In this document: in pieces, positions 1 through 64,000 of the stretch | Numbering within the stretch: position 1 is the stretch's first letter | Layout of the letters: every line of letters starts with the position of its first letter | Assembly (NCBI RefSeq): GCF_003790525.1 | Contig: NZ_CP033635.1 | From: Escherichia coli | GTDB taxonomy: Bacteria; Pseudomonadota; Gammaproteobacteria; Enterobacterales; Enterobacteriaceae | Reading direction: 5' to 3' (one strand) | Length of the DNA stretch: 64,000 bases | Notes under the pieces: generated by a model | Told to the model about the DNA's origin: nothing | Databases searched by the model: none | What the model saw: the letters and a program-made list of their open reading frames with translations, nothing else | Program-made: the position numbers and the translations under genes

Positions 1-1010
1 ATTTTTTCACTGATGAACAACTTTCTCGCGCGGCGTGGATCTACGGCGAACGCGCCATTGCTGCGGCGCAAACAAAACTTCCGCCAGCGTTTGAACTGCC
101 AGGGGCAAAGCATATTTTGTTTCGTGGTCATTGCAGCGAAAGCGATGTACAACAACTGGCGGCTGAGTCCGGTGACGATCGCAGCGTGGTGATTGGCGTC
201 GGCGGCGGCGCACTGCTCGACACCGCGAAAGCCCTCGCCCGCCGTCTCGGTCTGCCGTTTGTTGCCGTTCCGACGATCGCCGCTACCTGCGCAGCCTGGA
301 CACCGCTCTCTGTCTGGTACAACGATGCCGGACAAGCGCTGCATTATGAGATTTTCGACGACGCCAATTTTATGGTGCTGGTGGAACCGGAGATTATCCT
401 CAACGCGCCGCAAGAATATCTGCTGGCGGGGATCGGTGACACGCTGGCGAAATGGTATGAAGCGGTGGTGCTGGCCCCGCAACCAGAAACGTTGCCGTTA
501 ACCGTGCGGCTGGGGATTAATAACGCGCAGGCCATTCGCGACGTCTTGTTAAACAGTAGCGAACAGGCGCTTGCCGATCAGCAAAATCACCAGTTAACGC
601 AATCATTTTGCGATGTGGTGGATGCCATTATTGCTGGTGGTGGGATGGTTGGTGGTCTGGGCGATCGTTTTACGCGTGTGGCGGCAGCTCATGCCGTGCA
701 TAACGGTCTGACCGTGCTGCCGCAAACCGAGAAGTTTCTCCACGGCACCAAAGTCGCCTACGGAATTCTGGTGCAAAGCGCCTTGCTGGGTCAGGATGAT
801 GTGCTGGCGCAATTAACTGGAGCGTATCAGCGTTTTCATCTGCCGACTACGCTGGCGGAGCTGGAAGTGGATATCAATAATCAGGCGGAGATCGACAAAG
901 TGATTGCCCACACCTTACGTCCGGTGGAATCCATTCATTACCTGCCGGTCACGCTGACACCAGATACGTTGCGTGCAGCGTTCGAAAAAGTGGAATCGTT
1001 TAAAGCCTGA
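1..1010 (+). CDS. ybdH: Hydroxycarboxylate dehydrogenase YbdH (iron-containing alcohol/glycerol dehydrogenase family), 5' partial
   Basis: Frame open from the window start (codons from position 3) to the stop at 1008-1010. The listed ORF 117..1010 matches remembered YbdH sequence, and the GGGALLDTAKA motif is typical of the family. Confidence 0.85.
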   Translation, partial: FFTDEQLSRAAWIYGERAIAAAQTKLPPAFELPGAKHILFRGHCSESDVQQLAAESGDDRSVVIGVGGGALLDTAKALARRLGLPFVAVPTIAATCAAWTPLSVWYNDAGQALHYEIFDDANFMVLVEPEIILNAPQEYLLAGIGDTLAKWYEAVVLAPQPETLPLTVRLGINNAQAIRDVLLNSSEQALADQQNHQLTQSFCDVVDAIIAGGGMVGGLGDRFTRVAAAHAVHNGLTVLPQTEKFLHGTKVAYGILVQSALLGQDDVLAQLTGAYQRFHLPTTLAELEVDINNQAEIDKVIAHTLRPVESIHYLPVTLTPDTLRAAFEKVESFKA

Positions 1011-1019
1011 CGTACATAT

Positions 1020-1217
1020 TTAGCAGCAGCGCGCGCCGCCTTTTCCACCGTAGCGCGCGTCCTGCCGCTCACGGAAAAACTCTTCGTAGGTCATCGGCGT
1101 TTGATCGGGATGGTTAACCCGCATATGTTCGACATAGTTGTCGTAATCAGGCATACCAATCATCAGTTTCGCCGCCTGACCTAAATATTTTCCGGCTTTT
1201 GCCAGTGAATCAAACAT
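1020..1217 (-). CDS. ybdD: Small DUF466 protein YbdD, co-transcribed partner of CstA
   Basis: 65-aa ORF immediately downstream of cstA on the same strand; translation matches remembered YbdD. Confidence 0.85.
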
Positions 1218-1329
1218 CTAAACCTCCGGTAATACAAATGCCCTCCTGAATTAAGAGGGCTTAATTGCTATCAACACGCTCGGGATGAGAGTAAGGGGAA
1301 CGCTCAGCACATTCCCCCTCACTCTGACT

Positions 1330-3435
1330 TTAGTGCGCGCCTTTCGCCTGCGCCACGATCTCCTCGACATTTTCCGGCATCGGCTCATACGGCGTTTCTT
1401 TCGCCGTTGGCTTCGGCTCTTTCAATGCCGCCAGTGCCGTCTTAATCGAGAACAGTGCCAGAACCACCACGACCACCATAAAGAAGATGGTTAACCCGGC
1501 ATCCAGACGGTTGTTGAACACCAGTTGCGCCAGCTGTGACTCGGTATACTGCGACGGAATATTGCCGCTGTCGATCATTGCCTGGAACTTGTTAGCAATC
1601 GCCAGGAAGCCGACTTTTGCATCCAGGCTAAACGCTTTCTGCCAGCCTGCGGTCAGGGTACAAATCAGCAGCCAGGCCGTTGGTACCAGCGCCACCCAGG
1701 CGTAACGTTGACGTTTCATTTTGAACAGCACCACAGCACAGAGCATCAGCGCCATCCCTGCCAGCATCTGGTTGGCAATACCAAACAGCGGCCACAGAGT
1801 GTTAATACCGCCCAGCGGATCGACCACGCCCTGATGGAGGAAGTAGCCCCACGCCAGCACGCACAGCGCCGTTGCCAGCAGGTTAGCAGGCAGTGAATCG
1901 GTCCGTTTCAGGCCCGGAGACACCACGCCCAGCAGATCCTGCAACATAAAGCGCGCAGCACGCGTACCTGCATCCACCGCCGTCAGAATAAACAGTGCTT
2001 CAAACAGAATGGCGAAGTGATACCAGAACGCCACATCCATCATGCCGCCCAGCGCACCGTGCAGAATGTAGGCCATCCCCACCGCCAGGGTCGGCGCACC
2101 GCCCGCACGGGAAATGATCGACTGTTCCCCCACTTCGCTGGCAATCTGATTTAGCGTATCCGGGGTAATCGCAAAGCCCCAGCTACTCACCACCTGCGCG
2201 GCAGAAGCGACTACATCCGCCGTCCCTGCCGGAGCCAGCACTGCCATCGGGCTGTTCATAGCGAAGTACACACCTGGATCGATGATACAGGCGGAAACCA
2301 GCGCCATAATCGCCACGAAGGATTCCATCAACATCCCACCGTAGCCGATAAAGCACGCCTGCCCTTCGTTCGCCAGCATCTTCGGTGTGGTGCCGGAAGA
2401 GATCAGCGCATGGAAGCCAGACACCGCGCCACAGGCGATGGTGATAAACAGGAACGGGAACAGGTTACCGGTCCATACCGGGCCAGTGCCATCGACAAAT
2501 TTAGTTAGCGCAGGCATGGTCAGCGTCGGGCGCATAATCAGAATGCCTACCGCCAGACCGACGATAGTCCCGATTTTCAGGAAGGTTGAGAGGTAGTCAC
2601 GCGGGGCCAGCAGCAACCACACCGGCAGCACCGCCGCCACGAAGCCGTAACCCACCAGCATCCAGGTCAGCTGCACGCCGGTAAAGTCAAAGTACGGTGC
2701 CCAGGTCGGGCTTTCTGCCACCCAGCCGCCAGAGATAATGGCGAAAATCAGGAATACCAGGCCAATCACCGACACTTCCCCAATACGCCCCGGACGCAAA
2801 TAGCGCAGGTAGATCCCCATAAACAGCGCCAGCGGAATGGTGAACGCAACGGTATACGTTCCCCACGGGCTATGAGTCAGGGCTTTCACCACGATCATCG
2901 CCAGCACGGCAAGGATAATGACCATGATCATAAAGCAGGCCACCAGCGCTATCACCCCGGCGGTTGGCCCCATCTCTTCTTTGACCAGCTCACCCAGCGA
3001 GCGACCGTCACGGCGCGTAGAAACAAACAGCACCATGAAATCCTGCACCGCACCGGCGAGAACCACCCCGGCGAGCAGCCAGATCATCCCTGGCAGGTAA
3101 CCCATTTGCGCCGCCAGTACCGGCCCCACCAGCGGGCCAGCTCCGGCAATGGCCGCAAAATGGTGACCGAACAGCACTTTCTTGTCCGTCGGCACATAGT
3201 CCAGCCCGTCGTTATGGCGCACCGCTGGCGTCATACGCGTCGGATCAACCGCCAATACATTTTTGGCGATATAAAGACCATAAAAACGGTAAGCGATCAG
3301 ATAGATACAGACCGACGCCACTACAATCCACAGCGCGTTGATCTGTTCCCCACGATTTAAAGCAATGTATCCCAGAGCAAATGCTCCCATTATAGAGAGC
3401 ACTGTCCAGACGAGGTATTTCCCTGATTTGTTCAT
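1330..3435 (-). CDS. cstA: Carbon starvation protein A (peptide/pyruvate transporter)
   Basis: 701-aa polytopic membrane protein ORF, ATG at 3435-3433; sequence recognised as CstA. Confidence 0.95.
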   Translation of the reverse strand: MNKSGKYLVWTVLSIMGAFALGYIALNRGEQINALWIVVASVCIYLIAYRFYGLYIAKNVLAVDPTRMTPAVRHNDGLDYVPTDKKVLFGHHFAAIAGAGPLVGPVLAAQMGYLPGMIWLLAGVVLAGAVQDFMVLFVSTRRDGRSLGELVKEEMGPTAGVIALVACFMIMVIILAVLAMIVVKALTHSPWGTYTVAFTIPLALFMGIYLRYLRPGRIGEVSVIGLVFLIFAIISGGWVAESPTWAPYFDFTGVQLTWMLVGYGFVAAVLPVWLLLAPRDYLSTFLKIGTIVGLAVGILIMRPTLTMPALTKFVDGTGPVWTGNLFPFLFITIACGAVSGFHALISSGTTPKMLANEGQACFIGYGGMLMESFVAIMALVSACIIDPGVYFAMNSPMAVLAPAGTADVVASAAQVVSSWGFAITPDTLNQIASEVGEQSIISRAGGAPTLAVGMAYILHGALGGMMDVAFWYHFAILFEALFILTAVDAGTRAARFMLQDLLGVVSPGLKRTDSLPANLLATALCVLAWGYFLHQGVVDPLGGINTLWPLFGIANQMLAGMALMLCAVVLFKMKRQRYAWVALVPTAWLLICTLTAGWQKAFSLDAKVGFLAIANKFQAMIDSGNIPSQYTESQLAQLVFNNRLDAGLTIFFMVVVVVLALFSIKTALAALKEPKPTAKETPYEPMPENVEEIVAQAKGAH

Positions 3436-3615
3436 AGTTGTTATCCGTGTGCGTGTCCATAGAGATGTTACATTTTGTTTCTATAACATCTTTGTACAAT
3501 TTAACAACACAGCAACCATATAAATCAGAGTTAAAACCAATATTTAACTTAACAACGTTAACTCGATCACTCCGTTAACCGAATTTTCCTGCAATCTCAT
3601 TTTATTCTGTCGGGT

Positions 3616-4777
<1,162 letters not shown>

Positions 4778-4778
<1 letters not shown>

Positions 4779-5635
4779 TATTTCACCTCGCGGGAAAGTA
4801 GCTTCCACCAGGCGTCGATGGTCGGGTTTTTCGCCAGCATGACAAAGTCGATATCGCCATGCACTTTGCGCCAGCGCGCCGCCAGCGCCATCATCCGCAC
4901 CGAATCCAGACCGTAGTCGATCAGGTTGTCGTCATCGAACGGTTCATCGGACTCGTCCAGCAACGGCAGGATCACCTCACGCAGCGCCGCTTTGCTGGCG
5001 GGGATAGGTGCTGGCAGCAATTCTTCGGTCATCACCACCCGACCAGAACGTCCGGCCACATATTTCAGCGACATCAAATGCTCGTCACGGCTGAAATCGG
5101 CCAGCGCATCCGCCACCATAAACGGTTTAATATCGCGCATAAATGCGTCCGTTGCGGTGGTCATACAGCCAATGTGGGCATATACCCCGGTAATAATCAG
5201 CTGGTTACGTCCACTCTCTTTCAGCATTTGCTCCAGCGGGGAACGATGAAACGCGCTGTAGCGCCACTTCACCAACACCGTGTCGTCAGCATCTGGCGTC
5301 AGGCGATCCACCACCTTTTGCTGTTCCGGCGAACGGGTCAGGCCTGGCCCCCACATATCATTCAACAGCGCCCGATCTTCATCGCTCTGCTCTTTCGGCT
5401 GGGCGGTGTAATAAACCGGGATATTGTGCTGTTTGCAGTAGTCGCGTAGTGCCGCAATATTCGCGATCACCTGCTCCATCATCGGGCAGTTCTCACCCCA
5501 GAAGCTGACAAAATAGTCCTGCATATCATGGATTAACAACGCGGCACGTTGCGGTTCAAAGGCCCAGTCGACTTTATTCTGCGGAATATCGTGAGAATCC
5601 GGCAGTGCGTAAGCCTGTAATTTTGGAATAGCCAT
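4778..5635 (-). CDS. entB: Isochorismatase / aryl carrier protein
   Basis: 285-aa ORF; matches remembered EntB. Confidence 0.95.
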
Positions 5636-5648
5636 CGTGTTCTCTCCT

Positions 5649-7259
5649 TCAGGCTGATGTGCGTGACGCCAGCCACTGACGTAATTGTTTTTTATCGACT
5701 TTCCCGACCGCCGTCAGCGGAAGTGAATCCACACACTCCACGCGATCCGGTAATTTAAATTCGGCAATACCCTGTTCACGCAGGAAACGACGCACCTGCA
5801 CCGCGCGCAGCGGCTCTTTTACCACCAGATAAGCACAGCTTTTTTCGCCCATCAGCTCATCTTCCATGCTCACCAGTGCGGCGTAGATCACCGCCGGGTG
5901 GCGCAGCAGCAGGTTTTCGATCTCTTCGGCAGCGATCTTCTCGCCGCCACGGTTGATCTGATCTTTCTCGCGCCCCTGCACGGTGATGTAACCCTCTGGA
6001 TCAATAGAGATCAGATCGCCGGAACAGTAAAAACCGTTGGCATCAAAGGCGCTGGCATTGTGCTGCGGGCTTTTGTAATAGCCACGGAAGGTGTACGGCC
6101 CGCGCGTCATCAGGCGTCCAACTTCCCCTTGCGGCAGTGGATTTCCTTCGGCATCGGCAACCCATACTTCATCGTCCGGGCACATTGGGTAACCCTGGGT
6201 ATGGATAATTTTCTCCGCACTATCATCAAGACGGGTGTAGTTCACCAGCCCTTCCGCCATGCCAAACACCTGCTGCAACTGGCAGCCAATCTCAGCGGGA
6301 ATACGCGCCGCAAGCGTGGCAGAAAGACGTGCGCCGCCGACCTGTAACAGTTTCAGCGAGGCAAGCTGCGCCCGGCTTTCGCCTTCAGCCAGTGCCTGCA
6401 ACCACAGGCTGACTGCTGGCGGCACCAGCGCGGTGACGTTCACCTGATGTTTTTCAATCAATGGGAAGCAAAGCGTGGCGCTGGGGTCGGCAGCCAGAAC
6501 GACAGTGCCGCCAGCGAGAAAGACGCCCAGCGATCCCGGTGAACTCATGGCGTAGTTATGAGCCGCCGGGATCGCGCACAGGTAGCGCGTCTGTTGTGTG
6601 AACTGACAAATCTCGACGCTACGACGCACGCTGTAGTAGTAGTCGTTATGAGTGCGCGGGATCAGTTTCGGAGTGCCGGTGGTGCCGCCGGAAAGCTGGA
6701 AATAGGCCACTTCATCAGCAGGAGATGGCGTGGCAGTAAAATCCTCAGCCGGATGGTTAATCGCATCCTGCAAGTTATGCTCACCGCTGTCGTTGAGCAG
6801 CTGCACCACGCGAATGGAAGAATGCTCTGCAACAAATGTGTTGAGGAAATCATCTCCGCTAAACAGCGCATGCTGGCGATCGGCAATCAGTAACGCCGGT
6901 TCAATCTGGCTGGCGTAGGCGTTCAGTTCACTACGCTGATGGCTGAACAGTGCCAGCACCGGCGCAACGCCCAGTTTCAGCAGCGCGAAAAAGGTAATGT
7001 AAAGTTCAGCGACGTTACCCAGCTGTACCAGCGCGGTTTCACCAGGTTTAATGCCCTGACGGCGCAAACTACACGCGAGGTTATCCGCCGCCTGATTCAG
7101 CTCCCGATAACTCAACTGCCGCTCGCCGTCGATAACCGCGATGCTGTCGCTTGCGGCATGACGGGTCAGAATGTCGGTCAGCGGCAAATCCTGCCAGTAG
7201 CCTTTTTCCCGATAGCGACGGGCAAACTCTTCCGGCCAGCGGGTGAATGGAATGCTCAT
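5649..7259 (-). CDS. entE: 2,3-dihydroxybenzoate-AMP ligase (adenylation enzyme)
   Basis: Protein starts MSIPFTRW two codons inside the listed ORF (MRMSIPF); matches remembered EntE. Confidence 0.93.
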
Positions 7260-7268
7260 CCTCACTCC

Positions 7269-8444
7269 TTAATGCAATCCAAAAACGTTCAACATGGTAG
7301 AAAGTTTGACGCCCGTTTCGCGCCACTCACCCAACGGTGACGACGCAGGCACAATCCCCGCTCCGGCAAACAGACGCACCTGATTTTCCCGCAGCTTCGC
7401 GCAGCGGATGGTCACAACCCATTCGCCGTTACCTTCGCTGTCACACCAACCCACAATGCCGCCAAACAGTTCGCGGTCGAACGGCTCCAGTTCAGCAATA
7501 ACCTGGGTCGCGGCCTGATGCGGGAAACCGCTCAGCGCGGGGGTCGGATGCAGCAGACAGGCCAGAGTCAGTGCGTTTTCTTGCGAATTCGCTTTACCTT
7601 CAAAGGGAGTTGCGAGATGCCACAGCGTCGGCGTGGTAATCAATTGTGGAGAGGAAGGAACGTTTAACTCACTGCTGCGTTCTCGCAGTACCTCTTTCAT
7701 CGCCTGAGTCACCAATTCATGTTCATGACGATCTTTTTCTGAGGCCAACAGACGATTACCCGCTTCGCGATCGAGCACTTCATCCGGCTGACGACGCGCG
7801 GAACCGGCTAACGGAATGGAGCTAAAACGCTCGCCGTCTTTACGTAGCAGCAGCTCCGGGCTGGCCCCCAGCAGAACGCCACCATCAGCCAGCGGGACAT
7901 GGAAGTTGTAACTAACCGGGTTTTGTGCAATCAACCGTTCCAGCAATACGCCACTATCAATGGCGGCGTCAGTGGTGATATCAATCAACCGTGACAACAC
8001 CACTTTGTCGACCTGCGGCGTGGCGGTAAGTGCGGCGGCGCGGGCAACCATCTGTTCAAACGTGGCTTGTTGCGGAATTGCCTGACGTTCCACCACGTTC
8101 AGCGACTGGCTGCGGGTGAAACGGCGTGCGGAAGCTTGTTTTTCCTGACGGGAGAACGACAGCCAGGATTCGGGAATATACAGCGACGAAGGCTGACGTG
8201 GATCGAAGGGAATCGCCCCGACCATCACCGGATTTTTGATGCCCTGCGCTTTGGCATCGGCAAACAACGCGGCGAGTTTTTGCTGGAAGGGACTGTCGGG
8301 CGAATCCCCGTTCACAGCCGGTTCATCGAAGCGGGCGAAACATCCTGACGTCGTAAAACTGCGGTACGGCGACATAAAGAAAAAGCGATTGGGCGCAAGT
8401 GTTGCCATGGTCTGCTGTACTTCCTCAGCCAGTGACGTATCCAT
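7269..8444 (-). CDS. entC: Isochorismate synthase
   Basis: Protein starts MDTSLAEE four codons inside the listed ORF; matches remembered EntC; first gene of the entCEBAH operon. Confidence 0.93.
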
Positions 8445-8471
8445 ATCATCCTCCACAAAATGATAAAGGCT

Positions 8472-8492
8472 TTAATAATGATTATCATTTAT
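8472..8492. promoter_or_regulatory. Fur box in the divergent entC / fepB promoter region
   Basis: Sequence TTAATAATGATTATCATTTAT closely matches the Fur consensus GATAATGATAATCATTATC and lies between divergent iron-regulated genes. Confidence 0.7.
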
Positions 8493-8632
8493 ATTTTCGG
8501 TCGCTAACCTAAAAGCAAACGCGCACTATGTCAACTCTTGAGGTAACGCAATCTGCAACTCGGGGTTGCATCTGTTTGTGATTACAATGAAAATGAGAAG
8601 CATTAACTCTATTAATAACAGGAAGCTAATTT

Positions 8633-9589
8633 GTGAGACTCGCCCCGCTCTACCGCAACGCCCTTCTATTAACAGGACTTTTGCTTTCAGGAATAGTCGC
8701 AGTTCAGGCCGCCGACTGGCCGCGTCAGATTACTGACAGCCGGGGCACTCATACCCTGGAAAGCCAGCCGCAGCGTATTGTTTCCACCAGCGTCACCCTG
8801 ACTGGCTCACTGCTGGCGATTGATGCTCCGGTGATCGCCAGCGGCGCGACCACGCCGAATAACCGCGTCGCGGATGACCAGGGCTTTTTACGCCAGTGGA
8901 GCAAGGTGGCGAAAGAACGCAAACTGCAACGGCTCTATATCGGCGAACCGAGTGCAGAAGCCGTTGCCGCGCAAATGCCGGATCTGATTTTAATTAGCGC
9001 AACCGGCGGGGATTCGGCGCTGGCGCTGTACGATCAGCTTTCTACCATCGCCCCAACATTAATCATCAATTACGACGACAAAAGCTGGCAGTCGCTGTTA
9101 ACGCAGCTTGGCGAAATTACCGGGCATGAGAAACAAGCGGCAGAGCGGATTGCACAGTTTGATAAGCAACTGGCGGCGGCGAAAGAGCAAATCAAATTAC
9201 CGCCGCAGCCGGTCACTGCCATTGTCTATACCGCCGCTGCACACAGTGCCAATCTCTGGACGCCGGAATCAGCACAAGGGCAGATGCTGGAACAACTCGG
9301 CTTTACGTTGGCGAAATTGCCCGCAGGGTTAAACGCCAGCCAAAGCCAGGGCAAACGCCATGACATCATTCAGCTTGGTGGAGAAAATCTGGCTGCAGGG
9401 TTAAATGGCGAGTCACTATTCCTGTTCGCTGGTGATCAGAAAGATGCCGATGCGATTTATGCCAATCCACTGCTCGCGCACCTGCCCGCAGTACAAAACA
9501 AGCAGGTTTATGCGCTGGGAACCGAGACGTTCCGCCTGGATTACTACAGCGCCATGCAAGTGCTGGAACGACTTAAGGCGCTGTTTTAA
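8633..9589 (+). CDS. fepB: Periplasmic ferric-enterobactin binding protein
   Basis: 318-aa ORF with a signal peptide and apparent GTG start; matches remembered FepB. Confidence 0.92.
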
Positions 9590-9592
9590 GCA

Positions 9593-10843
9593 TTAACTGT
9601 CGGACGCTGTCATCTGCGGCGGCGTCTGGCGAAAACGTCGCAACTCCACCAGCACCAGCAATAACAACACGCCGATAATCAACAAACCAAAACCGCTCGC
9701 GCTTGCGGAAGCAACCGGTGTCATCATCGCGCCCAAACCGCCCAGCAGCGCTGCGCCTATGGCATCGCCCGTCACGTTTTGCGCCGTCCACAAACCGTTA
9801 ATCCGCCCTAACATCGCTTCCGGGGTTTGCGTTTGCAGCATTGTATATTGCAGCAACGAACTAACCGCGCTCAACCAACCGAACAGCGCCAGGCAAACCA
9901 CGCCTAAAATCCACATCGGCATCAGGCCAAACAGACCAATGGCAAGGAACGATCCCAGCGTGGAGAGCAGCATCAATAACCCTGGTCGCGCACTATGTGC
10001 CAGCTTCCCGCTGGTTAACGCGCCAATAGCCGCGCCGAGCGGAATCGCCGCATAGAGAAAACCAATCTGTGCCGCCGACATCTGCCAGTTGTCAGCCAGC
10101 GCCGGATACAGGACCCGCACCGCGCTCGCCATCGTCAATAAACCACCCAGCAACGCAATCCCTCCCACCAGCGGGCTGGCGAGTAGAAAACGAAATCCTG
10201 CCAGTAATGATTTCAACGGATGCTCACGCGGCTGCGGCGGTGGTGGCAACGCCGGAAGGCTTAACAACGGTAGCAAGGTAATAAACGTGCCCGCCGCCGC
10301 CAGTCCGTAGTTCCAGGCTACGCCTCCGGTCGCCAGCAATAAACCGCCAATCATGGGCGAAATCACCGATCCCAGACGCACGGTCAACATGGTGATCGCC
10401 CCGGCCTGCATTAAGTTTTCACGCCCTACCAGTGCAGGTGTCGCCGCCAGTAGCGCCGTAACGCCAAGCGATGCGAAAAAACCATCCCATAAACCAAGTA
10501 AATATATTGCCAGCAATGACGGCTCCGGCAGCAGCGCGTTCAGGCACAGTCCAATGAAGCCAATGCCACAGGTGCCGCGCGCCAGCAAAATCACTTTTTT
10601 GCGCTCATAGCGATCCGCCAGCACACCGCCGACCATCAAACCGACAAACATCGCCCCGCCGGTCAGCGTCACCGAAAGCCCCACCTGCCAGGTAGAATGC
10701 GTCATCATCTGGATCTGCACCGGCACCGCGACGCCGAGCAAACCCAGAGAAACAATAGAGATAAAACGAGCGAGGAATACTGCGCGAAACGCCGGGTGCG
10801 TTTTCAACAGGCTGAGGTTAAGCAGCCAGGATTGTTTATTCAT
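9593..10843 (-). CDS. entS: Enterobactin exporter (MFS)
   Basis: 416-aa polytopic membrane protein; matches remembered EntS (YbdA); convergent with fepB. Confidence 0.93.
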
Positions 10844-10914
10844 TACAATGCCTTGCCATCAAATATTTTAAATACCTATTCTTAGGCTGCACATGCTAAC
10901 ATATCCAAATAAGA

Positions 10915-10941
10915 TCGATAACGATAATTAATTTCATTATC
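10915..10941. promoter_or_regulatory. Fur box in the divergent entS / fepD promoter region
   Basis: GATAACGATAATTAATTTCATTATC directly upstream of the fepD start; Fur-consensus-like hexamer repeats. Confidence 0.6.
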
Positions 10942-10953
10942 ATGGAAGTTCGT

Positions 10954-11958
10954 ATGTCTGGTTCTGTTGCCGTGACACGCGCCATTGCCGTGCCCGGATT
11001 GCTGTTATTACTGATTATCGCGACGGCATTAAGCCTGCTCATTGGAGCAAAATCACTCCCCGCTTCCGTAGTGCTGGAGGCCCTCTCCGGCACCTGCCAG
11101 AGCGCCGACTGCACCATCGTGCTCGACGCACGACTGCCGCGCACCCTTGCCGGTTTACTGGCAGGCGGTGCGCTTGGCCTTGCCGGGGCGTTAATGCAAA
11201 CCCTCACCCGAAACCCACTTGCCGATCCTGGTTTGCTTGGCGTGAACGCCGGTGCCAGTTTTGCCATTGTGCTGGGTGCGGCGCTGTTTGGTTACTCTTC
11301 CGCACAGGAACAACTGGCGATGGCCTTCGCCGGGGCGCTGGTGGCCTCGTTGATTGTTGCCTTTACCGGCAGCCAGGGCGGCGGGCAGTTAAGTCCGGTG
11401 CGTTTAACCCTGGCGGGCGTGGCGCTGGCGGCGGTGCTGGAAGGGCTGACCAGCGGCATCGCCCTGCTTAATCCTGACGTCTACGATCAACTGCGTTTCT
11501 GGCAAGCCGGTTCACTGGATATTCGTAATTTACACACCTTAAAAGTGGTGCTGATCCCGGTGCTGATCGCCGGAGCAACTGCGTTATTACTGAGCCGTGC
11601 ACTGAACAGTTTGAGCCTTGGCAGTGACACCGCGACGGCGCTGGGCAGCCGCGTGGCGCGCACACAGTTGATTGGTCTGCTGGCGATTACCGTGCTTTGT
11701 GGTAGTGCGACGGCGGTAGTTGGCCCGATTGCCTTTATTGGCCTGATGATGCCGCATATGGCGCGCTGGCTGGTAGGTGCCGATCATCGCTGGTCGCTGC
11801 CCGTCACGCTACTTGCCACCCCTGCCCTGCTGCTGTTTGCCGATATCATCGGGCGGGTGATTGTGCCCGGCGAGTTACGCGTTTCTGTGGTCAGTGCGTT
11901 TATTGGCGCACCGGTGCTGATCTTCCTCGTGCGACGTAAAACGCGAGGTGGCGCATGA
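10954..11958 (+). CDS. fepD: Ferric-enterobactin ABC transporter permease
   Basis: FecCD-family permease. Start taken at MSGSVAV (334 aa) as I recall the K-12 annotation; an in-frame ATG at 10942 (MEVRMSG) is the alternative. Confidence 0.9.
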   Translation: MSGSVAVTRAIAVPGLLLLLIIATALSLLIGAKSLPASVVLEALSGTCQSADCTIVLDARLPRTLAGLLAGGALGLAGALMQTLTRNPLADPGLLGVNAGASFAIVLGAALFGYSSAQEQLAMAFAGALVASLIVAFTGSQGGGQLSPVRLTLAGVALAAVLEGLTSGIALLNPDVYDQLRFWQAGSLDIRNLHTLKVVLIPVLIAGATALLLSRALNSLSLGSDTATALGSRVARTQLIGLLAITVLCGSATAVVGPIAFIGLMMPHMARWLVGADHRWSLPVTLLATPALLLFADIIGRVIVPGELRVSVVSAFIGAPVLIFLVRRKTRGGA

Positions 11959-12947
11959 TTTACGTCTCTCGCCGATTAATCATCACCTGTTTGCTGCTAA
12001 TTACCGCCTGTGTGGTTGCAGGTATCTGGGGATTACGCAGCGGTACCGTCACGCTGGAAACCTCGCAGGTATTCGCCGCGCTGATGGGCGATGCGCCGCG
12101 CAGTATGACGATGGTGGTCACTGAATGGCGTTTACCACGCGTGCTGATGGCGCTGTTAATTGGCGCGGCTCTGGGCGTCAGCGGCGCGATTTTTCAGTCG
12201 CTGATGCGTAACCCGCTCGGTAGCCCTGACGTAATGGGCTTTAACACCGGGGCGTGGAGCGGCGTGCTGGTGGCGATGGTGCTGTTTGGTCAGGACCTGA
12301 CGGCTATCGCGCTGGCAGCAATAGCGGGCGGCATTGTCACCTCGCTGCTGGTCTGGCTGCTTGCCTGGCGTAACGGTATCGACACCTTTCGGTTGATTAT
12401 TATTGGTATCGGCGTTCGCGCCATGCTGGTGGCCTTTAATACCTGGCTGTTGCTGAAAGCGTCTTTAGAAACGGCGCTAACAGCGGGTTTATGGAATGCC
12501 GGATCGCTCAACGGCCTGACGTGGGCAAAAACCTCGCCTTCCGCACCCATCATTATATTGATGCTAATTGCCGCCGCCTTACTGGTACGCCGGATGCGCT
12601 TGCTGGAAATGGGCGATGATACCGCGTGTGCGCTGGGCGTCAGCGTCGAACGTTCGCGGCTGTTAATGATGCTGGTCGCCGTAGTGCTTACCGCAGCTGC
12701 CACTGCCCTGGCGGGGCCGATTTCCTTTATTGCTTTAGTCGCGCCACACATTGCCCGCCGCATTAGCGGCACCGCTCGCTGGGGGCTGACCCAGGCGGCG
12801 CTGTGCGGGGCGTTGTTATTACTGGCGGCCGATCTCTGCGCCCAACAACTGTTTATGCCGTATCAACTTCCGGTTGGCGTCGTTACCGTCAGCCTCGGCG
12901 GTATTTACCTTATCGTCTTGTTAATTCAGGAGTCTCGCAAAAAATGA
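11955..12947 (+). CDS. fepG: Ferric-enterobactin ABC transporter permease
   Basis: 330-aa ORF; its ATG overlaps the fepD stop (ATGA). Confidence 0.93.
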   Translation: MIYVSRRLIITCLLLITACVVAGIWGLRSGTVTLETSQVFAALMGDAPRSMTMVVTEWRLPRVLMALLIGAALGVSGAIFQSLMRNPLGSPDVMGFNTGAWSGVLVAMVLFGQDLTAIALAAIAGGIVTSLLVWLLAWRNGIDTFRLIIIGIGVRAMLVAFNTWLLLKASLETALTAGLWNAGSLNGLTWAKTSPSAPIIILMLIAAALLVRRMRLLEMGDDTACALGVSVERSRLLMMLVAVVLTAAATALAGPISFIALVAPHIARRISGTARWGLTQAALCGALLLLAADLCAQQLFMPYQLPVGVVTVSLGGIYLIVLLIQESRKK

Positions 12948-13759
12948 CCGAATCAGTAGCCCGTTTGCGCGGCGAACAGTTAACCCTCGGATATGGCAAA
13001 TATACCGTTGCGGAGAATCTGACTGTAGAAATACCTGATGGTCACTTCACGGCAATTATCGGGCCAAATGGCTGCGGTAAATCCACTTTACTGCGTACTT
13101 TAAGCCGCCTGATGACGCCTGCTCACGGGCATGTCTGGCTGGATGGCGAGCACATTCAACATTACGCCAGTAAAGAAGTTGCCCGGCGGATTGGTCTGTT
13201 GGCGCAAAATGCTACCACGCCGGGCGATATCACCGTGCAGGAGCTGGTGGCGCGTGGGCGTTATCCGCATCAACCGCTGTTTACCCGCTGGCGGAAAGAA
13301 GATGAAGAGGCAGTCACAAAAGCGATGCAGGCCACGGGAATCACTCATCTGGCAGATCAAAGCGTGGATACCCTTTCTGGCGGACAACGCCAGCGAGCGT
13401 GGATAGCAATGGTGCTGGCCCAGGAAACGGCAATTATGCTGCTCGACGAACCCACGACCTGGCTGGATATCAGTCATCAGATTGATCTCCTGGAACTGTT
13501 AAGCGAACTGAACCGCGAGAAAGGCTATACCCTGGCGGCGGTGCTGCACGATCTTAATCAGGCCTGTCGTTACGCCAGCCATTTGATTGCATTGCGGGAA
13601 GGGAAAATTGTTGCTCAGGGAGCGCCGAAGGAGATTGTCACTGCTGAACTGATTGAGCGCATTTATGGTCTGCGCTGCATGATTATTGACGATCCGGTTG
13701 CCGGAACGCCGCTCGTGGTGCCGCTCGGACGAACGGCACCTTCAACTGCCAAGATTTAA
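12944..13759 (+). CDS. fepC: Ferric-enterobactin ABC transporter ATP-binding protein
   Basis: 271-aa protein starting MTESVARL with Walker A GPNGCGKST. The listed ORF carries a 47-codon upstream extension overlapping fepG, judged an artefact; the ATG overlaps the fepG stop (ATGA). Confidence 0.93.
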   Translation: MTESVARLRGEQLTLGYGKYTVAENLTVEIPDGHFTAIIGPNGCGKSTLLRTLSRLMTPAHGHVWLDGEHIQHYASKEVARRIGLLAQNATTPGDITVQELVARGRYPHQPLFTRWRKEDEEAVTKAMQATGITHLADQSVDTLSGGQRQRAWIAMVLAQETAIMLLDEPTTWLDISHQIDLLELLSELNREKGYTLAAVLHDLNQACRYASHLIALREGKIVAQGAPKEIVTAELIERIYGLRCMIIDDPVAGTPLVVPLGRTAPSTAKI

Positions 13760-14889
13760 ACTAAGTGCTCTTCCATCACGGCATCCTGTTTTCTGGATGC
13801 CATCGCATGGCGCAACAGCACGCCACCACAAGCCACCATCCCGCCGATCATCGCAGAAAGGATCACAATAATCGCCTTACCCGGACCGTCTTTTTTCACT
13901 GGCAATGACGGGCTTAACTGATATTTAAACGGCGTAAAATTCACATCGTTGATATTTGCTTTTGTTAGCTGCTCAACAAGATACTGACGATTACGTAATT
14001 CACCGTTCAATTCCGCAACGTCAGTAACCGCTTTTTCAATTTCCAGTTTGCGTTCAATACCGTCTGCGCCGAGAGAAATAGAGAAATCGGGGTCATCTTT
14101 AACGGCCTGACCATTACTGTAAACGGGCTTTTTAATTCCTGCCGCGTTGGCAATGTCGAGTGAATAATTGAGGCGCTGAATGTTTGCATCAAGTTGATTT
14201 TTCGTTTTAATGCGATCCTGAGCCAGTTTTTCTTTTTCAAACTGGGTTTTGATCTCCAGTTTATTACGGACGTTTTCTATCGACTCTTTCACCACCAACG
14301 CAGATATATAATCGATATACCCGCTCAAAACGGTCTGCGCCTCTTCACTGGTTGGCGCGGTAAAACTTTGCGTCCAGGAGGTATACAGTGACGGTTCATC
14401 TTTTTTCTTACTGGCATTGTCATCAACCGCTTTCATTTTTTCGCTCAATGCGACGATAGCTCGATGCAAATCCAGTTCGTCGATTTTCGCCTCTTTTAAT
14501 TGGTCCATCACATAAGGTGATGAACGCAGGTACTCTTCCAGCAAGCTAACCGACTGAAACTTCTTGATAAACAGGTTAAATGCTTCTGTACGATCAATTT
14601 TGATATCCAGATCCAGCACACGAAGCTTAGTGAATGTTTTCTCCAGTTCTTGCCACTGAACAGGTTCTGGAGGCGTGACAACCGCCGCGCTGGTCCATTT
14701 TTGCGGCAGGATGAAAGAGATCAGCAATCCTGCGCAGGCAAACGCAAAAATGACCGCCATGACCGTTTTTTTTGCCCGCCATAAAACTTCGATTAGATTA
14801 AGTAAATCAATTTCATTATTACTGGGCGACGCCAGAGGATACTCGGGAAAATGAGCGTCACTTCCCTGTTTAATATTCAGTGATGACAT
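13756..14889 (-). CDS. fepE: Polysaccharide co-polymerase (Wzz family) FepE
   Basis: 377-aa protein starting MSSLNIKQ, 17 codons inside the listed ORF; stop codon overlaps the fepC stop on the opposite strand. Confidence 0.9.
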   Translation of the reverse strand: MSSLNIKQGSDAHFPEYPLASPSNNEIDLLNLIEVLWRAKKTVMAVIFAFACAGLLISFILPQKWTSAAVVTPPEPVQWQELEKTFTKLRVLDLDIKIDRTEAFNLFIKKFQSVSLLEEYLRSSPYVMDQLKEAKIDELDLHRAIVALSEKMKAVDDNASKKKDEPSLYTSWTQSFTAPTSEEAQTVLSGYIDYISALVVKESIENVRNKLEIKTQFEKEKLAQDRIKTKNQLDANIQRLNYSLDIANAAGIKKPVYSNGQAVKDDPDFSISLGADGIERKLEIEKAVTDVAELNGELRNRQYLVEQLTKANINDVNFTPFKYQLSPSLPVKKDGPGKAIIVILSAMIGGMVACGGVLLRHAMASRKQDAVMEEHLV

Positions 14890-15103
14890 GGGGTATAACC
14901 TGAAATGGGTCCAATAAGAGTAAATCTCCACGGCGCTCACTTTACCAGTTGGTGAGAATTATCCGAAGCTGAAGTTTGTAAATTCCTTCCACTGAATGCA
15001 ACATTCACTCTATTTAAGAGAAATATCCACCAAACTTATAAATTAAATAAATGATAAACCCATAATTATTTCCTGTAATTATGGGTTTATAGATAATATT
15101 AAT

Positions 15104-18100
15104 TTACCTGTTTAGCGTAGCGCGAATAATCGGCCCAATTTTTTCAAACGCCCCTGGAGAGATAATATCCACATGCGCACAATCCTGACGATAGATATCC
15201 AGCTCCGTAATCCACGGCGACCAGGCGCGTTCGGGATTCATACCTTCCTGAAGCGTGCGTTCAGCAACAAACAGCGTCGCTTTACCTTCAAACGGTACGC
15301 TATGAGCAGTCGTCAGCAGGCGCACAGCATCAGCGTAGTTGCCTTCAATGGTGGTAAACAACTCCGTTGAAGTACTTCCCTGCTGTGCCGCCAGGAAGGC
15401 CTCGCGCTCGCGGTTAATCTCCGCCAGCACTTCCGGGTCCAGGCCATTAGCCTCTTTTTCCTGCCAGTTTTGCGTTTCTGGCGGCCAGGTATCCAGCAAG
15501 CCAAGAAATGCCACCTGTTCGCCACGGGCACGCAGCCGCGCCGCAATACCCTGCGCCAGCGTACCGCCCAGCGAATAACCCAGCAGGTAATAAGGGCCGT
15601 GCGGTTGATGCTCAAGTAACGTTGCCAGATGCGCTTCGCAGACTTCATCCAGATTTGCCGCGGTCTGCATGGGGCCATTGGGGCGCGGCGACTGAATGCC
15701 GATAATCGACCATTGTGGATCGAGATAACGCGAGAGCACGCTGAACTGCCAGGCAAAACCGGAGGCCGGATGGAAACAAAACAGCGTCGGGCCATTACCT
15801 TCACGCAACGGCAGAATGGTTTCGAATCCCATGCGCCGGGAGCTGTCTTCTTCACCATCAATAATCGTTGCCAGTTTGGCGACAGTTGACGCGACCATCA
15901 CTTGCCCCGGCGTCACCTGTCGGGCAAACTGCCGACTTAACTGCGCAGCCAGTTTCATTGCCAGTAGCGAATGACCGCCAAGCGCAAAGAAATCAGCATC
16001 GGCATCCTGCACGTCACAACCCAGCAACGACGAGAATGCCGCGGCGATAATCGTTTCACTGCCCGCTTTCGGCGCACGCCCAGGCGCTTGTGCCTTCAGT
16101 TCAGGCAACGGTAAGGCTTTGCGATCCAGCTTGCCGTTGGCGCTAAGTGGTAACTGTGGAAGTTGCAGCAGAACCACCGGTACCATATGTGGTGGCAATG
16201 TTTCACGAAGCTGCGCCTGTAATGCGCTGGTATCCAACGGCAGACCTGATTGCGACACCAGATAGCCCACCAACTGACGCGCATCACCACCAGTGGCTGC
16301 CGCCTGGTTAATCACACAGGCGTGGGTAACGGCTTGTTCGACATCCGGCAGCGCCTGCATCACGCGATCAATTTCGCCCAGTTCGATACGCTGCCCGCGA
16401 ATTTTTAGCTGATCGTCACTGCGCCCGAGGTACTCCACTGCGCCGTTATCCAGCCAGCGGGCCACATCGCCGGTACGGTACATCCGTTCACCTGGGGCAA
16501 AAGGATCGGCAATAAAGCGGCTGGCGGTCAGATCGGGTCGTCCAAGATACCCCTGCGCCAGTTGAATACCGGTGAGATAGAGATCTCCCGCCACACCCGG
16601 CGGCACCGGATGCATCATCGCATCGAGAATGCGCAGGCCCGTATTCCACACCGGATAACCAATCGGCACACTGCTGCCGCGCACCTCTGCCAGTTCCTCG
16701 CCAAAAGCCGGATACCAACTGACATCTACCGCCGCTTCCGTCGGGCCATATAGATTATGCAACGGCGCGCCGGTTAACTGTTGCCATTCGCGGCATAAAT
16801 CAGCCGGTAAGGCTTCACCACTACAGAAAACCTGTTTCAACGTCGCGCAACTCTGGCGAGCGGTTTGCGGCGTCAGCGATGCAACAAATGCCGCCAGCAT
16901 CGACGGCACAAAGTGCGTGGTCGTTACGCCATAATCAGCAAAAAAATGCTGCATAGCGAGCGGGTCGCGGTGCGCTTCCGGTTCAGCCATCACAAGTTTC
17001 GCCCCGGCAATAAACGGCCAGAAAAACTCCCACACCGAGACATCAAAACTGCATGGCGTTTTTTGGGCAACGACATCTTCGCCTGTAAGCGGGTAATGGT
17101 TTTGCATCCAAAGCAGGCGATTAACGATAGCCGTCTGCCCGACCATTACCCCTTTTGGTCTGCCGGTGGAACCGGAGGTGAAGATGATATAAGCCGTGTG
17201 GTGCGGTTGTGAAAGCTGCAGCGGCGCACTGCCCTGTGGTGTAAGCGGGGCGTTATAGCAAAGGCGGGTTAAATCTGGAACATCGGCAAAGCGCGGCAGT
17301 TGATCGTCGGTGGTGATTAACAGCGACGGACGCGCATCTTCCAGCATCATTTTCAGGCGATCGTCCGGATAGCCGGTATCCAACGGTAGCCAGGCCGCAC
17401 CAGCTTCAACAATCGCATGTAGCGCCAGGGTCAAAAAGACCGAGCGCGGTAATGCCACCGCCACGCTGTCGCCTGGTTTAACGCCGCGCTCACGCAGCAG
17501 ATTCGCCAGCGCCACCACCTGTTCGCGCATTTCCCGATAGCTGAACTGGTAACGCGCATCAACCAGCGCCGGAGCATCCGGTGTTTTTGCCGCTTGTTCT
17601 GCCACCAGCGCGCTCAGCGTGGTTTCTGGAATCTCAACCTGAGTGGCGTTGATCTGCGCCAGCTGCGCATACTCGCCTGGCAGCATAATATCGACATCGC
17701 CGCACAACAGCGACGGATCCGCGGCGAACTGCGCAATCAGCATTTTCAGGCGTTCAGCATGCTGGATTAACGTTGGCTCAGCGTAACGCTGTTTATTGGC
17801 GATGATCTCAATACTCAAATCACCGTGTTCATCCGGGAACAGGGCCAGCTCAAGGTCATTAACCGGACCGGTTGCCAGGGTATGGGTTTGCGCCTGAACA
17901 CCAGGAATATCCAGTTGGTAATCAAATACCTTGATATTGAGTACCGGACCGAACAGCGGTTCCTCTCCTGCCGCTCGCCCACTGTCACGGACAATTTGTT
18001 CGGCGTCGTAGCGTTGATGGCGGCGCATTTTTTTCAGTTGAGCCGCCAGTCGGGTTGCCAGTTGCGGCAGCGTTTCTTGCGCCGCAATGTGAATACCCAA

Positions 18101-18985
18101 CGGCAAAACGTTGAGCACGGGTCCGGTAGCCGTCAGCGCCGCCGAGCCCAGTCGACGCATAAAGATAAATCCGGCAGCGTAGTCCATGCGGTTGCACAAT
18201 CGCCCCAGCCACAAAGCTGCCAACGCAAGGGCTAAATCGGTACGCTGCACACCTGAAAGTTGCGTAGCCAGCTGGCGGAATTCCCCGTCGGTAAATTCCA
18301 GTTTCAGGCGCAAAATATCTGCCGAAGCGCTGCGCCACGGTAAAGGTGCCGGAGAAAGTGACGCGGGCGGTGGCAGTTGACGACGCTGTTCCGCCCAGAA
18401 TGCCGCATCACGCTGCCAGGCTTCACTTTCGCGGTACTGCTGATACTCTTCCACTACATCAGCGAAAGGCGTAAACGGCGAAGCAGGCGTTGGTTCGCCA
18501 CGCAGCCATGCGCAGTAAATATTGGCGATCTGGCGTGTAATGGCCGGGAAACTGAAGCCATCGACCAGCAAATGGTGATAACGCTGATACCAGTACCAGC
18601 GGTTATCCGCCACCTGTATCAGCTGATGAAAGACCAGTGGTTTACCACTATCGACGCGCAGATCTTGTTGCAAATCCGCCTGCATTAATGCCCGCGCAGT
18701 ACCGTGCGGATCAATGTTGGTTCGCAGGTCGATAATTTCTGGCAGTTCGAACGTCTGCGCATCATCGACCCACTGCCAGACTTCGCCGTTATCTTCCGTA
18801 AAACGCATCCGCAACGTATCTGCTTGCGCTAGTCCGGCAACCACCGCGCGGGCCAGTAGTGGCGCATCAACCTCTCCGGTTAACTCAACGTAATGCGCCA
18901 CGCTCCAGGCGGAGGGTAAATCCGACAGTTTTTCTGCCATCCAGATGCCGGGCTGTGCGGCGACCAAAGGTAAATGCTGGCTCAT
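15104..18985 (-). CDS. entF: Enterobactin synthase component F (NRPS: C-A-PCP-TE, serine-activating)
   Basis: 1293-aa protein starting MSQHLPLVAAQPGIWMAEKL; condensation, adenylation, PCP (GGHSLLA) and thioesterase (GYSLGG) motifs visible. The listed ORF has a 46-codon upstream extension overlapping ybdZ. Confidence 0.95.
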   Translation of the reverse strand: MSQHLPLVAAQPGIWMAEKLSDLPSAWSVAHYVELTGEVDAPLLARAVVAGLAQADTLRMRFTEDNGEVWQWVDDAQTFELPEIIDLRTNIDPHGTARALMQADLQQDLRVDSGKPLVFHQLIQVADNRWYWYQRYHHLLVDGFSFPAITRQIANIYCAWLRGEPTPASPFTPFADVVEEYQQYRESEAWQRDAAFWAEQRRQLPPPASLSPAPLPWRSASADILRLKLEFTDGEFRQLATQLSGVQRTDLALALAALWLGRLCNRMDYAAGFIFMRRLGSAALTATGPVLNVLPLGIHIAAQETLPQLATRLAAQLKKMRRHQRYDAEQIVRDSGRAAGEEPLFGPVLNIKVFDYQLDIPGVQAQTHTLATGPVNDLELALFPDEHGDLSIEIIANKQRYAEPTLIQHAERLKMLIAQFAADPSLLCGDVDIMLPGEYAQLAQINATQVEIPETTLSALVAEQAAKTPDAPALVDARYQFSYREMREQVVALANLLRERGVKPGDSVAVALPRSVFLTLALHAIVEAGAAWLPLDTGYPDDRLKMMLEDARPSLLITTDDQLPRFADVPDLTRLCYNAPLTPQGSAPLQLSQPHHTAYIIFTSGSTGRPKGVMVGQTAIVNRLLWMQNHYPLTGEDVVAQKTPCSFDVSVWEFFWPFIAGAKLVMAEPEAHRDPLAMQHFFADYGVTTTHFVPSMLAAFVASLTPQTARQSCATLKQVFCSGEALPADLCREWQQLTGAPLHNLYGPTEAAVDVSWYPAFGEELAEVRGSSVPIGYPVWNTGLRILDAMMHPVPPGVAGDLYLTGIQLAQGYLGRPDLTASRFIADPFAPGERMYRTGDVARWLDNGAVEYLGRSDDQLKIRGQRIELGEIDRVMQALPDVEQAVTHACVINQAAATGGDARQLVGYLVSQSGLPLDTSALQAQLRETLPPHMVPVVLLQLPQLPLSANGKLDRKALPLPELKAQAPGRAPKAGSETIIAAAFSSLLGCDVQDADADFFALGGHSLLAMKLAAQLSRQFARQVTPGQVMVASTVAKLATIIDGEEDSSRRMGFETILPLREGNGPTLFCFHPASGFAWQFSVLSRYLDPQWSIIGIQSPRPNGPMQTAANLDEVCEAHLATLLEHQPHGPYYLLGYSLGGTLAQGIAARLRARGEQVAFLGLLDTWPPETQNWQEKEANGLDPEVLAEINREREAFLAAQQGSTSTELFTTIEGNYADAVRLLTTAHSVPFEGKATLFVAERTLQEGMNPERAWSPWITELDIYRQDCAHVDIISPGAFEKIGPIIRATLNR

Positions 18986-19200
18986 TGTGCCTCCTGCAAC
19001 TGGGTGAAATTCGCCGGTGTCAGAGTACGCCAGTGGGCTTCCAGCCACTGCTGGCAGGACGCCTGTGACTGCGGCTGACACACAACGTCCCAGCCTGCCG
19101 GTAAGGCGCATTGTTGCGGCCACAGACTGAATTGCCCCTGCGCATTGCGCAAAATGTAAAACGCTCCCTGTGGATCATCGAAGGGATTACTGAATGCCAT
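18982..19200 (-). CDS. ybdZ: MbtH-like protein, activator of the EntF adenylation domain
   Basis: 72-aa protein starting MAFSNPFDDP with conserved MbtH tryptophans; its stop overlaps the entF start. Confidence 0.9.
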   Translation of the reverse strand: MAFSNPFDDPQGAFYILRNAQGQFSLWPQQCALPAGWDVVCQPQSQASCQQWLEAHWRTLTPANFTQLQEAQ

Positions 19201-19202
19201 AT

Positions 19203-20405
19203 TCAACTCCTGTCATGGAAAAGTGGTTGCCAGAGGTCGATTAGCCCCTGCATCAAGCCACCGCGCCAACAAAGCGCATCATGTCCGCCGTCAACCTGAC
19301 GCCAGAAAATGGATTCTTTTAGGGGGTGTAATTGCGCATACAGCGCCTGATTGGCCTGCATGATCATCGGCTCGCGAACACCCGCTTCCAGCACAATGCG
19401 CAGACCTTCGGCGCTAACTTCACCAGTATTTAGCTGTTCAAGTAACATGCCCTCTTGGTGCCCGCCCCGATGCGGCCACCAGTACGAGCCTGACTGGCTT
19501 AATACACAGCCAAAGCGTTCAGGCCAGTGCAGTCCGGCATACAGCGCGGAAAGCCCACCAAAACTCTGTCCGGCGACCACGGTGCGATCGGCGCGATCGC
19601 TAAAAGGGGCAATAGCTTTCACCTGGGGTAATAACTCTTGCTGTACTGCCAGCCAGAAATCCGCATTACACGGCAGTTCGTGGGCGCGGTGCGTGGTGTC
19701 GATAGCGTCGATCAACACATACACGGCGGGCGGAAGTTGCCGACGATGGGTCAGCGAAGTCAGCGCAGGCCAGACGGGCATACTCTGCGCCCAAAATTCG
19801 CCATCAAGCAAAACTGCCAGCGGGCGTTCTTCTGCTGTTGCATCGCCGGTGGTAAAAATCCATACACGGCGTGAATTTTTCAACCGTTCACTTTTCCAGA
19901 TAATTTCTTTGGCAGGCGTTTCTGGCGCTTGCGGACAATCCCATCCCGGTTGCAGAGGCGCTTGCGGCATTTCGAGTGCAGAAACAGCGTGCCCTCGCCC
20001 GCCTTTCCAGCTTTGTGGATTCAGCGGATCGGCTATCGCCTGGGGTAATAGTTTTCGCCAGCCTTCGCGTAATTCGAGGCGATCGGGGGATGGTGCAGAA
20101 AAAATGTCATCGCGTTCGGTAGGAATAAAGCAGTAGCTGCCGCGCCAGTTGGCATTGAGTTGTGTCGTCCACTGCCAAACATCGGTTCCTGCAATTCGCT
20201 GCATCGACCGGGGCTGGCTGTTCTGATGGTGATCGGTCATGCCAGTGATATAGACCCATACGCGCTTTATCGTCGAGTGGCCTTCAGAACCTTGTGGATC
20301 ACGCCACCAGAAAGTGACCTCAAACATTTCGTCATTCAGACGTTGCCATTCCGGGCCATGTTTCGACTGCCACCAGCTCTCACTTCCTACTTTTAACGCC
20401 GTCAC
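19203..20405 (-). CDS. fes: Enterochelin (ferric-enterobactin) esterase
   Basis: 400-aa ORF with an esterase GQSFGG motif; matches remembered Fes. Confidence 0.93.
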   Translation of the reverse strand: MTALKVGSESWWQSKHGPEWQRLNDEMFEVTFWWRDPQGSEGHSTIKRVWVYITGMTDHHQNSQPRSMQRIAGTDVWQWTTQLNANWRGSYCFIPTERDDIFSAPSPDRLELREGWRKLLPQAIADPLNPQSWKGGRGHAVSALEMPQAPLQPGWDCPQAPETPAKEIIWKSERLKNSRRVWIFTTGDATAEERPLAVLLDGEFWAQSMPVWPALTSLTHRRQLPPAVYVLIDAIDTTHRAHELPCNADFWLAVQQELLPQVKAIAPFSDRADRTVVAGQSFGGLSALYAGLHWPERFGCVLSQSGSYWWPHRGGHQEGMLLEQLNTGEVSAEGLRIVLEAGVREPMIMQANQALYAQLHPLKESIFWRQVDGGHDALCWRGGLMQGLIDLWQPLFHDRS

Positions 20406-20450
20406 ACCATAACCCCATGTTTACTGTGCAATTTTTTATTGATTGCAGAA

Positions 20451-20490
20451 ATATATTGATAATATTATTGATAACTATTTGCATTTGCAA
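20451..20490. promoter_or_regulatory. Fur-binding region of the divergent fes / fepA promoters
   Basis: ATATATTGATAATATTATTGATAACTATTTGCATTTGCAA contains overlapping GATAAT-type Fur hexamers between divergent iron-regulated genes. Confidence 0.65.
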
Positions 20491-20647
20491 TAGCGTAATG
20501 GCGCGCCGTGGGAAGCGCGGACATTAATTAATCAGCTGCACTGCGTGTCTTTCAGGATCAAAGGTTTTCGCGGTAGCGGGATGCGTCGTGTTGATGACGA
20601 CCATGCCCGACAGTTGCAATTCGTGGCAAAAATGCAGGAATAAAACA

Positions 20648-22888
20648 ATGAACAAGAAGATTCATTCCCTGGCCTTGTTGGTCAATCTGGGGATTTATGG
20701 GGTAGCACAGGCACAAGAGCCGACCGATACTCCTGTTTCACATGACGATACTATTGTTGTTACCGCCGCCGAGCAGAACTTGCAGGCGCCCGGCGTTTCG
20801 ACCATCACCGCAGATGAAATCCGCAAAAACCCGGTTGCCCGCGATGTATCGGAGATTATCCGTACCATGCCTGGCGTTAACCTGACCGGTAATTCCACCA
20901 GTGGTCAGCGTGGTAATAACCGCCAGATTGATATTCGCGGCATGGGTCCGGAAAACACGCTGATTTTGATTGACGGCAAGCCAGTAAGCAGCCGTAACTC
21001 AGTGCGTCAGGGCTGGCGTGGCGAGCGCGATACCCGTGGTGATACCTCCTGGGTGCCGCCTGAAATGATTGAACGTATTGAAGTTCTGCGTGGTCCGGCA
21101 GCTGCGCGTTATGGCAACGGCGCGGCGGGCGGCGTGGTTAACATCATTACCAAAAAAGGCAGCGGTGAGTGGCACGGCTCCTGGGATGCTTATTTCAATG
21201 CGCCAGAACATAAAGAGGAAGGTGCCACCAAACGCACCAACTTCAGCCTGACCGGTCCGCTGGGCGACGAATTCAGCTTCCGCTTGTATGGCAACCTCGA
21301 CAAAACCCAGGCTGACGCGTGGGATATCAACCAGGGCCATCAGTCCGCGCGTGCCGGAACGTATGCCACGACGTTACCAGCCGGGCGCGAAGGGGTGATC
21401 AACAAAGATATTAATGGCGTGGTGCGCTGGGACTTCGCGCCTCTGCAGTCACTCGAACTGGAAGCGGGCTACAGCCGCCAGGGTAACCTGTATGCGGGTG
21501 ATACGCAGAACACCAACTCTGACGCTTACACTCGCTCGAAATATGGCGATGAAACCAACCGCCTGTATCGCCAGAACTACTCGCTGACCTGGAACGGTGG
21601 CTGGGATAACGGCGTGACCACCAGCAACTGGGTGCAGTACGAACACACCCGTAACTCGCGTATTCCGGAAGGTCTGGCGGGCGGTACTGAAGGGAAATTT
21701 AACGAAAAAGCGGCACAGGATTTTGTAGATATCGATCTTGATGACGTGATGCTGCACAGCGAAGTTAACCTGCCGATTGATTTCCTCGTAAACCAAACGC
21801 TGACGCTGGGTACAGAGTGGAATCAGCAGCGGATGAAGGATTTAAGTTCCAACACCCAGGCGCTCACCGGGACGAATACCGGCGGCGCTATTGATGGTGT
21901 GAGTGCCACCGACCGTAGCCCGTATTCAAAAGCAGAAATTTTCTCGCTATTTGCCGAAAACAATATGGAGCTGACTGACAGCACCATCGTAACGCCGGGG
22001 CTGCGTTTCGATCATCACAGCATTGTTGGCAATAACTGGAGTCCGGCTCTAAACATATCGCAAGGTTTAGGTGATGACTTCACGCTGAAAATGGGCATTG
22101 CCCGCGCCTATAAAGCGCCGAGCCTGTACCAGACTAACCCGAACTACATTCTCTACAGTAAAGGTCAGGGCTGTTACGCCAGCGCGGGCGGCTGCTATCT
22201 GCAGGGGAACGATGACCTGAAAGCGGAAACCAGTATCAACAAAGAGATTGGTCTGGAGTTCAAACGCGACGGCTGGCTGGCGGGCGTGACCTGGTTCCGT
22301 AACGATTATCGCAATAAGATTGAAGCGGGCTATGTGGCTGTAGGGCAAAATGCGGCTGGCACCGATCTCTATCAGTGGGATAACGTGCCGAAAGCGGTGG
22401 TTGAAGGTCTGGAAGGATCGTTAAACGTACCGGTTAGCGAAACGGTGATGTGGACCAATAACATCACTTATATGCTGAAGAGTGAAAACAAAACCACGGG
22501 CGACCGTTTGTCGATCATCCCGGAGTATACGTTGAACTCAACGCTGAGCTGGCAGGCACGGGAAGATTTGTCGATGCAAACAACCTTCACCTGGTACGGC
22601 AAGCAGCAGCCGAAGAAGTACAACTATAAAGGTCAGCCAGCGGTTGGACCGGAAACCAAAGAAATCAGCCCGTACAGCATTGTTGGCCTGAGCGCGACCT
22701 GGGATGTGACGAAGAATGTCAGTCTGACCGGCGGCGTGGACAACCTGTTCGACAAACGTTTGTGGCGTGCGGGTAATGCCCAGACCACGGGCGATCTGGC
22801 AGGGGCCAACTATATCGCCGGTGCCGGTGCGTATACCTATAACGAGCCGGGACGTACGTGGTATATGAGCGTAAACACTCACTTCTGA
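20648..22888 (+). CDS. fepA: TonB-dependent outer-membrane ferric-enterobactin receptor
   Basis: 746-aa protein starting MNKKIHSLALLVNLGIYGVAQA (signal peptide) with a TonB box and a C-terminal aromatic residue. The listed ORF has a 20-codon upstream extension. Confidence 0.95.
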   Translation: MNKKIHSLALLVNLGIYGVAQAQEPTDTPVSHDDTIVVTAAEQNLQAPGVSTITADEIRKNPVARDVSEIIRTMPGVNLTGNSTSGQRGNNRQIDIRGMGPENTLILIDGKPVSSRNSVRQGWRGERDTRGDTSWVPPEMIERIEVLRGPAAARYGNGAAGGVVNIITKKGSGEWHGSWDAYFNAPEHKEEGATKRTNFSLTGPLGDEFSFRLYGNLDKTQADAWDINQGHQSARAGTYATTLPAGREGVINKDINGVVRWDFAPLQSLELEAGYSRQGNLYAGDTQNTNSDAYTRSKYGDETNRLYRQNYSLTWNGGWDNGVTTSNWVQYEHTRNSRIPEGLAGGTEGKFNEKAAQDFVDIDLDDVMLHSEVNLPIDFLVNQTLTLGTEWNQQRMKDLSSNTQALTGTNTGGAIDGVSATDRSPYSKAEIFSLFAENNMELTDSTIVTPGLRFDHHSIVGNNWSPALNISQGLGDDFTLKMGIARAYKAPSLYQTNPNYILYSKGQGCYASAGGCYLQGNDDLKAETSINKEIGLEFKRDGWLAGVTWFRNDYRNKIEAGYVAVGQNAAGTDLYQWDNVPKAVVEGLEGSLNVPVSETVMWTNNITYMLKSENKTTGDRLSIIPEYTLNSTLSWQAREDLSMQTTFTWYGKQQPKKYNYKGQPAVGPETKEISPYSIVGLSATWDVTKNVSLTGGVDNLFDKRLWRAGNAQTTGDLAGANYIAGAGAYTYNEPGRTWYMSVNTHF

Positions 22889-22927
22889 TGCTAACGTCAG
22901 ATTGTTGACAAAGTGCGCGTCGTTCAT

Positions 22928-23025
22928 GCCGGATGCGGCGTGAACGCCTTATCCGGCCTACAAAAATCTTGCCAATTCAATATATTGCAGGATAGTGTAG
23001 GCCTGATAAGCGTAGCGCATCAGGC
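22928..23025. repeat. BIME: two inverted REP palindromes between fepA and entD
   Basis: GCCGGATGCGGCGTGAACGCCTTATCCGGCCTAC (22928-22961) and the inverted GTAGGCCTGATAAGCGTAGCGCATCAGGC (22997-23025) are canonical E. coli REP sequences. Confidence 0.75.
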
Positions 23026-23062
23026 AGTTTTGCGTTTGTCATCAGTCTCTAATATGGTCGAC

Positions 23063-23683
23063 ATGAAAACTACGCATACCGCCCTCCCCTTTGCCGGAAA
23101 TACGCTGCATTTTGTTAAGTTCGATCCGGCGAGTTTTTGTGAGCAGGATTTACTCTGGCTGCCACACTACGCGCAACTGCAACACGCTGGACGTAAACGT
23201 AAAACAGAGCATTTAGCCGGACGGATCGCTGCAGTTTATGCGCTGCGGGAATATGGCTATAAATGTGTGCCCGCAATCGGCGAGCTACGCCAACCTGTGT
23301 GGCCTGCGGGGGTATACGGCAGCATTAGTCACTGTGGGACTACGGCATTAGCCGTGGTATCTCGTCAACCGATTGGCATTGATATTGAAGAGATTTTTTC
23401 TGCGCAAACAGCGGCAGAATTGACAGACAACATTATTACGCCAGCGGAACACAAGCGACTCGCAGACTGCGGTTTAGCCTTTTCTCTGGCGCTGACACTG
23501 GCATTTTCCGCCAAAGAGAGCGCATTTAAGGCATGTGAGAGACAAACTGATGCAGGATTTCTGGACTATCAGATAATTAACTGGAATAAACAGCAGGTCA
23601 TCATTCATCGTGAGAATAAGATGTTTGCTGTGCACTGGCAGATAAAAGAAAAGATAGTCATAACGCTGTGCCAACACAATTAA
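23063..23683 (+). CDS. entD: 4'-phosphopantetheinyl transferase for EntB/EntF
   Basis: 206-aa protein starting MKTTHT; an alternative start MVDMKTT lies at 23054. The listed ORF (from 22913) reads through the REP element and is judged an artefact. Confidence 0.9.
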   Translation: MKTTHTALPFAGNTLHFVKFDPASFCEQDLLWLPHYAQLQHAGRKRKTEHLAGRIAAVYALREYGYKCVPAIGELRQPVWPAGVYGSISHCGTTALAVVSRQPIGIDIEEIFSAQTAAELTDNIITPAEHKRLADCGLAFSLALTLAFSAKESAFKACERQTDAGFLDYQIINWNKQQVIIHRENKMFAVHWQIKEKIVITLCQHN

Positions 23684-23794
23684 TTGACAATATCTGGTAC
23701 GATTCGCCCGCAGCCATCACTGACCACGGGCGAAAGTGTAAAGCAGGTGCCTTACCATCCTGACCTGACAACCGGATATGCGGGGATTGCTCCC

Positions 23795-25130
23795 ATAAGC
23801 GCTAACTTAAGGGTTGTGGTATTACGCCTGATATGATTTAACGTGCCGATGAATTACTCTCACGATAACTGGTCAGCAATTCTGGCCCATATTGGTAAGC
23901 CCGAAGAACTGGATACTTCGGCACGTAATGCCGGGGCTCTAACCCGCCGCCGCGAAATTCGTGATGCTGCAACTCTGCTACGTCTGGGGCTGGCTTACGG
24001 CCCCGGGGGATGTCATTACGTGAAGTCACTGCATGGGCTCAGCTCCATGACGTTGCAACATTATCTGACGTGGCTCTCCTGAAGCGGCTGCGGAATGCCG
24101 CCGACTGGTTTGGCATACTTGCCGCACAAACACTTGCTGTACGCGCCGCAGTTACGGGTTGTACAAGCGGAAAGAGATTGCGTCTTGTCGATGGAACAGC
24201 AATCAGTGCGCCCGGGGGCGGCAGCGCTGAATGGCGACTACATATGGGATATGATCCTCATACCTGTCAGTTCACTGATTTTGAGCTAACCGACAGCAGA
24301 GACGCTGAACGGCTGGACCGATTTGCGCAAACGGCAGACGAGATACGCATTGCTGACCGGGGATTCGGTTCGCGTCCCGAATGTATCCGCTCACTTGCTT
24401 TTGGAGAAGCTGATTATATCGTCCGGGTTCACTGGCGAGGATTGCGCTGGTTAACTGCAGAAGGAATGCGCTTTGACATGATGGGTTTTCTGCGCGGGCT
24501 GGATTGCGGTAAGAACGGTGAAACCACTGTAATGATAGGCAATTCAGGTAATAAAAAAGCCGGAGCTCCCTTTCCGGCACGTCTCATTGCCGTATCACTT
24601 CCTCCCGAAAAAGCATTAATCAGTAAAACCCGACTGCTCAGCGAGAATCGTCGAAAAGGACGAGTAGTTCAGGCGGAAACGCTGGAAGCAGCGGGCCATG
24701 TGCTATTGCTAACATCATTACCGGAAGATGAATATTCAGCAGAGCAAGTGGCTGATTGTTACCGTCTGCGATGGCAAATTGAACTGGCTTTTAAGCGGCT
24801 CAAAAGTTTGCTGCACCTGGATGCTTTGCGTGCAAAGGAACCTGAACTCGCGAAAGCGTGGATATTTGCTAATCTACTCGCCGCATTTTTAATTGACGAC
24901 ATAATCCAGCCATCGCTGGATTTCCCCCCCAGAAGTGCCGGATCCGAAAAGAAGAACTAACTCGTTGTGGAGAATAACAAAAATGGTCATCTGGAGCTTA
25001 CAGGTGGCCATTCGTGGGACAGTATCCCTGACAGCCTACAAAACGCAATTGAAGAACGCGAGGCATCGTCTTAACGAGGCACCGAGGCGTCGCATTCTTC
25101 AGATGGTTCAACCCTTAAGTTAGCGCTTAT
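23795..25130 (+). mobile_element. Insertion sequence IS186 (IS4 family)
   Basis: Perfect 22-bp terminal inverted repeats (ATAAGCGCTAACTTAAGGGTTG at 23795-23816; reverse complement at 25109-25130), flanked by a 12-bp direct repeat GGGATTGCTCCC (23783-23794 and 25131-25142). Exact ends are ambiguous by 1 bp because the target is palindromic. Confidence 0.9.
23849..24960 (+). pseudogene. insL: IS186 transposase InsL, interrupted by an apparent 1-bp frameshift at a G5 run
   Basis: An N-terminal frame (MNYSHDNW..LAYGPGG, stop at 24080-24082) and a C-terminal frame (MSLREVTAWAQ.., 24010..24960) overlap and switch frame at GGGGG 24005-24009. Together they reconstitute a single IS4-type transposase of about 370 aa. 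Confidence 0.7.
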
Positions 25131-25152
25131 GGGATTGCTCCCCGCACAACGG

Positions 25153-25305
25153 CTACTTCTTCGGTTCGTAAGCGAGAACAGCCTTAAACTCAATATTACG
25201 TTCCTTCACCGTAAACTCACACAGCGAGTCTCCGACCAGAAGCGTAAATCCCAGCACCGTCAAACACAGCACTATGACTGCCACAAGGGCATATTTCGTC
25301 AGCAT
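25153..25305 (-). CDS. hokE: Hok-family type I toxin (small membrane peptide)
   Basis: 50-aa peptide [50 protein letters not shown], typical Hok/Gef. The listed 88-aa ORF is an in-frame upstream extension. Confidence 0.85.
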
Positions 25306-25737
25306 GTTTATATTGCCTCCATGCGAAGAAGGGACTACCATCCAAATTGTTCGGGTTTGGAGTGGCAGCCCCAGGGTTGATAGAAATATCTCCTGGGGCT
25401 TCATCTTTCCAGACCTCAAAGTTAACCTGAAACCGGAAAGCTTCAGGCACCCGCCGTTATCTTACCCTTCCTCAACAAAATAGCTGTTTATTTATACAGT
25501 AAATCCTGTTTCGGACTTCTCACTCCCCATTTGATCAACTGAAGCTGAACCCGTTTTTATCTGCACGCCTCAATCGTCAAAATTCTTCGCCGCCAGCCAA
25601 CTATGACGCAACTGGTCACATTGCAAAATGTAGCCAATTTGCTTCAGTCACCATCACCAAAAAAAGAAATATTCCAGAACTTCCGCATCTCGCCCAGTCG
25701 CTCCCACTTCTATACTGAATAGAAAACGCCAACATAA

Positions 25738-26865
<1,128 letters not shown>

Positions 26866-26930
26866 GCCGGGAATTGCCTTACAGAAGAATATCCCTGACA
26901 ATGGTGTTTTAACTTACATTTAACAATGTT

Positions 26931-27179
26931 ATGAAACACCCTTTAGAAACCTTGACCACCGCAGCAGGCATTTTGCTGATGGCTTTCCTCTCTTGCCTGC
27001 TGCTTCCCGCCCCCGCATTGGGGCTGACGCTGGCACAAAAACTGGTGACCACGTTCCATCTGATGGATCTTAGCCAGCTTTACACTTTATTGTTTTGTCT
27101 GTGGTTTTTAGTGCTGGGCGCTATTGAGTATTTTGTTCTGCGCTTTATCTGGCGACGCTGGTTCTCGCTGGCGGATTAA
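26931..27179 (+). CDS. ybdJ: Small inner-membrane protein YbdJ (DUF1158)
   Basis: 82-aa hydrophobic ORF at the conserved position between ybdK and ybdF. Confidence 0.8.
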
Positions 27180-27243
27180 ACGTCGATTATCGCCGAACTT
27201 CGCGGCATACTTTGCTTATTCTCCTTCGCCTAAAGGAACGTTT

Positions 27244-27627
27244 ATGGATAAGCAATCACTGCACGAAACGGCGAAACGCCTGGCTCTTGAGTTACCCTTT
27301 GTCGAGCTTTGCTGGCCTTTTGGCCCGGAGTTCGATGTTTTTAAAATTGGCGGCAAGATTTTTATGCTGTCGTCGGAGCTGCGCGGCGTCCCCTTTATCA
27401 ATCTGAAGTCCGATCCACAAAAATCCCTGCTAAATCAGCAAATATACCCAAGCATCAAGCCAGGGTATCACATGAATAAAAAGCACTGGATTTCGGTGTA
27501 TCCCGGCGAGGAAATCTCCGAAGCGTTACTTCGCGATCTGATCAACGATTCGTGGAATCTGGTGGTTGATGGTCTGGCTAAACGCGATCAAAAAAGAGTG
27601 CGTCCTGACTCAACCGTAAATCAATAG
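27244..27627 (+). CDS. ybdF: Uncharacterised protein YbdF (DUF419-like)
   Basis: Protein starting [21 protein letters not shown]; the listed ORF has a 40-codon upstream extension overlapping ybdJ. Confidence 0.8.
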
Positions 27628-27705
27628 CGCATTTTTCTCGCTTACCATTTCATCTCGATCCTTGTAATCTGCTGGCACGCAAAATTACTTTCACATGGAG
27701 TCTTT

Positions 27706-28359
27706 ATGGATATCATTTCTGTCGCCTTAAAGCGTCATTCCACTAAGGCATTTGATGCCAGCAAAAAACTTACCCCGGAACAGGCCGAGCAGATAAAAAC
27801 TCTACTGCAATACAGCCCATCCAGCACCAACTCCCAGCCGTGGCATTTTATTGTTGCCAGCACGGAAGAAGGTAAAGCGCGTGTTGCCAAATCCGCTGCC
27901 GGTAATTACGTGTTCAACGAGCGTAAAATGCTTGATGCCTCGCACGTCGTGGTGTTCTGTGCAAAAACCGCGATGGACGATGCCTGGCTGAAGCTGGTTG
28001 TTGACCAGGAAGATGCCGATGGCCGCTTTGCCACGCCGGAAGCGAAAGCCGCGAACGATAAAGGTCGCAAGTTCTTCGCCGATATGCACCGTAAAGATCT
28101 GCATGATGATGCAGAGTGGATGGCAAAACAGGTTTATCTCAACGTCGGCAACTTCCTGCTCGGCGTGGCGGCGCTGGGTCTGGACGCGGTACCCATCGAA
28201 GGTTTTGACGCCGCCATCCTCGATGCAGAATTTGGTCTGAAAGAGAAAGGCTACACCAGTCTGGTAGTTGTTCCGGTGGGTCATCACAGCGTTGAAGATT
28301 TTAACGCTACGCTGCCGAAATCTCGTCTGCCGCAAAACATCACCTTAACCGAAGTGTAA
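27706..28359 (+). CDS. nfsB: Oxygen-insensitive NAD(P)H nitroreductase
   Basis: 217-aa [26 protein letters not shown]; recognised as NfsB. Confidence 0.95.
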
Positions 28360-28418
28360 TTCTCTCTTGCCGGGCATCTGCCCGGCTATTTCCCCTCAGA
28401 TTCTCCTGATTTGCATAA

Positions 28419-29714
<1,296 letters not shown>

Positions 29715-29716
29715 TT

Positions 29717-29760
29717 AAAAAAACCGCTCTCATCGCATGGATGAGAGCGGACATCGTTTT
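29717..29760. terminator. Bidirectional intrinsic terminator between convergent ybdG and pheP
   Basis: Perfect 11-bp stem CCGCTCTCATC / GATGAGAGCGG (29724-29734 and 29740-29750) with a 5-nt loop, preceded by an A-run and followed by a T-rich tract. Confidence 0.6.
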
Positions 29761-29781
29761 GTCGGATGTGGCGTGAATGCC

Positions 29782-31158
29782 TTATTTCCGACGCAGCGTT
29801 TTAAATGCCACAAACAGGAATACAATCCACACCGGCAGCAGAATCGCTGACAAGCGCATATCATCCATCGTGCACATCAGCAGCAAAATCATGCCGAGGA
29901 AGGCGATGCAGAGATAGTTGCCGAACGGATAGAGCAGCGCCTTAAACTGTGTTTCACGCCCCTGACGTCGCATCGCTGCACGAAAACGCAGATGTGCCAG
30001 ACAGATCATAATCCAGTTCAACAGCAGCGTTGCTACCACCAGCGCCATCAGCAGACCAAACGCTTTTTGCGGCAGCAGATAGTTGATTAACACCACCAGC
30101 GAAGTGATCGCTCCGGAAAGCATCAGCGAGTTAATCGGCACACCGCGACGGCTGACGCGAGTCAAAAACTTCGGCGCATTACCCTGCACAGAAAGGCCAA
30201 ACAGCATGCGGCTGTTAGAGTAAACCCCGCTGTTATACACCGATAATGATGCTACCAGAATGACGAAGTTCAGCGCAGAAGCTACCACGTTGCTGTCGAG
30301 ATTATGGAAAATCATCACAAACGGGCTACTGTTAGATTTCACTTCCACCCACGGATAGAGTGCCAGTAAAACCACCAGTGAACCGATGTAAAACAGCAGG
30401 ATGCGATACACCACCTGATTCACTGCTTTCGGGATGCTTTTTTCCGGAGCGCGCGCTTCAGCGGCAGTAATCCCAATCAGCTCCAGCCCGCCGAAGGAGA
30501 ACATAATCACCGCCAGCGACAAAATCAGCCCATTCCAGCCGGTGGCAAAAAAACCACCGTAGCGCCAGAGGTTATCGATACTGGCTTTCTCGCCGCCGTG
30601 ACCAGAAAACAGCAGCCACAGGCCAAAGCCGATCATACCGATGATCGCCAGCACTTTAATCAGCGCAAACCAGAACTCGGTTTCGCCATATAAGCGCACG
30701 TTCACCAGGTTAACGGCGTTGATGATAATAAAGAAGGCGGCAGCCCAAATCCACGTTGGAACATCCGGGAACCAGTACTGCATATAGATGCCCGCAGCGG
30801 TCAGCTCTGCCATTCCCACCAGCACGAACATTACCCAGTAGTTCCAGCCAGAGAGGAAGCCCGCAAACGGTCCCCAGTATTTATAGGCAAAGTGGGCAAA
30901 TGAACCGGATACCGGCTCCTCAACCACCATTTCGCCGAGCTGGCGCATAATCAGGAAAGCGATGATCCCGGCGACGCCGTAGCCCAGCAATACAGCCGGA
31001 CCCGCCATCTGAATCGCCGGGCCAATGCCAAGAAACAGACCAGTACCAATTGCGCCACCCAGCGCAATCAGTTGAATATGACGGTTATGTAATCCGCGAT
31101 GAAGCGTCGGCTCTTGATTCGACGCAGTATCTTCCGATACGGTTGACGCGTTTTTCAC
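29782..31158 (-). CDS. pheP: Phenylalanine-specific permease (APC family)
   Basis: 458-aa protein with a GTG start (VKNASTV); the listed ORF extends 12 codons upstream; matches remembered PheP. Confidence 0.92.
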   Translation of the reverse strand: MKNASTVSEDTASNQEPTLHRGLHNRHIQLIALGGAIGTGLFLGIGPAIQMAGPAVLLGYGVAGIIAFLIMRQLGEMVVEEPVSGSFAHFAYKYWGPFAGFLSGWNYWVMFVLVGMAELTAAGIYMQYWFPDVPTWIWAAAFFIIINAVNLVNVRLYGETEFWFALIKVLAIIGMIGFGLWLLFSGHGGEKASIDNLWRYGGFFATGWNGLILSLAVIMFSFGGLELIGITAAEARAPEKSIPKAVNQVVYRILLFYIGSLVVLLALYPWVEVKSNSSPFVMIFHNLDSNVVASALNFVILVASLSVYNSGVYSNSRMLFGLSVQGNAPKFLTRVSRRGVPINSLMLSGAITSLVVLINYLLPQKAFGLLMALVVATLLLNWIMICLAHLRFRAAMRRQGRETQFKALLYPFGNYLCIAFLGMILLLMCTMDDMRLSAILLPVWIVFLFVAFKTLRRK

Positions 31159-31259
31159 GCCTTTCCCCTGTGTGTCTTTTTTGTTGAGGGGCACCTTTTA
31201 ACATTTAGTGCCCATCGTCGCAAGACACAATCCACACGGTTAAACGGGGTATCCTGCTT

Positions 31260-34200
31260 TTATTTCCGTACCCGATGTCGGTGCAGCCACATCAGCTTAT
31301 ACGCCGCCGGGATAATAAACAGCGATAGCAAAGGCGCGGTGATCATGCCGCCAATCATCGGCGCGGCAATCCGGCTCATCACCTCTGAACCTGCTCCCGT
31401 TCCCCACAGAATCGGCAGCAGACCGGCGATAATCACCGCCACCGTCATCGCTTTCGGGCGCACGCGCAGGACCGCGCCGTGATACAACGCCTCATCCAGC
31501 TTCTGCTCGCTGAATGTTTGCGGATTATTCAACGACGGCTCGGCCTCTATGGCGTGACGTAAATACATCAGCATCACCACGCCAAATTCGGCGGCGACCC
31601 CGGCAAGGGCAATAAAACCGGTGCCCGTCGCCACGGAAAGATGAAAGCCCATCCACCACAGCAACCAGATGCCGCCCACCAGCGCAAACGGTACGCTGCT
31701 GATAATCAGCAACGCTTCGCCCACCCGACGGAACGCCAGATACAACAGCACGAAGATGATCATCAGCGTCATCGGCACCATCAGTTTCAGCTTATGGTTG
31801 GCGCGCTCCAGTAGCTCGAACTGCCCGGAGAATGCCACGCTGGTGCCCGGTTTTAACTGCACTTTTTCAGCTATCGCTTTTTGCAGATCGTGAACCACCG
31901 ACACCATGTCACGATCGCGGGCATCGATATAAATCCAGCTCGTCGGGCGCGCATTCTCGGTTTTCAGCATCGACGGTCCGGTAGAGACTTTAACGTCGGC
32001 CACGTCTGCCAGGGTGATTTGCTGCTTCATCGGCGTGAGGATCGGCAACTGGCGCAGTGCCTGCGGGCTATCGCGCCAGCTTTGCGGATAACGCAGATTA
32101 ATTGGATAACGAGCAATCCCTTCCACCGTTTCGCCAACCATCGCCCCGCCCACCGCAGATGTCACAAACAATTGCACATCCGCCACCGTCATACCGTAAC
32201 GCGCGGCTTTTTCACGGTTAATCTCAACGTTGATATAGCGCCCACCTTCCAGCCGCTCGGCAAGAGCAGAAGCTACGCCTGGCACCGTTCGCGCCACTTC
32301 TTCAATTTGCTCCGCCATCGTGTCGATATCCGCCAGCACAGTGCCGGAAACTTTAATGCCGATAGGGCTTTTAATGCCAGTCGAGAGCATATCGATACGG
32401 TTACGAATTGGCGGCACCCACAGATTCGCCAGCCCCGGCAGACGCACGGTGTTATCCAGTTCCTCAATGATTTTGTCCATCGTCATGCCTGGCCGCCACT
32501 GATCTTGTGGCTTAAGCTGGATAGTCGTTTCTACCATCTCCAGTGGAGCTGAATCGGTGGCGGTTTCCGCTTTCCCGGTTTTGCCAAATACCCGCGCCAC
32601 TTCCGGTACGCTCATAATCAGCTTGTCGGTTTTTTGCAGCATGCTCGCCGCCTCTGCTGCGGAAATCCCCGGCAGCGTCGATGGCATATACAACAAGTCG
32701 CCTTCATTGATCTGCGGTAAAAATTCCCCGCCAACTTTATTGAGCGGCCAGAGTACCGTCAGCACCGAAAGCGCTGCCACCAACAGCGTGGTTTTCGGCC
32801 AGTGCAGTACTTTCAGCAACAGCGGATGATAAACACGAATCAAAAAGCGATTGAGCGGGTTACTGCTTTCCGGCGGAATTTTGCCACGGATCCAGTAGCC
32901 CATCAGGATCGGGATCACTACGATCGCCAGTAGCGCCGCGCCCGCCATCGCATAGGTTTTGGTGAACGCCAGCGGGCCAAACAGACGACCTTCCTGCCCT
33001 TCCAGGGTGAAGATCGGGATAAACGACAGCGTGATAATCAGCAGACTGATAAACAGCGCCGGCCCCACTTCAACAGATGCATCGGTAATCACCTGCCAGC
33101 GCGTTTTATTATCCAGCGTGGCGTCAGGATGCTGGTGCTGCCACTCTTCCAGCCGTTTATGCGCATTCTCGATCATGACGATAGCGGCATCGACCATCGC
33201 CCCGACGGCAATCGCAATACCGCCCAGCGACATAATATTGGCGTTCAGTCCCTGAAAGTGCATGACAATAAAAGCAATACACAACCCCAGCGGCAACGAA
33301 ATAATCGCCACCAGCGCCGAGCGCACATGCCAGAGAAACAGCGCACAGACTACCGCCACCACAATAAACTCTTCCAGCAACTTGCCACTGAGGTTGTCAA
33401 TGGCGCGGTCAATGAGCTGGCTGCGATCGTATGTTGTAACTATCTCCACGCCTTCCGGCAGACTGCTTTTCAGCGTTTCCAGTTTGTCCTTCACGGCAGC
33501 GATCACTTCACGGGCGTTTTTGCCGGAACGCAGGATCACCACCCCGCCCGCCACTTCGCCTTCGCCGTTCAGTTCGGCAATGCCCCGGCGCATCTCCGGG
33601 CCAACCTGGACCTTCGCAACATCACGCAGATAAACGGGCACGCCATTTTCACTGGCTTTTAAAACGATGTGATTAAAGTCGTCGAGCGTTTGCAGATATC
33701 CGCTGGCGCGCACCATATATTCCGCTTCCGCCAGTTCGATCGACGAACCGCCCGCTTCCTGGTTTGAAGCATCCAGCGCGCTTTTTACTTCGGCGAGACT
33801 GATGCCATACTGCGCCAGGCGCTGAGGATCGATAACCACCTGATACTCTTTCACCACACCGCCCACCGACGCCACTTCCGCAACGTCAGGGATGGTTTTT
33901 AGCTCATATTTGAGAAACCAGTCCTGCAATGAGCGTAAATCGGCCAGATCGTGCTTACCGCTGCGATCTACCAGTGCATATTCATAGATCCAGCCAACGC
34001 CCGTGGCGTCTGGCCCCAGCTCGGCGCTGACTCCCGCAGGCAGCTTCCCCTGTACCTGATTGAGGTACTCCAGCACCCGCGAGCGCGCCCAGTACGGATC
34101 GGTGCCATCTTCAAAAATGACATACACATAAGAGTCGCCAAACTGCGAGAAACCGCGCACTGTCTTCGCGCCAGGTACCGACAACATGGTGGTGGTTAGC

Positions 34201-34403
34201 GGATAAGTCACCTGATTTTCAACGATTTGCGGTGCCTGACCGGGATAGCTGGTTTTAATAATCACCTGTACATCAGAGAGATCCGGCAGCGCATCCACTG
34301 GCGTGTTAATGATGGTCCAGGTGCCCCAGATGCTCAGAAACAACGCGCCCATCAGCACCAGAAAACGGTTCGCCACCGAGCGACGAATAATCCATTCAAT
34401 CAT
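31260..34403 (-). CDS. cusA: Cu(I)/Ag(I) efflux RND transporter
   Basis: 1047-aa RND pump starting [24 protein letters not shown]; recognised as CusA. Confidence 0.95.
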
Positions 34404-34414
34404 TGGTTATTCCC

Positions 34415-35638
34415 TCAATGCGCATGGGTAGCACTTTCAGAGCGCATCCGCTCCAGTGCGCCAGAAATATTGGCTTCAGAATCAATCAGGAACAGGCCGC
34501 TGGAAACCACCTTTTCACCTTCCGCCAGACCAGAGCGTAACGCGGTGACGCCTTGCGATGCCTGGAAAACGGCAACGCGTTTCGGTACAAAGCGCCCGTC
34601 AGCATCAACGGTAATCACCCGCTGTTCGTTGCCGGTATCAATCAGCGCCTGTGACGGAATGAGCAGCATCGGTTCGCTGGCGGTATTGAGTTGCAACCAG
34701 GCGTTCATGCCCGGTTTTAGCGCCTCGTCGGCGTTGTCGACTTCCAGACGCAGTTGTAGCGTGCGGGTCGCGGCATCCACGCCGGGTAGCAGGGTCCATT
34801 TGCGAATGGTGAGTGTTTTATCCGGTCGCGCCGGAACGGTGAGGGTAAACTGCGAGGCATCTTTCACCAGCCAGGCGATGGACTCCGGGATCGCAGCAGT
34901 GACCCACACCGGGTCCATACCCTGAATTTTCGCGACCACGTTATCTTTGGCGATATTCATTCCCGCGCGCAGATCAAACGCGGTGATCACGCCATCAATG
35001 GGCGCTTTGAGCGTAAAGCGAGTCTGGATTTTTTGCGTGGCGATCAGGCGGCGAATATCCGCCTCCGGCATTCCCGCCAGTCTCAGCCGCTCAAGAATGC
35101 CTTCAGTCTGGGTCGCCGTACCGCCGGTTTCGCGCAGCAGTAAATACTCACTCTGCGCTTCCACCCAGTCGGGAATGGTCAGGTCGAGAAGCGGTGTGCC
35201 CTTTTGTACTTTATCGCCCACGGTAAGCGGATACACCTTGTCGATAAACCCGGCAGCGCGAGCCTGCACAATGGCATACTGATACTCGTTGTAACTGACA
35301 TTCGCCGGGAAACTCTGGGCAAAAGTCAGCGGCCCGCGCGTGACGGTCGCCGTTTTCACCCCCAGATTCTGCGTCTGGGTCGGGTCAATGCGTACACCAG
35401 ACGCAGAACTCTCTTCATCGGCATATTTCGGCACCAGATCCATATCCATAAACGGCGATTTACCTGGTTTATCGAACCGCGTATTGGGATACATCGGGTC
35501 GTACCAGAATAAGATTTTACGTTCTGCGGTCGGCGTTTTTTCTGCGGGCGGTTCAGCCTTTGCAAACCAGGTAAAACCTGCCGCAGAAATAATACCGCCC
35601 GCGATCATGCTGCCGATAATAAGCGCGATTTTTTTCAT
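34415..35638 (-). CDS. cusB: Cu(I)/Ag(I) efflux membrane fusion protein
   Basis: 407-aa ORF; recognised as CusB. Confidence 0.95.
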   Translation of the reverse strand: MKKIALIIGSMIAGGIISAAGFTWFAKAEPPAEKTPTAERKILFWYDPMYPNTRFDKPGKSPFMDMDLVPKYADEESSASGVRIDPTQTQNLGVKTATVTRGPLTFAQSFPANVSYNEYQYAIVQARAAGFIDKVYPLTVGDKVQKGTPLLDLTIPDWVEAQSEYLLLRETGGTATQTEGILERLRLAGMPEADIRRLIATQKIQTRFTLKAPIDGVITAFDLRAGMNIAKDNVVAKIQGMDPVWVTAAIPESIAWLVKDASQFTLTVPARPDKTLTIRKWTLLPGVDAATRTLQLRLEVDNADEALKPGMNAWLQLNTASEPMLLIPSQALIDTGNEQRVITVDADGRFVPKRVAVFQASQGVTALRSGLAEGEKVVSSGLFLIDSEANISGALERMRSESATHAH

Positions 35639-35653
35639 CTCATTAAACCTGGG

Positions 35654-35986
35654 TTACTGGCTGACTTTAATATCCTGTAATAAAGAAAGGTTGCCCTGCT
35701 GGACAAAATTAAACGCCACTTTGTCGCCGGTTTTAATTTCGCTCATTTTCGTCTGCGGGGTGATGGTAAAGCGCATGGTCATCTCCGGCCAGTTCACGGC
35801 AGCAATCGGATCGTGATGGATGGTGATTTTTTTGCTTTCCAGATCAACACCTTTTACCACGCCAGTGGCGCTAATAACCTGTGGCTGTGCTTCGCTCATG
35901 GATTCATGATGATGTTCGTTAGCCTGGGCATTAAAGCCAATAACGGTAAACAGACTAAACATTGCGACTTGCAGTGCTTTTTTCAT
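35654..35986 (-). CDS. cusF: Periplasmic copper/silver metallochaperone
   Basis: 110-aa ORF with a signal peptide and a His-rich N-terminus; recognised as CusF. Confidence 0.93.
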   Translation of the reverse strand: MKKALQVAMFSLFTVIGFNAQANEHHHESMSEAQPQVISATGVVKGVDLESKKITIHHDPIAAVNWPEMTMRFTITPQTKMSEIKTGDKVAFNFVQQGNLSLLQDIKVSQ

Positions 35987-36009
35987 TTATTCTCTCCTGG
36001 AGTTAAAAA

Positions 36010-37392
36010 TTATTGCTGCCAACCGCCGCCTAAGGCGGTATATAAAGAAATTTCGTTAACCTGACGGGCATAATTCAGGTCAAGTAAAGTTTGTCGGGTT
36101 GCAAATAAAGAACGCTCGGCATCCAGCACTTCCAGATAACTTACTGCGCCGTGCTGATATAATGCCCGCGCCCGTTGCAAAGTAATTTTCAGCGATGCCA
36201 GATAACGCTGCTGGGCGCTGATTTGATCGTTCAGGCTTTGACGTAATGCCAGCGCATCTGCCACTTCTTTAAAGGCATTCTGGATTTTCTGTTCATAATT
36301 CACCACCGACTGCTGCTGGCGAATTTCGGCGATATCCAGATTGGCCTGGTTGCGTCCGGCATTAAAAATGGGGATCTCAATTTTGGGTATAAAATTCCAC
36401 ATCCCGCTGCTGGCGTTAAATAATGACGACAGATCGCTACTGGCGGTCGATATTCCGCTGGTCAGGCTGATAGACGGGAAAAATGCCGCGCGTGCAGCGC
36501 CAATATTGGCATTAGCCGCCATTAACGCGTGTTCAGCTTCCATAATATCAGGGCGCTGCAATAAGATTTGCGACGGCAAGCCCGCCGGTAATTTAACGCT
36601 TTGCAGGCTGTCGCTGTTTACTGTCTGCGCTTGCGGCAGCTTGCCGTAGCTTCCCAATAACAGTTGCAATGCATTATTCGCCTGCGCCAGTTCCCCCTGA
36701 CGTTTAGCGATGTCGCTGCGGGTACTTTCTATCACCCCGCGAGCCTGTTCTAGCGCCAGAACATTGCTGCTACCGGTCAACAGTTGTTTTTCGACAAATG
36801 CATATGACTGCTGATAATTACGCAGCGTTTCTTCGGCTATTTGCAATTGCGCATACGCCAGTTGCTGATTGAAATAGCTTTGCGCGACATTAGAAACCAG
36901 CAGAATATGCACCGCGCGCTGAGCTTCCTCAGTAGCTAAATAATTTTGACGCTCGGCTTCGCTCATGTTCTTTAAGCGCCCGAAAAAATCGAGGTCAAAG
37001 CTGGCGTTAAGGCCGGTCGAAAACTCCCGTGTCGTGGCGGTATTCCCTTTAAGATTACCGCTCCAGCTGCCGCTGCCCTCGCCATTGAGCTGTGGGTAGC
37101 GGTCGGCATCGGTCAGACGATATTGCGCCCGTGCCTCCTGCACTTTCAGCGCCGCCATGCGCAAATCCCGGTTATTCACCAACGCCTCGCTAATCAGCGT
37201 CTTCACCTGATTATCAACAAAAAAGGTGCGCCAGCCCGCGTTCTGGTAGTTATCTGCTGCGTTAACCAGGCCGTTCTGGCTGAGTGAGAACTGCTGCGGC
37301 ACGGGCATTGCCGGACGCTGATAATCCGGTGCCAGTGAACAACCGGTTAGCGCAAGGGCCACACAAAATGGCAGAAGTTTACAAGGAGACAT
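36010..37392 (-). CDS. cusC: Outer-membrane efflux channel (lipoprotein) of the Cus system
   Basis: ORF starting MSPCKLLPFCVALALTGCSLAPDYQRP with a lipobox (LTGC); recognised as CusC. Confidence 0.93.
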   Translation of the reverse strand: MSPCKLLPFCVALALTGCSLAPDYQRPAMPVPQQFSLSQNGLVNAADNYQNAGWRTFFVDNQVKTLISEALVNNRDLRMAALKVQEARAQYRLTDADRYPQLNGEGSGSWSGNLKGNTATTREFSTGLNASFDLDFFGRLKNMSEAERQNYLATEEAQRAVHILLVSNVAQSYFNQQLAYAQLQIAEETLRNYQQSYAFVEKQLLTGSSNVLALEQARGVIESTRSDIAKRQGELAQANNALQLLLGSYGKLPQAQTVNSDSLQSVKLPAGLPSQILLQRPDIMEAEHALMAANANIGAARAAFFPSISLTSGISTASSDLSSLFNASSGMWNFIPKIEIPIFNAGRNQANLDIAEIRQQQSVVNYEQKIQNAFKEVADALALRQSLNDQISAQQRYLASLKITLQRARALYQHGAVSYLEVLDAERSLFATRQTLLDLNYARQVNEISLYTALGGGWQQ

Positions 37393-37462
37393 AGGCTCAT
37401 AATTTCTGGTGATTTTATGCCGCCAACTTTACTCGCCAGGCTCTGATTTTCCGGTGACAGGA

Positions 37463-37484
37463 AAATGACAAAATTGTCATTTTG
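37463..37484. promoter_or_regulatory. CusR operator (perfect palindrome) in the divergent cusC / cusR promoter region
   Basis: AAAATGACAAAATTGTCATTTT is a perfect inverted repeat located between cusC and cusR. Confidence 0.7.
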
Positions 37485-37548
37485 CCAATAAGCGATTGCC
37501 ATCTGATCCCGCTACTCTAGAATTGCCCGGGCAACATGCGGAGGAAAT

Positions 37549-38232
37549 ATGAAACTGTTGATTGTCGAAGATGAAAAGAAAACCGGAGAATACTTGACCA
37601 AAGGGTTAACCGAAGCCGGTTTTGTGGTCGATTTGGCCGACAACGGGCTGAATGGCTACCATCTGGCGATGACCGGTGATTATGATCTGATAATCCTCGA
37701 TATTATGCTGCCGGACGTGAACGGCTGGGATATCGTGCGCATGTTGCGTTCCGCCAATAAGGGGATGCCGATTCTGTTGCTTACCGCGCTTGGCACCATT
37801 GAACATCGCGTCAAGGGGCTGGAGTTGGGGGCGGATGACTATCTGGTTAAGCCGTTCGCTTTTGCTGAACTGCTGGCGCGGGTGCGCACTCTACTGCGGC
37901 GCGGGGCGGCGGTGATTATCGAAAGTCAGTTTCAGGTTGCCGATCTGATGGTCGATCTCGTCAGCCGCAAAGTCACCCGTAGCGGCACGCGCATCACGTT
38001 GACCAGTAAAGAATTTACTTTGCTGGAGTTTTTCCTCCGCCATCAGGGTGAAGTGCTGCCCCGCTCGCTTATCGCCTCGCAGGTGTGGGACATGAATTTC
38101 GACAGCGACACTAACGCCATTGATGTGGCGGTGAAGCGGCTACGCGGCAAAATCGACAACGACTTTGAGCCGAAGCTGATTCAGACCGTGCGCGGCGTGG
38201 GCTATATGCTTGAGGTGCCGGATGGTCAGTAA
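37549..38232 (+). CDS. cusR: Copper-responsive two-component response regulator (OmpR family)
   Basis: 227-aa [28 protein letters not shown]; recognised as CusR. Confidence 0.95.
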
Positions 38233-39664
38233 GCCATTTCAGCGCCCGTTTTCGCTGGCAACCCGTCTGACCTTTTTTATCAGCCTGGCCACCATCGCGG
38301 CGTTTTTCGCCTTTGCATGGATCATGATCCACTCGGTAAAAGTGCATTTTGCCGAGCAGGATATTAATGATTTAAAAGAGATTAGCGCCACCCTTGAACG
38401 GGTACTTAATCACCCTGACGAAACGCAAGCCCGACGCTTAATGACGCTGGAAGATATCGTCAGTGGTTATTCCAACGTGTTGATTTCTCTGGTAGATAGC
38501 CACGGTAAAACGGTGTATCACTCCCCCGGTGCGCCGGATATCCGCGAGTTTGCACGTGATGCCATACCCGATAAAGACGCTCGGGGCGGCGAGGTGTATC
38601 TCCTTTCCGGCCCGACAATGATGATGCCAGGCCACGGTCACGGACATATGGAACACAGCAACTGGCGGATGATTAACTTGCCGGTTGGCCCGCTGGTGGA
38701 CGGCAAACCGATTTATACGCTCTACATCGCGCTGTCTATCGATTTTCATCTTCATTACATTAATGATTTGATGAATAAACTTATTATGACCGCATCGGTA
38801 ATCAGCATTCTGATCGTCTTTATCGTGCTGTTGGCGGTACATAAAGGTCACGCGCCGATCCGCAGCGTCAGCCGTCAAATCCAGAACATTACCTCGAAAG
38901 ATCTCGACGTTCGCCTCGATCCACAGACCGTGCCCATTGAACTCGAACAACTGGTGCTGTCGTTCAACCATATGATCGAGCGTATTGAGGATGTCTTTAC
39001 CCGCCAGTCCAATTTCTCAGCGGATATCGCCCACGAAATTCGTACACCAATTACGAATCTCATAACGCAAACGGAAATCGCCCTCAGCCAGTCGCGCAGC
39101 CAGAAGGAGCTGGAAGATGTGCTCTACTCTAATCTCGAAGAGCTGACGCGAATGGCGAAAATGGTCAGCGATATGTTGTTTCTCGCCCAGGCCGATAACA
39201 ACCAGTTAATCCCCGAAAAGAAAATGCTCAACCTGGCGGATGAAGTCGGCAAAGTGTTCGATTTTTTCGAGGCGTTAGCGGAAGATCGCGGCGTGGAGTT
39301 GCGGTTTGTTGGTGACGAGTGTCAGGTTGCGGGCGATCCGCTGATGTTGCGTCGGGCGTTAAGCAACCTACTTTCTAATGCCCTGCGTTATACGCCAACC
39401 GGAGAGACAATTGTCGTGCGCTGCCAGACGGTCGATCACCTGGTGCAAGTTACCGTCGAAAACCCTGGTACGCCCATTGCGCCTGAGCACTTACCGCGAT
39501 TGTTTGACCGTTTCTACCGCATTGATCCTTCCCGCCAGCGAAAAGGCGAAGGTAGCGGTATTGGCCTGGCGATAGTGAAATCGATTGTTGTCGCGCATAA
39601 AGGCACGGTTGCGGTAACGTCAGATGCGCGGGGAACAAGGTTTGTTATCATATTACCCGCTTAA
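38222..39664 (+). CDS. cusS: Copper/silver-sensing histidine kinase
   Basis: 480-aa protein starting [10 protein letters not shown]; overlaps the cusR 3' end by 11 nt. Confidence 0.93.
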
Positions 39665-39813
39665 TCCTTCAGCAAACGGCAACTTTTATAACCAGTGTAA
39701 AAATAACGTGCCGCAATAATCCTACCTATTAATGATAAAAAGCTGTCACAATTCATAAAAAACTTTAATATACGCCACCCTAAACATAACCAGCGTTAAT
39801 GTAAGGTTTTTGT

Positions 39814-42051
39814 GTGGACTGGCTTCTTGATGTTTTTGCTACCTGGCTCTACGGCTTAAAAGTAATCGCGATAACGTTAGCGGTCATCATGTTCATCAGC
39901 GGGCTGGACGATTTTTTTATTGATGTCGTCTACTGGGTACGCCGCATTAAACGCAAGTTGAGTGTTTATCGCCGCTACCCGCGAATGAGTTACCGCGAAC
40001 TGTATAAACCAGATGAAAAACCGTTAGCGATTATGGTTCCGGCGTGGAATGAAACGGGCGTCATCGGCAATATGGCCGAGCTGGCGGCGACCACGCTCGA
40101 CTACGAAAACTATCATATCTTTGTTGGCACCTACCCCAACGACCCCGATACTCAGCGTGATGTTGACGAAGTGTGCGCTCGCTTCCCGAACGTGCATAAG
40201 GTAGTCTGCGCGCGTCCTGGCCCCACCAGCAAAGCCGACTGTCTGAACAACGTGCTGGACGCCATCACCCAATTTGAACGTAGCGCCAATTTCGCTTTTG
40301 CTGGTTTTATTCTGCATGACGCCGAAGATGTGATTTCACCGATGGAATTGCGTCTGTTCAACTATCTGGTCGAGCGTAAAGATCTGATTCAGATCCCAGT
40401 GTATCCGTTCGAACGCGAATGGACGCACTTCACCAGCATGACTTACATTGATGAGTTTTCAGAACTGCATGGCAAAGATGTTCCGGTGCGTGAAGCCCTC
40501 GCCGGACAGGTGCCCAGCGCAGGCGTCGGCACCTGTTTCAGCCGCCGCGCCGTGACCGCTCTGTTAGCTGACGGTGACGGTATTGCTTTCGACGTGCAGA
40601 GTCTGACTGAAGATTACGATATTGGCTTCCGCCTGAAAGAAAAAGGTATGACGGAAATTTTTGTCCGTTTTCCGGTGGTGGACGAAGCCAAAGAACGCGA
40701 GCAGCGTAAATTTTTACAGCACGCACGGACGTCAAACATGATCTGCGTGCGCGAATATTTCCCCGATACCTTTTCGACTGCGGTTCGACAAAAATCTCGC
40801 TGGATCATCGGCATTGTTTTCCAGGGCTTTAAAACCCACAAATGGACCTCCAGCCTGACGCTGAACTACTTTCTCTGGCGCGACCGCAAAGGGGCAATCA
40901 GTAACTTTGTCAGCTTCCTCGCGATGCTGGTGATGATCCAGCTTTTGCTGTTACTGGCGTATGAAAGTTTGTGGCCCGATGCCTGGCATTTCCTTTCTAT
41001 TTTCAGCGGCAGCGCATGGTTAATGACCCTGCTGTGGCTAAACTTTGGTTTGATGGTTAACCGCATCGTGCAGCGGGTGATTTTTGTCACTGGCTACTAC
41101 GGTCTGACGCAGGGGCTGCTATCTGTCCTGCGTCTTTTCTGGGGTAACCTGATTAACTTCATGGCCAACTGGCGCGCGTTAAAACAGGTACTTCAACACG
41201 GCGATCCGCGTCGAGTGGCGTGGGATAAAACAACGCATGACTTCCCCAGCGTGACTGGCGATACCCGCTCGTTGCGCCCGTTAGGTCAAATCCTGCTGGA
41301 AAATCAGGTCATCACTGAAGAACAACTCGATACAGCACTGCGTAATCGCGTCGAAGGTCTACGCCTGGGCGGTTCAATGCTGATGCAGGGGCTGATTAGC
41401 GCCGAGCAACTGGCACAGGCGCTGGCAGAGCAAAACGGCGTGGCGTGGGAATCCATCGATGCCTGGCAGATCCCTTCCTCGCTGATTGCCGAAATGCCGG
41501 CCTCCGTGGCGCTGCATTATGCGGTACTGCCGCTGCGTCTGGACAATGATGAGTTAATTGTCGGCAGTGAAGATGGTATTGACCCGGTTTCGCTGGCGGC
41601 CCTGACGCGTAAAGTCGGACGCAAAGTGCGTTACGTCATTGTTCTGCGGGGACAAATTGTCACCGGATTACGCCACTGGTATGCACGCCGACGCGGTCAC
41701 GATCCGCGGGCAATGTTGTACAATGCAGTTCAGCATCAGTGGCTCACGGAACAGCAGGCCGGTGAAATCTGGCGGCAATATGTGCCGCATCAGTTCCTGT
41801 TCGCCGAAATACTGACCACGCTCGGTCATATTAATCGTTCAGCAATTAACGTGTTGTTATTGCGCCATGAACGCAGTTCTCTGCCGCTCGGCAAGTTTTT
41901 GGTCACCGAAGGCGTTATCAGCCAGGAAACGTTGGATCGCGTCCTGACAATTCAACGCGAATTACAAGTTTCGATGCAATCACTATTACTCAAAGCAGGT
42001 TTAAACACAGAAAAGGTTGCGCAACTGGAGTCCGAAAATGAAGGAGAATAA
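39814..42051 (+). CDS. nfrB: Inner-membrane glycosyltransferase NfrB (phage N4 adsorption protein B; c-di-GMP-binding)
   Basis: 745-aa ORF with a GTG start, an N-terminal membrane/GT2 region and a C-terminal soluble domain; matches remembered NfrB. Confidence 0.93.
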   Translation: MDWLLDVFATWLYGLKVIAITLAVIMFISGLDDFFIDVVYWVRRIKRKLSVYRRYPRMSYRELYKPDEKPLAIMVPAWNETGVIGNMAELAATTLDYENYHIFVGTYPNDPDTQRDVDEVCARFPNVHKVVCARPGPTSKADCLNNVLDAITQFERSANFAFAGFILHDAEDVISPMELRLFNYLVERKDLIQIPVYPFEREWTHFTSMTYIDEFSELHGKDVPVREALAGQVPSAGVGTCFSRRAVTALLADGDGIAFDVQSLTEDYDIGFRLKEKGMTEIFVRFPVVDEAKEREQRKFLQHARTSNMICVREYFPDTFSTAVRQKSRWIIGIVFQGFKTHKWTSSLTLNYFLWRDRKGAISNFVSFLAMLVMIQLLLLLAYESLWPDAWHFLSIFSGSAWLMTLLWLNFGLMVNRIVQRVIFVTGYYGLTQGLLSVLRLFWGNLINFMANWRALKQVLQHGDPRRVAWDKTTHDFPSVTGDTRSLRPLGQILLENQVITEEQLDTALRNRVEGLRLGGSMLMQGLISAEQLAQALAEQNGVAWESIDAWQIPSSLIAEMPASVALHYAVLPLRLDNDELIVGSEDGIDPVSLAALTRKVGRKVRYVIVLRGQIVTGLRHWYARRRGHDPRAMLYNAVQHQWLTEQQAGEIWRQYVPHQFLFAEILTTLGHINRSAINVLLLRHERSSLPLGKFLVTEGVISQETLDRVLTIQRELQVSMQSLLLKAGLNTEKVAQLESENEGE

Positions 42052-45010
42052 CCTTAATCGCGTCATCGGATGGTCTGGTTTACTGCTGACGTCTTTATTG
42101 AGTACCAGCGCACTCGCAGACAATATCGGCACCAGCGCAGAAGAGCTGGGGCTGAGCGATTATCGCCATTTTGTTATTTATCCCCGTCTCGACAAGGCGC
42201 TGAAGGCACAGAAAAATAACGACGAAGCAACCGCCATCCGCGAATTTGAATATATACACCAACAGGTGCCGGATAATATTCCACTAACTTTATACCTTGC
42301 GGAAGCCTATCGCCATTTTGGTCATGATGACCGGGCGCGGCTGTTGCTTGAGGATCAACTGAAACGTCACCCAGGAGATGCCCGACTTGAGCGCAGTCTG
42401 GCGGCTATTCCAGTTGAAGTGAAAAGCGTTACGACTGTTGAAGAACTGCTTGCCCAGCAAAAAGCGTGCGACGCTGCGCCGACCCTGCGTTGTCGCAGTG
42501 AAGTTGGGCAGAATGCCCTGCGGCTGGCACAATTACCTGTCGCCAGAGCGCAACTGAACGATGCGACGTTTGCTGCATCGCCGGAAGGAAAAACGCTGCG
42601 AACCGATCTGCTGCAACGCGCAATCTACCTGAAACAATGGTCCCAGGCAGATACGCTATACAATGAAGCACGCCAGCAGAACACATTAAGCGCGGCAGAA
42701 CGCCGCCAGTGGTTTGATGTGCTTCTTGCCGGGCAGCTGGACGATCGGATCCTGGCGCTGCAATCACAGGGGATCTTCACCGATCCGCAGTCATATATTA
42801 CTTACGCGACCGCGCTGGCTTATCGTGACGAAAAAGCACGCCTCCAGCGTTATCTCATTGAAAATAAGCCGCTGTTTACCACGGACGCACAAGAGAAAAG
42901 TTGGCTCTATCTGTTATCTAAATACAGCGCCAACCCCGTTCCGGCGTTGGCGAATTATACGGTACAGTTTGCCGATAACCGCCAGTATGTTGTTGGCGCG
43001 ACGCTACCGGTGCTGTTAAAAGAAGGTCAGTACGACGCAGCGCAAAAACTGCTCGCCACCCTCCCCGCCAATGAAATGCTTGAGGAGCGTTATACCGTTA
43101 GCGTAGCGACCCATAACAAGGCTGAAGCTCTGCGTCTGGCACGATTGCTGTATCAGCAAGAACCGGCAAATCTTACCCGCCTGGATCAACTGACCTGGCA
43201 ACTGATGCAGAACGAGCAGTCACGCGAAGCTGCCGATTTATTGCTGCAACGCTATCCTTTCCAGGGCGATGCGCGTGTCAGCCAGACGTTAATGGCGCGA
43301 CTGGCGTCTCTGCTGGAAAGTCATCCTTACCTGGCAACGCCGGCGAAGGTGGCGATTTTATCGAAACCCTTACCGCTGGCGGAGCAACGTCAGTGGCAAA
43401 GTCAGTTGCCGGGTATTGCAGATAATTGCCCGGCTATAGTTCGCTTGCTGGGCGATATGTCGCCTTCCTACGATGCCGCCGCCTGGAACCGTCTGGCAAA
43501 GTGTTATCGGGACACGCTACCCGGTGTGGCGTTGTATGCATGGCTTCAGGCCGAACAACGACAACCGAACGCCTGGCAACATCGTGCGGTAGCCTATCAG
43601 GCGTATCAGGTTGAGGACTACGCCACCGCACTGGCGGCCTGGCAGAAAATCAGTCTTCACGACATGAGCAATGAGGATCTGCTTGCTGCTGCCAATACCG
43701 CCCAGGCGGCAGGAAATGGCGCAACTCGCGATCGCTGGCTTCAGCAGGCAGAACAACGTGGGCTGGGAAACAATGCCCTCTACTGGTGGCTGCATGCGCA
43801 ACGTTACATTCCTGGTCAGCCGGAACTCGCACTGAACGATCTCACGCGCTCAATCAATATTGCGCCTTCTGCCAACGCTTACGTTGCGCGGGCGACAATT
43901 TATCGCCAACGTCATAATGTCCCGGCGGCGGTGAGTGATTTGCGCGCCGCGCTGGAACTGGAACCGAATAATAGCAACACCCAGGCAGCGCTCGGTTACG
44001 CCTTGTGGGATAGCGGTGATATCGCACAGTCGCGGGAAATGCTCGAACAGGCGCATAAAGGGCTACCGGACGATCCGGCACTTATCCGACAACTGGCCTA
44101 CGTGAACCAGCGTCTGGATGACATGCCTGCGACGCAGCACTACGCCCGGCTGGTGATTGATGACATTGATAATCAGGCGCTGATAACCCCACTGACCCCA
44201 GAGCAAAATCAGCAACGCTTCAATTTCCGCCGTCTGCATGAGGAGGTCGGTCGCCGCTGGACGTTCAGTTTCGATTCTTCTATCGGCTTGCGTTCCGGCG
44301 CAATGAGTACCGCTAACAATAATGTCGGCGGCGCAGCGCCAGGGAAAAGCTATCGTAGCTACGGGCAACTGGAAGCCGAGTATCGCATCGGACGCAATAT
44401 GCTGCTGGAAGGCGACCTGCTCTCGGTTTACAGCCGTGTATTTGCCGATACCGGAGAAAACGGGGTGATGATGCCGGTGAAAAATCCGATGTCCGGCACC
44501 GGTCTGCGCTGGAAGCCGCTGCGCGATCAGATCTTTTTCCTCGCCGTCGAACAGCAGTTGCCGCTGAACGGCCAAAATGGTGCATCCGATACCATGCTGC
44601 GCGCCAGCGCCTCATTCTTTAATGGCGGCAAATACAGCGACGAATGGCACCCGAACGGTTCAGGCTGGTTTGCCCAAAACCTGTACCTCGATGCAGCGCA
44701 ATATATCCGCCAGGATATTCAGGCGTGGACGGCAGATTATCGCGTCAGCTGGCATCAGAAGGTAGCTAACGGACAGACTATTGAGCCTTACGCTCACGTT
44801 CAGGACAACGGCTATCGTGATAAAGGCACTCAGGGCGCGCAGCTTGGCGGTGTCGGGGTCCGCTGGAATATCTGGACCGGCGAGACGCACTACGACGCCT
44901 GGCCGCACAAAGTCAGTCTCGGCGTCGAGTATCAACATACCTTTAAGGCGATTAATCAACGTAACGGAGAGCGCAACAATGCGTTTCTCACCATTGGAGT
45001 GCACTGGTAA
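42038..45010 (+). CDS. nfrA: Outer-membrane TPR-rich protein NfrA (phage N4 adsorption protein A)
   Basis: 990-aa protein starting MKENNLNRVIGWSGLLLTSLLSTSALA (signal peptide); overlaps the nfrB 3' end by 14 nt. Confidence 0.93.
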   Translation: MKENNLNRVIGWSGLLLTSLLSTSALADNIGTSAEELGLSDYRHFVIYPRLDKALKAQKNNDEATAIREFEYIHQQVPDNIPLTLYLAEAYRHFGHDDRARLLLEDQLKRHPGDARLERSLAAIPVEVKSVTTVEELLAQQKACDAAPTLRCRSEVGQNALRLAQLPVARAQLNDATFAASPEGKTLRTDLLQRAIYLKQWSQADTLYNEARQQNTLSAAERRQWFDVLLAGQLDDRILALQSQGIFTDPQSYITYATALAYRDEKARLQRYLIENKPLFTTDAQEKSWLYLLSKYSANPVPALANYTVQFADNRQYVVGATLPVLLKEGQYDAAQKLLATLPANEMLEERYTVSVATHNKAEALRLARLLYQQEPANLTRLDQLTWQLMQNEQSREAADLLLQRYPFQGDARVSQTLMARLASLLESHPYLATPAKVAILSKPLPLAEQRQWQSQLPGIADNCPAIVRLLGDMSPSYDAAAWNRLAKCYRDTLPGVALYAWLQAEQRQPNAWQHRAVAYQAYQVEDYATALAAWQKISLHDMSNEDLLAAANTAQAAGNGATRDRWLQQAEQRGLGNNALYWWLHAQRYIPGQPELALNDLTRSINIAPSANAYVARATIYRQRHNVPAAVSDLRAALELEPNNSNTQAALGYALWDSGDIAQSREMLEQAHKGLPDDPALIRQLAYVNQRLDDMPATQHYARLVIDDIDNQALITPLTPEQNQQRFNFRRLHEEVGRRWTFSFDSSIGLRSGAMSTANNNVGGAAPGKSYRSYGQLEAEYRIGRNMLLEGDLLSVYSRVFADTGENGVMMPVKNPMSGTGLRWKPLRDQIFFLAVEQQLPLNGQNGASDTMLRASASFFNGGKYSDEWHPNGSGWFAQNLYLDAAQYIRQDIQAWTADYRVSWHQKVANGQTIEPYAHVQDNGYRDKGTQGAQLGGVGVRWNIWTGETHYDAWPHKVSLGVEYQHTFKAINQRNGERNNAFLTIGVHW

Positions 45011-45901
45011 ATGCGTAAGTTCATTTTCGTATTGCTGACACTGCTTTTGGTCAGCCCTTTTTCCTTTGCGATGAAAGGTATTATCTGGCAACCACAAAAC
45101 CGTGATAGTCAGGTTACCGATACCCAGTGGCAGGGGCTGATGAGTCAGTTACGTTTGCAAGGCTTCGATACCCTGGTTTTGCAATGGACTCGTTACGGCG
45201 ATGCATTCACCCAGCCAGAACAGCGCGCGTTATTGTTTAAGCGTGCCGCAGCTGCGCAACAGGCTGGCCTGAAGCTGATTGTCGGGCTGAATGCCGATCC
45301 GGAATTTTTTATGCACCAGAAACAGTCGTCTGCAGCGCTGGAAAGCTATCTTAACCGCCTGCTGGCTGCCGATCTCCAGCAAGCCAGATTATGGAGCGCC
45401 GTACCTGGCGTAACGCCGGATGGCTGGTACATCAGCGCGGAAATTGACGACCTGAACTGGCGCAGCGAAGCCGCCCGTCAGCCTTTGCTAACATGGTTAA
45501 ACAACGCGCAGCGGTTGATTAGCGATGTTTCAGCAAAACCGGTTTATATCAGTAGTTTTTTCGCCGGAAACATGTCGCCCGATGGCTATCGCCAACTGCT
45601 GGAACACGTTAAAGCAACCGGCGTTAATGTCTGGGTACAGGATGGCAGCGGCGTGGATAAACTGACCGCTGAACAGCGTGAACGCTATCTACAGGCCAGC
45701 GCCGATTGCCAAAGCTCCGCCCCAGCAAGCGGCATTGTTTATGAACTGTTTGTCGCCGGCAAAGGCAAAACCTTTACAGCGAAACCGAAACCGGACGCAG
45801 AAATTGCCTCGCTGTTAGCGAAACGTTCCTCTTGCGGTAAAGACACGCTCTATTTCTCTCTGCGCTATTTGCCCGTCGCGCACGGCATTCTCGAGTATTA
45901 A
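45011..45901 (+). CDS. ybcH: Periplasmic protein YbcH, third member of the nfrB-nfrA-ybcH unit
   Basis: 296-aa ORF with a signal peptide; its ATG directly abuts the nfrA TAA stop. Confidence 0.9.
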   Translation: MRKFIFVLLTLLLVSPFSFAMKGIIWQPQNRDSQVTDTQWQGLMSQLRLQGFDTLVLQWTRYGDAFTQPEQRALLFKRAAAAQQAGLKLIVGLNADPEFFMHQKQSSAALESYLNRLLAADLQQARLWSAVPGVTPDGWYISAEIDDLNWRSEAARQPLLTWLNNAQRLISDVSAKPVYISSFFAGNMSPDGYRQLLEHVKATGVNVWVQDGSGVDKLTAEQRERYLQASADCQSSAPASGIVYELFVAGKGKTFTAKPKPDAEIASLLAKRSSCGKDTLYFSLRYLPVAHGILEY

Positions 45902-46083
45902 ATCTCCTCCAGGTAAGTCGGGTACGACCTGGCTTACCTCTTTCGCTCTCGTCAGAATTCCATCAAGATTAATTGCTAAAAAGCGTGCTAAAGAAAGAAG
46001 ATCGTTATCGGCGAACGGGCCGATCACTCATGCAGGAAGCATAGATCCTTTGAGCGGAGTTTCTGATATCTGAGGAGTGCGAA

Positions 46084-46845
46084 ATGCAATTGAGCAGCAG
46101 TGAACCTTGCGTGGTGATCCTGACCGAAAAAGAGGTAGAGGTAAGCGTCAATAACCATGCTACGTTTACCCTTCCGAAAAACTACCTGGCCGCCTTCGCG
46201 TGCAACAATAACGTCATTGAACTCTCAACGTTAAATCACGTATTAATCACCCACATCAACCGTAACATCATCAACGATTATCTGTTGTTTTTAAATAAGA
46301 ACTTAACCTGTATAAAGCCCTGGTCGCGGCTGGCAACTCCGGTTATCGCTTGTCATAGCCGTACACCGGAAGTGTTCCGGCTAGCCGCCAACCACAGCAA
46401 GCAGCAACCCAGCAAACCCTGCGAAGCGGAGTTGACGCGCGCATTGCTTTTTACCGTATTGTCTAACTTTCTTGAGCAATCGCGGTTTATTGCCCTACTG
46501 ATGTATATCTTACGCAGCAGCGTCCGCGACAGCGTCTGCCGCATTATTCAAAGCGATATTCAGCATTACTGGAATCTGCGAATTGTCGCCAGTTCGCTAT
46601 GTTTAAGCCCCAGCCTGCTCAAAAAGAAATTAAAAAACGAAAATACCAGCTATAGCCAGATTGTCACAGAGTGTCGTATGCGTTACGCCGTACAGATGTT
46701 ATTGATGGATAACAAAAATATCACTCAGGTAGCGCAATTATGTGGCTATAGCAGCACGTCGTACTTTATCTCTGTTTTTAAGGCGTTTTACGGCCTGACA
46801 CCGTTGAATTATCTCGCCAAACAGCGACAAAAAGTGATGTGGTGA
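46084..46845 (+). CDS. envY: AraC-family transcriptional regulator of porin thermoregulation
   Basis: 253-aa ORF MQLSSSEPCVVILTEKEVEV with a C-terminal AraC helix-turn-helix; recognised as EnvY. Confidence 0.9.
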   Translation: MQLSSSEPCVVILTEKEVEVSVNNHATFTLPKNYLAAFACNNNVIELSTLNHVLITHINRNIINDYLLFLNKNLTCIKPWSRLATPVIACHSRTPEVFRLAANHSKQQPSKPCEAELTRALLFTVLSNFLEQSRFIALLMYILRSSVRDSVCRIIQSDIQHYWNLRIVASSLCLSPSLLKKKLKNENTSYSQIVTECRMRYAVQMLLMDNKNITQVAQLCGYSSTSYFISVFKAFYGLTPLNYLAKQRQKVMW

Positions 46846-46890
46846 AGGGCAAAGCGGAAACGGATAAGACGGGGATAAATGAAGAAGAAA

Positions 46891-58594: not shown

Positions 58595-59104
58595 ATGTCT
58601 TCCCGCAATAATCCGGCGCGTGTCGCCATCGTGATGGGGTCCAAAAGCGACTGGGCTACCATGCAGTTCGCCGCCGAAATCTTCGAAATCCTGAATGTCC
58701 CGCACCACGTTGAAGTGGTTTCTGCTCACCGCACCCCCGACAAACTGTTCAGCTTCGCCGAAAGCGCCGAAGAAAACGGTTATCAGGTGATTATTGCGGG
58801 CGCAGGCGGCGCGGCGCACCTGCCAGGTATGATTGCCGCCAAAACGCTGGTGCCGGTGCTGGGCGTGCCAGTACAGAGCGCCGCACTGAGCGGTGTCGAT
58901 AGTCTCTACTCCATCGTACAAATGCCGCGCGGCATTCCGGTGGGTACGCTGGCGATTGGTAAAGCTGGCGCGGCAAACGCGGCGTTACTGGCAGCACAAA
59001 TTCTTGCGACTCATGATAAAGAACTGCACCAGCGTCTGAATGACTGGCGCAAAGCCCAGACTGACGAAGTGCTGGAAAACCCGGACCCGCGAGGTGCGGC
59101 ATGA
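58595..59104 (+). CDS. purE: N5-carboxyaminoimidazole ribonucleotide mutase
   Basis: 169-aa protein starting [20 protein letters not shown], with AGGAG upstream; the listed ORF has a 9-codon extension. Confidence 0.95.
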
Positions 59105-60168
59105 AACAGGTTTGCGTCCTCGGTAACGGGCAGTTAGGCCGTATGCTGCGTCAGGCAGGCGAACCGTTAGGCATTGCTGTCTGGCCAGTCGGGCTGGACG
59201 CTGAACCGGCGGCGGTGCCTTTTCAACAAAGTGTGATTACCGCTGAGATCGAACGCTGGCCGGAAACCGCATTAACCCGCGAGCTGGCGCGCCATCCGGC
59301 CTTTGTGAACCGCGATGTGTTCCCGATTATTGCTGACCGTCTGACTCAGAAGCAGCTTTTCGATAAGCTCCACCTGCCGACCGCACCGTGGCAGTTACTT
59401 GCCGATCGCAGCGAGTGGCCTGCGGTGTTTGATCGTTTAGGTGAGCTGGCGATTGTTAAGCGTCGCACTGGTGGCTATGACGGACGCGGTCAATGGCGTT
59501 TACGCGCCGATGAAACCGAACAGTTACCGACTGAATGCTACGGCGAATGTATTGTCGAGCAGGGCATAAACTTCTCTGGTGAAGTGTCGCTGGTTGGCGC
59601 GCGCGGCTTTGATGGTAGTACCGTGTTTTATCCGCTGACGCATAACCTGCATCAGGACGGTATTTTGCGCACCAGCGTCGCTTTCCCGCAGGCCAACGCG
59701 CAGCAGCAGGCGCAGGCCGAAGAGATGCTGTCGGCGATTATGCAGGAGCTGGGCTATGTGGGCGTGATGGCGATGGAGTGTTTTGTCACCCCACAAGGTC
59801 TGCTGATCAACGAACTGGCTCCGCGTGTGCATAACAGTGGGCACTGGACGCAAAACGGTGCCAGCATCAGCCAGTTTGAGCTGCATCTGCGGGCGATTAC
59901 CGATCTGCCGTTACCACAACCGGTGGTGAATAGTCCGTCGGTGATGATCAACCTGATTGGTAGCGATGTGAATTATGACTGGCTGAAACTGCCGCTGGTG
60001 CATCTGCACTGGTACGACAAAGAAGTCCGTCCGGGGCGTAAAGTGGGGCATTTAAATTTGACCGACAGCGACACATCGCGTCTGACCGCGACGCTGGAAG
60101 CCTTAATCCCGCTGCTGCCGCCAGAATATGCTAGCGGCGTGATTTGGGCGCAGAGCAAGTTCAGTTAA
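59101..60168 (+). CDS. purK: N5-carboxyaminoimidazole ribonucleotide synthetase (ATP-grasp)
   Basis: 355-aa ORF; its ATG overlaps the purE stop (ATGA). Confidence 0.95.
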
Positions 60169-60185
60169 TTGATGCTCATTTTCTT

Positions 60186-60370
60186 GCCGCATGCGGCGTG
60201 AACGCCTTATCCGGCCTACCGTTCCAACACCGACTGTAGGCCTGATAAGATGCGCCAGCATCGCATCAGGCATGGTGTGCCGATTGCCGGATGCGGCGTG
60301 AACGCCTTATCCGGCCTACCGTTCCGACACCGCCTGTAGACCTGATAAGACGCGCCAGCATCGCATCAGG
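60186..60370. repeat. BIME: four REP palindromes in alternating orientation downstream of purK
   Basis: REP units at about 60186-60219, 60235-60270, 60286-60319 and 60335-60370, i.e. an approximately 100-bp unit repeated twice (GCCGGATGCGGCGTGAACGCCTTATCCGGCCTAC and GTAGGCCTGATAAG..CATCAGGC). Confidence 0.75.
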
Positions 60371-60400
60371 CTAGATGTGCCAATTGCCTGGTGCCCATCA

Positions 60401-61294
60401 CTACAGCGAAATACAGGTCCCCGCTTCGCCCGCCAGCGTCTCTTCAATTCGCGATAACGCCCCAATCCACGCGGGTTTACCACGGCTTCTGACATAGCCA
60501 CTCACTGCCGTTACCTTCGGCCCCATCGAACCATCGGCTTTGGCAAGTGGCGCTAACTCATCCGGTGTGGCATGGCGAATGGCACGTTGCTGCGGCGTTC
60601 CCCAGTTTTCATATACCGCATCAGCATCGGTGAGGATCACCAGTCCATCGGCATTAATCTGCTCGGCGAGCAACGCAGCGGCGAGATCTTTATCAATCAC
60701 TGCTTCACTCCCTACTCCGTCATCCGTCACAGGCACACCGCCGCCGCCACTGCAAATCACCACATGCCCCTCTTTGAGCAACAACTCGATGGCTTCGCTG
60801 TCGAGAATATTACGCGGTTGCGGAGACGCCACCACCCGGCGCAAATATTTACCATCACGTTTCATCTGCCAGCCGTAAGCAGCTTCCAGTGCCTCTTGTT
60901 CTTCTGGCTGATAAACCGGACCGATAAACTTCTCTGGCTGCAAAAACGCCGGATCATCAGGCGAAACCTCAATGCGCGTCAGCACCGTCGTGACAGGCGG
61001 CATCTGCGGCTGTGCGCTCAAGCTCTGCACCAGCATATAGCCAATCATCCCCTGGCTTTCCGCCACCAGCACATCCAGCGGATACGGTTCTACCTCTTTC
61101 CACGCCAGATTCTGTAACGCCAACAGCCCCACCTGTGGCCCGTTGCCGTGAACAATCGCCAGCCGATAAGAACGGGCCAGGCGCGCCAGCGCGGGTACAG
61201 CACTGGCAATATTGCGATATTGATTTTCTGCCGTCAGCGCCTCACCGCGCTGGAGTAAGGCGTTGCCCCCAAGAGCCACAACCAGTGTTTTCAT
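60401..61294 (-). CDS. ybcF: Carbamate kinase-like protein (ArcC family)
   Basis: 297-aa protein starting [18 protein letters not shown] (amino-acid kinase fold); the listed ORF has a 38-codon extension overlapping ylbF. Confidence 0.88.
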
Positions 61295-62106
61295 GGTTTT
61301 CCTTGTAATAATTGTTGGCCAAGCCAGAACCCCAGCAGCGTATCGGCCCCTGACGTATGCCCCAGCGCCAGCAGCGAATCGATCGCCGCTGCGGTACGTT
61401 TCGGGCAACTCAGAGCATGAACAAAGTGCAGGAGTGGCGAGGCGAAATATCCTTGCGCGGCATAACGTAAATAACTGACGCTCACCGCTGTGGTAACGAG
61501 TTGAAGATTGTCGGAACAGGCAAAAAACGGGCGACCGGAGCGCGCATCTAAAGCGCCATAATACCAGGCCGCCAGCAGCATTCCGCTCAGCGTGTCATCA
61601 TGACTTGGCGTTAATCCTGGGCCTTTACCCAGCCAGTGCCGCCAGTCGGTCTTAACGCCATTGAGCGCGGCCTGAAAACAGTGACGAAACTGGCGTAACT
61701 CAGCAGGCAGCGGATCGCTTGCCGCCATCGCCAGTGGCCCGAAAAGCCCGGTTTCCTCCGCGCGTTGCATCCATGCAGCTGCAAGCGGTTGAGGATGCGC
61801 AGGCGGCGTAATACGCAGCAAACAATAACGCTGTGGCTGTTTAACCGTGAAACGTCCGAGGCGAATGCCTTGAGCCACAACCTGTGGTCGTTCATTGCCG
61901 CATAATCCACCGCATAACGCATCGAATTGCGCGCGGCGAAGCACCCATCCTCCGGGGCCGAAACCACTCCCCTGACGATGCAGCGTTAACAGTTCGCCGC
62001 TTTCCGTCATCAGGTTAATCGCCCGCCGCCAGATGCCCGCTAACCGCCAGGACTGGCAATAATTCGGTGCACTACGGCTGGCAAGCAGAGGATGGATGAT
62101 CGTCAT
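61291..62106 (-). CDS. ylbF: DUF2877 protein YlbF
   Basis: 271-aa protein starting MTIIHPLL; its stop overlaps the ybcF start (ATGA on the coding strand). Confidence 0.85.
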
Positions 62107-62116
62107 TGCGCGTTCC

Positions 62117-63376
62117 TCAACCAATACCCATGCTTTCAGCCAGAGCTTCCAGCGCCTGTTCAAAGCACGCCAGCGGTGCCCGCACGGTGCCTGCACCAAT
62201 CTGCCCGATCCCCGCCTCTTTATGGGCGATACCCGTATTGATGAGTGGTGTAATGCCGGTTTCTACCACGCGACGAATATCCAGCCCCAGACACGCGCCC
62301 TGGAAATCCCAGCCAGGGATCTGCAACTGCATATTGCGTTCAAGGAAGATTTCTGCCATCTCTTCAGATACTGCTCTGGCTGCTTCCATACCACCCGCAC
62401 CGACAAAGCGTGTTACGCCAGGGGCGGCGATCATTGCCGCACCACCGATACCAAAGGTTTCGGTAATCGCGCTATCGCCCATATCCGGGTTCGCCTGCTC
62501 CTGCGAGAAGCCGGTGAAAAACAGACCTTGCGGAGTGTTTACAGGCGCAGTAAACCAGCGCTCGCCCAGCCCACTTACCCGAATCCCGAACATATTGCCG
62601 TTGCGGGTCATAGCCGTAACGATGCTGCCCGCGCGGATCATCGCGCCTGCATCCATCGCCGCCTTGCAATAGGCCATCGCGAGGTTGAGGAAGAACTGAT
62701 CGGTCACGCTGAGGAAATCCATCACTTCCGCGATGTGCTGTTTATCGTGATTGAGGCGAGCAATTTGTGGGGCCAGCGCGCGCATCAACAGTGCTGAGGA
62801 TGCAATGTTGCGCTGATGGAACTCATCGCCCATGGTAATGCCCTGTGCCATCATCGCGGTGAGATCGATACCGCGCTCCATGCGCCCCAGCGCCGCGCTT
62901 AATACTGGCATTAACACATCGCGCATCCAGCGATGGCGAGTCAGGACATCTTCGCCGTAAGCGCCAAAACGCATCACTTTGCCGATACCTTCGTTGAGGT
63001 TGCAGTAGGCCCGGTTGCCGTCGGTCACGTTCTCGACCACCAGCATCGGCATACTGGCAGAAGTAATGCCACCCATTGGCCCGACGGCATTCACATGGTG
63101 ACAAGGAATGAAGTTCACTTCCCCCTGCTCCAGCATCGCCAGCGCCTGCGCTTCATCTTTCGCCCAGCCTTCGAACAGACATGCGCCCACGCACGCCCCT
63201 TTCATGGGTCCGGTCATCTCCTGCCAGCGCATTGGCGGCCCGGCGTGAAGCAGTGTTTTGCCCTTGTTTAGTTCGCTGATAAGTGAAGAAGCCGGTTGCA
63301 CATCCAGCCAGTGTGGACGAGCGCGACGAATTTGTTCGATAACCGCAGCATTGGCTTGCGCCACTGATGTAAACAT
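62117..63376 (-). CDS. ylbE: DUF1116 protein YlbE (intact reading frame)
   Basis: Uninterrupted 419-aa ORF starting [26 protein letters not shown]. Confidence 0.85.
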
Positions 63377-63385
63377 GGGAACCCC

Positions 63386-64000
63386 TTATTGCAAACGTTC
63401 TAATAAACGAGCCAGTTTTTTATTGCCGCCGGCGACTGGCGACCATTGGTAATGCACAACCGGTTTGCTGGCGCTTTGTAGCTCCAGCGCAAAGCTGCGT
63501 AATCCGATGTTAATCACGGCGACGTTTTCCAGTAATGACGGTGTGTGTTGCTGTGTGGCAGGCGAGAGCGGATGAATTAACGCCGCCGCCAGCAAGGTGG
63601 CTTCCGGTAGCGAACTCACTACCGCGATCCCCGCATCTTCCAACGTGGCGATTTGCTGCGCGCGGCATTGCGGGTCACGTTCAGTGCCTGTCACCGTGGC
63701 AATGGCATACAGTGGTTGATTGTCTGAACGCGCGGCACAGGCTTTTTGCCAGGCGCTCACCAGCGAGGCGGCAGGATCGGCGGTCGCACCGAAGCCAATC
63801 ACGACATCAAGCAGCAACACGCGCACTTGCGGTTTAGCGCCGAGATCGGCAATTAACAGGTTGCGTAAGGTCGGGTCGATCATCGGATGGGGACGCCCGA
63901 CGGTGTAAAAATCATCGCCCAGGTCGAGGATCTGATGTCCGTCGGCGTCCAGCATCATGCCATGTTGATGGGTATCGTCGGCTTCCACGCCAAGGTGTCC
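63386..64000 (-). CDS. fdrA: FdrA (acyl-CoA synthetase/succinyl-CoA synthetase-like) protein, C-terminal part; gene continues beyond the window end
   Basis: Frame open from the window end (64000) to the stop at 63386-63388; the 200-aa visible segment matches the remembered FdrA C-terminus. Confidence 0.8.
   Translation of the reverse strand, partial: GHLGVEADDTHQHGMMLDADGHQILDLGDDFYTVGRPHPMIDPTLRNLLIADLGAKPQVRVLLLDVVIGFGATADPAASLVSAWQKACAARSDNQPLYAIATVTGTERDPQCRAQQIATLEDAGIAVVSSLPEATLLAAALIHPLSPATQQHTPSLLENVAVINIGLRSFALELQSASKPVVHYQWSPVAGGNKKLARLLERLQ

Follow-up and report, generated by a model that had tools for sequence, protein, structure and literature searches.

The enterobactin genes in the window, the whole 64,000-nucleotide stretch of Escherichia coli DNA that was analysed, include three divergent promoter regions carrying Fur-like repeats, raising the question of whether these repeats are operators of the ferric uptake regulator (Fur) or what AT-rich promoter DNA would be expected to contain. 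Gene coordinates were taken from the RefSeq annotation of E. coli SMS-3-5 (NC_010498.1, reverse strand), to which the window is 100% identical and in which the locus coordinate equals the window coordinate plus 8001. Since entC ends at 8444 and fepB begins at 8633, the interval flagged for study, 8445-8632, is exactly the entC/fepB intergenic region (Table 1). An earlier sequence-only reading had placed there a Fur site matching the consensus at nearly every position, with weaker ones at entS/fepD and fes/fepA.

Table 1 Genes, intergenic regions, Fur-related features and conserved blocks of the three divergent ent/fep regions (window coordinates).
Feature	Position	Strand	Length	Remarks
entC	7269-8444	-		RefSeq annotation
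Conserved block	8442-8453			Start codon and Shine-Dalgarno sequence
entC/fepB intergenic region	8445-8632		188 bp	
entC Fur footprint equivalent	8450-8498			49/49 identical to K-12 624054-624102
Conserved blocks	8458-8468, 8474-8499			entC Fur cluster; most conserved of the region (62 species)
entCEBAH primary Fur site, TTTAATAATGATTATCATT	8471-8489			Centre 8480; 36 bp upstream of entC ATG
Conserved block	8505-8512	-		TAGGTT
Predicted entC promoter	8506-8534	-		-35 TTGACA (8534-8529), 17-bp spacer, -10 TAGGTT (8511-8506)
Conserved block	8529-8536	-		TTGACA
Conserved block	8566-8572			TTGCAT
Predicted fepB promoter	8566-8594	+		-35 TTGCAT (8566-8571), 17-bp spacer, -10 GAAAAT (8589-8594)
Predicted fepB Fur operator	8583-8613			Equivalent of 31-bp K-12 footprint 623939-623969
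Conserved block	8588-8607			GAAAAT and fepB Fur sites
fepB	8633-9589	+		RefSeq annotation
entS	9593-10843	-		RefSeq annotation
entS/fepD intergenic region	10844-10953		110 bp	
fepDGC/entS Fur footprint equivalent	10904-10972			69/69 identical to K-12 621394-621462
fepD	10954-11958	+		RefSeq annotation
fes	19203-20405	-		RefSeq annotation
fes/fepA intergenic region	20406-20647		242 bp	
fes/fepA Fur footprint equivalent	20450-20497			48/48 identical to K-12 611868-611915
fepA	20648-22888	+		RefSeq annotation

Motif scores and K-12 footprints

A symmetric 19-bp Fur weight matrix was built from 15 validated K-12 Fur sites, none of which lies in the ent cluster (gpmA, ryhB, sodA, fecI, fecA, fhuF, cirA, fhuA, exbB, sufA, bfd, mntH, fiu, nohA and fadD). 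The training sites, positioned from the gene-relative centres that Chen et al. 2007 list in their Table 4 (PMC2189734), gave leave-one-out scores of 16.7 to 29.0 bits. Scoring of all 63,982 positions of the window placed the three reported ent/fep sites at ranks 1-3, with 26.0 bits at 8471-8489, 20.8 bits at 10920-10938 and 17.1 bits at 20467-20485. By comparison, the maximum in whole-window dinucleotide shuffles (n = 200) was 12.0±2.7 bits (95th percentile 17.3, largest 20.6), and four sites of at least 15 bits were observed in the window versus 0.145 expected from these shuffles. Local dinucleotide shuffles, 5000 per intergenic region, reached the observed score in fractions of 0.0002, 0.0006 and 0.0012 at entC/fepB, entS/fepD and fes/fepA (p = 0.0012), respectively. 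The weight-matrix check that had been proposed for the three regions therefore gives scores above background in each, with the site claimed for the entC/fepB promoter being the best in the window and the related ones following directly. Taken alone, the 17.1-bit fes/fepA site reaches only about the 95th percentile of the whole-window shuffle maxima; what makes it significant is its location, together with the outcome of the local shuffles and the identity to a footprint.

The consensus models gave a similar picture with some differences in rank. Against the 7-1-7 Fur consensus, the 15-mer at 8473-8487 (TAATAATgATTATCA) scores 13/14, which no other position in the 64 kb reaches, and 20469-20483 scores 11/14. 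In a whole-window scan with the classical 19-bp consensus, the four best matches all fell inside ent intergenic DNA, led by 10923-10941 (16/19, the best 19-mer in the window) and followed by 8474-8492, 8589-8607 and 10917-10935 (15/19 each). The wording that the entC/fepB site matches at nearly every position thus holds for the 7-1-7 model and is slightly generous for the 19-mer at 8474-8492. Likewise, the sites at entS/fepD and fes/fepA are indeed weaker under the weight matrix or the 7-1-7 models, whereas under the classical 19-bp consensus the entS/fepD site is the better one (16/19 versus 15/19 at entC). Elsewhere in the window, an sfmH/fimH-like fimbrial adhesin gene contains two Fur-like matches, 47837-47855 (15.8 bits) and 47853-47871 (10.2 bits), which lie where the AT content of the window peaks (local shuffle p about 0.003) and are probably chance or non-regulatory intragenic sites.

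Chen et al. 2007 list the published DNase-I Fur footprints of K-12 in their Table 3 with NC_000913.2 coordinates (PMC2189734), which allowed a position-by-position comparison with the window. Identity was complete over the entC, fepD-entS and fepA-fes footprints (Table 1), in support of the claim that all three divergent regions carry iron-repressor sites fitting the known regulon, and amounted to 24 of 31 positions at fepB, where the first 23 bp are identical and the last 8 bp are changed because the K-12 insertion described below follows window position 8605. The matrix centres at 8480, 10929 and 20476 map exactly onto the coordinates of the strongest sites of Chen et al. (624072, 621437 and 611889), for which scores of 23.1 (entC), 20.1 (fepD-entS) and 18.7 bits (fepA-fes) were given (PMC2189734), so that both analyses agree on the order entC > fepD/entS > fepA/fes. 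In the genome-wide K-12 scan, all three clusters rank within the 42 strongest (PMC2189734).

Outside the footprints the three regions differ from K-12 to varying extents. In the K-12 fepB-entC region (Brickman, Ozenberger and McIntosh 1990, cited and tabulated in PMC2189734), the entC operator is the same as in the window and two separate Fur-protected regions are present, both of which have equivalents here. The entC-side half is identical from 8445 to about 8572, whereas the K-12 intergenic region measures 374 bp as against 188 bp in the window. For the fepDGC-entS (ybdA) operator (Christoffersen 2001; Lavrrar 2002, cited in PMC2189734), the 110-bp region is 100% identical with no detectable difference. 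The bidirectional fepA-fes operator, in the account of Hunt 1994 and Escolar 1998 given via PMC2189734 and PMC4676285, is likewise 100% identical over its 48-bp footprint, and the 242-bp region differs at three positions, all outside the footprint. In Klebsiella pneumoniae, a stretch of about 29 bp upstream of entC is protected by Fur, and an RcsAB site has been reported in the same promoter (PMC7298118); the entC box of the Klebsiella loci collected here lies at -35 to -37 and has a lower score (18.5 bits) than that of the window. ChIP-exo combined with expression data placed fepABCD and entBCEFS in the Fur regulon of nine of nine E. coli strains, a set that includes CFT073 and does not include SMS-3-5 (PMC10164565).

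Predicted promoters, operators and their conservation

Each operator consists of several sites. The primary entC site has one flanking site at a distance of 12 bp, 8459-8477 (9.4 bits), and another at 6 bp, 8477-8495 (12.8 bits). At fepDGC/entS, three sites are spaced by 6 bp, 10914-10932 (13.1 bits), 10920-10938 (20.8 bits) and 10926-10944 (4.5 bits), and at fes/fepA the sites are 20455-20473 (7.2 bits) and 20467-20485 (17.1 bits). The entC/fepB interval contains, in addition, a second predicted operator for fepB, of which the sequence-only reading made no mention, composed of two sites that overlap with a 6-bp offset, 8586-8604 at 8.4 bits and 8592-8610 at 9.4 bits, both scoring below the lowest leave-one-out training value of 16.7. 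Site centres at 8480 and 8486, at 8595 and 8601, at 10923, 10929 and 10935 and at 20464, 20470 and 20476 reveal the clustered, overlapping and 6-bp phased pattern that has been described for Fur (PMC2189734). In all three divergent regions the Fur sites adjoin or overlap conserved -10/-35 hexamers, with the start sites placed by prediction.

Because conserved promoter hexamers imply the start sites (Table 1), entC transcription is predicted to begin close to 8498-8499, on the border of the stretch protected by Fur, and that of fepB near 8601, leaving a leader of about 32 nt before the GTG at 8633. The two promoters would thus stand back to back, each operator covering its own start region, and the fepB operator overlaps the putative fepB -10 and start. 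The implied separation of the two start sites is about 103 bp, and Brickman et al. in 1990 reportedly arrived at the same 103 bp. A simple promoter scan had called ATGATA-17-TATCAT on both strands, on the Fur palindrome itself. As an entC promoter this candidate was rejected because transcription would then start within the Shine-Dalgarno region, and because TTGACA-17-TAGGTT, which is conserved, is the better fit. TACAAT at 8583-8588 was set aside as the fepB -10, being poorly conserved and having no -35 at usable spacing. A terminator-like hairpin, TGCAACTCGGGGTTGCA, followed by a T-rich run (8554-8570), lies between the two putative -35 hexamers, in what is presumably untranscribed spacer, and its right arm overlaps the conserved TTGCAT. 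At fes/fepA, a promoter-like TTGATT-18-TATTAT (20439-20468, plus strand) overlaps the footprint equivalent. An in-frame ATG at 10942-10944, 12 nt upstream of the annotated fepD start at 10954, falls within the Fur site cluster and the K-12 footprint equivalent.

Conservation was assessed in 77 Enterobacteriaceae loci, retrieved with a degenerate pattern from the conserved N-terminus of EntC and drawn from genera including Citrobacter, Enterobacter, Klebsiella, Salmonella, Kosakonia, Leclercia, Lelliottia, Pluralibacter, Kluyvera, Yokenella and Trabulsiella. The loci with enough upstream DNA to be scored represent about 70 species, and with a single exception the top Fur match, at 15.8-29.4 bits, fell at -30 to -40 relative to the entC ATG. 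The odd one out is a locus from Salmonella arizonae, where the intergenic region measures 308 bp and the site is at -158. Most loci also carry a second site, which has AATGCTTCTCATT as its core and lies 137-158 bp upstream of the same ATG. A phylogenetic footprint from the alignment of 62 distinct entC/fepB intergenic regions gave the conserved blocks of Table 1, in which the TTGACA and TAGGTT hexamers are conserved in about 100% of the 62 species and the blocks 8566-8572 and 8588-8607 at 90-100%. The conservation of the fepB operator could in part come from the overlapping -10 and start site and not from Fur contacts. At entS/fepD, 14 Citrobacter and Escherichia loci extend to the site, and every one of them places its centre 25 or 26 bp upstream of fepD; the single outgroup locus covering fes/fepA scores 24.1 bits there.

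At these loci we observe motifs that stand out from background, DNA identical to that footprinted in K-12, and sites that keep both their position and their sequence across genera; together these observations point to the flagged sites being, almost certainly, Fur operators of the enterobactin regulon. For the window strain, Fur binding, the promoter hexamers, the starts and the occlusion of RNA polymerase are elements that we infer or take from the literature. Under iron-sufficient conditions, Fe2+-Fur dimers would occupy the overlapping arrays of 19-bp sites with 6-bp spacing, which appear to lie over or just downstream of the -10/start-site regions of the divergent promoters, and bound Fur would block RNA polymerase; when iron is scarce, Fur would be released and the operons transcribed. 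The entC/fepB region is likely to hold two promoters with their own operators, a strong one centred at 8480 for entCEBAH and a weaker one at about 8598 for fepB, and entS/fepD (centre 10929) and fes/fepA (centre 20476) would have one cluster each, serving both directions. The ent/fep Fur operators are textbook biology, being among the founding examples of Fur regulation and identical here to the K-12 sequences that defined Fur binding. The earlier remark that nothing unexpected was seen is fair, and the result matters little beyond confirming that the annotation is correct.

The fepB leader and the BoxC insertion

The length difference between the K-12 and window entC/fepB regions is due to 186 bp that K-12 carries in the fepB leader, inserted after window position 8605 (8605/8606) and beginning about 5 nt into the predicted fepB transcript. 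A TTA duplication flanks the insertion, whose sequence folds as a long hairpin (-91 kcal/mol). It holds an inverted pair of BoxC motifs, which are nos. 7 and 8 (624579-624614 and 624676-624641) in Table 1 of the paper on BoxC/PIT/TMECO intrastrand-triplex repeats (PMC4666352), an element present in K-12 and absent from the window. Of 5426 complete E. coli genomes, 2725 have the insertion in the fepB leader. The entC/fepB region of CFT073 is, like that of the window, of the short 188-bp form and has the same fepB operator core, and the intergenic regions of other species mostly measure 172-189 bp. Since the insertion is missing from CFT073 and from the large majority of other Enterobacteriaceae species in the comparison, the short fepB leader of the window is ancestral.

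Insertion changes both the operator and the leader. Its end turns the distal operator AGAGTTAATGCTTCTCATT (9.4 bits) into ATCAATAATGCTTCTCATT (18.7 bits), and the leader is about 32 nt in the window versus about 220 nt in K-12. Because the end of the insertion alters the distal operator, the K-12 fepB footprint transfers only partly to the window strain. On the other hand, CFT073 has the short allele and fepB has been reported to be Fur-regulated there, which argues that the ancestral operator works. It is conceivable, though we consider it rather doubtful, that the K-12 fepB Fur operator, which has been footprinted and used for training Fur models, is partly built from a BoxC terminus and that the ancestral one is intrinsically weaker. 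If true, iron control and translation of fepB would differ measurably between two natural alleles, and the short-allele operator would be expected to have a Kd for Fur several-fold above the 8.6 nM reported for K-12. A literature search for papers linking the fepB leader to these repeats found none, and the BoxC-dependent allele difference is a minor, plausibly unreported nuance about the K-12 reference and not about the window. The K-12 fepB operator and leader used as reference represent a derived allele, which calls for caution in modelling Fur sites or fepB regulation.

Alternative readings and other elements in the window

It could be argued that AT-rich promoter DNA, with its TATAAT-like or UP-element sequences, yields such matches as a by-product, without their being specific repressor sites. 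The three intergenic regions are AT-rich, with a GC content of 0.31-0.42, the promoter scan called its ATGATA-17-TATCAT hexamers on the Fur palindrome, and a 15.8-bit match does occur within the AT-rich fimbrial gene (47837-47855). However, local shuffles preserving dinucleotides reached the observed scores in at most 0.12% of trials, only one of 2193 other AT-rich positions reaches 15 bits, the exact positions are conserved across genera and the DNA of the sites is identical to footprinted K-12 DNA, making such a by-product very improbable. AT-richness is also all that would favour primary binding by another AT-tract protein (H-NS, Fis or IHF) with Fur in a secondary role. The sequence TCGATAA at 10915-10921 is one that we take to resemble H-NS nucleation motifs. 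The palindromic 7-1-7 architecture and the 6-bp phasing speak against this reading, as do the Fur footprints on identical DNA and the membership of these genes in the core Fur regulon by ChIP-exo (PMC10164565), and we give it hardly any credence.

A narrower doubt, and the least improbable of the three, concerns fepB, whose short-leader site may be too weak to act as an independent operator, so that iron control would come mainly from elsewhere, namely from Fur spreading, from the entC operator about 115 bp away or from post-transcriptional control. Indeed, the two sites of 8.4 and 9.4 bits compare poorly with the 18.7 bits of the K-12 operator, whose distal part comes from BoxC, their local shuffle p is only 0.014, and the best fepB-side match ranges from 2.5 to 19.6 bits among species. 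Against this stand the 90-100% conservation of 8588-8607 in 62 species, the arrangement of two sites 6 bp apart as in other Fur clusters, the overlap of both with the putative -10 and start site, and the Fur regulation of fepABCD in nine of nine strains including CFT073 with its short allele (PMC10164565). A fepB promoter controlled mainly from elsewhere is thus unlikely, and we retain the reading in which fepB is served by an operator of its own.

A search against Rfam gave no RNA family for the three ent/fep intergenic regions. Elsewhere in the window it identified the sRNA family ES036 (CssrF) at 22963-23004 on the plus strand (44.4 bits, gathering score 37.6), sitting in the fepA-entD spacer directly past the fepA stop codon, the sok antitoxin RNA of the hokE locus (25297-25452, minus strand), a tRNA at 46894-46967 on the minus strand, corresponding to the tRNA-Arg annotated between fimZ and envY, and naRNA4 (CssrE) at 60239-60316, also on the minus strand.

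Follow-up and report, generated by a model that had tools for sequence, protein, structure and literature searches.

Overlaps of 4 nt and 1 nt are the modal spacing between operon genes in bacteria. Among native E. coli pairs with −4 spacing, four of the five examined by Huber et al. (2019, PMC6728339), namely hyfHI, astDB, ydbH/ynbE, as well as menDH, are coupled by termination-reinitiation, usually in a Shine-Dalgarno-dependent manner, while bioBF is translated by de novo initiation with no coupling. Heteromeric complexes are 4.5-fold enriched among gene pairs at short distance (PMC10666635). For convergent genes, 58 overlaps have been described in E. coli, among which a TTAA-like 4-nt class is recognised, and few of the genes have intrinsic terminators (Lillo & Krakauer 2007, PMC2174442). 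At Rho-dependent 3′ ends, a stable stem-loop that lacks a U tract directly precedes the end, and the rut site follows immediately downstream (Dar & Sorek 2018, PMC6061677).

The fepDGC and fepE genes of the E. coli window analysed here (the whole stretch of DNA, 64,000 nt) can be compared with each of these systems. The fep overlaps have the NTGA geometry of the coupled −4 pairs of PMC6728339, and in both cases the Shine-Dalgarno motif lies in the upstream gene and the genes form one operon encoding subunits of one complex. Unlike in those pairs, the coupling of fepD, fepG, and fepC is predicted, and no conserved structure was detected over the fepG or fepC ribosome-binding site, the alifold energies being about −4 kcal/mol. 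The convergent pair falls in the 4-nt class of PMC2174442 (CTAA, TTAA, CTAG, and TTAG), since its TTAA likewise ends both genes and leaves no room for an intergenic terminator. Its origin, in which a stop codon disappeared and the reading frame became longer, fits the stop-mutation model of that work, but here the ancestral state can still be seen, in sister genera and in five E. coli genomes. On both strands, a stem-loop soon after the stop codon, the absence of a U tract, and a C-rich, G-poor tract next to it recall the Rho-dependent ends of PMC6061677, with the difference that the candidate stem-loops of fepC/fepE lie within the opposing gene's coding sequence. Finally, bidirectional intrinsic terminators, such as those in the ybcI/cysS spacer of the window and in the fepC/fepE spacers of Salmonella arizonae L026 and E. 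coli NCTC9967, have the same position and job. The fepC/fepE allele of the window, in contrast, lacks a spacer, a shared hairpin, and any A-tract or T-tract, and two separate hairpins take the place of the single shared one.

The fep overlaps as such are nothing new, being of an ordinary, textbook kind and already present in the K-12 annotation. The mildly new point concerns Escherichia, where the spacer that carried a terminator between fepC and fepE has been lost and two conserved RNA hairpins are kept within the coding sequences instead. On balance, we favor a model that combines termination-reinitiation coupling along fepDGC, a derived TTAA overlap, and Rho-dependent ends at the two hairpins.

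Overlapping genes in the window

Gene coordinates were transferred to the window from the RefSeq annotation of SMS-3-5, a near-identical genome, and the letters were also read directly (Table 1). An IS insertion that is missing from SMS-3-5 shifts the coordinates by +1348 beyond position 23794. The fepD, fepG, and fepC genes, which lie on one strand with no gaps between them, encode a type II ABC importer, consisting of two FecCD-family permeases (Pfam PF01032, E = 1e-92 and 5e-87) and an ABC ATPase (ABC_tran, PF00005, E = 1e-34). They form one operon, listed as Fur-regulated (PMC4145685), for the import of ferric enterobactin, with genes for both permease subunits of the importer and for its ATPase. 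The product of fepE, for which the RefSeq name is wzz(fepE), has a Wzz chain-length determinant domain (PF02706, E = 9e-20).

The ATGA overlaps of fepD/fepG, fepG/fepC, purE/purK, and ylbF/ybcF, and the TAATG of entB/entA, pairs that the earlier note had listed, are all present and agree with RefSeq. The list was incomplete, however, as ybdZ/entF, cusR/cusS (−11), and nrfB/nfrA (−14) had been left out. Exact −4 spacing is found in 5 of the 23 close co-directional pairs of the window (P = 7e-5 under a uniform spacing model).

Table 1. Positions of the genes, overlaps, motifs, and hairpins within the window
Feature	Position	Strand	Basis
fepD CDS, FecCD-family permease, 334 aa	10954..11958	+	RefSeq mapping; Pfam FecCD residues 19-328
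fepG CDS, FecCD-family permease, 330 aa	11955..12947	+	RefSeq mapping, Pfam
fepC CDS, ABC ATPase, 271 aa	12944..13759	+	RefSeq mapping, Pfam
fepE / wzz(fepE) CDS, O-antigen chain-length regulator, 377 aa	13756..14889	-	RefSeq mapping; Pfam Wzz
ATGA, fepG start over fepD stop (-4 overlap)	11955..11958	+	sequence, RefSeq mapping
ATGA, fepC start over fepG stop (-4 overlap)	12944..12947	+	sequence, RefSeq mapping
TAATG, entB stop / entA start, 1-nt overlap, base 4778 common	4776..4780	-	RefSeq mapping
ATGA, ybdZ stop / entF start (-4 overlap)	18982..18985	-	RefSeq mapping; AGGAGG 4 nt before ATG
ATGA, purE stop / purK start	59101..59104	+	RefSeq mapping
ATGA, ylbF stop / ybcF start	61291..61294	-	RefSeq mapping
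Shine-Dalgarno GAGGTGG for fepG, within fepD 3′ end, 6 nt before ATG	11945..11951	+	
Shine-Dalgarno AGGAG for fepC, within fepG 3′ end, 11 nt before ATG	12928..12932	+	
TTAA, fepC stop TAA (13757-13759, +) over fepE stop (TTA on +, 13756-13758, -)	13756..13759		sequence, RefSeq mapping
Hairpin A (GGTGCCGCTC GGAC GAACGGCACC), inside fepC 3′ end	13717..13740		
Hairpin B (GGCATCC TGTTTTCT GGATGCC), inside fepE 3′ end	13780..13801		
C-rich, G-poor tract past hairpin A, candidate rut site	13578..13675	- (fepE sense)	
C-rich, G-poor tract past hairpin B, candidate rut site	13800..13897	+ (fepDGC sense)	
15-bp A/U-rich hairpin and T-rich tail directly after entF stop, upstream of fepE, terminator-like	15054..15090	-	

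The overlaps would be annotation artefacts if the start codons were mis-assigned, for example if fepC began at another Met, which we find scarcely credible. Other upstream codons do exist, namely a single in-frame GTG for fepC at 12803, which is 47 codons away and constitutes the longest-ORF start, and an ATG for fepD at 10942, four codons upstream, but the latter has no bearing on any overlap. The ATG of fepG is its 5′-most possible start in the window, an in-frame stop being located six codons upstream, and in 19 of 78 species an in-frame stop precedes the fepC ATG by 2–6 codons. The next Met downstream in FepC comes after the Walker A motif, as read from the sequence, and the Pfam domains start at residues 19–24. 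In addition, the N of the NTGA at the end of fepD is A, G, or T, but never C, across 80 species. The assigned starts thus hold, mis-assignment in the fep genes being ruled out by the upstream stops and the Pfam domain onsets, with the NTGA pattern in agreement.

Conservation of the −4 spacing and probable translational coupling

The −4 overlap of fepD and fepG is kept in 77 of 79 Enterobacteriaceae species, the start codon turning over among ATG, GTG, and TTG, and that of fepG and fepC in 78 of 80. Scattered spacings, of −7 and −11, are seen in only two loci. The C-terminus of FepD, the N-terminus of FepG, and the identity of the start codon all change while the spacing persists. That the geometry is deeply conserved although both protein ends turn over in sequence points to selection acting on the overlap, for which translational coupling of the subunits of one transporter is the most plausible cause. 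In this mechanism, a ribosome ending on fepD or fepG would reinitiate, or be handed over, at the overlapping start, which would link the synthesis of the subunits of the complex. De novo initiation at the embedded Shine-Dalgarno motifs may add to the translation of fepG and fepC. These motifs are well conserved, the GGAGG-like motif of fepG being kept across 78 loci and the AGGAG of fepC reaching 95% conservation or more in 74 distinct loci. A Shine-Dalgarno core is found 5–12 nt upstream at all six overlap junctions, compared to 5% of background 14-nt windows.

By analogy with the E. coli pairs, coupling in fepDGC is likely. The earlier wording, according to which the compact architecture implies coupled translation, is too strong, because bioBF is uncoupled and each fep gene has a Shine-Dalgarno motif of its own. 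A literature search on translational coupling of fepG and fepC returned zero matches.

We have also considered an alternative in which the overlaps are functionally neutral or just a matter of compactness. In it, translation of fepG and fepC would start mostly by independent initiation at the strong Shine-Dalgarno motif that each of them has, and the −4 spacing would persist only because a shift would harm both genes. The presence of such a motif at every junction and the precedent of bioBF (PMC6728339) speak for it, as does the alifold result, because an occluding structure over the ribosome-binding site is the proposed block on de novo initiation and its absence leaves room for independent initiation of fepG and fepC. 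We nevertheless consider this alternative doubtful, although it is the most serious of those discussed here. Neutral drift should scatter the spacings, whereas −4 is found in about 97% of 80 species. Coupling was found, moreover, in four of the five E. coli −4 pairs tested, and FepD, FepG, and FepC form one complex, a class that is enriched for such overlaps (PMC10666635). Translational coupling is retained as the preferred reading.

Origin of the fepC/fepE overlap and the embedded hairpins

The overlap of the fepC and fepE stop codons on opposite strands, as proposed in the earlier note, is confirmed by the sequence and the RefSeq mapping. The coding sequences overlap by 4 nt, and the two stop codons have 2 nt in common. 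The same 4-nt overlap is annotated in K-12 (619384–619387), and four further E. coli annotations show it as well. This overlap-type arrangement is Escherichia-specific and is present in 5407 of 5426 complete E. coli genomes, while a spacer with a GC hairpin is found in five E. coli genomes and in all non-Escherichia loci in which fepE is adjacent to fepC. The spacers are 30–54 nt (or longer) and contain a clear bidirectional terminator in several cases. A hairpin followed by a U tract is seen in several spacer-type alleles (e.g., L004, L026, and NCTC9967), and some Citrobacter spacer hairpins have no clear U tract. The spacer allele of the five complete E. coli genomes is of the NCTC9967 type, which is distinct from L004; the L004 allele itself had no match when sought in E. 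coli genomes. The proteins differ accordingly in length: the last ~7 residues of FepC (TAPSTAKI) are an Escherichia-specific tail, while FepC of the spacer-type relatives ends with ...PLGRNK and the stop codon at about 264–266 aa.

As the spacer-type state is still visible in the sister genera and in five E. coli genomes, the direction of the change can be read. Escherichia carries the derived TTAA state, in which the ancestral spacer and its hairpin terminator were lost. With the spacer gone, the fepC frame was extended to the palindromic TTAA, which also terminates fepE.

Hairpin A is the first stable stem-loop on the − strand, 16 nt past the fepE stop, and hairpin B the first on the + strand, 21 nt past the fepC stop. 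Both appear in the MFE and centroid folds, with ΔG of −18 to −19.6 for A (on the − strand) and about −12 to −14 for B, and neither is followed by a U tract. In an alignment of nine Escherichia sequences, hairpin A has no variable sites (0/24), and hairpin B has one (1/22), which is located in the loop. At third codon positions, the variable sites are 0/8 in hairpin A against 35/65 in its flanks (p = 0.0036) and 0/8 in hairpin B against 40/64 (p = 0.0009); this comparison was made after the alignment had been viewed, and the p-values overstate independence because the nine sequences are phylogenetically related. A clean hairpin B is found in overlap-type alleles only.

Ends of the convergent transcripts and source of the fepE mRNA

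The earlier note had proposed convergent transcription with no intervening terminator at fepC/fepE. This is right for an intergenic terminator, which is absent, but the lack of any termination signal is probably wrong, considering the conserved stem-loops and the C-rich tracts inside the opposing coding sequences. A terminator consensus scan of positions 13400–14300 gave no hairpin with a U tract on either strand, the nearest matches being weak ones within fepG (about 12884–12917) and one at 14672. The C-rich tract past hairpin B has a C/G ratio of 2.2–2.5 in 78-nt windows on the + strand (99th percentile of the window), and the one past hairpin A a ratio of 1.9–2.0 on the − strand (about the 97th percentile). 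The glycine-rich coding of the C-terminal helix of FepE also accounts for the + strand tract.

We infer from these features that Rho-dependent termination probably ends each of the two convergent transcripts in the antisense region of its neighbor. The stem-loop just past the footprint of the terminating ribosome, i.e., hairpin B in the case of fepDGC and hairpin A in that of fepE, would shield the 3′ end of the transcript, and the C-rich tract beyond it would load Rho. Untranslated antisense RNA is Rho's classical substrate.

Two other ways of ending these transcripts were considered. Hairpins A and B could act as weak intrinsic, Rho-independent terminators within the coding sequences, in line with their GC-rich stems (ΔG −12 to −19.6) and with the intrinsic terminators predicted inside the neighbor for about 20% of E. 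coli convergent-overlap genes (PMC2174442). This is quite improbable, as the U tract is missing after both hairpins on both strands and neither of them is called by the consensus scan. Alternatively, there might be no dedicated device, the two transcripts reading far into each other and their ends being set by head-on RNA polymerase collision and by RNase III/exonuclease processing of the double-stranded RNA, with the hairpins conserved for other reasons. Overlapping complementary 3′ ends, with a mean of 286 nt, are indeed made by 276 of the 370 convergent operons of E. coli (PMC4161252), and polymerase collisions have been proposed in a preprint as a driver of bidirectional termination (bioRxiv 10.1101/2022.10.23.513370). 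We judge this scenario unlikely, because the invariance of the hairpins at synonymous sites and their place just outside the footprint of the terminating ribosome call for a constraint at the RNA or DNA level. The C-rich tracts downstream of the hairpins, at the 97th–99th percentile, as well as the nature of the antisense RNA as a substrate, also argue for the Rho-dependent reading.

Published Term-seq tables (Adams et al. 2021, PMC7815308) contain no fepC, fepE, or fepG 3′ ends and none at the 3′ side of any fep/ent operon, the only ends being leader or 5′-proximal ones, at fepD and upstream of fepB. Expression of these genes is poor in the media used, where they are Fur-repressed, and the absence is for that reason uninformative rather than negative.

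The fepC/fepE locus offers a clean pair of natural alleles in one species, overlap-type and spacer-type with a terminator, together with two stem-loops in coding sequence that are constrained at synonymous sites. It is therefore a convenient test case for the termination of convergent genes that have no intergenic space. As a long shot, which we rate even below the intrinsic-terminator option, the loss of the terminator in Escherichia may have tied the transcription of iron uptake to O-antigen length control, through mutual antisense read-through of fepDGC and fepE. In that event, the strong, Fur-derepressed transcription of fepDGC under iron starvation would continue into fepE in antisense direction, and transcription from fepE would reach into fepC. 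The FepE level, and hence the modal length of the very long O-antigen, would then be shifted by colliding polymerases or by antisense RNA, and the two embedded hairpins would set the extent to which the transcripts invade each other.

Finally, it is doubtful that fepE mRNA comes mainly from an entF-fepE transcript. A separate fepE promoter, repressed by H-NS, has been described in EHEC (PMC8669466), and in inactivated serum fes-ybdZ-entF is induced while fepE is not co-induced (PMC4145685). In the window, the terminator scan finds the hairpin that follows entF, with a ΔG of −16.2.

Overlapping Genes and Start Codons

Of 5426 complete E. coli genomes, 5417 match the 4.1 kb around the fep overlaps, and the match to E. 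coli SMS-3-5 is essentially perfect. The window is the reverse complement of NC_010498.1 570253-634252 from this strain, the two differing by 3 substitutions and one 1.35 kb insertion (~23795-25130). The RefSeq annotation of SMS-3-5 was carried over to window coordinates, and the transferred coding sequences all have proper start and stop codons and no internal stops.

Coordinates of the fep genes, gene overlaps, hairpins and C-rich tracts in the window
Feature	Position	Strand	Remark
fepD	10954-11958	+	RefSeq transfer
fepG	11955-12947	+	RefSeq transfer
fepC	12944-13759	+	RefSeq transfer
fepE/wzz(fepE)	13756-14889	-	RefSeq transfer
fepD/fepG	11955-11958		ATGA
fepG/fepC	12944-12947		ATGA
fepC/fepE	13756-13759		TTAA, stops overlap
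entB/entA	4778 (shared base)		TAATG
ybdZ/entF	18982-18985		ATGA
cusR/cusS	38222-38232		co-directional, 11 nt
nrfB/nfrA	42038-42051		co-directional, 14 nt
purE/purK	59101-59104		ATGA
ylbF/ybcF	61291-61294	-	ATGA
Hairpin A	13717-13740		in fepC 3' end; right arm in Escherichia-specific tail
Hairpin B	13780-13801		in fepE 3' end
C-rich tract past A	13675-13578	-	C/G 1.9-2.0, ~97th percentile
C-rich tract past B	13800-13897	+	C/G 2.2-2.5, 99th percentile of all 78-nt windows
entF-fepE hairpin	15054-15090	-	15 bp, dG -16

Read directly, the sequence bears out the overlaps described in the earlier note, with ATGA at fepD/fepG (...GGCGC-ATGA-TTTAC...) and at fepG/fepC (...AAAAA-ATGA-CCGAA...), and with fepC ending in the TAA at 13757-13759 and fepE in the complement of the TTA at 13756-13758. 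The latter overlap is also found in the annotations of K-12 and four other E. coli. The overlaps it listed at entB/entA, purE/purK and ylbF/ybcF are likewise present, and those at ybdZ/entF, cusR/cusS and nrfB/nfrA can be added to them. At nfrA/ybcH the genes abut with zero spacing as TAAATG.

The start codons, whose mis-assignment the earlier note had considered, are sound because of the upstream stops, the position of the next Met of FepC and the domain starts. The fepG frame of the window is closed by a stop 6 codons before the ATG and offers no other start. The sole upstream alternative for fepC is a GTG 47 codons away, and in 19 of 78 species the frame is interrupted by a stop 2-6 codons ahead of the shared ATG; the next Met, as read from the sequence, falls past the Walker A motif. 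The Pfam domains (FecCD in FepD and FepG, ABC_tran in FepC) start at residues 19-24. An in-frame ATG at 10942, 4 codons upstream of the RefSeq start of fepD (MEVRMSGS...), is a candidate alternative start, which affects none of the overlaps.

Conservation of the ATGA Junctions and Probable Translational Coupling

The fep overlaps are an ordinary feature and already annotated, overlaps of 4 nt (-4, general form NTGA) and -1 being much more frequent than any other spacing of unidirectional pairs, a well-described genome-wide pattern. Among the 38 co-directional neighbor pairs of the window, 23 have spacings from -20 to +30 nt, five of them being exactly -4 (P = 7e-5 under uniform spacing). All six overlap junctions carry a GGAG, GAGG or AGGA core 5-12 nt before the start, a core present in only 5% of the 14-nt windows of this sequence. 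Subunits of heteromeric complexes are 4.5-fold overrepresented among E. coli pairs with spacings of -8 to +10 (PMC10666635), and the two permeases FepD and FepG with the ATPase FepC are products of this kind.

The junctions were placed by tblastn and frame extension in 80 Enterobacteriaceae loci, one per species (FepG 75-99% identical). The spacing is -4 in 77 of 79 loci at fepD/fepG and in 78 of 80 at fepG/fepC, the exceptions being two related loci with -7 and -11, and the Shine-Dalgarno motifs of both junctions are conserved. The fepD/fepG start shifts among ATG, GTG and TTG with the geometry unchanged, N of NTGA being A in 47 loci, G in 29, T in 4 and C in none, as predicted by selection for a start codon exactly there.

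By analogy with other -4 pairs, a ribosome terminating on the upstream gene would probably reinitiate at the overlapping start, aided by the Shine-Dalgarno motif embedded in the upstream gene. Such termination-reinitiation was reported by Huber et al. for four of five native E. coli -4 pairs, bioBF being the one without coupling (PMC6728339). Alifold (~-4 kcal/mol) gave no conserved RNA structure that would hide the ribosome-binding site of fepG or fepC, and the unpaired probability of these sites equals the regional mean, so de novo initiation may contribute as well. A literature search returned no paper with a coupling experiment on fepDGC. We infer, on good grounds, that fepDGC is likely to be translationally coupled; the overlaps alone, from which the earlier note drew this conclusion, do not imply it.

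Origin of the fepC/fepE Overlap and Probable Termination Signals

Of the 80 loci, only 26 have fepE as the convergent neighbor of fepC, and the 4-nt overlap of the two was seen only in Escherichia (the window, K-12, E. albertii, E. whittamii and one Escherichia sp.). All other genera have a spacer, typically of 30-54 nt and longer in some loci, which contains a GC-rich hairpin. In several loci this has a run of A on one side and of T on the other and so forms a bidirectional intrinsic terminator, e.g., AAAAAGCCGGATA-atcgc-TATCCGGCTTTTT in Salmonella arizonae. Some Citrobacter hairpins have no clear U tract. The overlap-type junction is found in 5407 of the 5426 complete E. coli genomes. A divergent fepE allele occurs in five (NCTC9967, H5, H6, LD93-1 and MSB1_9D), with a FepC of 266 aa, a 35-nt spacer and an intrinsic terminator (hairpin then T7 on the fepE strand). 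As seen in the NCTC9967 locus (2560-2800), the change from the common allele to this one occurs right at the 3' end of fepC. Strain SCPM-O-B-8794 carries a different spacer-type allele, found in none of the complete E. coli genomes.

The fepE stop is homologous in both allele types, and the fepC end differs: the spacer-type FepC ends in ...PLGRNK(I)*, and that of Escherichia has a variable tail up to TTAA (TAPSTAKI in the window, TAPSTANS in K-12). The overlap is therefore the derived state, the terminator spacer having been lost and fepC now running to the first stop in its frame. This stop is provided by the palindromic TTAA, as in the described TTAA/CTAA/CTAG/TTAG class of convergent overlaps (PMC2174442).

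The earlier note held that fepC and fepE converge without an intervening terminator. This is correct for the intergenic region, and no hairpin with a U tract was found within several hundred nt of the junction on either strand, but the coding sequences themselves probably contain termination signals. A clean stem-loop is present on either side of the TTAA. Hairpin A begins 16 nt past the fepE stop on the fepE transcript (dG -18 to -19.6), and hairpin B 21 nt past the fepC stop on the fepDGC transcript (dG ~-12 to -14), both being present in the MFE and centroid folds. A terminating ribosome covers ~12-15 nt, and each hairpin would thus start just beyond its footprint. Both are followed by C-rich, G-poor tracts, that on the + strand being also explained by the glycine codons of the FepE C-terminal helix. 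This architecture matches that of the E. coli Rho-dependent 3' ends described by Dar and Sorek, with stable stem-loops lacking a U-rich sequence and rut sites directly downstream (PMC6061677).

In an alignment of nine Escherichia sequences (447 columns, 114 variable), hairpin A has no variable site out of 24 and hairpin B one out of 22, in the loop, the most variable part being the stretch between them, with a 6-nt indel. No third codon position varies in either, 0/8 vs 35/65 outside for A (p = 0.0036) and 0/8 vs 40/64 for B (p = 0.0009), in a test made after the alignment had been seen and on sequences related to one another. A clean hairpin B is found only in overlap-type alleles, spacer-type loci having mostly weak, irregular structures there. 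The addition is small and within known kinds, namely an Escherichia-specific swap of one shared terminator hairpin for two constrained coding-embedded stem-loops.

Transcripts and Other Compact Junctions

For fepC, fepE and fepG, the Term-seq tables of Adams et al. 2021 (PMC7815308) give no 3' end, which is uninformative because Fur represses the three genes in the media employed. Some mutual read-through is to be expected anyway, since 276 of 370 convergent E. coli operons gave overlapping complementary 3' ends (Conway et al., PMC4161252). The tables contain very abundant Rho-independent 3' ends 37 nt into the fepD ORF (~10991, +; K-12 622152) and 170 nt upstream of the fepB ORF (~8463, +; K-12 624680), which point to short leader or 5'-proximal RNAs from the two Fur-regulated promoters.

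It is doubtful that an entF-fepE transcript, as assumed in the earlier note, is the main fepE mRNA. The A/U-rich hairpin and T-rich tail directly after the entF stop are likely a terminator or attenuator, which speaks for fepE being transcribed mostly from a promoter of its own; an H-NS-repressed fepE promoter is documented in EHEC (PMC8669466), and inactivated serum induced fes, ybdZ and entF but not fepE (PMC4145685). The CFT073 Fur regulon, however, includes fepE (PMC7157518).

In three other convergent pairs the genes lie too close for an intergenic terminator: fepB/entS (stops separated by 3 nt, 9587-9595), with a long GC stem just beyond the fepB stop within entS, fimZ/sfmF (2 nt, 47839-47846) and hcxA/ybdD (9 nt, 1008-1022). 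The 232-bp convergent spacer of purK/ybcF contains two ~105-bp direct repeats, 91% identical (60184-60388), which carry REP/BIME-like palindromes.

The insertion missing from the otherwise near-identical SMS-3-5 is an IS4-family (IS186-like) element of 1336 bp (23795-25130) adjoining hokE. It has terminal inverted repeats of ~23 bp, a 316-aa transposase ORF (24010-24960) and a 12-bp target duplication, GGGATTGCTCCC, at 23783-23794 and 25131-25142.

What the first reader, a model, noticed from the sequence alone, without database searches (positions are those of the whole stretch)
18982..19206. MbtH-like gene ybdZ is translationally coupled to the NRPS gene entF
The ybdZ stop overlaps the entF start in the fes-ybdZ-entF-fepE transcription unit, the typical arrangement for an MbtH-like activator of an adenylation domain. 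This is a known arrangement, noted because the automatic ORF list merges the region into an extended entF frame.
Basis: partly seen in the sequence, partly recalled or inferred. Interest (0 to 1): 0.2.

Follow-up and report, generated by a model that had tools for sequence, protein, structure and literature searches.

The report
Known ybdZ–entF overlap in E. coli
This is the well-known small E. coli gene ybdZ, a helper protein for the enterobactin-making enzyme EntF; its stop codon overlaps the entF start codon exactly as in the reference genome, so the finding is correct but ordinary.

Summary
On the minus strand, ybdZ (18982-19200, 72 aa) ends in a TGA that shares three bases with the entF ATG (ATGA at 18985-18982). 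The window is the E. coli enterobactin cluster. It is 100% identical to strain SMS-3-5 over 801 bases at the junction, and K-12 has the same gene layout.

YbdZ scores 77 bits against Pfam MbtH (cut-off 27). It is 69/72 identical to the YbdZ chain crystallised on EntF (PDB 5JA1). It keeps the three signature tryptophans (W27, W37, W57). Only W and P of the C-terminal WTDxRP motif survive, which is already published for YbdZ.

Two corrections apply. The true start is the ATG at 19200, not the TTG at 19206. "Translationally coupled" is an inference: entF has its own strong Shine-Dalgarno (AGGAGG, 4 nt upstream), and I found no paper testing coupling for this pair.

The ATGA overlap is kept in enterobacterial relatives at 73% and 65% identity. 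It is not universal for MbtH-like genes: 3 of 8 other loci had no NRPS gene directly downstream.

The 1339-aa "extended entF" is an artefact of the ORF lister. Already known; low interest.

The parts
18982..19200 (-). ybdZ coding sequence (72 aa plus TGA), an MbtH-like protein
   Evidence: Pfam PF03621 at 77.1 bits against a cut-off of 27. 69/72 identical to PDB 5JA1 chain B, YbdZ. RefSeq places ybdZ at the same coordinates in SMS-3-5 and K-12.
18982..18985 (-). ATGA overlap: entF start ATG (18985-18983) and ybdZ stop TGA (18984-18982)
   Evidence: Read directly from the sequence. Identical in K-12. Kept in relatives L002 and L003/L004.
18990..18995 (-). Shine-Dalgarno AGGAGG for entF, inside the last codons of ybdZ, 4 nt before the ATG
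   Evidence: Best duplex with the 16S 3' end is -10.3 kcal/mol, the strongest of the start sites compared. AGGAGG or AAGGAG is kept at the same place in L002 and L003.
19207..19211 (-). Shine-Dalgarno AGGAG for ybdZ, inside the last codons of fes, 6 nt before the ATG at 19200
   Evidence: Sequence and duplex energy of -6.9 kcal/mol. The alternative TTG at 19206 abuts it with no spacer.
19203..20405 (-). fes (enterochelin esterase, 400 aa); its TGA stop at 19205-19203 lies 2 nt before the ybdZ ATG (TGAATATG)
   Evidence: Pfam Enterochelin_N plus Esterase. RefSeq annotation. Junction sequence.
15104..18985 (-). entF (1293 aa, C-A-PCP-TE non-ribosomal peptide synthetase module)
   Evidence: Pfam Condensation, AMP-binding, PP-binding and Thioesterase. 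NCBIfam equivalog NF007605 at 2805 bits, aligned from residue 2. Full-length match to PDB 5JA1 chain A. 30 amino-acid differences from K-12 EntF.
18986..19123 (-). 46-codon stop-free extension of the entF frame back to a GTG, an ORF-list artefact and not coding in this frame
   Evidence: Listed as part of the 1339-aa ORF. No homology covers it: the EntF family model, Pfam domains and the PDB chain all begin at the ATG at 18985. The GTG has only a weak SD-like match, 10 nt away. The region encodes the MbtH domain in another frame.
13756..14889 (-). fepE / wzz(fepE), the next gene downstream, 214 nt after entF
   Evidence: NCBIfam equivalog NF007699 at 621.6 bits. RefSeq annotation.

Best explanation
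The feature is ybdZ, the only MbtH-like protein (MLP) gene of E. coli. It sits between fes and entF in the enterobactin cluster. Its 72-aa product binds the adenylation domain of EntF: two conserved tryptophans form a shallow pocket that receives an alanine or proline of the adenylation domain. This binding raises EntF solubility and serine-adenylation activity and is needed for enterobactin production. That part comes from published work on a 96%-identical protein. The last codons of ybdZ carry an AGGAGG Shine-Dalgarno, and its TGA overlaps the entF ATG (ATGA). Ribosomes finishing ybdZ are therefore positioned to restart on entF. This would tie synthesis of the helper to that of its 1:1 binding partner. 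This coupling step is inferred, at about 0.6 probability that a substantial share of entF initiation depends on ybdZ translation. The same strong SD could also recruit ribosomes independently. ybdZ starts 2 nt after the fes stop (TGAATATG), so the three genes are packed for sequential translation from one mRNA.
For: Identity: the window is 100% identical to E. coli SMS-3-5 over 801 bases at the junction, and 5412 of 5426 complete genomes hold the segment, annotated fes/ybdZ/entF. K-12 has the same layout and identical junction sequences. MbtH membership: PF03621 at 77.1 bits. PDB 5JA1_B YbdZ matches at E=1e-46 with 69/72 identical, and 15 other MLP chains also match. W27, W37 and W57 are W in 99%, 100% and 95% of 119 diverse representatives, alongside N5-P-F-D-D, N19, Q23, S25-L-W-P, P34-x-G-W, C49 and P62. 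Partner: EntF is full length with C-A-PCP-TE and matches 5JA1_A end to end. [quoted passage not shown] Coupling: ATGA overlap with a strong SD. Both are conserved in relatives at 73% and 65% protein identity although the MLP C-terminal residues differ. No promoter-like or terminator-like site on the minus strand lies within ybdZ. 4 of 5 native E. coli ATGA pairs were coupled in reporter assays, mostly SD-dependent.
Against: Coupling has not been shown for this pair: no paper in the library combines ybdZ with translational coupling. The entF SD is strong enough (-10.3 kcal/mol) for de novo initiation. The predicted local RNA fold is no more stable than shuffled sequence (z = +1.05), so nothing obviously blocks free ribosomes. 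One of five tested E. coli ATGA pairs (bioBF) initiated independently. In more distant fes-MLP-NRPS clusters the overlap is replaced by +8 or +13 nt spacers or a -8 overlap, so the exact ATGA is not required for the MLP/NRPS partnership. YbdZ departs from the MLP consensus at E21Q, R46Q, L50Q, T58R, D59T and R61T.
Confidence: 0.9

Rival explanations
1. The overlap is only gene packing. entF is translated mainly by ribosomes that bind its own AGGAGG de novo, independently of ybdZ translation.
For: The SD is strong and only 4 nt from the ATG. No RNA structure more stable than chance hides it. More distant relatives keep the partnership with short spacers instead of an overlap. bioBF in E. coli behaves this way. 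4-nt overlaps are common locally, at 3 of 9 co-directional pairs.
Against: ATGA plus SD is conserved across relatives whose MLP C-termini differ. 4 of 5 tested native E. coli ATGA pairs were coupled.
Confidence: 0.35
2. The long frame from the GTG at 19123 is the real entF start (1339 aa) and ybdZ is not a separate gene.
For: The frame is stop-free for 46 codons upstream of the ATG.
Against: The EntF equivalog model, the Condensation domain and the crystallised EntF all begin at the ATG at 18985. The other frame encodes a high-scoring MbtH domain identical to a crystallised protein. The GTG has only a weak, badly spaced SD-like match. A 46-codon open stretch in an alternative frame is not improbable by chance (about 0.1 for random codons; my estimate).
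Confidence: 0.01
3. YbdZ starts at the TTG at 19206 (74 aa, MNMAFS...), as in the reader's coordinates, overlapping the fes stop.
For: It is the first start codon after an in-frame stop.
Against: The TTG directly abuts the AGGAG with no spacer. RefSeq, close homologues (72 aa) and the crystallised protein all use the ATG.
Confidence: 0.03

Closest known systems
YbdZ of E. coli K-12 (b4511; PDB 5JA1 chain B, bound to EntF)
   Same: Same gene at the same locus. 72 aa with 69/72 identical residues. The fes/ybdZ and ybdZ/entF junction sequences are identical.
   Different: Three substitutions (V32A, I39V, T63A), none at a signature position. There are 6 nucleotide differences in 219.
MbtH-like proteins in general (Pfam PF03621; MbtH 2KHR, PA2412 2PST, FscK 6EA3, and others)
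   Same: About 70-aa stand-alone protein. It has three conserved tryptophans, the S-x-W-P and P-x-G-W motifs, and is encoded in an NRPS cluster.
   Different: Consensus E21, R46, L50 and the T, D and R of WTDxRP are replaced (Q, Q, Q; R, T, T). The E, R46 and last-R replacements are noted for YbdZ in PMC7593251; the rest come from my alignment. Many MLP genes are not directly upstream of an NRPS gene.
Native E. coli gene pairs with ATGA overlap that use termination-reinitiation (hyfHI, astDB, ydbH/ynbE, menDH; Huber et al. 2019, PMC6728339)
   Same: A 4-nt ATGA overlap with an SD inside the upstream gene.
   Different: Coupling was measured for those pairs and has not been measured for ybdZ-entF.
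Fused MLP-adenylation proteins (SlgN1, NikP1) and ObiF1 with a C-terminal MLP
   Same: The MLP is tied physically or genetically to its adenylation partner, which gives 1:1 supply.
   Different: Here the two are separate polypeptides in different reading frames, linked at most through translation.

Membership tests
MbtH-like protein (MLP) family, Pfam PF03621 | Match to the family profile above the curated cut-off | tested here: met
   77.1 bits against a cut-off of 27, E=6.7e-22, covering profile positions 2-52 of 53.
MbtH-like protein (MLP) family, Pfam PF03621 | Three conserved tryptophans, two of which form the pocket for the adenylation-domain Ala/Pro | tested here: met
   W27, W37 and W57 are present. 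The same columns are W in 99%, 100% and 95% of 119 representatives from clusters at 50% identity. The role of the Trp pocket comes from the literature.
MbtH-like protein (MLP) family, Pfam PF03621 | N-terminal and central consensus NxExQxSxWP-x5-PxGW | tested here: met
   YbdZ has N19-A-Q21-G-Q23-F-S25-L-W27-P28, then QQCAL, then P34-A-G36-W37. The only departure is E21Q, where E is found in 65% of relatives.
MbtH-like protein (MLP) family, Pfam PF03621 | C-terminal consensus WTDxRP (a consensus motif, not required: the ObiF1 MLP lacks it) | tested here: inconclusive
   YbdZ has W57-R-T-L-T-P62, so only W and P are kept. The T in place of R is already reported for YbdZ. The protein with this same motif is an experimentally established MLP (PDB 5JA1).
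MbtH-like protein (MLP) family, Pfam PF03621 | Small stand-alone protein (about 70 aa) encoded in an NRPS gene cluster | tested here: met
   72 aa, lying between fes and entF with fepA, entD and fepCDG nearby.
MbtH-like protein (MLP) family, Pfam PF03621 | Binds an adenylation domain and raises its solubility or activity | not testable with these tools
   Known for the 96%-identical K-12 protein: co-crystal 5JA1 and the summary of the Felnagle 2010 and Schomer & Thomas 2017 results in PMC7593251.
Translationally coupled (termination-reinitiation) gene pair | Stop codon of the upstream gene overlaps or abuts the start codon of the downstream gene on the same strand | tested here: met
   ATGA at 18985-18982.
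Translationally coupled (termination-reinitiation) gene pair | Both genes on one mRNA | not testable with these tools
   The consensus scan shows no promoter-like or terminator-like site on the minus strand within ybdZ. No transcript data are available here.
Translationally coupled (termination-reinitiation) gene pair | Translation of the downstream gene depends on translation of the upstream gene | not testable with these tools
   No experiment on this pair was found. The strong independent SD and the lack of an occluding structure leave independent initiation open.

The most novel reading that the evidence does not exclude
entF translation could depend strictly on ribosomes that have just finished ybdZ. 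In that case the ATGA junction, rather than the promoter, would set a fixed YbdZ:EntF ratio and deliver newly made YbdZ next to the nascent EntF. This has apparently never been tested for any MbtH-like/NRPS pair. It would explain why the overlap and its SD are kept in enterobacterial relatives while the fes-ybdZ spacing drifts from 2 to 98 nt.
Probability: 0.3. Interest if true: 0.25.

Novelty: already known. Interest (0 to 1): 0.07.

Why it matters
It matters little as a discovery. ybdZ, its MbtH-like nature, its complex with EntF and its position overlapping entF are all in reference annotation, the PDB and the literature. The practical value is for annotation: naive ORF listing gives a wrong 1339-aa EntF and a 74-aa YbdZ. 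The correct models are 1293 aa (ATG at 18985) and 72 aa (ATG at 19200). The one open point is whether the overlap really enforces coupled, stoichiometric synthesis of an NRPS and its helper. That is a modest, testable question relevant to heterologous NRPS expression.

Tried and rejected
(1) Fur box. I scanned for the consensus GATAATGATAATCATTATC with up to 3 mismatches. The only hit was at 10923-10941, with none in the fepA-fes spacer. The best match there has 6 of 19 mismatches. Iron regulation of the fes promoter therefore could not be confirmed by this simple scan. It is known from the literature (my own knowledge; not tested here).

(2) An RNA structure that would hide the entF SD and force coupling. 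The minimum-energy fold pairs the SD with an upstream GUCCUGC, but the fold is weaker than shuffled controls (z = +1.05, 172 of 200 shuffles fold at least as well). I rejected it as evidence.

(3) NCBIfam has no model that matches YbdZ (0 families), so there was no equivalog-level test for it. Pfam and the PDB served instead.

(4) The Miller et al. 2016 EntF-YbdZ structure paper could not be read. The exact EntF residue that enters the Trp pocket is therefore not given.

(5) The word-indexed protein search returned mostly near-identical Escherichia sequences and fragments. The exhaustive representative search was needed for a diverse alignment.

(6) I did not run the costly scans of genome or metagenome collections. 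Eight context look-ups were enough for a finding of this kind. The survey of "typical arrangement" is therefore small. Its five fes-MLP-NRPS loci are probably related clusters, not independent samples.
Full report
**What is in the sequence**

All genes discussed are on the minus strand. Reading 19260 to 18940 gives the following.

- fes ends ...CAT GAC AGG AGT TGA, with the stop at 19205-19203.
- Two bases later, an ATG at 19200 opens a 72-codon frame: MAFSNPFDDPQGAFYILRNAQGQFSLWPQQCALPAGWDVVCQPQSQASCQQWLEAHWRTLTPANFTQLQEAQ.
- That frame stops at the TGA at 18984-18982.
- The A before that TGA, together with its T and G, forms the ATG at 18985-18983. This ATG opens a 1293-codon frame ending at 15104.

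The ORF lister reports an entF frame of 1339 aa starting at a GTG at 19123. It also reports a 74-aa ybdZ frame starting at a TTG at 19206.

**Where the window comes from**

An 801-base stretch across the junction is 100% identical to E. coli SMS-3-5 and several other strains. It is found at 95% identity or better in 5412 of 5426 complete E. coli genomes, always annotated fes / ybdZ / entF.

| Gene | Window coordinates (from the SMS-3-5 RefSeq annotation) |
|---|---|
| fes | 19203-20405 |
| ybdZ | 18982-19200 |
| entF | 15104-18985 |
| wzz(fepE) | 13756-14889 |

K-12 MG1655 has the same layout: fes 612737-613939, ybdZ 613942-614160, entF 614157-618038. Both junctions are base-for-base identical to the window.

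The window's YbdZ differs from the K-12 protein at V32A, I39V and T63A. EntF differs at 30 of 1293 residues.

**Start codons**

The ATG at 19200 is supported over the TTG at 19206 on four grounds.

- RefSeq uses it.
- Close homologues are 72 aa.
- The crystallised YbdZ aligns from query residue 1.
- AGGAG lies 6 nt before the ATG but touches the TTG.

The ATG at 18985 is supported for entF over the GTG at 19123 on three grounds.

- The NCBIfam EntF equivalog (2805 bits) aligns from residue 2.
- So do the Pfam Condensation domain and PDB chain 5JA1_A.
- AGGAGG lies 4 nt before this ATG (-10.3 kcal/mol). The GTG has only a weak match 10 nt away.

YbdZ scores 77.1 bits against Pfam MbtH (PF03621), whose cut-off is 27. 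Against the PDB it matches YbdZ in 5JA1 (E=1e-46, 69/72 identical) and 15 other MbtH-like chains. These include MbtH (2KHR) and PA2412 (2PST).

An exhaustive search of 1.84 billion cluster representatives found 723 relatives. I aligned YbdZ with 119 of them, each 60-110 aa long.

| Feature in YbdZ | Agreement among the 119 relatives |
|---|---|
| W27 | W in 99% |
| W37 | W in 100% |
| W57 | W in 95% |
| F7, P28, P34, G36 | 100% |
| N19 | 97% |
| C49 | 94% |
| S25 | 93% |
| N5 | 89% |
| Q23 | 86% |
| P62 | 85% |

YbdZ departs from the majority residue at six positions.

| Position in YbdZ | Majority residue |
|---|---|
| Q21 | E (65%) |
| Q46 | R (76%) |
| Q50 | L (63%) |
| R58 | T (53%) |
| T59 | D (72%) |
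| T61 | R (70%) |

The tryptophan signature is therefore intact. [quoted passage not shown]

The replacements at E21, R46 and the last R are already described for YbdZ in PMC7593251. The ObiF1 MLP lacks the whole WTDxRP motif. The departure therefore does not bear on family membership.

One small point on the published consensus string. It gives seven residues between the conserved L and the last W. By my count, YbdZ and its aligned relatives have six.

**What it does (from the literature, not tested here)**

MLPs bind NRPS adenylation domains. Two of the conserved tryptophans form a shallow pocket that receives an alanine or proline of the adenylation domain. EntF has been solved with and without YbdZ (PMC10510592).

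Deleting ybdZ abolishes enterobactin production, and YbdZ enhances EntF solubility and catalytic activity (PMC7593251, summarising Felnagle 2010 and Schomer & Thomas 2017). ybdZ is described as the only endogenous MLP gene of E. coli (PMC6668435).

The window's proteins are near-identical to those studied, so the function carries over.

**Is the overlap "translational coupling"?**

Shown here:

- the ATGA overlap;
- a strong SD inside the end of ybdZ;
- no promoter-like or terminator-like site on the minus strand within ybdZ;
- conservation of ATGA plus SD in relatives.

In L002 the MLP is 73% identical and the junction reads caggaggctccATGA. In L003 and L004 it is 65% identical and the junction reads aaggagccggacATGA. 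The overlap is kept although the last residues of the MLP differ.

By contrast, the fes-to-MLP distance drifts: 2 nt here, and 30, 98, 33, 40 and 21 nt elsewhere.

Published reporter work on native E. coli ATGA pairs found coupling in 4 of 5 pairs, usually helped by the SD (PMC6728339).

Not shown: any dependence of entF translation on ybdZ translation. No paper in the library addresses it. The SD is strong enough for free ribosomes. The local RNA fold is no more stable than shuffled controls.

I put the probability of substantial coupling at about 0.6.

**Is it "the typical arrangement"?**

| Locus | MLP identity to YbdZ | What follows the MLP gene |
|---|---|---|
| L002 | 73% | NRPS gene, 4-nt overlap |
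| L003/L004 | 65% | NRPS gene, 4-nt overlap |
| L007 | 54% | NRPS gene, 8-nt overlap |
| L005/L006 | 46% | NRPS gene after an 8-nt spacer |
| L009 | 40% | NRPS gene after a 13-nt spacer |
| L011 | 37% | type II thioesterase gene, 4-nt overlap |
| L008 | 48% | regulator gene; no NRPS gene called on the DNA fetched around it |
| L010 | 40% | no NRPS gene called on the DNA fetched around it |

The first five loci all have the order fes-MLP-NRPS, so they are probably one related cluster type and not independent samples. The arrangement is typical of enterobactin-like clusters, not of MLP genes as a class. The sample is small.

Four-nucleotide overlaps are also commonplace locally: fepD/fepG, fepG/fepC and ybdZ/entF make 3 of 9 co-directional neighbour pairs in 15 kb.

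**The transcription-unit claim**

This cannot be tested with sequence tools. A simple Fur-box scan did not pick up the fepA-fes spacer.

Between entF and fepE (a 214-nt spacer) lies a perfect 15-bp inverted repeat followed by a T-rich tail, 14 nt after the entF stop (15090-15054). It folds at -15.8 kcal/mol against -6.5 ± 2.3 for shuffles (z = -4.05; 0 of 200 shuffles fold as well).

K-12 has the same hairpin with an even better T-run, TTTTTTATTTGTTTG. Whether fepE is expressed by read-through or from its own promoter is therefore an open point for the "fes-ybdZ-entF-fepE unit".

**Verdict**

The identity and the signature test are passed, and the arrangement is already in reference annotation and the literature.

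Three corrections:

- the start is at 19200;
- coupling is inferred, not shown;
- "typical" applies only to enterobactin-type clusters.

Novelty: already known. Interest: low.

Noticed in passing
window 15054-15090 (minus strand), between entF and fepE: A perfect 15-bp AT-rich inverted repeat with a 7-nt loop, followed by a T-rich tail, lies 14 nt after the entF stop. It is far more stable than shuffled sequence (z = -4.05, 0 of 200). It is conserved in K-12, where the T-run is longer. It looks like an intrinsic terminator, which would separate fepE from the fes-ybdZ-entF transcript.
   Followed up: partly
window 23791-25135 (approx.), between entD and hokE: An IS186/IS421 element sits next to entD, as in K-12, but in the opposite orientation relative to entD. 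It has G5 instead of G6 at 24000-24004, which splits the transposase into 79-aa and 316-aa ORFs. This could be a real pseudogene or a homopolymer sequencing error. SMS-3-5, identical at ybdZ, has no IS here.
   Followed up: partly
window 19203-19205 / 19198-19200: The fes stop and the ybdZ start are only 2 nt apart (TGAATATG), with the ybdZ SD inside fes. fes-ybdZ may therefore be coupled too. In relatives this spacing is 21-98 nt, so it is not conserved, unlike the ybdZ-entF overlap.
   Followed up: partly
window 25297-25452 (-), 22963-23004 (+), 60239-60316 (-), 46894-46967 (-): Rfam matches above gathering score: sok antitoxin RNA (next to hokE), ES036 sRNA (between fepA and entD), naRNA4, and one tRNA.
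   Followed up: no
window 10923-10941 (-): This is the only match in the window to the Fur-box consensus with 3 or fewer mismatches (GATAATGAAATTAATTATC). It lies just upstream of the ORF starting at 10942, probably the divergent fepD / entS control region. The fepA-fes spacer has no comparably good match.
   Followed up: no
protein hits P0005, P0006, P0012, P0036, P0039, P0046, P0070: Several database entries of 102-106 aa carry all or part of the YbdZ sequence. Two of them (P0039, P0070) are labelled 'enterobactin synthase subunit F'. They look like gene-calling or frameshift artefacts at this same overlap in other assemblies.
   Followed up: no

Follow-up and report, generated by a model that had tools for sequence, protein, structure and literature searches.

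In the window, by which we mean the whole 64-kb stretch of Escherichia coli DNA that was analyzed, the genes lie in the order fepA, entD, IS186, hokE, and ybdK (25747-26865, +), with IS186 placed immediately behind the end of the hokE toxin gene (Table 1). The hokE open reading frame is intact. Its product is identical to MG1655 HokE at 49 of 50 residues and differs only at residue 8, which is V here and A in MG1655. The leader of the hokE mRNA scored 81.4 bits against RF01794, the sok model of Rfam, for which the gathering score is 59. The open reading frame, the leader, and the antisense RNA gene sokE are all intact. On the minus strand, hokE ends with its stop codon at 25153-25155. The original prediction placed the end of the IS 22 bp past this stop codon, on the 3' side of the mRNA, and this distance is correct when the terminal repeats are read as 22 bp long; it becomes 21 bp when they are read as 23 bp.

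Table 1. Features of the entD-IS186-hokE region, with positions numbered from the first letter of the window
Feature	Position	Strand	Basis
entD, on the far side of the IS	23063..23683	+	Transferred from the EC332 annotation
3' fold-back element AGGCACCU, displaced; complement of mRNA nt 1-8	23745..23752	-	IS-free fold
Distal half of the split post-stop hairpin, GGAGCAAUCCCCGC	23780..23793	-	Folding and junction comparison
Target-site duplication, left copy, GGATTGCTCC	23784..23793 (12 bp, 23783-23794, by the 22-bp repeat parse)	.	Flanking sequence; single copy in the SMS-3-5 empty site
IS186 copy (IS4 family), 1338 bp by the 23-bp repeat parse	23794..25131	+	Alignment to reference copies
Left terminal inverted repeat, CATAAGCGCTAACTTAAGGGTTG	23794..23816	+	Perfect 23-bp match
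insL transposase gene, frameshifted	23849..24960	+	ORF list; intact 370-aa gene at the equivalent position in EC332
G5 homopolymer, -1 frameshift site	24005..24009	+	G6 in every other compared copy
Right terminal inverted repeat, same 23-mer, CATAAGCGCTAACTTAAGGGTTG	25109..25131	-	Perfect 23-bp match
Target-site duplication, right copy, GGATTGCTCC	25132..25141 (12 bp, 25131-25142, by the 22-bp repeat parse)	.	Flanking sequence
hokE-proximal half of the split post-stop hairpin, GUGCGGGGAGCAAUCC	25132..25147	-	Folding
hokE toxin ORF, 50 aa, intact	25153..25305	-	Pfam HOK_GEF (PF01848), 34 bits vs cutoff 22
hokE mRNA leader, predicted 5' end GGGUGCCU at 25452-25445	25297..25452	-	Rfam RF01794, full-length match to model positions 1-157
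sokE antisense RNA	25349..25408	+	60/60 identical to annotated MG1655 sokE

Is the element next to hokE a regular IS186? Alignment of the window copy with IS186A and IS186B of MG1655 and with the copies of EC332 and AZ147, all of which are 1339 bp long, revealed a single variable column of 1339, namely one G that is deleted in the window at alignment column 212. IS186C of MG1655 is identical to IS186B, and the window copy matches each of the three MG1655 copies at 1338 of 1339 positions. The same 23-mer that bounds the window copy on both sides also forms the ends of IS186A, IS186B, and IS186C. Allowing as many as 3 mismatches, a search of all 64 kb returned just the two terminal 23-mers and no further IS186 copy or solo end, and 100 dinucleotide-preserving shuffles returned 0 matches. 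The identification as IS186 made in the original prediction, and its expectation that the terminal and direct repeats would align with the ends of reference copies, are thus borne out apart from the one deleted G. Equivalent elements carry other labels in public records, among them "IS4-like element IS421 family transposase" in RefSeq and "insertion sequence:IS186B" in the MG1655 record.

The boundaries of the element can be drawn in two ways that are indistinguishable. The direct repeat GGGATTGCTCCC is present in two exact copies (23783-23794 and 25131-25142), which gives terminal repeats of 22 bp, an element of 1336 bp, and a target duplication of 12 bp, as had been proposed. The conventional description has terminal repeats of 23 bp, an element of 1338 bp, and a 10-bp duplication, GGATTGCTCC. 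Both parses are equally valid because the C/G at each extremity of the element recurs as the target base next to it. The proposed 22-bp repeats and 1336-bp element are therefore one correct reading of ends that are perfect even over 23 bp. Other IS186 copies did not resolve a 10-bp from a 12-bp duplication, as the positions in question are G and C in all four targets compared.

We then asked what the site looked like before insertion. Deleting the IS in silico, along with one of the two duplicated segments, yielded a sequence that is found as such in SMS-3-5; the reconstructed empty site of 310 bp was identical at 310 of 310 positions in SMS-3-5 and in other genomes. Comparison with natural isolates that lack the IS had been suggested as a check, and in SMS-3-5 the unoccupied site carries a single copy of the duplicated bases. 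The target had been reconstructed as GGGG-ATTGCT-CCCC, a GC-rich palindrome, and it is exactly this sequence that stands unoccupied in these genomes. Four independent IS186 targets all have the form GGGG-N6-CCCC: the hokE site of the window (GGGGATTGCTCCCC) and, in K-12, the sites at hokE (GGGGATTACTCCCC), hokC (GGGGATCACTCCCC, in the locus L005 orientation), and the nupC terminator (GGGGATAATTCCCC). At the window site, and likewise at the three K-12 copies, this arrangement of G-run, spacer, and C-run is accompanied by a direct duplication of about 10 to 12 bp. The consensus target of IS186 reportedly consists of at least four G residues, a spacer of 3 to 6 nucleotides, and at least four C residues. 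No intact GGGG-N3-6-CCCC motif is present in the 64-kb window as it now stands, and the occupied site is the only one that the region would otherwise have. That the single such site is the one occupied fits the published behavior of IS186, for which later papers cite a hot spot and a consensus target (SaiSree et al. 2001, PMC95536).

Where does the insertion fall relative to the structure of the hokE mRNA? In the model established for hok of plasmid R1 by work from the Gerdes laboratory, hok mRNAs are defined by pairing between their 5' and 3' ends, through which the fold-back element inhibits the message. In the IS-free hokE mRNA, the hairpin GCGGGGAGCAAUCCCCGC lies behind the stop codon, and it is in the loop of this hairpin that IS186 is inserted in the window. 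The predicted energy of the post-stop hairpin is -17.4 kcal/mol when intact and -6.0 kcal/mol when interrupted. Farther downstream, 53 to 60 nt past the stop codon of the IS-free mRNA, lies the octamer AGGCACCU. In the minimum-free-energy fold of the IS-free mRNA, nt 1-8 pair with nt 353-360, with probabilities of 0.94 to 1.0 for the seven computed pairs (nt 2-8). The predicted fold of a reconstructed K-12 hokC mRNA, from which IS186A had been removed, likewise joins the 5' and 3' ends, with an identical offset. Once the transcript is interrupted, its 5' end is predicted to pair with nearby sequence, and the end pairing is lost.

Together, the IS and a single duplication copy put 1348 extra nucleotides between the hokE stop codon and the fold-back element. 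The toxin gene is thereby separated from its 3' regulatory element: in the window there is no contiguous mRNA in which the fold-back element can pair with the 5' end, as the IS cuts positions 23745-23752 off from the gene. The insertion thus sits between the hokE stop codon and this element, in agreement with the proposal that it lies on the 3' side of the mRNA, where the Hok family carries its fold-back element. The finding of such an element, intact, on the far side of the IS had been named as a result that would speak against the original reading. Such an element is indeed present; its presence refutes nothing, as it is exactly what an insertional split predicts. We conclude that hokE here is a disrupted member of the hok/sok family.

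We also scanned positions 23600 to 25600 for transcription signals. The promoter consensus scan found no promoter-like site in this interval. Terminator-like sites were at the level expected by chance (2 found versus 2.1 expected) and do not place the end of the interrupted hokE transcript; a lone site of this kind lies inside the IS on the hokE strand (24578-24559). A transcript that reads through the whole IS would still hold the fold-back element at its far end.

On the basis of these results, we propose that IS186, an IS4-family element with a DDE transposase, transposed into the loop of the GC-rich hairpin behind the hokE stop codon and in doing so duplicated 10 bp of its target (12 bp by the alternative parse). 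Without pairing of nearby 5' and 3' ends, the stable and translationally inert full-length hokE mRNA would be unable to form, and a locus that cannot make this inert mRNA would not be expected to act as a regulated hok/sok module. Loss of the 5'-3' end pairing is also the reason given for calling the hokE locus of K-12 inactivated. We assign a probability of about 90% to this account. The functional consequence proposed for hokE builds on predicted RNA folds and on the analogy with hok of plasmid R1.

The configuration had been likened to the one that inactivates hokE in K-12. This comparison holds for the site of insertion. IS186B at hokE of MG1655 (NC_000913.3 608007-609351), 1338/1339 identical to the window copy, has the same insertion nucleotide, the same duplication boundaries, and the same displacement of the fold-back element. 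In K-12, however, the transposase gene insL2 is co-directional with hokE, whereas in the window the transposase gene is convergent with hokE. The loop of the hairpin carries T in K-12 (GGAGTAATCC) and C in the window (GGAGCAATCC), and the transposase open reading frame is intact in K-12 and frameshifted in the window. An origin of the window from K-12 is ruled out by its flanks, which share 94.6 to 96% identity with MG1655, and by the IS, which aligns in the reverse direction. The flanks of the window instead carry the haplotype of SMS-3-5 and EC332.

To place both orientations in the population, we used 5,426 complete E. coli genomes, a collection biased toward laboratory strains. The hokE site was empty in 2,899 genomes (∼53%; reconstructed empty site covered over at least 80%), occupied in the K-12 orientation in 1,728 (by junction) to 1,755 (by full-length match) genomes (∼32%), and occupied in the orientation of the window in 834 (full length) to 839 (junction) genomes (∼15%). 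The empty and occupied categories overlap slightly because some genomes have tandem copies of hokE. Among the loci that we fetched, both loop alleles occurred with both orientations, in all four combinations and always at the same nucleotide. MB53 has two copies of hokE with IS186 in opposite orientations. MDR_56 and IPCEC48 contain the array hokE-IS186-hokE-IS186, and Nord122 and ECL27977 each have one empty and one occupied copy of hokE. AZ147 combines flanks of the MG1655 type with the IS orientation of the window, and its duplication is a hybrid, GGAGTAATCC on one side and GGAGCAATCC on the other, which fits recombination between the two IS copies of a tandem array like that of MDR_56. Because the same nucleotide has been used in both orientations across E. 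coli, we regard the hokE site as a recurrent hot spot of IS186, and repeated use as the simplest explanation of its distribution.

The transposase gene of the window copy is not a single long open reading frame of the kind expected for the DDE transposase of IS186. It is split into an upstream part (23849-24082, listed as 79 aa from a GTG at 23843) and a downstream part of 316 aa (24010-24960). The downstream part begins at the methionine that is residue 55 of the intact 370-aa transposase, and it contains the DDE_Tnp_1 domain of Pfam (94.3 bits). As read, insL of the window is a pseudogene, although this may reflect an assembly error. If the frameshift is real, this copy would be non-autonomous and would move only with transposase supplied by another IS186. 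As a separate and weaker possibility, the open reading frame starting at Met55 that the G5 frameshift leaves might specify a transposase that lacks its N terminus and acts as an inhibitor. Tn5 Inh offers a parallel for a truncated transposase of this kind.

Two of the features that set the window apart from K-12, the shortened G-run and the orientation of the IS, have alternative explanations that bear on how the locus should be read. The G5 in place of G6 could be a homopolymer error of sequencing or assembly, in which case the real element is an intact and autonomous IS186. Apart from the missing G, the window agrees with EC332 over 2.5 kb of this locus, and its IS agrees with every copy of IS186 that was aligned. 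At least 79 unrelated records, among them plasmids and the K-12 derivative ER1709, also have G5, and their sporadic occurrence shows the scatter expected of homopolymer errors. This number comes from exact G5 matches to an 80-bp probe across the G-run and is a lower bound, as the same probe found IS186 in just 2,193 genomes, compared with the 834 plus 1,755 genomes in which full-length IS186 places covered at least 80% of the hokE-region query. Nord122 similarly has a 1338-bp copy of IS186 that is annotated as frameshifted. Slippage in a G-run is, on the other hand, also a real and recurrent mutation, and we consider an error and a true mutation about equally probable. As for orientation, the arrangement in the window might have arisen without a separate transposition, if a single ancestral hokE::IS186 was later flipped through its inverted ends or was moved between lineages by homologous recombination. 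The two orientations share the same junction nucleotides, and their IS copies show 100% identity; together with the palindromic target, the arms form an inverted repeat of 38 nt that is 89% complementary. AZ147, with its MG1655-type flanks and opposite IS orientation, would follow from such events, and its hybrid duplication points to active recombination at this locus. Nevertheless, perfect homology for an inversion extends over only 23 bp, unoccupied sites identical to the flanks of the window exist, each loop allele is found with each orientation, and MB53 has both orientations in one genome. In addition, K-12 hokC has received an independent IS186 in the equivalent hairpin. These data make a flip or a transfer between lineages quite unlikely as the source of the window's orientation, and reuse of the hot spot is the simpler account, although single cases elsewhere may still stem from inversion in place or from lateral spread by recombination.

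Has the insertion cost the cell anything? The IS-free chromosomal loci hokA (E. coli C), hokB (K-12), and hokC (ECOR24) have been reported to be unable to mediate post-segregational killing (bioRxiv 10.1101/2025.08.07.668861), and the IS may for this reason remove little function. Taken further, the insertion would be functionally neutral: hokE would not be an active killing module even when IS-free, IS186 would be present only because the hairpin matches its target preference, and nothing that matters to selection would have been inactivated. IS186 also occupies the plain hairpin of the nupC terminator in K-12, which indicates that a matching hairpin suffices to attract it, and the empty site has been kept in about half of the genomes, so that no state is fixed. 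We nonetheless find neutrality somewhat unlikely. The IS-free hokE mRNA retains a strongly predicted 5'-3' end pairing, and the intact toxin open reading frame, leader, and sokE suggest that the IS-free module is maintained. The same preprint moreover counts HokE among the homologs whose toxicity had been shown earlier, and uses it as a positive control in its toxicity assay (bioRxiv 10.1101/2025.08.07.668861). At the other extreme, the post-stop hok hairpin could be more than a chance match to the target. Repeated selection to uncouple the fold-back element would then have favored IS-mediated disarming or retuning of chromosomal hok toxins, perhaps reversibly through precise excision. Such a reading could draw on the ∼47% of complete genomes in which this exact nucleotide is occupied, with either orientation and either loop allele represented and with independent insertions in tandem hokE copies, together with the insertion in the hokC hairpin; we think it very unlikely. 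The account that we prefer is insertion of IS186 into a recurrently used hairpin, with probable loss of the regulated hok/sok function of hokE.

The arrangement itself is not new: hundreds of public genomes carry it in their annotation. The papers that full-text searches for hokE with IS186 returned deal with deletions or amplifications of the region or with inventories of IS elements, and this allele does not appear in any of them. The import of the locus goes little beyond correct annotation, which should read hokE::IS186, with IS186 in the hokE 3' untranslated region, in the orientation opposite to that of K-12, and with a transposase gene that may be defective. Although its toxin open reading frame and sokE are intact, hokE is best regarded as a structurally disrupted locus. 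With its variable occupancy and orientation, the site could serve as a lineage marker. The natural, isogenic-like contrasts that it offers are also usable to probe the role of the hok 3' fold-back element in chromosomal loci.

Among known systems, the closest to the window are the hokE::IS186 loci of EC332, 702/18, 181.1, and EC31, which have the same arrangement, orientation, and flanks (99.96% identity over 2.5 kb for EC332). In these copies, unlike that of the window, the G-run is G6 and the 370-aa transposase is intact. IS186A at hokC (gef) of MG1655 (15387-16731) resembles the window in its relative orientation, in which the transposase and hok genes point toward each other, and in its position in a G4-N6-C4 hairpin just past the hok stop codon; it differs in that it involves another hok paralog at another chromosomal locus, with the target GGGGATCACTCCCC. 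The hot spot credited to SaiSree et al. (2001) shares with the hokE site the same IS, a short GC-rich palindromic target, and repeated hits. There, however, the insertion disrupts a promoter, whereas the insertion in the window splits the 3' structure of an mRNA.

Copies of IS186 also lie beside hok genes other than hokE. In strain STEC306 the element adjoins other Hok/Gef-family genes, and in EC20 and CP52E it adjoins mokC/hokC, reversed relative to IS186A of K-12. On the basis of these neighborhoods, the hok 3' hairpin looks like a general landing site for IS186.

A short 80-bp query taken from within IS186 found matches in only 2,193 genomes, and full-length hokE::IS186 queries at a coverage of at least 80% returned 834 and 1,755 genomes; the short-query search is thus an undercount relative to the full-length queries. 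The window's own copy of IS186 carries a run of five G residues (G5) where every other copy compared has six, and its transposase gene is consequently frameshifted. The open reading frame (ORF) downstream of the G5 run has as its first residue precisely Met55 of the full transposase. With the 80-bp probe, the G5 form was found to be common to at least 79 scattered records, which points to homopolymer error or recurrent slippage as its source.

Other differences between genomes were observed near hokE. In LS4, genes of SDR-family oxidoreductases replace entD on the usual entD side of IS186, which suggests that the element marks the endpoint of a rearrangement or deletion. A copy of IS150 is inserted near hokE in a subset of genomes, IPCEC48 among them.

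Locations of the features discussed
Feature	Location	Strand	Context
ES036 and naRNA4 (Rfam matches)	window 22917-23004		fepA-entD spacer
G5 run	window 24005-24009		IS186 transposase gene
Terminator-like hairpin with T-run	window 24578-24559	- (hokE-sense)	inside IS186, ~550 nt in
69-aa ORF	window 25274-25483	+	opposite sokE and the hokE leader
SDR-family oxidoreductase genes	LS4 hokE locus (L007) 1-1066		
IS150	IPCEC48 hokE locus (L009) 2622-3991		between ybdK and hokE, promoter side of hokE

Within the window, the ES036 match scored 44.4 bits, above its gathering score, and the REP-like naRNA4 match scored 38.4 bits, below its own. The 69-aa ORF is annotated in RefSeq as "hypothetical protein," and several genomes flag a frameshift or internal stop in it; the ORF overlaps the hok/sok RNA region, and its annotation as a gene is probably spurious. 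The terminator-like hairpin could be the end point of hokE read-through transcripts, but the count of such sites is not above chance expectation.

Five of the genomes, MDR_56, IPCEC48, Nord122, MB53, and ECL27977 (loci L008 to L012), carry a tandem duplication of hokE in which each hairpin is independently occupied by IS186 or empty. In MB53, the elements at the two hokE copies are in opposite orientations. At the hokE insertion of AZ147 (L004), the target duplication is not a perfect repeat: its copies differ at a single base, with GGAGTAATCC at the junction facing hokE and GGAGCAATCC at the junction facing entD. These junctions fit the loss of one unit from a tandem hokE-IS186-hokE-IS186 array by recombination between its IS186 elements. 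MDR_56 provides an example of such an array.

Follow-up and report, generated by a model that had tools for sequence, protein, structure and literature searches.

Is the hokE toxin gene of Escherichia coli accompanied by a Sok-type antisense RNA and by an overlapping mok frame, as hok is in the R1 hok/mok/sok system, and if so, where do these elements lie? For the DNA analyzed here, a stretch of 64,000 nucleotides that we refer to as the window, an original prediction had named a hokE toxin locus, and this naming is borne out by an identical annotated protein, by the Pfam HOK_GEF domain and by a match of the leader to the Rfam family RF01794. Judged by its sequence, the region is the hokE/sokE chromosomal type I toxin-antitoxin module of E. 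coli, a system that has already been described. Of the sequence-level traits of the hok/sok family that we considered, four are predicted to be present, and two (the mok initiation region and the pairing of the mRNA ends) are missing. The overall reading that we consider very probably correct is that of a hokE/sokE module that has no canonical mok and whose mRNA is severed at its 3' end by an IS186 element. The main relevance of this analysis lies in the annotation of hokE/sokE.

The hokE gene, its leader and its promoter

The toxin gene and its upstream elements are located as follows.

25153..25305, minus strand: hokE coding sequence, 50 amino acids (MLTKYALV...AYEPKK), from the ORF list, an identical annotated protein and Pfam
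25297..25452, minus strand: hokE mRNA 5' leader, from the inferred +1 (GGGUGCC, near 25452) to the hokE AUG, by Rfam RF01794
25459..25464, minus strand: putative -10 box TAAGAT of the hokE promoter, six bases 5' of the inferred +1 and without a good -35 box, read from the sequence
25484..25499, minus strand: predicted LexA (SOS) box CTGTATAAATAAACAG, lying over the -35 region of the hokE promoter, by the core pattern CTGT-N8-ACAG

A query of 901 bases around the locus is 100% identical to E. coli strain 702/18, whose annotation places hokE (WP_000956465.1) between an IS421-family (IS186) transposase gene and ybdK. The HokE protein scores 34 bits against the Pfam model HOK_GEF (PF01848; cut-off 22), as a toxin ORF of the Hok/Gef type. 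Codon 46 of hokE, a UAC followed by G (25168..25170, minus strand), forms the UACG of an A-to-I editing site and adjoins the 3' arm of the long-range leader helix described below; editing of the hokE mRNA, which changes Tyr46 to Cys, amounts to 40% in K-12 (PMC12214031). Many Escherichia genomes carry two hokE/sokE copies in tandem, about 500 bases apart (L002, 1021..1675; L008, 720..1375; also L011, L012 and L014).

The 50-codon toxin ORF is preceded by a structured leader of 147 nt, and the Shine-Dalgarno (SD) sequence of hokE is the GGAGG at 25316..25320. RF01794 matches the minus strand at 25297..25452 over its full model (1-157) with 81.4 bits (gathering score 59; E 4e-18). The consensus of this model starts GGGUGCUUGA and finishes at the hok AUG, and its matches fall on the hok-sense strand for K-12 hokC, K-12 hokB and an R1-like plasmid locus as well (L005, 602..754; L006, 4067..4218). 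The genes annotated as sokC and sokB are encoded by the other strand, within the span of the RF01794 match. RF01794 therefore models the leader of the hok mRNA; named 'sok antitoxin' and reporting the hok-sense strand, it can mislead the strand assignment of Sok. By analogy with these relatives, the hokE mRNA would begin near position 25452; this putative +1 and the ends of SokE given below are taken from homology and from the K-12 annotation.

At the position of the hokE -10 box, relatives carry TAGAAT, TATGAT or TAAGAT. The LexA core pattern occurs once in the 64 kb of the window, as compared with 0.04 matches expected. A search with the 20-mer LexA consensus that allowed up to three mismatches gave no match, since the box carries four mismatches to this 20-mer. 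Among 51 relatives, a CTG-N10-CAG element is present 5' of +1 in 18, and it stands 31 bases from +1 in 14 of those. The hokE gene has been counted among the SOS-induced toxin genes with a Lex box (PMC2826370), and its promoter, with a predicted box overlapping it, has the appearance of a member of the LexA (SOS) regulon. A scan of positions 25050..25750 for consensus promoters and terminators found nothing, a result that is uninformative because the Sok promoter scores 8/12 (threshold 9/12) and the loop and tail of the Sok terminator fall outside the rules of the scan. The original prediction had seen no convincing promoter for either RNA, which agrees with this consensus scan; nevertheless, an alignment of relatives makes both promoters recognizable.

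SokE and the search for a mok frame

The elements that bear on the antisense RNA and on translation of the leader are the following.

25349..25408, plus strand: sokE, 60 nt, in which a single-stranded 5' tail (about 11-14 nt) is followed by a long hairpin (25368..25399) and a U-rich end, by identity to K-12 sokE and predicted fold
25313..25341, plus strand: sokE promoter, with -35 TTGCCT (25313..25318), a 17-base spacer and -10 TACCAT (25336..25341), from the sequence and 51 relatives
25217..25450, minus strand: 77-codon frame with a GTG start, a chance open frame and not a conserved mok, from the ORF list, alleles and relatives
25369..25372, minus strand: GGGG, positional homologue of the mok Shine-Dalgarno sequence, from alignments (GAGG in 40 of 50 aligned sequences)
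25342..25360, minus strand: small CCAAA/UUUGG hairpin bordering the Sok target, four of its five pairs changed on both sides among 50 loci
25339..25341, minus strand: AUG in frame with hokE, 12 codons upstream of it and eight bases 3' of the end of the Sok duplex, a candidate start from alignments

The K-12 annotation lists an ncRNA gene, sokE (b4835; 607733..607792), opposite hokE (607836..607988), and its 60-nt sequence is identical to positions 25349..25408 of the plus strand of the window. SokE is perfectly complementary to nt 45-104 of the leader, and its predicted fold has an architecture like that of SokB and SokC. Its +1 is the first G, seven bases 3' of the -10 box TACCAT, and the same promoter (TTGCCT-17-TACCAT) is listed at the ybdK/sokE spacer by genomic SELEX with RNA polymerase holoenzyme (PMC3946193). 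The original prediction had named the lack of an antisense transcript and of a conserved sok promoter on alignment as grounds for giving it up. Such a promoter is present: among 51 HokE-clade loci from Escherichia, Citrobacter, Klebsiella, Kluyvera, Pseudocitrobacter and others, the -35 TTGCCT and the spacer of 17 bases are invariant (51/51 each), and the -10 box reads TAACAT, TACCAT or TACTAT. Alignments of the relatives have indels that directly flank this promoter block on both sides and never fall within it. Collectively, the leader harbors what is predicted to be a cis-encoded Sok antisense gene with its own promoter, tail and terminator hairpin.

Variability peaks in the part of the leader that is complementary to the Sok tail, where 45% of columns vary among 12 Escherichia alleles as compared with 8-12% in the flanking leader segments and the coding sequence. 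Tandem hokE copies in one genome likewise differ mainly in the segment complementary to the Sok 5' tail. A variable target of the Sok tail is as would be expected of a specificity determinant.

A Sok-type antisense RNA at this locus, as originally predicted, is thus upheld by sequence identity to the annotated K-12 sokE, whereas its predicted position, on the complementary strand around 25400-25490, is not: identity, promoter and hairpin all place SokE at 25349..25408 (plus strand), with an overlap of nine bases, and the antisense gene had been put 50-80 bases too far upstream in the hok sense. The segment 25400-25490 holds instead the first 53 nt of the hokE mRNA, the -10 box (25459..25464) and the LexA box (25484..25499). 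The sokE gene can be annotated with confidence at 25349..25408 of the plus strand. A 'hypothetical protein' ORF that the PGAP pipeline calls in many RefSeq genomes corresponds to positions 25274..25483 (plus strand) of the window, antisense to the hokE leader; it is intact as WP_071550428.1 in L002 and flagged as frameshifted in a window-like genome, and the 69-aa version of the window gave no match in a Pfam search. This ORF is probably a spurious call across the Sok region.

As a candidate for mok, a 77-codon frame (25217..25450, minus strand) that overlaps hokE out of frame had been put forward. The frame does exist in the ORF list, next to a second long frame of 88 aa that runs from 25419 in frame with hokE, but its reading as mok fails on three counts, as it has no conserved start codon, no SD sequence and no conservation in relatives. 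That it is open is weak evidence, because the leader is poor in stop codons: when the leader was shuffled with the coding sequence held fixed, 8% of the shuffles kept the 77-codon frame fully open. Its GTG is base 3 of the hokE mRNA and lacks a ribosome-binding site. In 3/7 E. coli alleles, the 5' portion of the frame is displaced into other frames by indels of one base in the loop and tail of Sok. In 30/51 loci, frame 1, the register of the 77-codon frame, is interrupted at -60..-13 by a stop codon, and seven loci have it closed at -1. About 15 billion public proteins include neither the 77-aa product nor a 42-aa one; extended HokE forms of 62 aa and 83 aa, both in frame with hokE, are called by some annotation pipelines. 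The 77-codon product has no match in Pfam and no similarity to Mok of the R1-like plasmid, MokB or MokC. The K-12 annotation lists mokB and mokC but not mokE, and a literature search for the name 'mokE' returned no relevant paper.

The mok AUG of R1 lies 58 bases 5' of the hok AUG, and only translation of mok up to the hok initiation region matters (PMC9841398). In K-12, mokB starts 58 bases 5' of the hokB AUG and is out of frame, while mokC starts 57 bases upstream of hokC and is in frame with it; the start codons of both are overlapped by the Sok 5' end. With respect to hok, the 77-codon frame shares its register with R1 mok and mokB. Since mokC and the mok of the R1-like plasmid are in frame, however, mok is defined by its initiation region (GAGG and AUG under the Sok 5' end) and not by its register. 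This canonical start is found in 9/51 loci, in frame 0 in six of them, in frame 2 in three and never in frame 1. E. coli hokE reads GGGGCUGCCACUCCAAACCCGAAC at this place, which contains no AUG, GUG or UUG; an SD sequence with a start codon under the Sok 5' end, as expected for a mok leader ORF, is absent from the hokE sequence.

The GGGG that stands in place of the mok SD sequence pairs with AGUCCC (25331..25336), the 'dcb' homologue. This helix reads GAGGC/GUCUC in relatives versus GGGGC/GUCCC in E. coli hokE, an exchange of A-U for G-C that is compensated on both sides (column pair 100/139 in the RNAalifold register: AU 40, GC 9; a +1 slide confirms the register). The neighboring small hairpin carries the mok AUG in its 5' arm in some relatives; in hokE, it has no AUG or GUG and only a UUG (25345..25343) in its 3' arm, and its CCAAA/UUUGG contrasts with a CCGAA/UUCGG form.

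Could the 77-codon frame still be a true mokE, which starts at UUG 25345 (as a 42-codon ORF) or at GUG 25450, opens the hokE initiation region when translated and is blocked by SokE? Its register of 58 bases, shared with R1 mok and mokB, would fit, the frame is open from 25345 to beyond the hokE start in 12/12 Escherichia alleles, and the UUG lies four bases 3' of the end of the Sok duplex. We consider this highly improbable, given that neither start has an SD sequence and the GUG is mRNA base 3, that the UUG, the sole internal start candidate of the frame, belongs to the 3' arm of a hairpin whose pairs covary and is missing from three Escherichia alleles (L010, L013 and copy 1 of L008), that most relatives have a frame 1 stop shortly 5' of or at the hok start, that any clear mok start in a relative is in frame 0 or 2, and that the product has never been called in public data. 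The 77-codon frame is not a mok; it is a by-product of a stop-poor leader, and no mokE is to be annotated from it. The absence of a canonical mok does not prove, however, that the leader is untranslated, as both the UUG (25345) and the in-frame AUG (25341) stand just 3' of the Sok duplex. Translation from AUG 25341 would yield a 62-aa N-extended HokE in Escherichia, comparable to mokC for hokC, and would be blocked by the SokE duplex; in most relatives, it would yield a 12-codon uORF that ends on the hok start (AUGCUGA), in a layout suited to termination and reinitiation. The AUG has a counterpart in 44/51 loci, the first stop in its frame at or after -12 falls at +5..+7 (UGA or UAA) in 45/51, the triplet at +5..+7 is UGA or UAA in 51/51, mokC and the R1-like plasmid locus set precedents for an in-frame mok, and the 62-aa form is among those called by annotation pipelines. 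Its conservation is confounded, however, because it is the complement of the last three bases (CAT) of the sokE -10 box, and the seven loci with a TACTAT -10 box lack it; moreover, no SD sequence lies upstream and the register varies (-32, -33, -36). We regard this start, in either of its two forms, as quite unlikely.

A broader proposal encompasses most HokE-clade loci (42/51, among them all Escherichia hokE): the classical mok start would have been lost and the SD/dcb helix kept by compensatory change, with control resting either on a short leader ORF at the AUG of the Sok -10 box or purely on cleavage of the mRNA. We put this forward tentatively, as a rather unlikely account. If its short-ORF variant were true, a 4-base insertion in Escherichia would have turned the uORF that ends at AUGCUGA into an in-frame N-terminal extension; if the cleavage-only variant were true, Sok would exert control without translational coupling. 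With the classical mok start absent from most HokE-clade leaders, one may ask what gates hok translation in these loci. Our preferred reading remains that of a hokE/sokE module without a canonical mok.

Further observations concern this part of the leader. Codon 2 of hok (codons 2-3 are positions 25297..25302 of the window) is CUG in 42 and CUA in nine of the 51 loci, so that the +1-shifted triplet after the hok AUG is always UGA or UAA, a possible termination-reinitiation signal. Two other starts were rejected: the in-frame AUG 25404 (83-aa product) is absent outside Escherichia, with a stop or a frameshift in several alleles, and a 4-codon mini-ORF at the hokE SD sequence (AUG at -17) has no SD sequence of its own and is found in Escherichia only.

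Folding of the hokE mRNA and the IS186 insertion

The long-range pairings of the mRNA and the insertion downstream of hokE involve these elements.

25324..25331, minus strand: CUUCUUCG, which as 5' arm pairs with CGAAGAAG (25156..25163), at the end of the hokE ORF, in a long-range helix, from the MFE fold
23744..23753, minus strand: AAGGCACCUG, a 3' element of the fbi type that is complementary to GGGUGCCU at the 5' end of the mRNA, from a duplex search, alignment and fold
23703..23734, minus strand: hairpin UUCGCCCG...CGGGCGAA located 3' of the fbi element, presumably where the full-length ancestral transcript of hokE ended, with a putative terminator role
about 23795..25130 (+/-1 base each side): IS186 (IS421 family; IS4-like), transposase gene on the plus strand, from the junctions versus the insertion-free genomes L008 and L009

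We modeled the hok mRNA with seven helices on an alignment of 50 sequences; they include the end pairing, the 5' stem, the complement of the Sok hairpin, the small hairpin, the leader-ORF end helix and the IS-target hairpin. In this model, 94% of the cells are paired, versus 35-52% with the partners slid, 13 pairs show compensatory change, and 0/500 shuffles reach the observed values. The long-range helix that joins the leader to the ORF end and closes the domain with the hokE SD sequence is paired in 96.8% of the cells across 50 loci. The full-length RF01794 match and the covariation in 50 relatives together mark the predicted leader as that of a structured hok mRNA.

The 3' partner of the mRNA 5' end was found by duplex search at 329-352 nt from +1 in 50/51 loci, with a single exception at +430, and GGGUGC/GCACCC is paired in 50/50. 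When the IS is removed from the window in silico, an mRNA of about 400 nt results, of which nt 1-8 pair with nt 353-360 in the MFE fold. The 3' hairpin at 23703..23734 is conserved among Escherichia alleles. As it stands in the window, the tac/fbi end pairing is broken, with the 3' element and the hairpin that follows it 1.35 kb away from the mRNA body.

The two strands of the Sok-hairpin region do not pair alike in all loci. A C-A mismatch on the hok mRNA strand of 40/50 relatives corresponds to a U-G wobble on the Sok strand (columns 72/100; window positions 25371 and 25396), so that the hairpin is better paired in Sok than in the mRNA of these relatives. In E. coli hokE, with its GGGG, the region is fully paired on both strands and the SD homologue is buried.

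The element that separates the 3' end from the mRNA has the size (about 1.34 kb), the terminal inverted repeats, the short target duplication and the GC-rich site of an IS186. It spans 1336-1338 bp with ends CATAAGCGCTAACTTAAGGGTTG and a duplication of 10-12 bp at the target GCGGGGATTGCTCCCCGC, carries the direct repeat GGGATTGCTCCC on both flanks (23783..23794 and 25131..25142), is 99.5% identical to K-12 IS186B and sits in the GC-rich hairpin GCGGGGAGCAAUCCCCGC, 21 nt after the hokE stop. Both this insertion, which truncates the hokE mRNA, and the LexA box had escaped the original prediction. The K-12 copy (L004, 2508..3852) occupies the same hairpin in the opposite orientation relative to hokE, which indicates that the two insertion events were independent. 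Of 5426 complete E. coli genomes, 1722 have the K-12-type junction and 216 the window-type junction, counts that are not phylogenetically independent; IS186 has thus entered one hairpin twice independently, and the two insertions together are present in about one third of the complete genomes. Near position 24005, the CCCCGGGGGG run of the transposase gene has one G fewer than in the near-identical strain 702/18; the missing G, possibly a genuine frameshift and possibly a sequencing error in the homopolymer, splits the 370-aa transposase ORF and leaves 331 aa as the longest piece.

The hok systems are defined by a stable, 5'-3' closed and translationally inert full-length mRNA. Because the IS186 element leaves the transcript without its 3' fbi element and terminator hairpin, an mRNA of this kind cannot form from the hokE copy of the window, which should be flagged in annotations as having its 3' regulatory end split off by IS186. 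Insertion elements are reported to have inactivated hokA, hokC and hokE (PMC12214031; PMC7232551). With respect to hokE, 'inactivated' may be too strong a term, because K-12 expresses hokE mRNA, with A-to-I editing, although it carries the IS. Have hokE and sokE, then, become an inert relic, functionless after the IS186 insertion and with features that are merely inherited? The number of genomes with IS186 at this site (1722 and 216 of 5426), the description of hokE as inactivated (PMC7232551; PMC12214031) and the failure of chromosomal hok loci to bring about post-segregational killing (bioRxiv 10.1101/2025.08.07.668861) speak for this possibility. The intact ORF, Sok promoter and leader helices, which are kept across genera with compensatory changes, do not, nor do the toxicity of the HokE coding sequence on expression and the presence of hokE mRNA, 40% of it edited, in the IS-bearing K-12 strain (PMC12214031). 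We therefore give the relic serious weight as an explanation, yet judge it doubtful, and continue with a hokE/sokE module whose mRNA has been severed at the 3' end.

Proposed control of hokE and comparison with known systems

At the level of sequence, the anatomy consists of a toxin ORF with a structured leader, within which lies an antisense gene that has a conserved promoter and hairpin, together with a LexA box and a 3' end severed by an IS element. Transcription of hokE would proceed on the minus strand from a weak promoter (-10 box at 25459..25464; LexA box at 25484..25499) with a start near 25452, and SokE would be made as a 60-nt plus-strand RNA from within the leader (promoter at 25313..25341). 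If the R1 paradigm applies, the single-stranded 5' tail of SokE would nucleate pairing at leader nt 85-104, and pairing would extend from there to nt 45; RNase III would cut the resulting SokE-hokE duplex, which would also block the access of ribosomes to the leader, so that HokE would be kept off. Insertion-free strains would, by the same analogy, hold the full-length mRNA inert through its end pairing until 3' trimming, while a genome that bears IS186 would not make this stable, inert full-length mRNA.

The R1 hok/mok/sok system (parB) and hokE have in common a Hok/Gef toxin, an RF01794 leader, an antisense RNA that arises from within the leader and has a 5' tail and a terminator hairpin, the tac/fbi end pairing, the SD-mok/dcb helix and a long-range helix that connects the leader with the ORF end. 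Unlike R1 parB, hokE has no mok start codon, carries GGGG for GAGG, has a leader that is about 26 nt shorter and a promoter with a LexA box, is chromosomal and has its 3' end cut off by IS186. With respect to the R1-like plasmid used for comparison (L007, 758..859), we noted that its Hok coding sequence is annotated from an internal start (34 codons), while the full 52-aa Hok lies at 701..856, and that its mok is in frame with hok (57 bases), unlike that of R1 (58 bases).

The K-12 loci hokC (gef)/mokC/sokC and hokB/mokB/sokB share family and layout with hokE, including a Sok 5' end that lies 44-49 bases 5' of the hok AUG; an IS186 is likewise present downstream of hokC, about 19 bases beyond the stop codon. 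Both hokC and hokB differ from hokE in that they have a GAGG followed by an AUG, a codon that the Sok 5' end overlaps by 9-11 bases and that hokE lacks. The closest counterpart is K-12 hokE (b4415)/sokE (b4835). The corresponding region of the window is about 96.6% identical to it, which sets the window apart from K-12 itself, the HokE proteins differ in type (WP_000956465 versus WP_000956455; one residue class), and IS186 is reversed in the window relative to hokE, while SokE is identical and the architecture of the leader, the site between entD and ybdK and the presence of an IS186 in the GC-rich hairpin are shared.

Follow-up and report, generated by a model that had tools for sequence, protein, structure and literature searches.

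The CusR box of Escherichia coli is the closest described relative of the site analyzed here. In K-12 it is given as AAAATGACAAnnTTGTCATTTT, located between cusRS and cusC(F)BA (PMC11195947), and where it is quoted in that article and in PMC9725139 S1 it is attributed to Yamamoto & Ishihama 2005, the latter account stating that the site was originally defined through DNase I footprinting. According to the literature, CusR is phosphorylated in a CusS-dependent manner, both CusR and HprR bind in the spacer, and copper induces cusC and cusR. By genomic SELEX, the peaks of CusR and of HprR were both located in the cusC/cusR spacer (PMC8249747), and a ChIP-chip preprint detected one CusR peak, in this same spacer, under copper. 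Both operons are activated from the CusR box (summarized in PMC10920338), and autoregulation of PcusR by copper has been estimated at ~5-fold (PMC9725139 main text); in the printed sequence, a -35 hexamer is indicated for PcusC as well as for PcusR, the latter as TGGCAA (PMC9725139 S1). The simple activator picture is incomplete, however, because unphosphorylated CusR has been described as a repressor of cusCFBA (PMC8249747). Regarding the mode of binding, a head-to-head arrangement such as that of the CusR site departs from what is typical of the OmpR subfamily, phosphorylated CusR binds head-to-tail in SELEX, and a possible additional half-site downstream of the identified CusR site has already been noted (PMC9725139 S1).

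Other operators of this kind have been described in E. coli and elsewhere. The box in the hiuH-hprR spacer, CATTACAAAATTGTAATG (PMC9302797), is bound by both regulators, and pcoE is directly controlled by CusR through TGACAAnnTTGTCAT (PMC11195947). PMC7380067 traces the sil/pco "copper box" to Rouch & Brown 1997. In Cupriavidus metallidurans, the AgrR box is ATKACANNNNTGTMAT, with a 6-4-6 arrangement, and an in-phase direct repeat accompanies it at some operators only; mutation shows that the inverted repeat and the direct repeat both contribute or are needed, and class II activation was proposed (PMC7380067). In Pseudomonas paraeruginosa, the CusR/CopR/CzcR palindrome ATTCATnnATGTAAT is likewise a single site, in the divergent spacer by cusR, that serves several paralogous regulators, and mutation of an analogous palindrome in Pseudomonas led to the loss of induction (PMC11195947).

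The site studied here lies in a 64-kb window, by which we mean the whole stretch of E. coli DNA that was analyzed. The surrounding genes were located as follows.

31260-37392, minus strand: cusCFBA operon (NCBIfam matches over curated cut-offs, RefSeq)
31260-34403, minus strand: cusA (NCBIfam, over curated cut-off)
34415-35638, minus strand: cusB (NCBIfam, over curated cut-off)
35654-35986, minus strand: cusF (NCBIfam, over curated cut-off)
36010-37392, minus strand: cusC (NCBIfam, 904 bits)
37393-37548, no strand: divergent cusC/cusR intergenic region, 156 bp (ORFs and RefSeq annotation)
37549-39664, plus strand: cusRS operon (NCBIfam, RefSeq)
37549-38232, plus strand: cusR, OmpR/PhoB-family response regulator (NF007346, 507.9 bits, cut-off 420)
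38222-39664, plus strand: cusS, sensor kinase (NF007345, 982.9 bits)

Open reading frames, NCBIfam scores and RefSeq annotation all concur with the preliminary description of this DNA in placing the site between divergent cusCFBA and cusRS operons, and the intergenic coordinates given there (37393-37548) were right, with cusC starting at 37392 on the minus strand and cusR at 37549 on the plus strand. CusR also scored 323.9 bits on TIGR01387, and the adjoining regulator is a heavy-metal response regulator of the OmpR/PhoB family; its solved relatives include the PcoR DNA-binding domain (2jzy) and also KdpE, BasR/PmrA and PhoP. The region from 36900 to 38300 was 100% identical to E. coli SMS-3-5, where it is annotated as cusC/cusR/cusS, and to many other strains, and it was matched in 5336 of 5426 complete E. 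coli genomes. Compared to K-12 MG1655, one of the 156 spacer bases differs (G here, A in K-12, at 37461), outside the box. The product of cusC, an outer-membrane channel, has 460 aa here versus 457 aa in K-12 (595600-596973), a 3-codon difference.

Apart from this locus, the window carries, at 23795-25130, an insertion of 1336 bp with respect to SMS-3-5, in what is annotated in that strain as the hokE/entD spacer. A direct repeat of 12 bp (GGGATTGCTCCC, at 23783-23794 and 25131-25142) borders the insertion, which has terminal inverted repeats of ~23 bp and an ORF for a DDE transposase (24010-24960, Pfam PF01609) and which resembles IS186. The remaining window is 99.99-100% identical to SMS-3-5. 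Mapping to the annotation of this strain also places a tRNA-Arg gene (about 46891-46967) directly beside envY with no prophage between them, a place where K-12 presumably carries the DLP12 prophage and ompT.

The 22-mer AAAATGACAAAATTGTCATTTT exists in the window as a single copy, although at 37462-37483, one base to the left of the position given in the preliminary description, where the letters (37463-37484) actually read AAATGACAAAATTGTCATTTTG. All of its 22 bases are those of the published K-12 box, in the same place between cusC and cusR; the binding assay suggested for this site has therefore, in effect, already been published, on the identical K-12 sequence. The expectation that this was a CusR binding site is thus borne out by that identity, by the flanking genes and by the literature, in which, as the preliminary description also held, the CusR site of the cus spacer is known biology. 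By identity to K-12, from whose literature the binding by CusR and HprR is taken, the 22-mer is an already characterized, ordinary CusR operator.

The description of this element as an exact 22-bp inverted repeat stands for its two 10-nt arms, which a repeat finder scored as 100% complementary, separated by the dinucleotide AA. As this central AA cannot pair with itself, the element is not a perfect palindrome, and comparison of the 22-mer with its own reverse complement showed a mismatch at the two central bases. A search for further copies found no other match to the pattern AAAATGACAANNTTGTCATTTT in the window, even with 3 mismatches allowed, and no match in 100 shuffles of the window. Perfect inverted repeats as a class (arms ≥10 nt, spacer ≤4 nt) numbered two in the 64-kb window, versus 0.41 expected per shuffled window from dinucleotide shuffles; one such repeat in 64 kb is unremarkable on its own because ~0.4 are expected by shuffling. 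The second of these two repeats, CCGGATGCGAAAACTCGCATCCGG at 55665-55688, also with 10-nt arms, maps between the convergent cysS and ybcI by SMS-3-5 coordinates and is probably a bidirectional terminator hairpin.

Beyond the 22-mer, the spacer contains a further half-site and predicted promoter elements on both sides. In the following list, the three half-sites are designated HS1 to HS3.

37426-37431, minus strand: TAAAGT, predicted cusC -10 hexamer (alignment column, 23 nt after HS3)
37443-37449, minus strand: AAATCAG, putative element with consensus aaaCAG, between HS3 and the -10 (column conservation)
37454-37459, minus strand: HS3, GTGACA on the plus strand and TGTCAC toward cusC, with pentamer core TGACA at 37455-37459
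37462-37483, no strand: CusR/HprR box, AAAATGACAA-AA-TTGTCATTTT, matching the published K-12 CusR box
37462-37471 and 37474-37483: arms of the inverted repeat
37466-37470: HS2 core TGACA, in the arm proximal to the cusC promoter
37475-37479: HS1 core TGTCA, in the distal arm of the box
37496-37523, plus strand: cusR promoter, with -35 TTGCCA (37496-37501), 16-nt spacer and -10 TAGAAT (37518-37523)

HS1 and HS2 are 9 bp apart, centre to centre. HS3 repeats HS2 in direct orientation and in phase, at a distance of 11 bp on the side of the cusC promoter, and spans about -40 to -36 relative to the predicted cusC start. This start would lie near 37419 on the minus strand, with the box centre at about -53.5; this agrees with the cusC start of RegulonDB/EcoCyc, which we take to centre the box at -53.5. 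No recognizable -35 hexamer was found on the cusC side. On the cusR side, the promoter scored 10/12 matches in the scan, and its predicted start, near 37530 on the plus strand, would put the box centre at about -57.5. The layout of this side (box, 16 nt, TTGnnA, 16 nt, TA(G/C)AAT) is repeated in silR, Lelliottia and Denitrificimonas. A sequence nearly identical to the cusR upstream region of Denitrificimonas caeni, a gammaproteobacterium, also appeared in a 2.5-kb MAG contig binned as Bacteroidales (DUQY01000315.1), which was probably mis-binned or horizontally transferred.

Eleven promoters were oriented toward the structural gene and aligned without gaps, anchored on the box: E. coli cusC, plasmid silC, silE and pcoE, K-12 hiuH, and those of Lelliottia, Denitrificimonas, Providencia, Collimonas, Moritella (copA) and Caballeronia. 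Four conserved blocks followed each other in this order: the palindrome ATGACAAnnTTGTCATT, HS3 at +11, aaaCAG, and a TAnnnT hexamer. HS3, with consensus (n)GTCA(c), was found at the identical offset on the structural-gene side in 11/11 promoters, and the hexamer exactly 23 nt past HS3, again in all eleven, these being homologous promoters whose shared descent inflates the apparent conservation, even if their flanks have diverged beyond recognition. The hexamer is a perfect TATAAT in pcoE and silE, HS3 is imperfect in some promoters (CGTCA, AGTCA), and aaaCAG is missing from hiuH and replaced by AAAG in Moritella. The aaaCAG block may represent a fourth half-site, degenerate but in phase, or else a place contacted by RNA polymerase.

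Two direct repeats with an 11-bp periodicity that replace the -35 hexamer constitute the Pho box of PhoB. Read toward cusC, HS2 and HS3 form TGTCAttttccTGTCAc, similarly an 11-bp direct repeat at a promoter lacking a -35, although the cus element has an extra inverted half-site and would be situated about one helical turn further upstream; PhoB is not known to bind it. The plasmid sil/pco operators have in common with the cus spacer the core ATGACAAnnTTGTCAT, the third half-site, aaaCAG and the spacing to the -10, and differ from it in the central dinucleotide, in outer A/T positions and in that the silE and pcoE promoters are unidirectional. A likeness, noticed by eye, between the sil version of the box (GATAATGACAAT...) and the start of a Fur box was set aside as a probable coincidence. 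The hiuH box shares with the box of the window its inverted-repeat layout and central AAAATT, as well as the 11-bp step to a third half-site and the 23 nt from there to a -10 hexamer, but its half-site reads TGTAA instead of TGTCA, aaaCAG is absent, and the system responds to H2O2/HOCl. With respect to the AgrR box (PMC7380067), the core of the window, ATGACAAAATTGTCAT at 37465-37480, fits the consensus, and the in-phase direct half-site, promoter-proximal and 11 bp from HS2, reproduces both the direct repeat and the class-II-like position described there, whereas the regulator and the organism are different and AgrR was active unphosphorylated in the mutant studied. The P. paraeruginosa palindrome has another half-site sequence, and no third half-site is reported for it (PMC11195947). 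The third half-site, already mentioned for E. coli CusR and for AgrR, is thus a refinement of the known picture and not a discovery; what the aligned sequences add is that its place is strictly kept in cus, sil, pco and hiuH promoters alike, at a fixed distance from the -10.

A scan of species genomes with AATGACAANNTTGTCATT returned at least 120 loci, so it does not amount to a census. Among the matches listed, a distance of 67-91 bp separated the motif from the start of a gene for a CusR homologue (58-89% identity) in at least 6 loci, and HS3 was present in all six, exactly in four and with one mismatch in two, on the side away from the regulator gene. A CusC-like gene lay across the motif from the regulator in 4/6 of these loci, those in which it was found in the fetched DNA. 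The other 116 occurrences of the palindrome core among the matches listed, away from CusR-like genes, had no exact HS3 (0/116) and two with one mismatch, HS3 being missing from the remaining 114; one of these two belongs to Moritella, where a gene for a multicopper oxidase (copA) starts 85 bp downstream. Distant CusR homologues on plasmids were mixed overall: a Caballeronia plasmid locus conforms to the pattern, a plasmid of Pseudomonas sp. CIP-10 has the palindrome TTACAnnnnTGTAA upstream of copA with no third half-site, and no palindrome was found upstream of the regulator gene for a CusR homologue on a Ralstonia plasmid. Within a 40.7-kb sil/pco plasmid segment, the core occurred 3 times versus 0.28 expected, and exclusively upstream of pcoE, silC/silR and silE.

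Within the species, the 30-mer comprising HS3 and the box (37455-37484) was detected in 5333 of 5426 complete E. coli genomes, at a median of 1 place per genome and a maximum of 2, with 3463 exact records, 1868 with one mismatch and 3 with two. Such conservation says little, as identity over the entire spacer is 95% or more in every E. coli genome. The one-mismatch examples that were aligned (K-12, YDC107) have an A at 37461, within the linker of 6 nt that joins HS3 to the box, and the only common E. coli polymorphism of the 30-mer sits between half-sites. A rare box variant, AAAATGACAATACTGTCATTTT, was found in strain N96 (NZ_CM169999.1 3588399-3588548, aligned to 37395-37544 of the window), the one record examined from the lowest identity band. 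In this variant the central dinucleotide and an inner arm base are altered (AAAATT to ATACTG), and all three pentamers are kept.

A scheme for the operation of this site can be proposed from these data and the published work. Periplasmic Cu(I) or Ag(I) would activate CusS, leading to the phosphorylation of CusR, a regulator with an OmpR/PhoB-type winged helix that would then occupy the inverted repeat TGACA-N4-TGTCA formed by HS1 and HS2, a single site from which the two divergent promoters of cusCFBA and cusRS would be activated. On the cusC side, a further CusR subunit probably binds HS3, reaching about -36, beside RNA polymerase, in an arrangement resembling class II and a pho box. Toward cusR, the box near -57.5 would give a modest, class-I-like stimulation, and with it positive autoregulation, of a promoter expected to be competent with its own -35 and -10 hexamers. 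The paralogue HprR, responsive to H2O2/HOCl, would act on the same site, and the operator would in this way integrate two signals. In this scheme, we infer from the sequence the promoter positions, the role of HS3, how many subunits are bound and how they touch RNA polymerase. The explanation as a whole, i.e. a CusSR operator that serves two divergent promoters, has an extra half-site and is shared with HprR, is one in which we place high confidence. With respect to the preliminary description, its coordinates were off by one, the repeat is organized as 10-2-10, the site is shared with HprR, and the third half-site lies outside the 22 bp.

A more specific reading, which we put forward tentatively as having somewhat less than an even chance of being correct, is that the regulatory unit of the cusC, silC, silE, pcoE and hiuH promoters is not the 22-bp palindrome alone, but a rigid composite module. 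This module would consist of the inverted pair of half-sites, the third in-phase half-site, aaaCAG, and a -10 at a fixed 23 nt. Its promoter-proximal half-site would place a CusR or HprR subunit against RNA polymerase where the -35 is missing, and the symmetric pair would provide affinity and the two-way use of the site.

A different division of labour, in which the head-to-tail repeat of HS2 and HS3 (TGTCA-N6-TGTCA) would be the functional activator site for cusC, the palindrome being incidental there and HS1 serving only cusR or affinity, appears to us unlikely, but deserves serious attention. It is consistent with the maintenance of HS3 and of its 23-nt distance to the -10 in 11/11 promoters, and also with the solved relatives of CusR in the OmpR/PhoB family, since regulators such as KdpE, BasR/PmrA and PhoP bind direct repeats. 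The head-to-tail binding of phosphorylated CusR in SELEX and the extra half-site noted in the same source (PMC9725139 S1) point in the same direction. However, the palindrome is kept at two promoters without a divergent partner, pcoE and silE, mutations of the inverted repeat abolish activation by AgrR (PMC7380067), and decoy sites with the palindrome alone still titrate CusR in vivo (PMC9725139).

That the site is primarily an operator of HprR (YedW) for oxidative stress, with CusR binding as a secondary event, seems very improbable, in spite of the single high peak of HprR in the cus spacer in genomic SELEX, higher than that at the hiuH/hprR spacer (PMC8249747), and of the hiuH box having the same architecture, third half-site included. 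The site adjoins cusR and not hprR, it travels with CusR/SilR homologues on plasmids and in other genera, and CusR was found on it under copper in the ChIP-chip preprint. In any case, such a role of HprR does not exclude that of CusR, as the literature describes cross-regulation between them.

Almost no credence is due to a structural element (intrinsic terminator, RNA hairpin or cruciform) acting with no protein binding. The single-stranded DNA does fold at -7.7 kcal/mol (z = -4 versus shuffles) and is followed by TTTT, but both neighbouring genes diverge, the box lies upstream of both predicted promoters and so should not be transcribed, the loop has only 2-4 nt, no Rfam match was found, and the relatives conserve the pentamer cores, with no compensatory changes. 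An intrinsic terminator proper, with a G+C-rich stem and a T-run at the end of a unit, was rejected on the A/T-rich stem, the diverging genes and a negative terminator scan.

Finally, that the palindrome arose by chance or serves an unrelated regulator family, e.g. of LacI type, is barely credible: shuffling yields ~0.4 such repeats per 64 kb and a lacI-like gene is preceded by an operator with identical 16 specified bases in many genomes of Collinsella, but chance is excluded because the repeat, unique in the window, falls in the 156-bp divergent promoter region and is kept there across genera, beside CusR homologues, and the central CG of the Collinsella site is missing here and no LacI-family gene adjoins it. 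In Collinsella itself, the 18-mer AATGACAACGTTGTCATT and a second, degenerate copy are found at one orthologous locus in many species bins (at 3561-3578 in one of the sequences compared), ~100 bp upstream of a gene for a LacI-family regulator in at least ~40 of the matches listed. This motif is an unrelated operator whose core is shared by convergence.

The CusR box controls the main system by which E. coli detoxifies copper and silver in the periplasm. Its counterparts on plasmids (sil, pco) govern resistance to silver and copper in isolates from clinics and farms, and the box is also employed in copper biosensors. As a binding site it offers no new lesson, and the added value of the present analysis is the comparative support for a module of three half-sites. 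Engineered PcusC parts or decoys built with the 22-bp palindrome alone omit HS3 and the spacer element, both of which probably affect affinity, cooperativity and output. Moreover, if the composite module is correct, CusR-type regulators would mix head-to-head and head-to-tail binding within the OmpR/PhoB family, a binding mode for which there have so far been only hints in E. coli (PMC9725139 S1) and a partial demonstration with AgrR.

What the first reader, a model, noticed from the sequence alone, without database searches (positions are those of the whole stretch)
39814..45901. nfrB-nfrA-ybcH unit with overlapping or abutting reading frames
nfrA begins 14 nt before the nfrB stop, and the ybcH ATG immediately follows the nfrA TAA, indicating translational coupling of an inner-membrane glycosyltransferase, an outer-membrane TPR protein and a periplasmic protein. 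This matches the reported c-di-GMP-dependent exopolysaccharide secretion pathway that serves as the phage N4 receptor. NfrB has a GTG start and a soluble C-terminal domain after the membrane/GT2 region.
Basis: partly seen in the sequence, partly recalled or inferred. Interest (0 to 1): 0.3.

Follow-up and report, generated by a model that had tools for sequence, protein, structure and literature searches.

The report
E. coli nfrB-nfrA-ybcH exopolysaccharide operon
This is the well-known E. coli nfrB-nfrA-ybcH operon, a c-di-GMP-switched machine that makes and exports a surface sugar polymer which phage N4 uses to attach; it is intact and ordinary here.

Summary
nfrB is 39814-42051 with a GTG start. 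nfrA is 42038-45010 and overlaps nfrB by 14 nt. ybcH is 45011-45901, and its ATG directly follows the nfrA TAA in the same frame.

The stretch is E. coli core chromosome. It is 100% identical to strain SMS-3-5, and the proteins are 99.7%, 98.9% and 98.3% identical to K-12 NfrB, NfrA and YbcH.

- NfrB residues 483-625 match MshEN by Pfam, NCBIfam and PDB sequence search.
- A confident AlphaFold model of this region matches c-di-GMP-bound MshE and PilF structures.

Two smaller points go beyond the papers I read:
- NfrB has a second, conserved MshEN-type repeat array at its extreme C-terminus (residues 662-743).

Verdict: already known, low interest.

The parts
39665..39813 (+). cusS-nfrB intergenic spacer (149 nt, AT-rich). 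It presumably holds the operon promoter and a weak AAGG Shine-Dalgarno 7 nt before the GTG.
   Evidence: Sequence read. No sigma-70 consensus hit here and no good sigma-28 match (best 10/16 in the spacer, 11/16 inside cusS). The promoter position is therefore unresolved. FliA dependence is taken from PMC8669469.
39814..42051 (+). nfrB: inner-membrane processive family-2 glycosyltransferase with a cytoplasmic c-di-GMP receptor domain (745 aa, GTG start).
   Evidence: NCBIfam NF008411 gives 1332 bits. 743/745 identical to K-12 NfrB.
40021..40959 (+). NfrB GT2 catalytic domain (residues 70-382) with D169 (DxD region), T265-E-D267 and Q326-K-S-R-W330.
   Evidence: Pfam PF13632 (E 2e-40) and PF13641 (E 3.5e-35). 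Residues checked against PMC8669469.
41260..41688 (+). NfrB MshEN domain (residues 483-625). The tandem 24-residue c-di-GMP motifs are 489-512 and 517-540.
   Evidence: NCBIfam NF053729 hit at 489-540 and Pfam MshEN at 542-628. PDB sequence hits to PilF, PilB and MshE. The AF2 model (pLDDT 90.8) matches c-di-GMP-bound 8pfa, 8pdk and 5htl (E about 5e-6, TM 0.70-0.75).
41797..42042 (+). Second MshEN-type repeat array at the NfrB C-terminus (residues 662-743). Repeat 2A is 662-685 (degenerate), 2B is 691-714 (near-canonical, PLGKFLVTEGVISQETLDRVLTIQ) and 2C is 720-743 (partial). Its last codons overlap the nfrA start.
   Evidence: Fragment 640-745 alone scores 47.5 bits on NF053729, cut-off 38. 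Eight of 8 distant homologues score 25.9-56.3 bits. A profile of site 1 finds the region in 19/19 sequences; 18 of them exceed all 2000 shuffles. The region is conserved in alignment A1 and helical-hairpin in the model.
42038..42051 (+). 14-nt nfrB/nfrA overlap (nfrA ATG ... nfrB TAA), with GGAG 7 nt upstream of the ATG.
   Evidence: The same statement appears in PMC8669469. There is no significant RNA structure here (z 0.38).
42038..45010 (+). nfrA: outer-membrane export protein (990 aa). It has a predicted signal peptide (residues 1-27, ALA|DN), a periplasmic TPR region and a C-terminal NfrA_C domain (residues 809-977, nt 44462-44968).
   Evidence: Pfam NfrA_C (E 1e-67) plus TPR families; NCBIfam NF007302 gives 1886 bits over 1-990. 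979/990 identical to K-12.
45011..45901 (+). ybcH: periplasmic DUF4434 protein (296 aa), predicted (beta/alpha)8 glycoside-hydrolase-like barrel. Its ATG abuts the nfrA TAA in the same frame.
45911..45939 (+). 13-bp hairpin 10 nt after the ybcH stop, followed by a pyrimidine-rich tract. It is the likely 3' end or terminator of the operon.
   Evidence: Fold gives -19.1 kcal/mol, z -3.83, with 0 of 200 shuffles as stable. The consensus terminator scan did not call it, because the U-run is imperfect.

Best explanation
The region is the intact nfrBA-ybcH operon of E. coli, a three-gene synthase-dependent exopolysaccharide system.

NfrB sits in the inner membrane. Its family-2 glycosyltransferase domain polymerises a sugar, reported to derive from WecB-made UDP-ManNAc. 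[quoted passage not shown] NfrA, a TPR plus C-terminal outer-membrane protein, conducts the polymer across the periplasm and outer membrane. The surface glycan, and then NfrA itself, are used by phage N4 for adsorption.

The 14-nt overlap and the stop/start abutment, each with an internal GGAG, most likely couple translation of the three proteins from one low-abundance mRNA. That mRNA starts with a GTG and a weak Shine-Dalgarno sequence and ends at a stable hairpin after ybcH.

My own additions are inferences:
- YbcH is the system's periplasmic glycoside-hydrolase-type enzyme, the counterpart of BcsZ, PgaB-C, PslG or AlgL, and not a mere scaffold.
- NfrB carries a second MshEN-type repeat array at its C-terminus that may bind a second c-di-GMP or act as a regulatory or docking module.

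Shown here: gene anatomy, orthology, domains, folds and conservation. Taken from the literature: c-di-GMP binding, GT-dependent N4 infection, and the DgcJ, WecB and FliA dependence. Inferred: translational coupling, YbcH hydrolase activity and any function of the second site.
For: - Coordinates and junctions.
- Identity: 100% to E. coli SMS-3-5, annotated nfrB/nfrA/ybcH. Proteins are 99.7%, 98.9% and 98.3% identical to K-12.
- Domains: GT2, MshEN, NfrA_C plus TPR, and DUF4434, with equivalog scores far above the cut-offs.
- Functional residues are intact.
- MshEN fold: AF2 pLDDT 90.8 and Foldseek hits to c-di-GMP-bound PilF-GSPIIB and MshE, E 4e-6, TM 0.70-0.75.
- Literature: Kd 1 uM, GT and MshEN mutants impaired in N4 plating, 14-nt overlap, operon. 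NGR glycan and WecB requirement.
- Conserved synteny with a WecB-like epimerase and with tight junctions (three overlapping, one 8-nt gap) in distant relatives.
- Present in 5243 of 5426 complete E. coli genomes.
- Second motif.
- 3' hairpin.
Against: - No recognisable sigma-28 or sigma-70 promoter lies in the 149-nt upstream spacer. The reported FliA dependence may therefore be indirect, or the promoter atypical.
- Translational coupling is not demonstrated, and the junction RNA shows no special structure.
- ybcH is dispensable for N4 plating and only partly needed for the motility phenotype. This fits an accessory hydrolase but equally fits a non-essential scaffold.
- YbcH has no sequence match to any solved structure or any CAZy-type Pfam family. 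Foldseek hits also included non-hydrolase TIM barrels.
- The second MshEN array lacks both Arg residues of the RLG motif and has Ala in place of the critical Gly in its first repeat. A single mutation in site 1 (G491L) gives the strongest loss of infection: complete in PMC8669472, the most profound reduction in PMC8669469. Site 2 therefore cannot substitute for site 1.
Confidence: 0.93

Rival explanations
1. This is the older view. NfrA and NfrB are simply protein receptors or uptake components for phage N4. NfrA is the outer-membrane receptor bound by the N4 tail sheath and NfrB is an inner-membrane partner. No polysaccharide is made, and the gene arrangement only ensures co-expression.
For: NfrA is still considered a protein receptor in a second adsorption step (PMC10211494). 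The Pfam and NCBIfam names ('Bacteriophage N adsorption protein A', 'phage receptor') reflect this history. The polymer itself has not been chemically characterised in any paper I found.
Against: NfrB has a complete processive GT2 active site, and point mutants D169A, D267A and W330A abolish N4 plating without changing protein level. WecB (UDP-ManNAc) is required, but the rest of the ECA pathway is not. Distant homologues carry a wecB-like epimerase gene directly upstream. The third gene has a glycoside-hydrolase-type fold.
Confidence: 0.04
2. YbcH is a non-catalytic periplasmic scaffold or inner-membrane-anchored adaptor that bridges NfrB and NfrA, as the literature proposes. Its barrel would be a carbohydrate-binding or structural relic and not an enzyme.
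For: This is the reading stated in PMC8669469 and PMC10211494. The ybcH deletion has a mild phenotype. The typical clan GH-A Asn-Glu dipeptide is absent, since the sequence is Ala143-Glu144. There is no sequence similarity to any characterised glycoside hydrolase family.
Confidence: 0.35
3. The overlap and abutment of the reading frames are just compact gene packing typical of bacterial operons. Each gene would be translated independently from its own Shine-Dalgarno sequence, with no coupling.
For: Both nfrA and ybcH have their own GGAG at workable distances. No RNA structure sequesters the nfrA start (z 0.38). Short overlaps are very common in bacterial operons generally (established knowledge).
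Against: Tight junctions (4-nt and 8-nt overlaps, one 8-nt gap) are maintained at both boundaries in relatives with under 50% protein identity. This suggests selection for juxtaposition. The authors of PMC8669469 positioned their tag to avoid polar effects on NfrA initiation.
Confidence: 0.3

Closest known systems
E. coli K-12 NfrB-NfrA-YbcH (Nfr / N4 glycan receptor system; Junkermeier & Hengge 2021, Sellner et al. 2021)
   Same: Same genes, order, 14-nt overlap, stop/start abutment and flanking cusS and envY. Proteins are 99.7%, 98.9% and 98.3% identical, and all experimentally probed residues are conserved.
   Different: There are only a few substitutions: NfrB E577D and Q734K, 11 in NfrA and 5 in YbcH. 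In this strain envY lies directly next to tRNA-Arg(UCU). The DLP12 prophage, appY and ompT, which follow envY in K-12, are absent.
Synthase-dependent exopolysaccharide systems: cellulose BcsA/B/C/Z, PNAG PgaABCD, alginate Alg8/44/K/E/L
   Different: The c-di-GMP receptor is an MshEN domain fused to the synthase, not PilZ (BcsA, Alg44) or the PgaC/D interface. The system is minimal, with three genes. The polymer is thought to be ManNAc-based and is chemically undefined. YbcH belongs to no characterised GH family by sequence.
MshEN / GSPII c-di-GMP receptor domains of MshE (5HTL) and Thermus PilF (8PDK)
   Same: Tandem 24-residue RLGxx(L/V/I)(L/V/I)xxG(L/V/I)(L/V/I)xxxxLxxxLxxQ motifs and the same fold. 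Like PilF, NfrB has more than one MshEN-type module.
   Different: The domain is attached to the C-terminus of a membrane glycosyltransferase and not to the N-terminus of a secretion ATPase. The first motif has Pro489 and Gln498 where MshE has Arg9 and Gly18. The second array consists of the helical motif repeats only, without the C-terminal alpha/beta subdomain.

Membership tests
NfrB, c-di-GMP-activated glycosyltransferase (NCBIfam NF008411 equivalog) | Full-length match above the curated equivalog cut-off | tested here: met
   1332.3 bits against a cut-off of 1170, covering residues 7-728. 743/745 identical to K-12 NfrB.
NfrB, c-di-GMP-activated glycosyltransferase (NCBIfam NF008411 equivalog) | Processive GT2 signatures DxD, TED and QxxRW | tested here: met
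   D169 (HDAED), T265-E-D267 and Q326-K-S-R-W330 are present. These are the positions named in PMC8669469.
NfrB, c-di-GMP-activated glycosyltransferase (NCBIfam NF008411 equivalog) | Binds c-di-GMP and needs it for activity | not testable with these tools
   Published for the K-12 protein, with Kd 1.0 uM by MST on residues 414-745. Here there is only sequence and fold evidence.
MshEN c-di-GMP receptor domain | Two tandem 24-residue motifs with the conserved Leu, Gly and Gln positions | tested here: met
   Motifs at 489-512 and 517-540, with L490, G491, L505, L509, L518, G519, L533, L537 and Q540. NF053729 scores 67.6 bits against a cut-off of 38.
MshEN c-di-GMP receptor domain | MshEN/GSPII fold | tested here: met
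   AF2 model with pLDDT 90.8. Foldseek against PDB gives 8pfa, 8pdk and 5htl at E 4e-6 to 7e-6 and TM (target) 0.70-0.75 over about 142 columns.
MshEN c-di-GMP receptor domain (second, C-terminal array, residues 662-743) | Sequence match to the 53-residue motif model, and conservation | tested here: met
   The fragment alone scores 47.5 bits against a cut-off of 38. Eight of 8 distant homologues score 25.9-56.3 bits, all with E of 6e-6 or better; counting E. coli, 5 of 9 reach the cut-off. The internal-repeat test beats shuffles.
MshEN c-di-GMP receptor domain (second, C-terminal array, residues 662-743) | Canonical RLG at the start of both motifs, including the Gly whose mutation abolishes binding | tested here: inconclusive
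   Repeat 2A has L662-F-A664 in place of RLG. Repeat 2B has P691-L-G693. The hydrophobic triad positions (F663/L707/L711 and I678/L682/L692) and Q714 are kept. Binding is untested.
Synthase-dependent exopolysaccharide secretion system | Outer-membrane export protein with periplasmic TPRs | tested here: met
   NfrA has TPR_19, TPR_14 and TPR_8 hits plus NfrA_C at 809-977 (E 1e-67), and a signal peptide. The beta-barrel fold was not modelled here; it is predicted in PMC8669472.
Synthase-dependent exopolysaccharide secretion system | Periplasmic polymer-hydrolysing or polymer-modifying enzyme encoded in the operon | tested here: inconclusive
   The YbcH fold is that of a glycoside hydrolase and has invariant acidic residues. 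Activity is unknown.
Clan GH-A (4/7 superfamily) glycoside hydrolases, for YbcH | (beta/alpha)8 barrel with carboxylates at the C-terminal ends of strands 4 and 7 | tested here: met
Clan GH-A (4/7 superfamily) glycoside hydrolases, for YbcH | Sequence membership in a characterised GH family, and the Asn-Glu acid/base dipeptide | tested here: not met
   There is no Pfam hit other than DUF4434 even at E 10. There is no PDB sequence hit. The residue before E144 is Ala. YbcH therefore has a GH-A-like fold but is not a demonstrated member of a known GH family.
Translationally coupled operon genes | Stop/start overlap or abutment with a Shine-Dalgarno sequence inside the upstream gene, conserved in relatives | tested here: met
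Translationally coupled operon genes | Downstream translation depends on upstream translation | not testable with these tools
   This needs reporter-fusion experiments.

The most novel reading that the evidence does not exclude
NfrB may be a two-site c-di-GMP receptor. Beside the characterised MshEN motif (489-540), a conserved second array of MshEN-type repeats at the extreme C-terminus (662-743) would bind a second c-di-GMP, or mediate the specific docking of DgcJ. This would give the synthase cooperative or locally gated activation. In the same system YbcH would be the founding characterised member of a new glycoside hydrolase family (DUF4434) acting on the ManNAc-based N4 receptor glycan. 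Neither point is mentioned in the primary papers or the review I searched.
Probability: 0.3. Interest if true: 0.45.

Novelty: already known. Interest (0 to 1): 0.15.

Why it matters
As a finding it mostly confirms correct annotation. The operon is a textbook-level example of local c-di-GMP signalling and of a phage receptor glycan. It is core to E. coli, present in about 97% of complete genomes. The practical value is limited to noting that this strain has an intact Nfr system, so it is predicted to be adsorbable by N4-like and other NGR-dependent phages if c-di-GMP and WecB are available.

The two side observations, a second MshEN-type array in NfrB and a hydrolase-type fold for YbcH, are cheap to test. 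They would refine the mechanistic model of a system whose polymer is still chemically undefined.

Tried and rejected
- Promoter search. No sigma-70 consensus site lies in the cusS-nfrB spacer. The best sigma-28 (TAAAGTTT-N11-GCCGATAA) match is 11/16 and lies inside cusS; such scores occur about 150 times in the window. I could not place the FliA-dependent promoter reported in the literature.
- Consensus terminator scan after ybcH found nothing. A direct fold did find a strong hairpin.
- RNA structure at the nfrB/nfrA junction that might gate nfrA initiation: none (z 0.38).
- Rfam scan of 39000-47500 found only the tRNA-Arg.
- Sequence-only searches for YbcH relatives with solved structures, both single sequence and profile, found nothing. 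Relaxed Pfam found nothing beyond DUF4434.
- The search for full-length distant NfrB homologues with the C-terminal fragment returned mostly truncated proteins. I therefore used encoding contigs of YbcH homologues to obtain full operons.
- Opposite-strand ORFs of 80-177 aa inside the genes were treated as chance ORFs, since the plus-strand genes fully account for the region.
Full report
**Observation**

The window between 39814 and 45901 contains three plus-strand reading frames exactly as described:
- 39814-42051, GTG start, 745 aa.
- An ORF whose RefSeq start is the ATG at 42038 and which ends at 45010, 990 aa.
- 45011-45901, ATG start, 296 aa.

I read the junctions directly.
- nfrB/nfrA: the nfrA ATG is 42038-42040 and the nfrB TAA is 42049-42051. 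This is a 14-nt overlap counted to the end of the stop codon, with nfrA one base further along in frame.
- nfrA/ybcH: the nfrA TAA is 45008-45010 and the ybcH ATG is 45011-45013. There is no spacer and the frame is the same.

Each downstream start is preceded by GGAG inside the upstream gene, 7 nt before nfrA and 11 nt before ybcH. nfrB itself has only AAGG before its GTG.

**Identity**

Megablast against 5,426 complete E. coli genomes finds the 6,088-bp stretch in 5,243 of them. It is contiguous over at least 80% of its length in 5,048.
- Several strains, including SMS-3-5, are 100% identical. RefSeq annotates the same coordinates as nfrB (mislabelled "nrfB" in many records), nfrA and ybcH.
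- The flanks are cusRS/cusCFBA upstream and envY downstream, the same neighbours as in K-12 MG1655.
- The three proteins are 743/745, 979/990 and 291/296 identical to the K-12 proteins.
- G+C is 50-58% across the operon, ordinary for the E. coli core.

NfrB:
- It matches the NCBIfam equivalog "cyclic di-GMP-activated glycosyltransferase NfrB" at 1332 bits, cut-off 1170.
- It has Pfam GT2 domains at 70-382 and a Pfam MshEN hit at 542-628.
- The NCBIfam 53-residue "c-di-GMP_motif" maps to 489-540.
- Sequence search of the PDB returns only MshEN/GSPII domains of PilF, PilB and MshE, for residues about 487-625.

I modelled residues 483-745 with a 19-sequence alignment (AlphaFold2, mean pLDDT 90.8). 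Foldseek against the PDB puts c-di-GMP-bound PilF-GSPIIB (8pfa, 8pdk) and MshE (5htl) on top, at E 4e-6 to 7e-6 and target TM 0.70-0.75 over about 142 columns. The nucleotide-binding fold is therefore present and the stated refutation condition is not met.

All residues that the literature mutated are present: D169, D267, W330, L490, G491, L505, L509, L518, G519 and L537.

Hydropathy shows strongly hydrophobic stretches only at about 7-40 and 360-388. From roughly residue 460 onward the protein is soluble.

NfrA has a signal peptide (…SALA|DN), TPR hits and the NfrA_C domain at 809-977. It matches its equivalog over all 990 residues.

YbcH has an N-terminal hydrophobic segment and DUF4434.

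**What is already published**

PMC8669469 (Junkermeier & Hengge 2021) describes:
- the nfrBA-ybcH operon, including the 14-nt overlap;
- the GT2 and MshEN domains;
- specific c-di-GMP binding by NfrB(414-745) with Kd about 1 uM;
- FliA-dependent low-level post-exponential expression;
- loss of N4 plating in GT active-site mutants, graded loss in MshEN mutants, and the requirement for WecB but not the rest of the ECA pathway;
- direct interaction with DgcJ;
- ybcH being dispensable for N4 plating and only partly required for the motility phenotype.

PMC8669472 (Sellner et al. 2021) independently proposes the ManNAc-based "N4 glycan receptor". A 2023 review (PMC10211494) summarises the two-step adsorption model, glycan first and then NfrA.

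**Mechanism**

Shown here are the anatomy, the orthology, the domains and the folds. Taken from the cited papers are the biochemistry and the genetics. What remains inferred is the following.
- Translation of the three genes is coupled.
- The mRNA probably ends at the 13-bp hairpin at 45911-45939 (-19.1 kcal/mol, z -3.83, 0 of 200 shuffles as stable).

The argument for selected juxtaposition is comparative. In a Rhodanobacter genome and in a metagenomic contig, YbcH is 44% and 49% identical respectively. The order there is a WecB-like epimerase, then GT2/MshEN, then NfrA_C, then DUF4434. Both junctions overlap by 4 nt in the Rhodanobacter locus. In the metagenomic locus the first overlaps by 8 nt and the second is an 8-nt gap. 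The junction RNA shows no special structure (z 0.38).

I could not locate the promoter. No sigma-70 consensus lies in the 149-nt spacer. The best sigma-28 match is 11/16, inside cusS, at a score that is common in the window.

**Addition 1: a second MshEN-type array in NfrB**

The NCBIfam motif model reported two stretches in NfrB.
- Scanned alone, residues 640-745 still score 47.5 bits, above the 38-bit cut-off. The best register is 665-714.
- By eye there are three consecutive 24-residue repeats. 2A (662-685) is LFAEILTTLGHINRSAINVLLLRH and is degenerate at the RLG position. After a 5-residue spacer, 2B (691-714) is PLGKFLVTEGVISQETLDRVLTIQ and is near-canonical. 2C (720-743) is partial.
- The region is conserved in homologues of 45-65% identity, with L682, L683, V697 and Q714 invariant and G693 and L711 nearly so.
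- The C-terminal fragments of eight distant homologues all hit the same model at 25.9-56.3 bits.
- A profile built only from site 1 of the family finds the C-terminal region in 19 of 19 sequences at 12.7-28.4 bits. Among 2,000 shuffles the best score was 16.9 and the next 9.4.
- In the model this region forms short-helix/long-helix hairpins like those of site 1.

Measured against the contacts described for MshE (PMC5013675), both hydrophobic triads and one of the two Gln are retained. Both Arg residues are missing, and the first Gly is Ala.

The primary paper does not mention a second motif. Its binding construct contained both regions. [quoted passage not shown] Site 2 cannot replace site 1, and its function is open. 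I put about 30% on it binding c-di-GMP.

**Addition 2: YbcH has a glycoside-hydrolase fold**

- With a 36-sequence alignment (down to 42% identity), the AlphaFold2 model has pLDDT 91.9 and is an eight-stranded beta/alpha barrel.
- Sequence searches find no solved relative and no Pfam family beyond DUF4434.
- Foldseek gives mixed TIM barrels at modest TM.
- Glu144, with Asp146 and Asp147, lies at the end of strand 4 (138-146). Glu245 lies at the end of strand 7 (241-245). All are invariant. That is the 4/7 catalytic geometry of clan GH-A, although the usual Asn-Glu dipeptide is Ala-Glu here.

The literature calls YbcH a potential scaffold. I think an accessory periplasmic hydrolase, like BcsZ, PgaB-C, PslG or AlgL, is more likely, at about 60%. 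That role would also fit the mild deletion phenotype.

**Comparison and novelty**

This is the K-12 Nfr system itself in another strain: already known. It works like the Bcs, Pga and Alg synthase-dependent systems. It differs in using a fused MshEN receptor in place of PilZ and in having only three genes. Membership tests for NfrB, MshEN and the synthase-dependent architecture are met. YbcH meets the fold and catalytic-geometry criteria of clan GH-A but not sequence membership of any characterised GH family.

**Verdict**

The finding is ordinary and fully explained by published work. Interest is low (0.15). The most novel reading not excluded is a two-site c-di-GMP receptor plus a new hydrolase family, with probability about 0.3 and interest about 0.45 if true.

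Noticed in passing
window 46084-46967: envY (46084-46845) is followed after 45 nt by tRNA-Arg(UCU) argU on the minus strand (46891-46967). In K-12 the 21-kb cryptic prophage DLP12, together with appY and ompT, lies between argU and envY. Here the argU attachment site is empty and ompT and appY are absent at this position.
   Followed up: partly
window 39665-39813: The 149-nt AT-rich spacer upstream of nfrB has no recognisable sigma-28 or sigma-70 consensus, although the operon is reported to be FliA-dependent. The promoter is unplaced.
   Followed up: partly
window 45011-45070 (YbcH residues 1-21): The YbcH N-terminus ends ...S18-F-A20|M-K, which fits the -3/-1 rule for signal peptidase I, and A20 is nearly invariant in homologues. 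The literature states that the protein lacks a cleavage site and stays membrane-anchored. This is worth re-examining.
   Followed up: no
E. coli genomes: NZ_CP142035.1 3581578-3589001; NZ_CP065615.1; NZ_CP028733.1: The operon is not universal. 183 of 5,426 complete genomes have no match and about 195 more have only partial or interrupted copies. Examples are an IS3-family insertion in strain HS4, loss of nfrB and the 5' part of nfrA in FDAARGOS_943, and a near-total deletion in strain H2. Four matching places are on plasmids. Phage-driven loss is possible but was not analysed.
   Followed up: no
L003 2728-3840 and L004 2360-3493: In distant relatives (Rhodanobacter and a metagenomic contig) a WecB-like UDP-GlcNAc 2-epimerase gene sits directly upstream of the nfrB homologue. 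This agrees with the published ManNAc-substrate idea. L003 also carries two HipA-type toxin modules and a reverse-transcriptase gene just downstream.
   Followed up: no
protein hits P0094 and P0190: Some database proteins look like fusions. One joins a YbcH fragment to AraC-type HTH domains (EnvY-like). Another is an omptin-annotated 'protease' with a short NfrB C-terminal match. These are probably deletions or mis-assemblies in individual strains.
   Followed up: no
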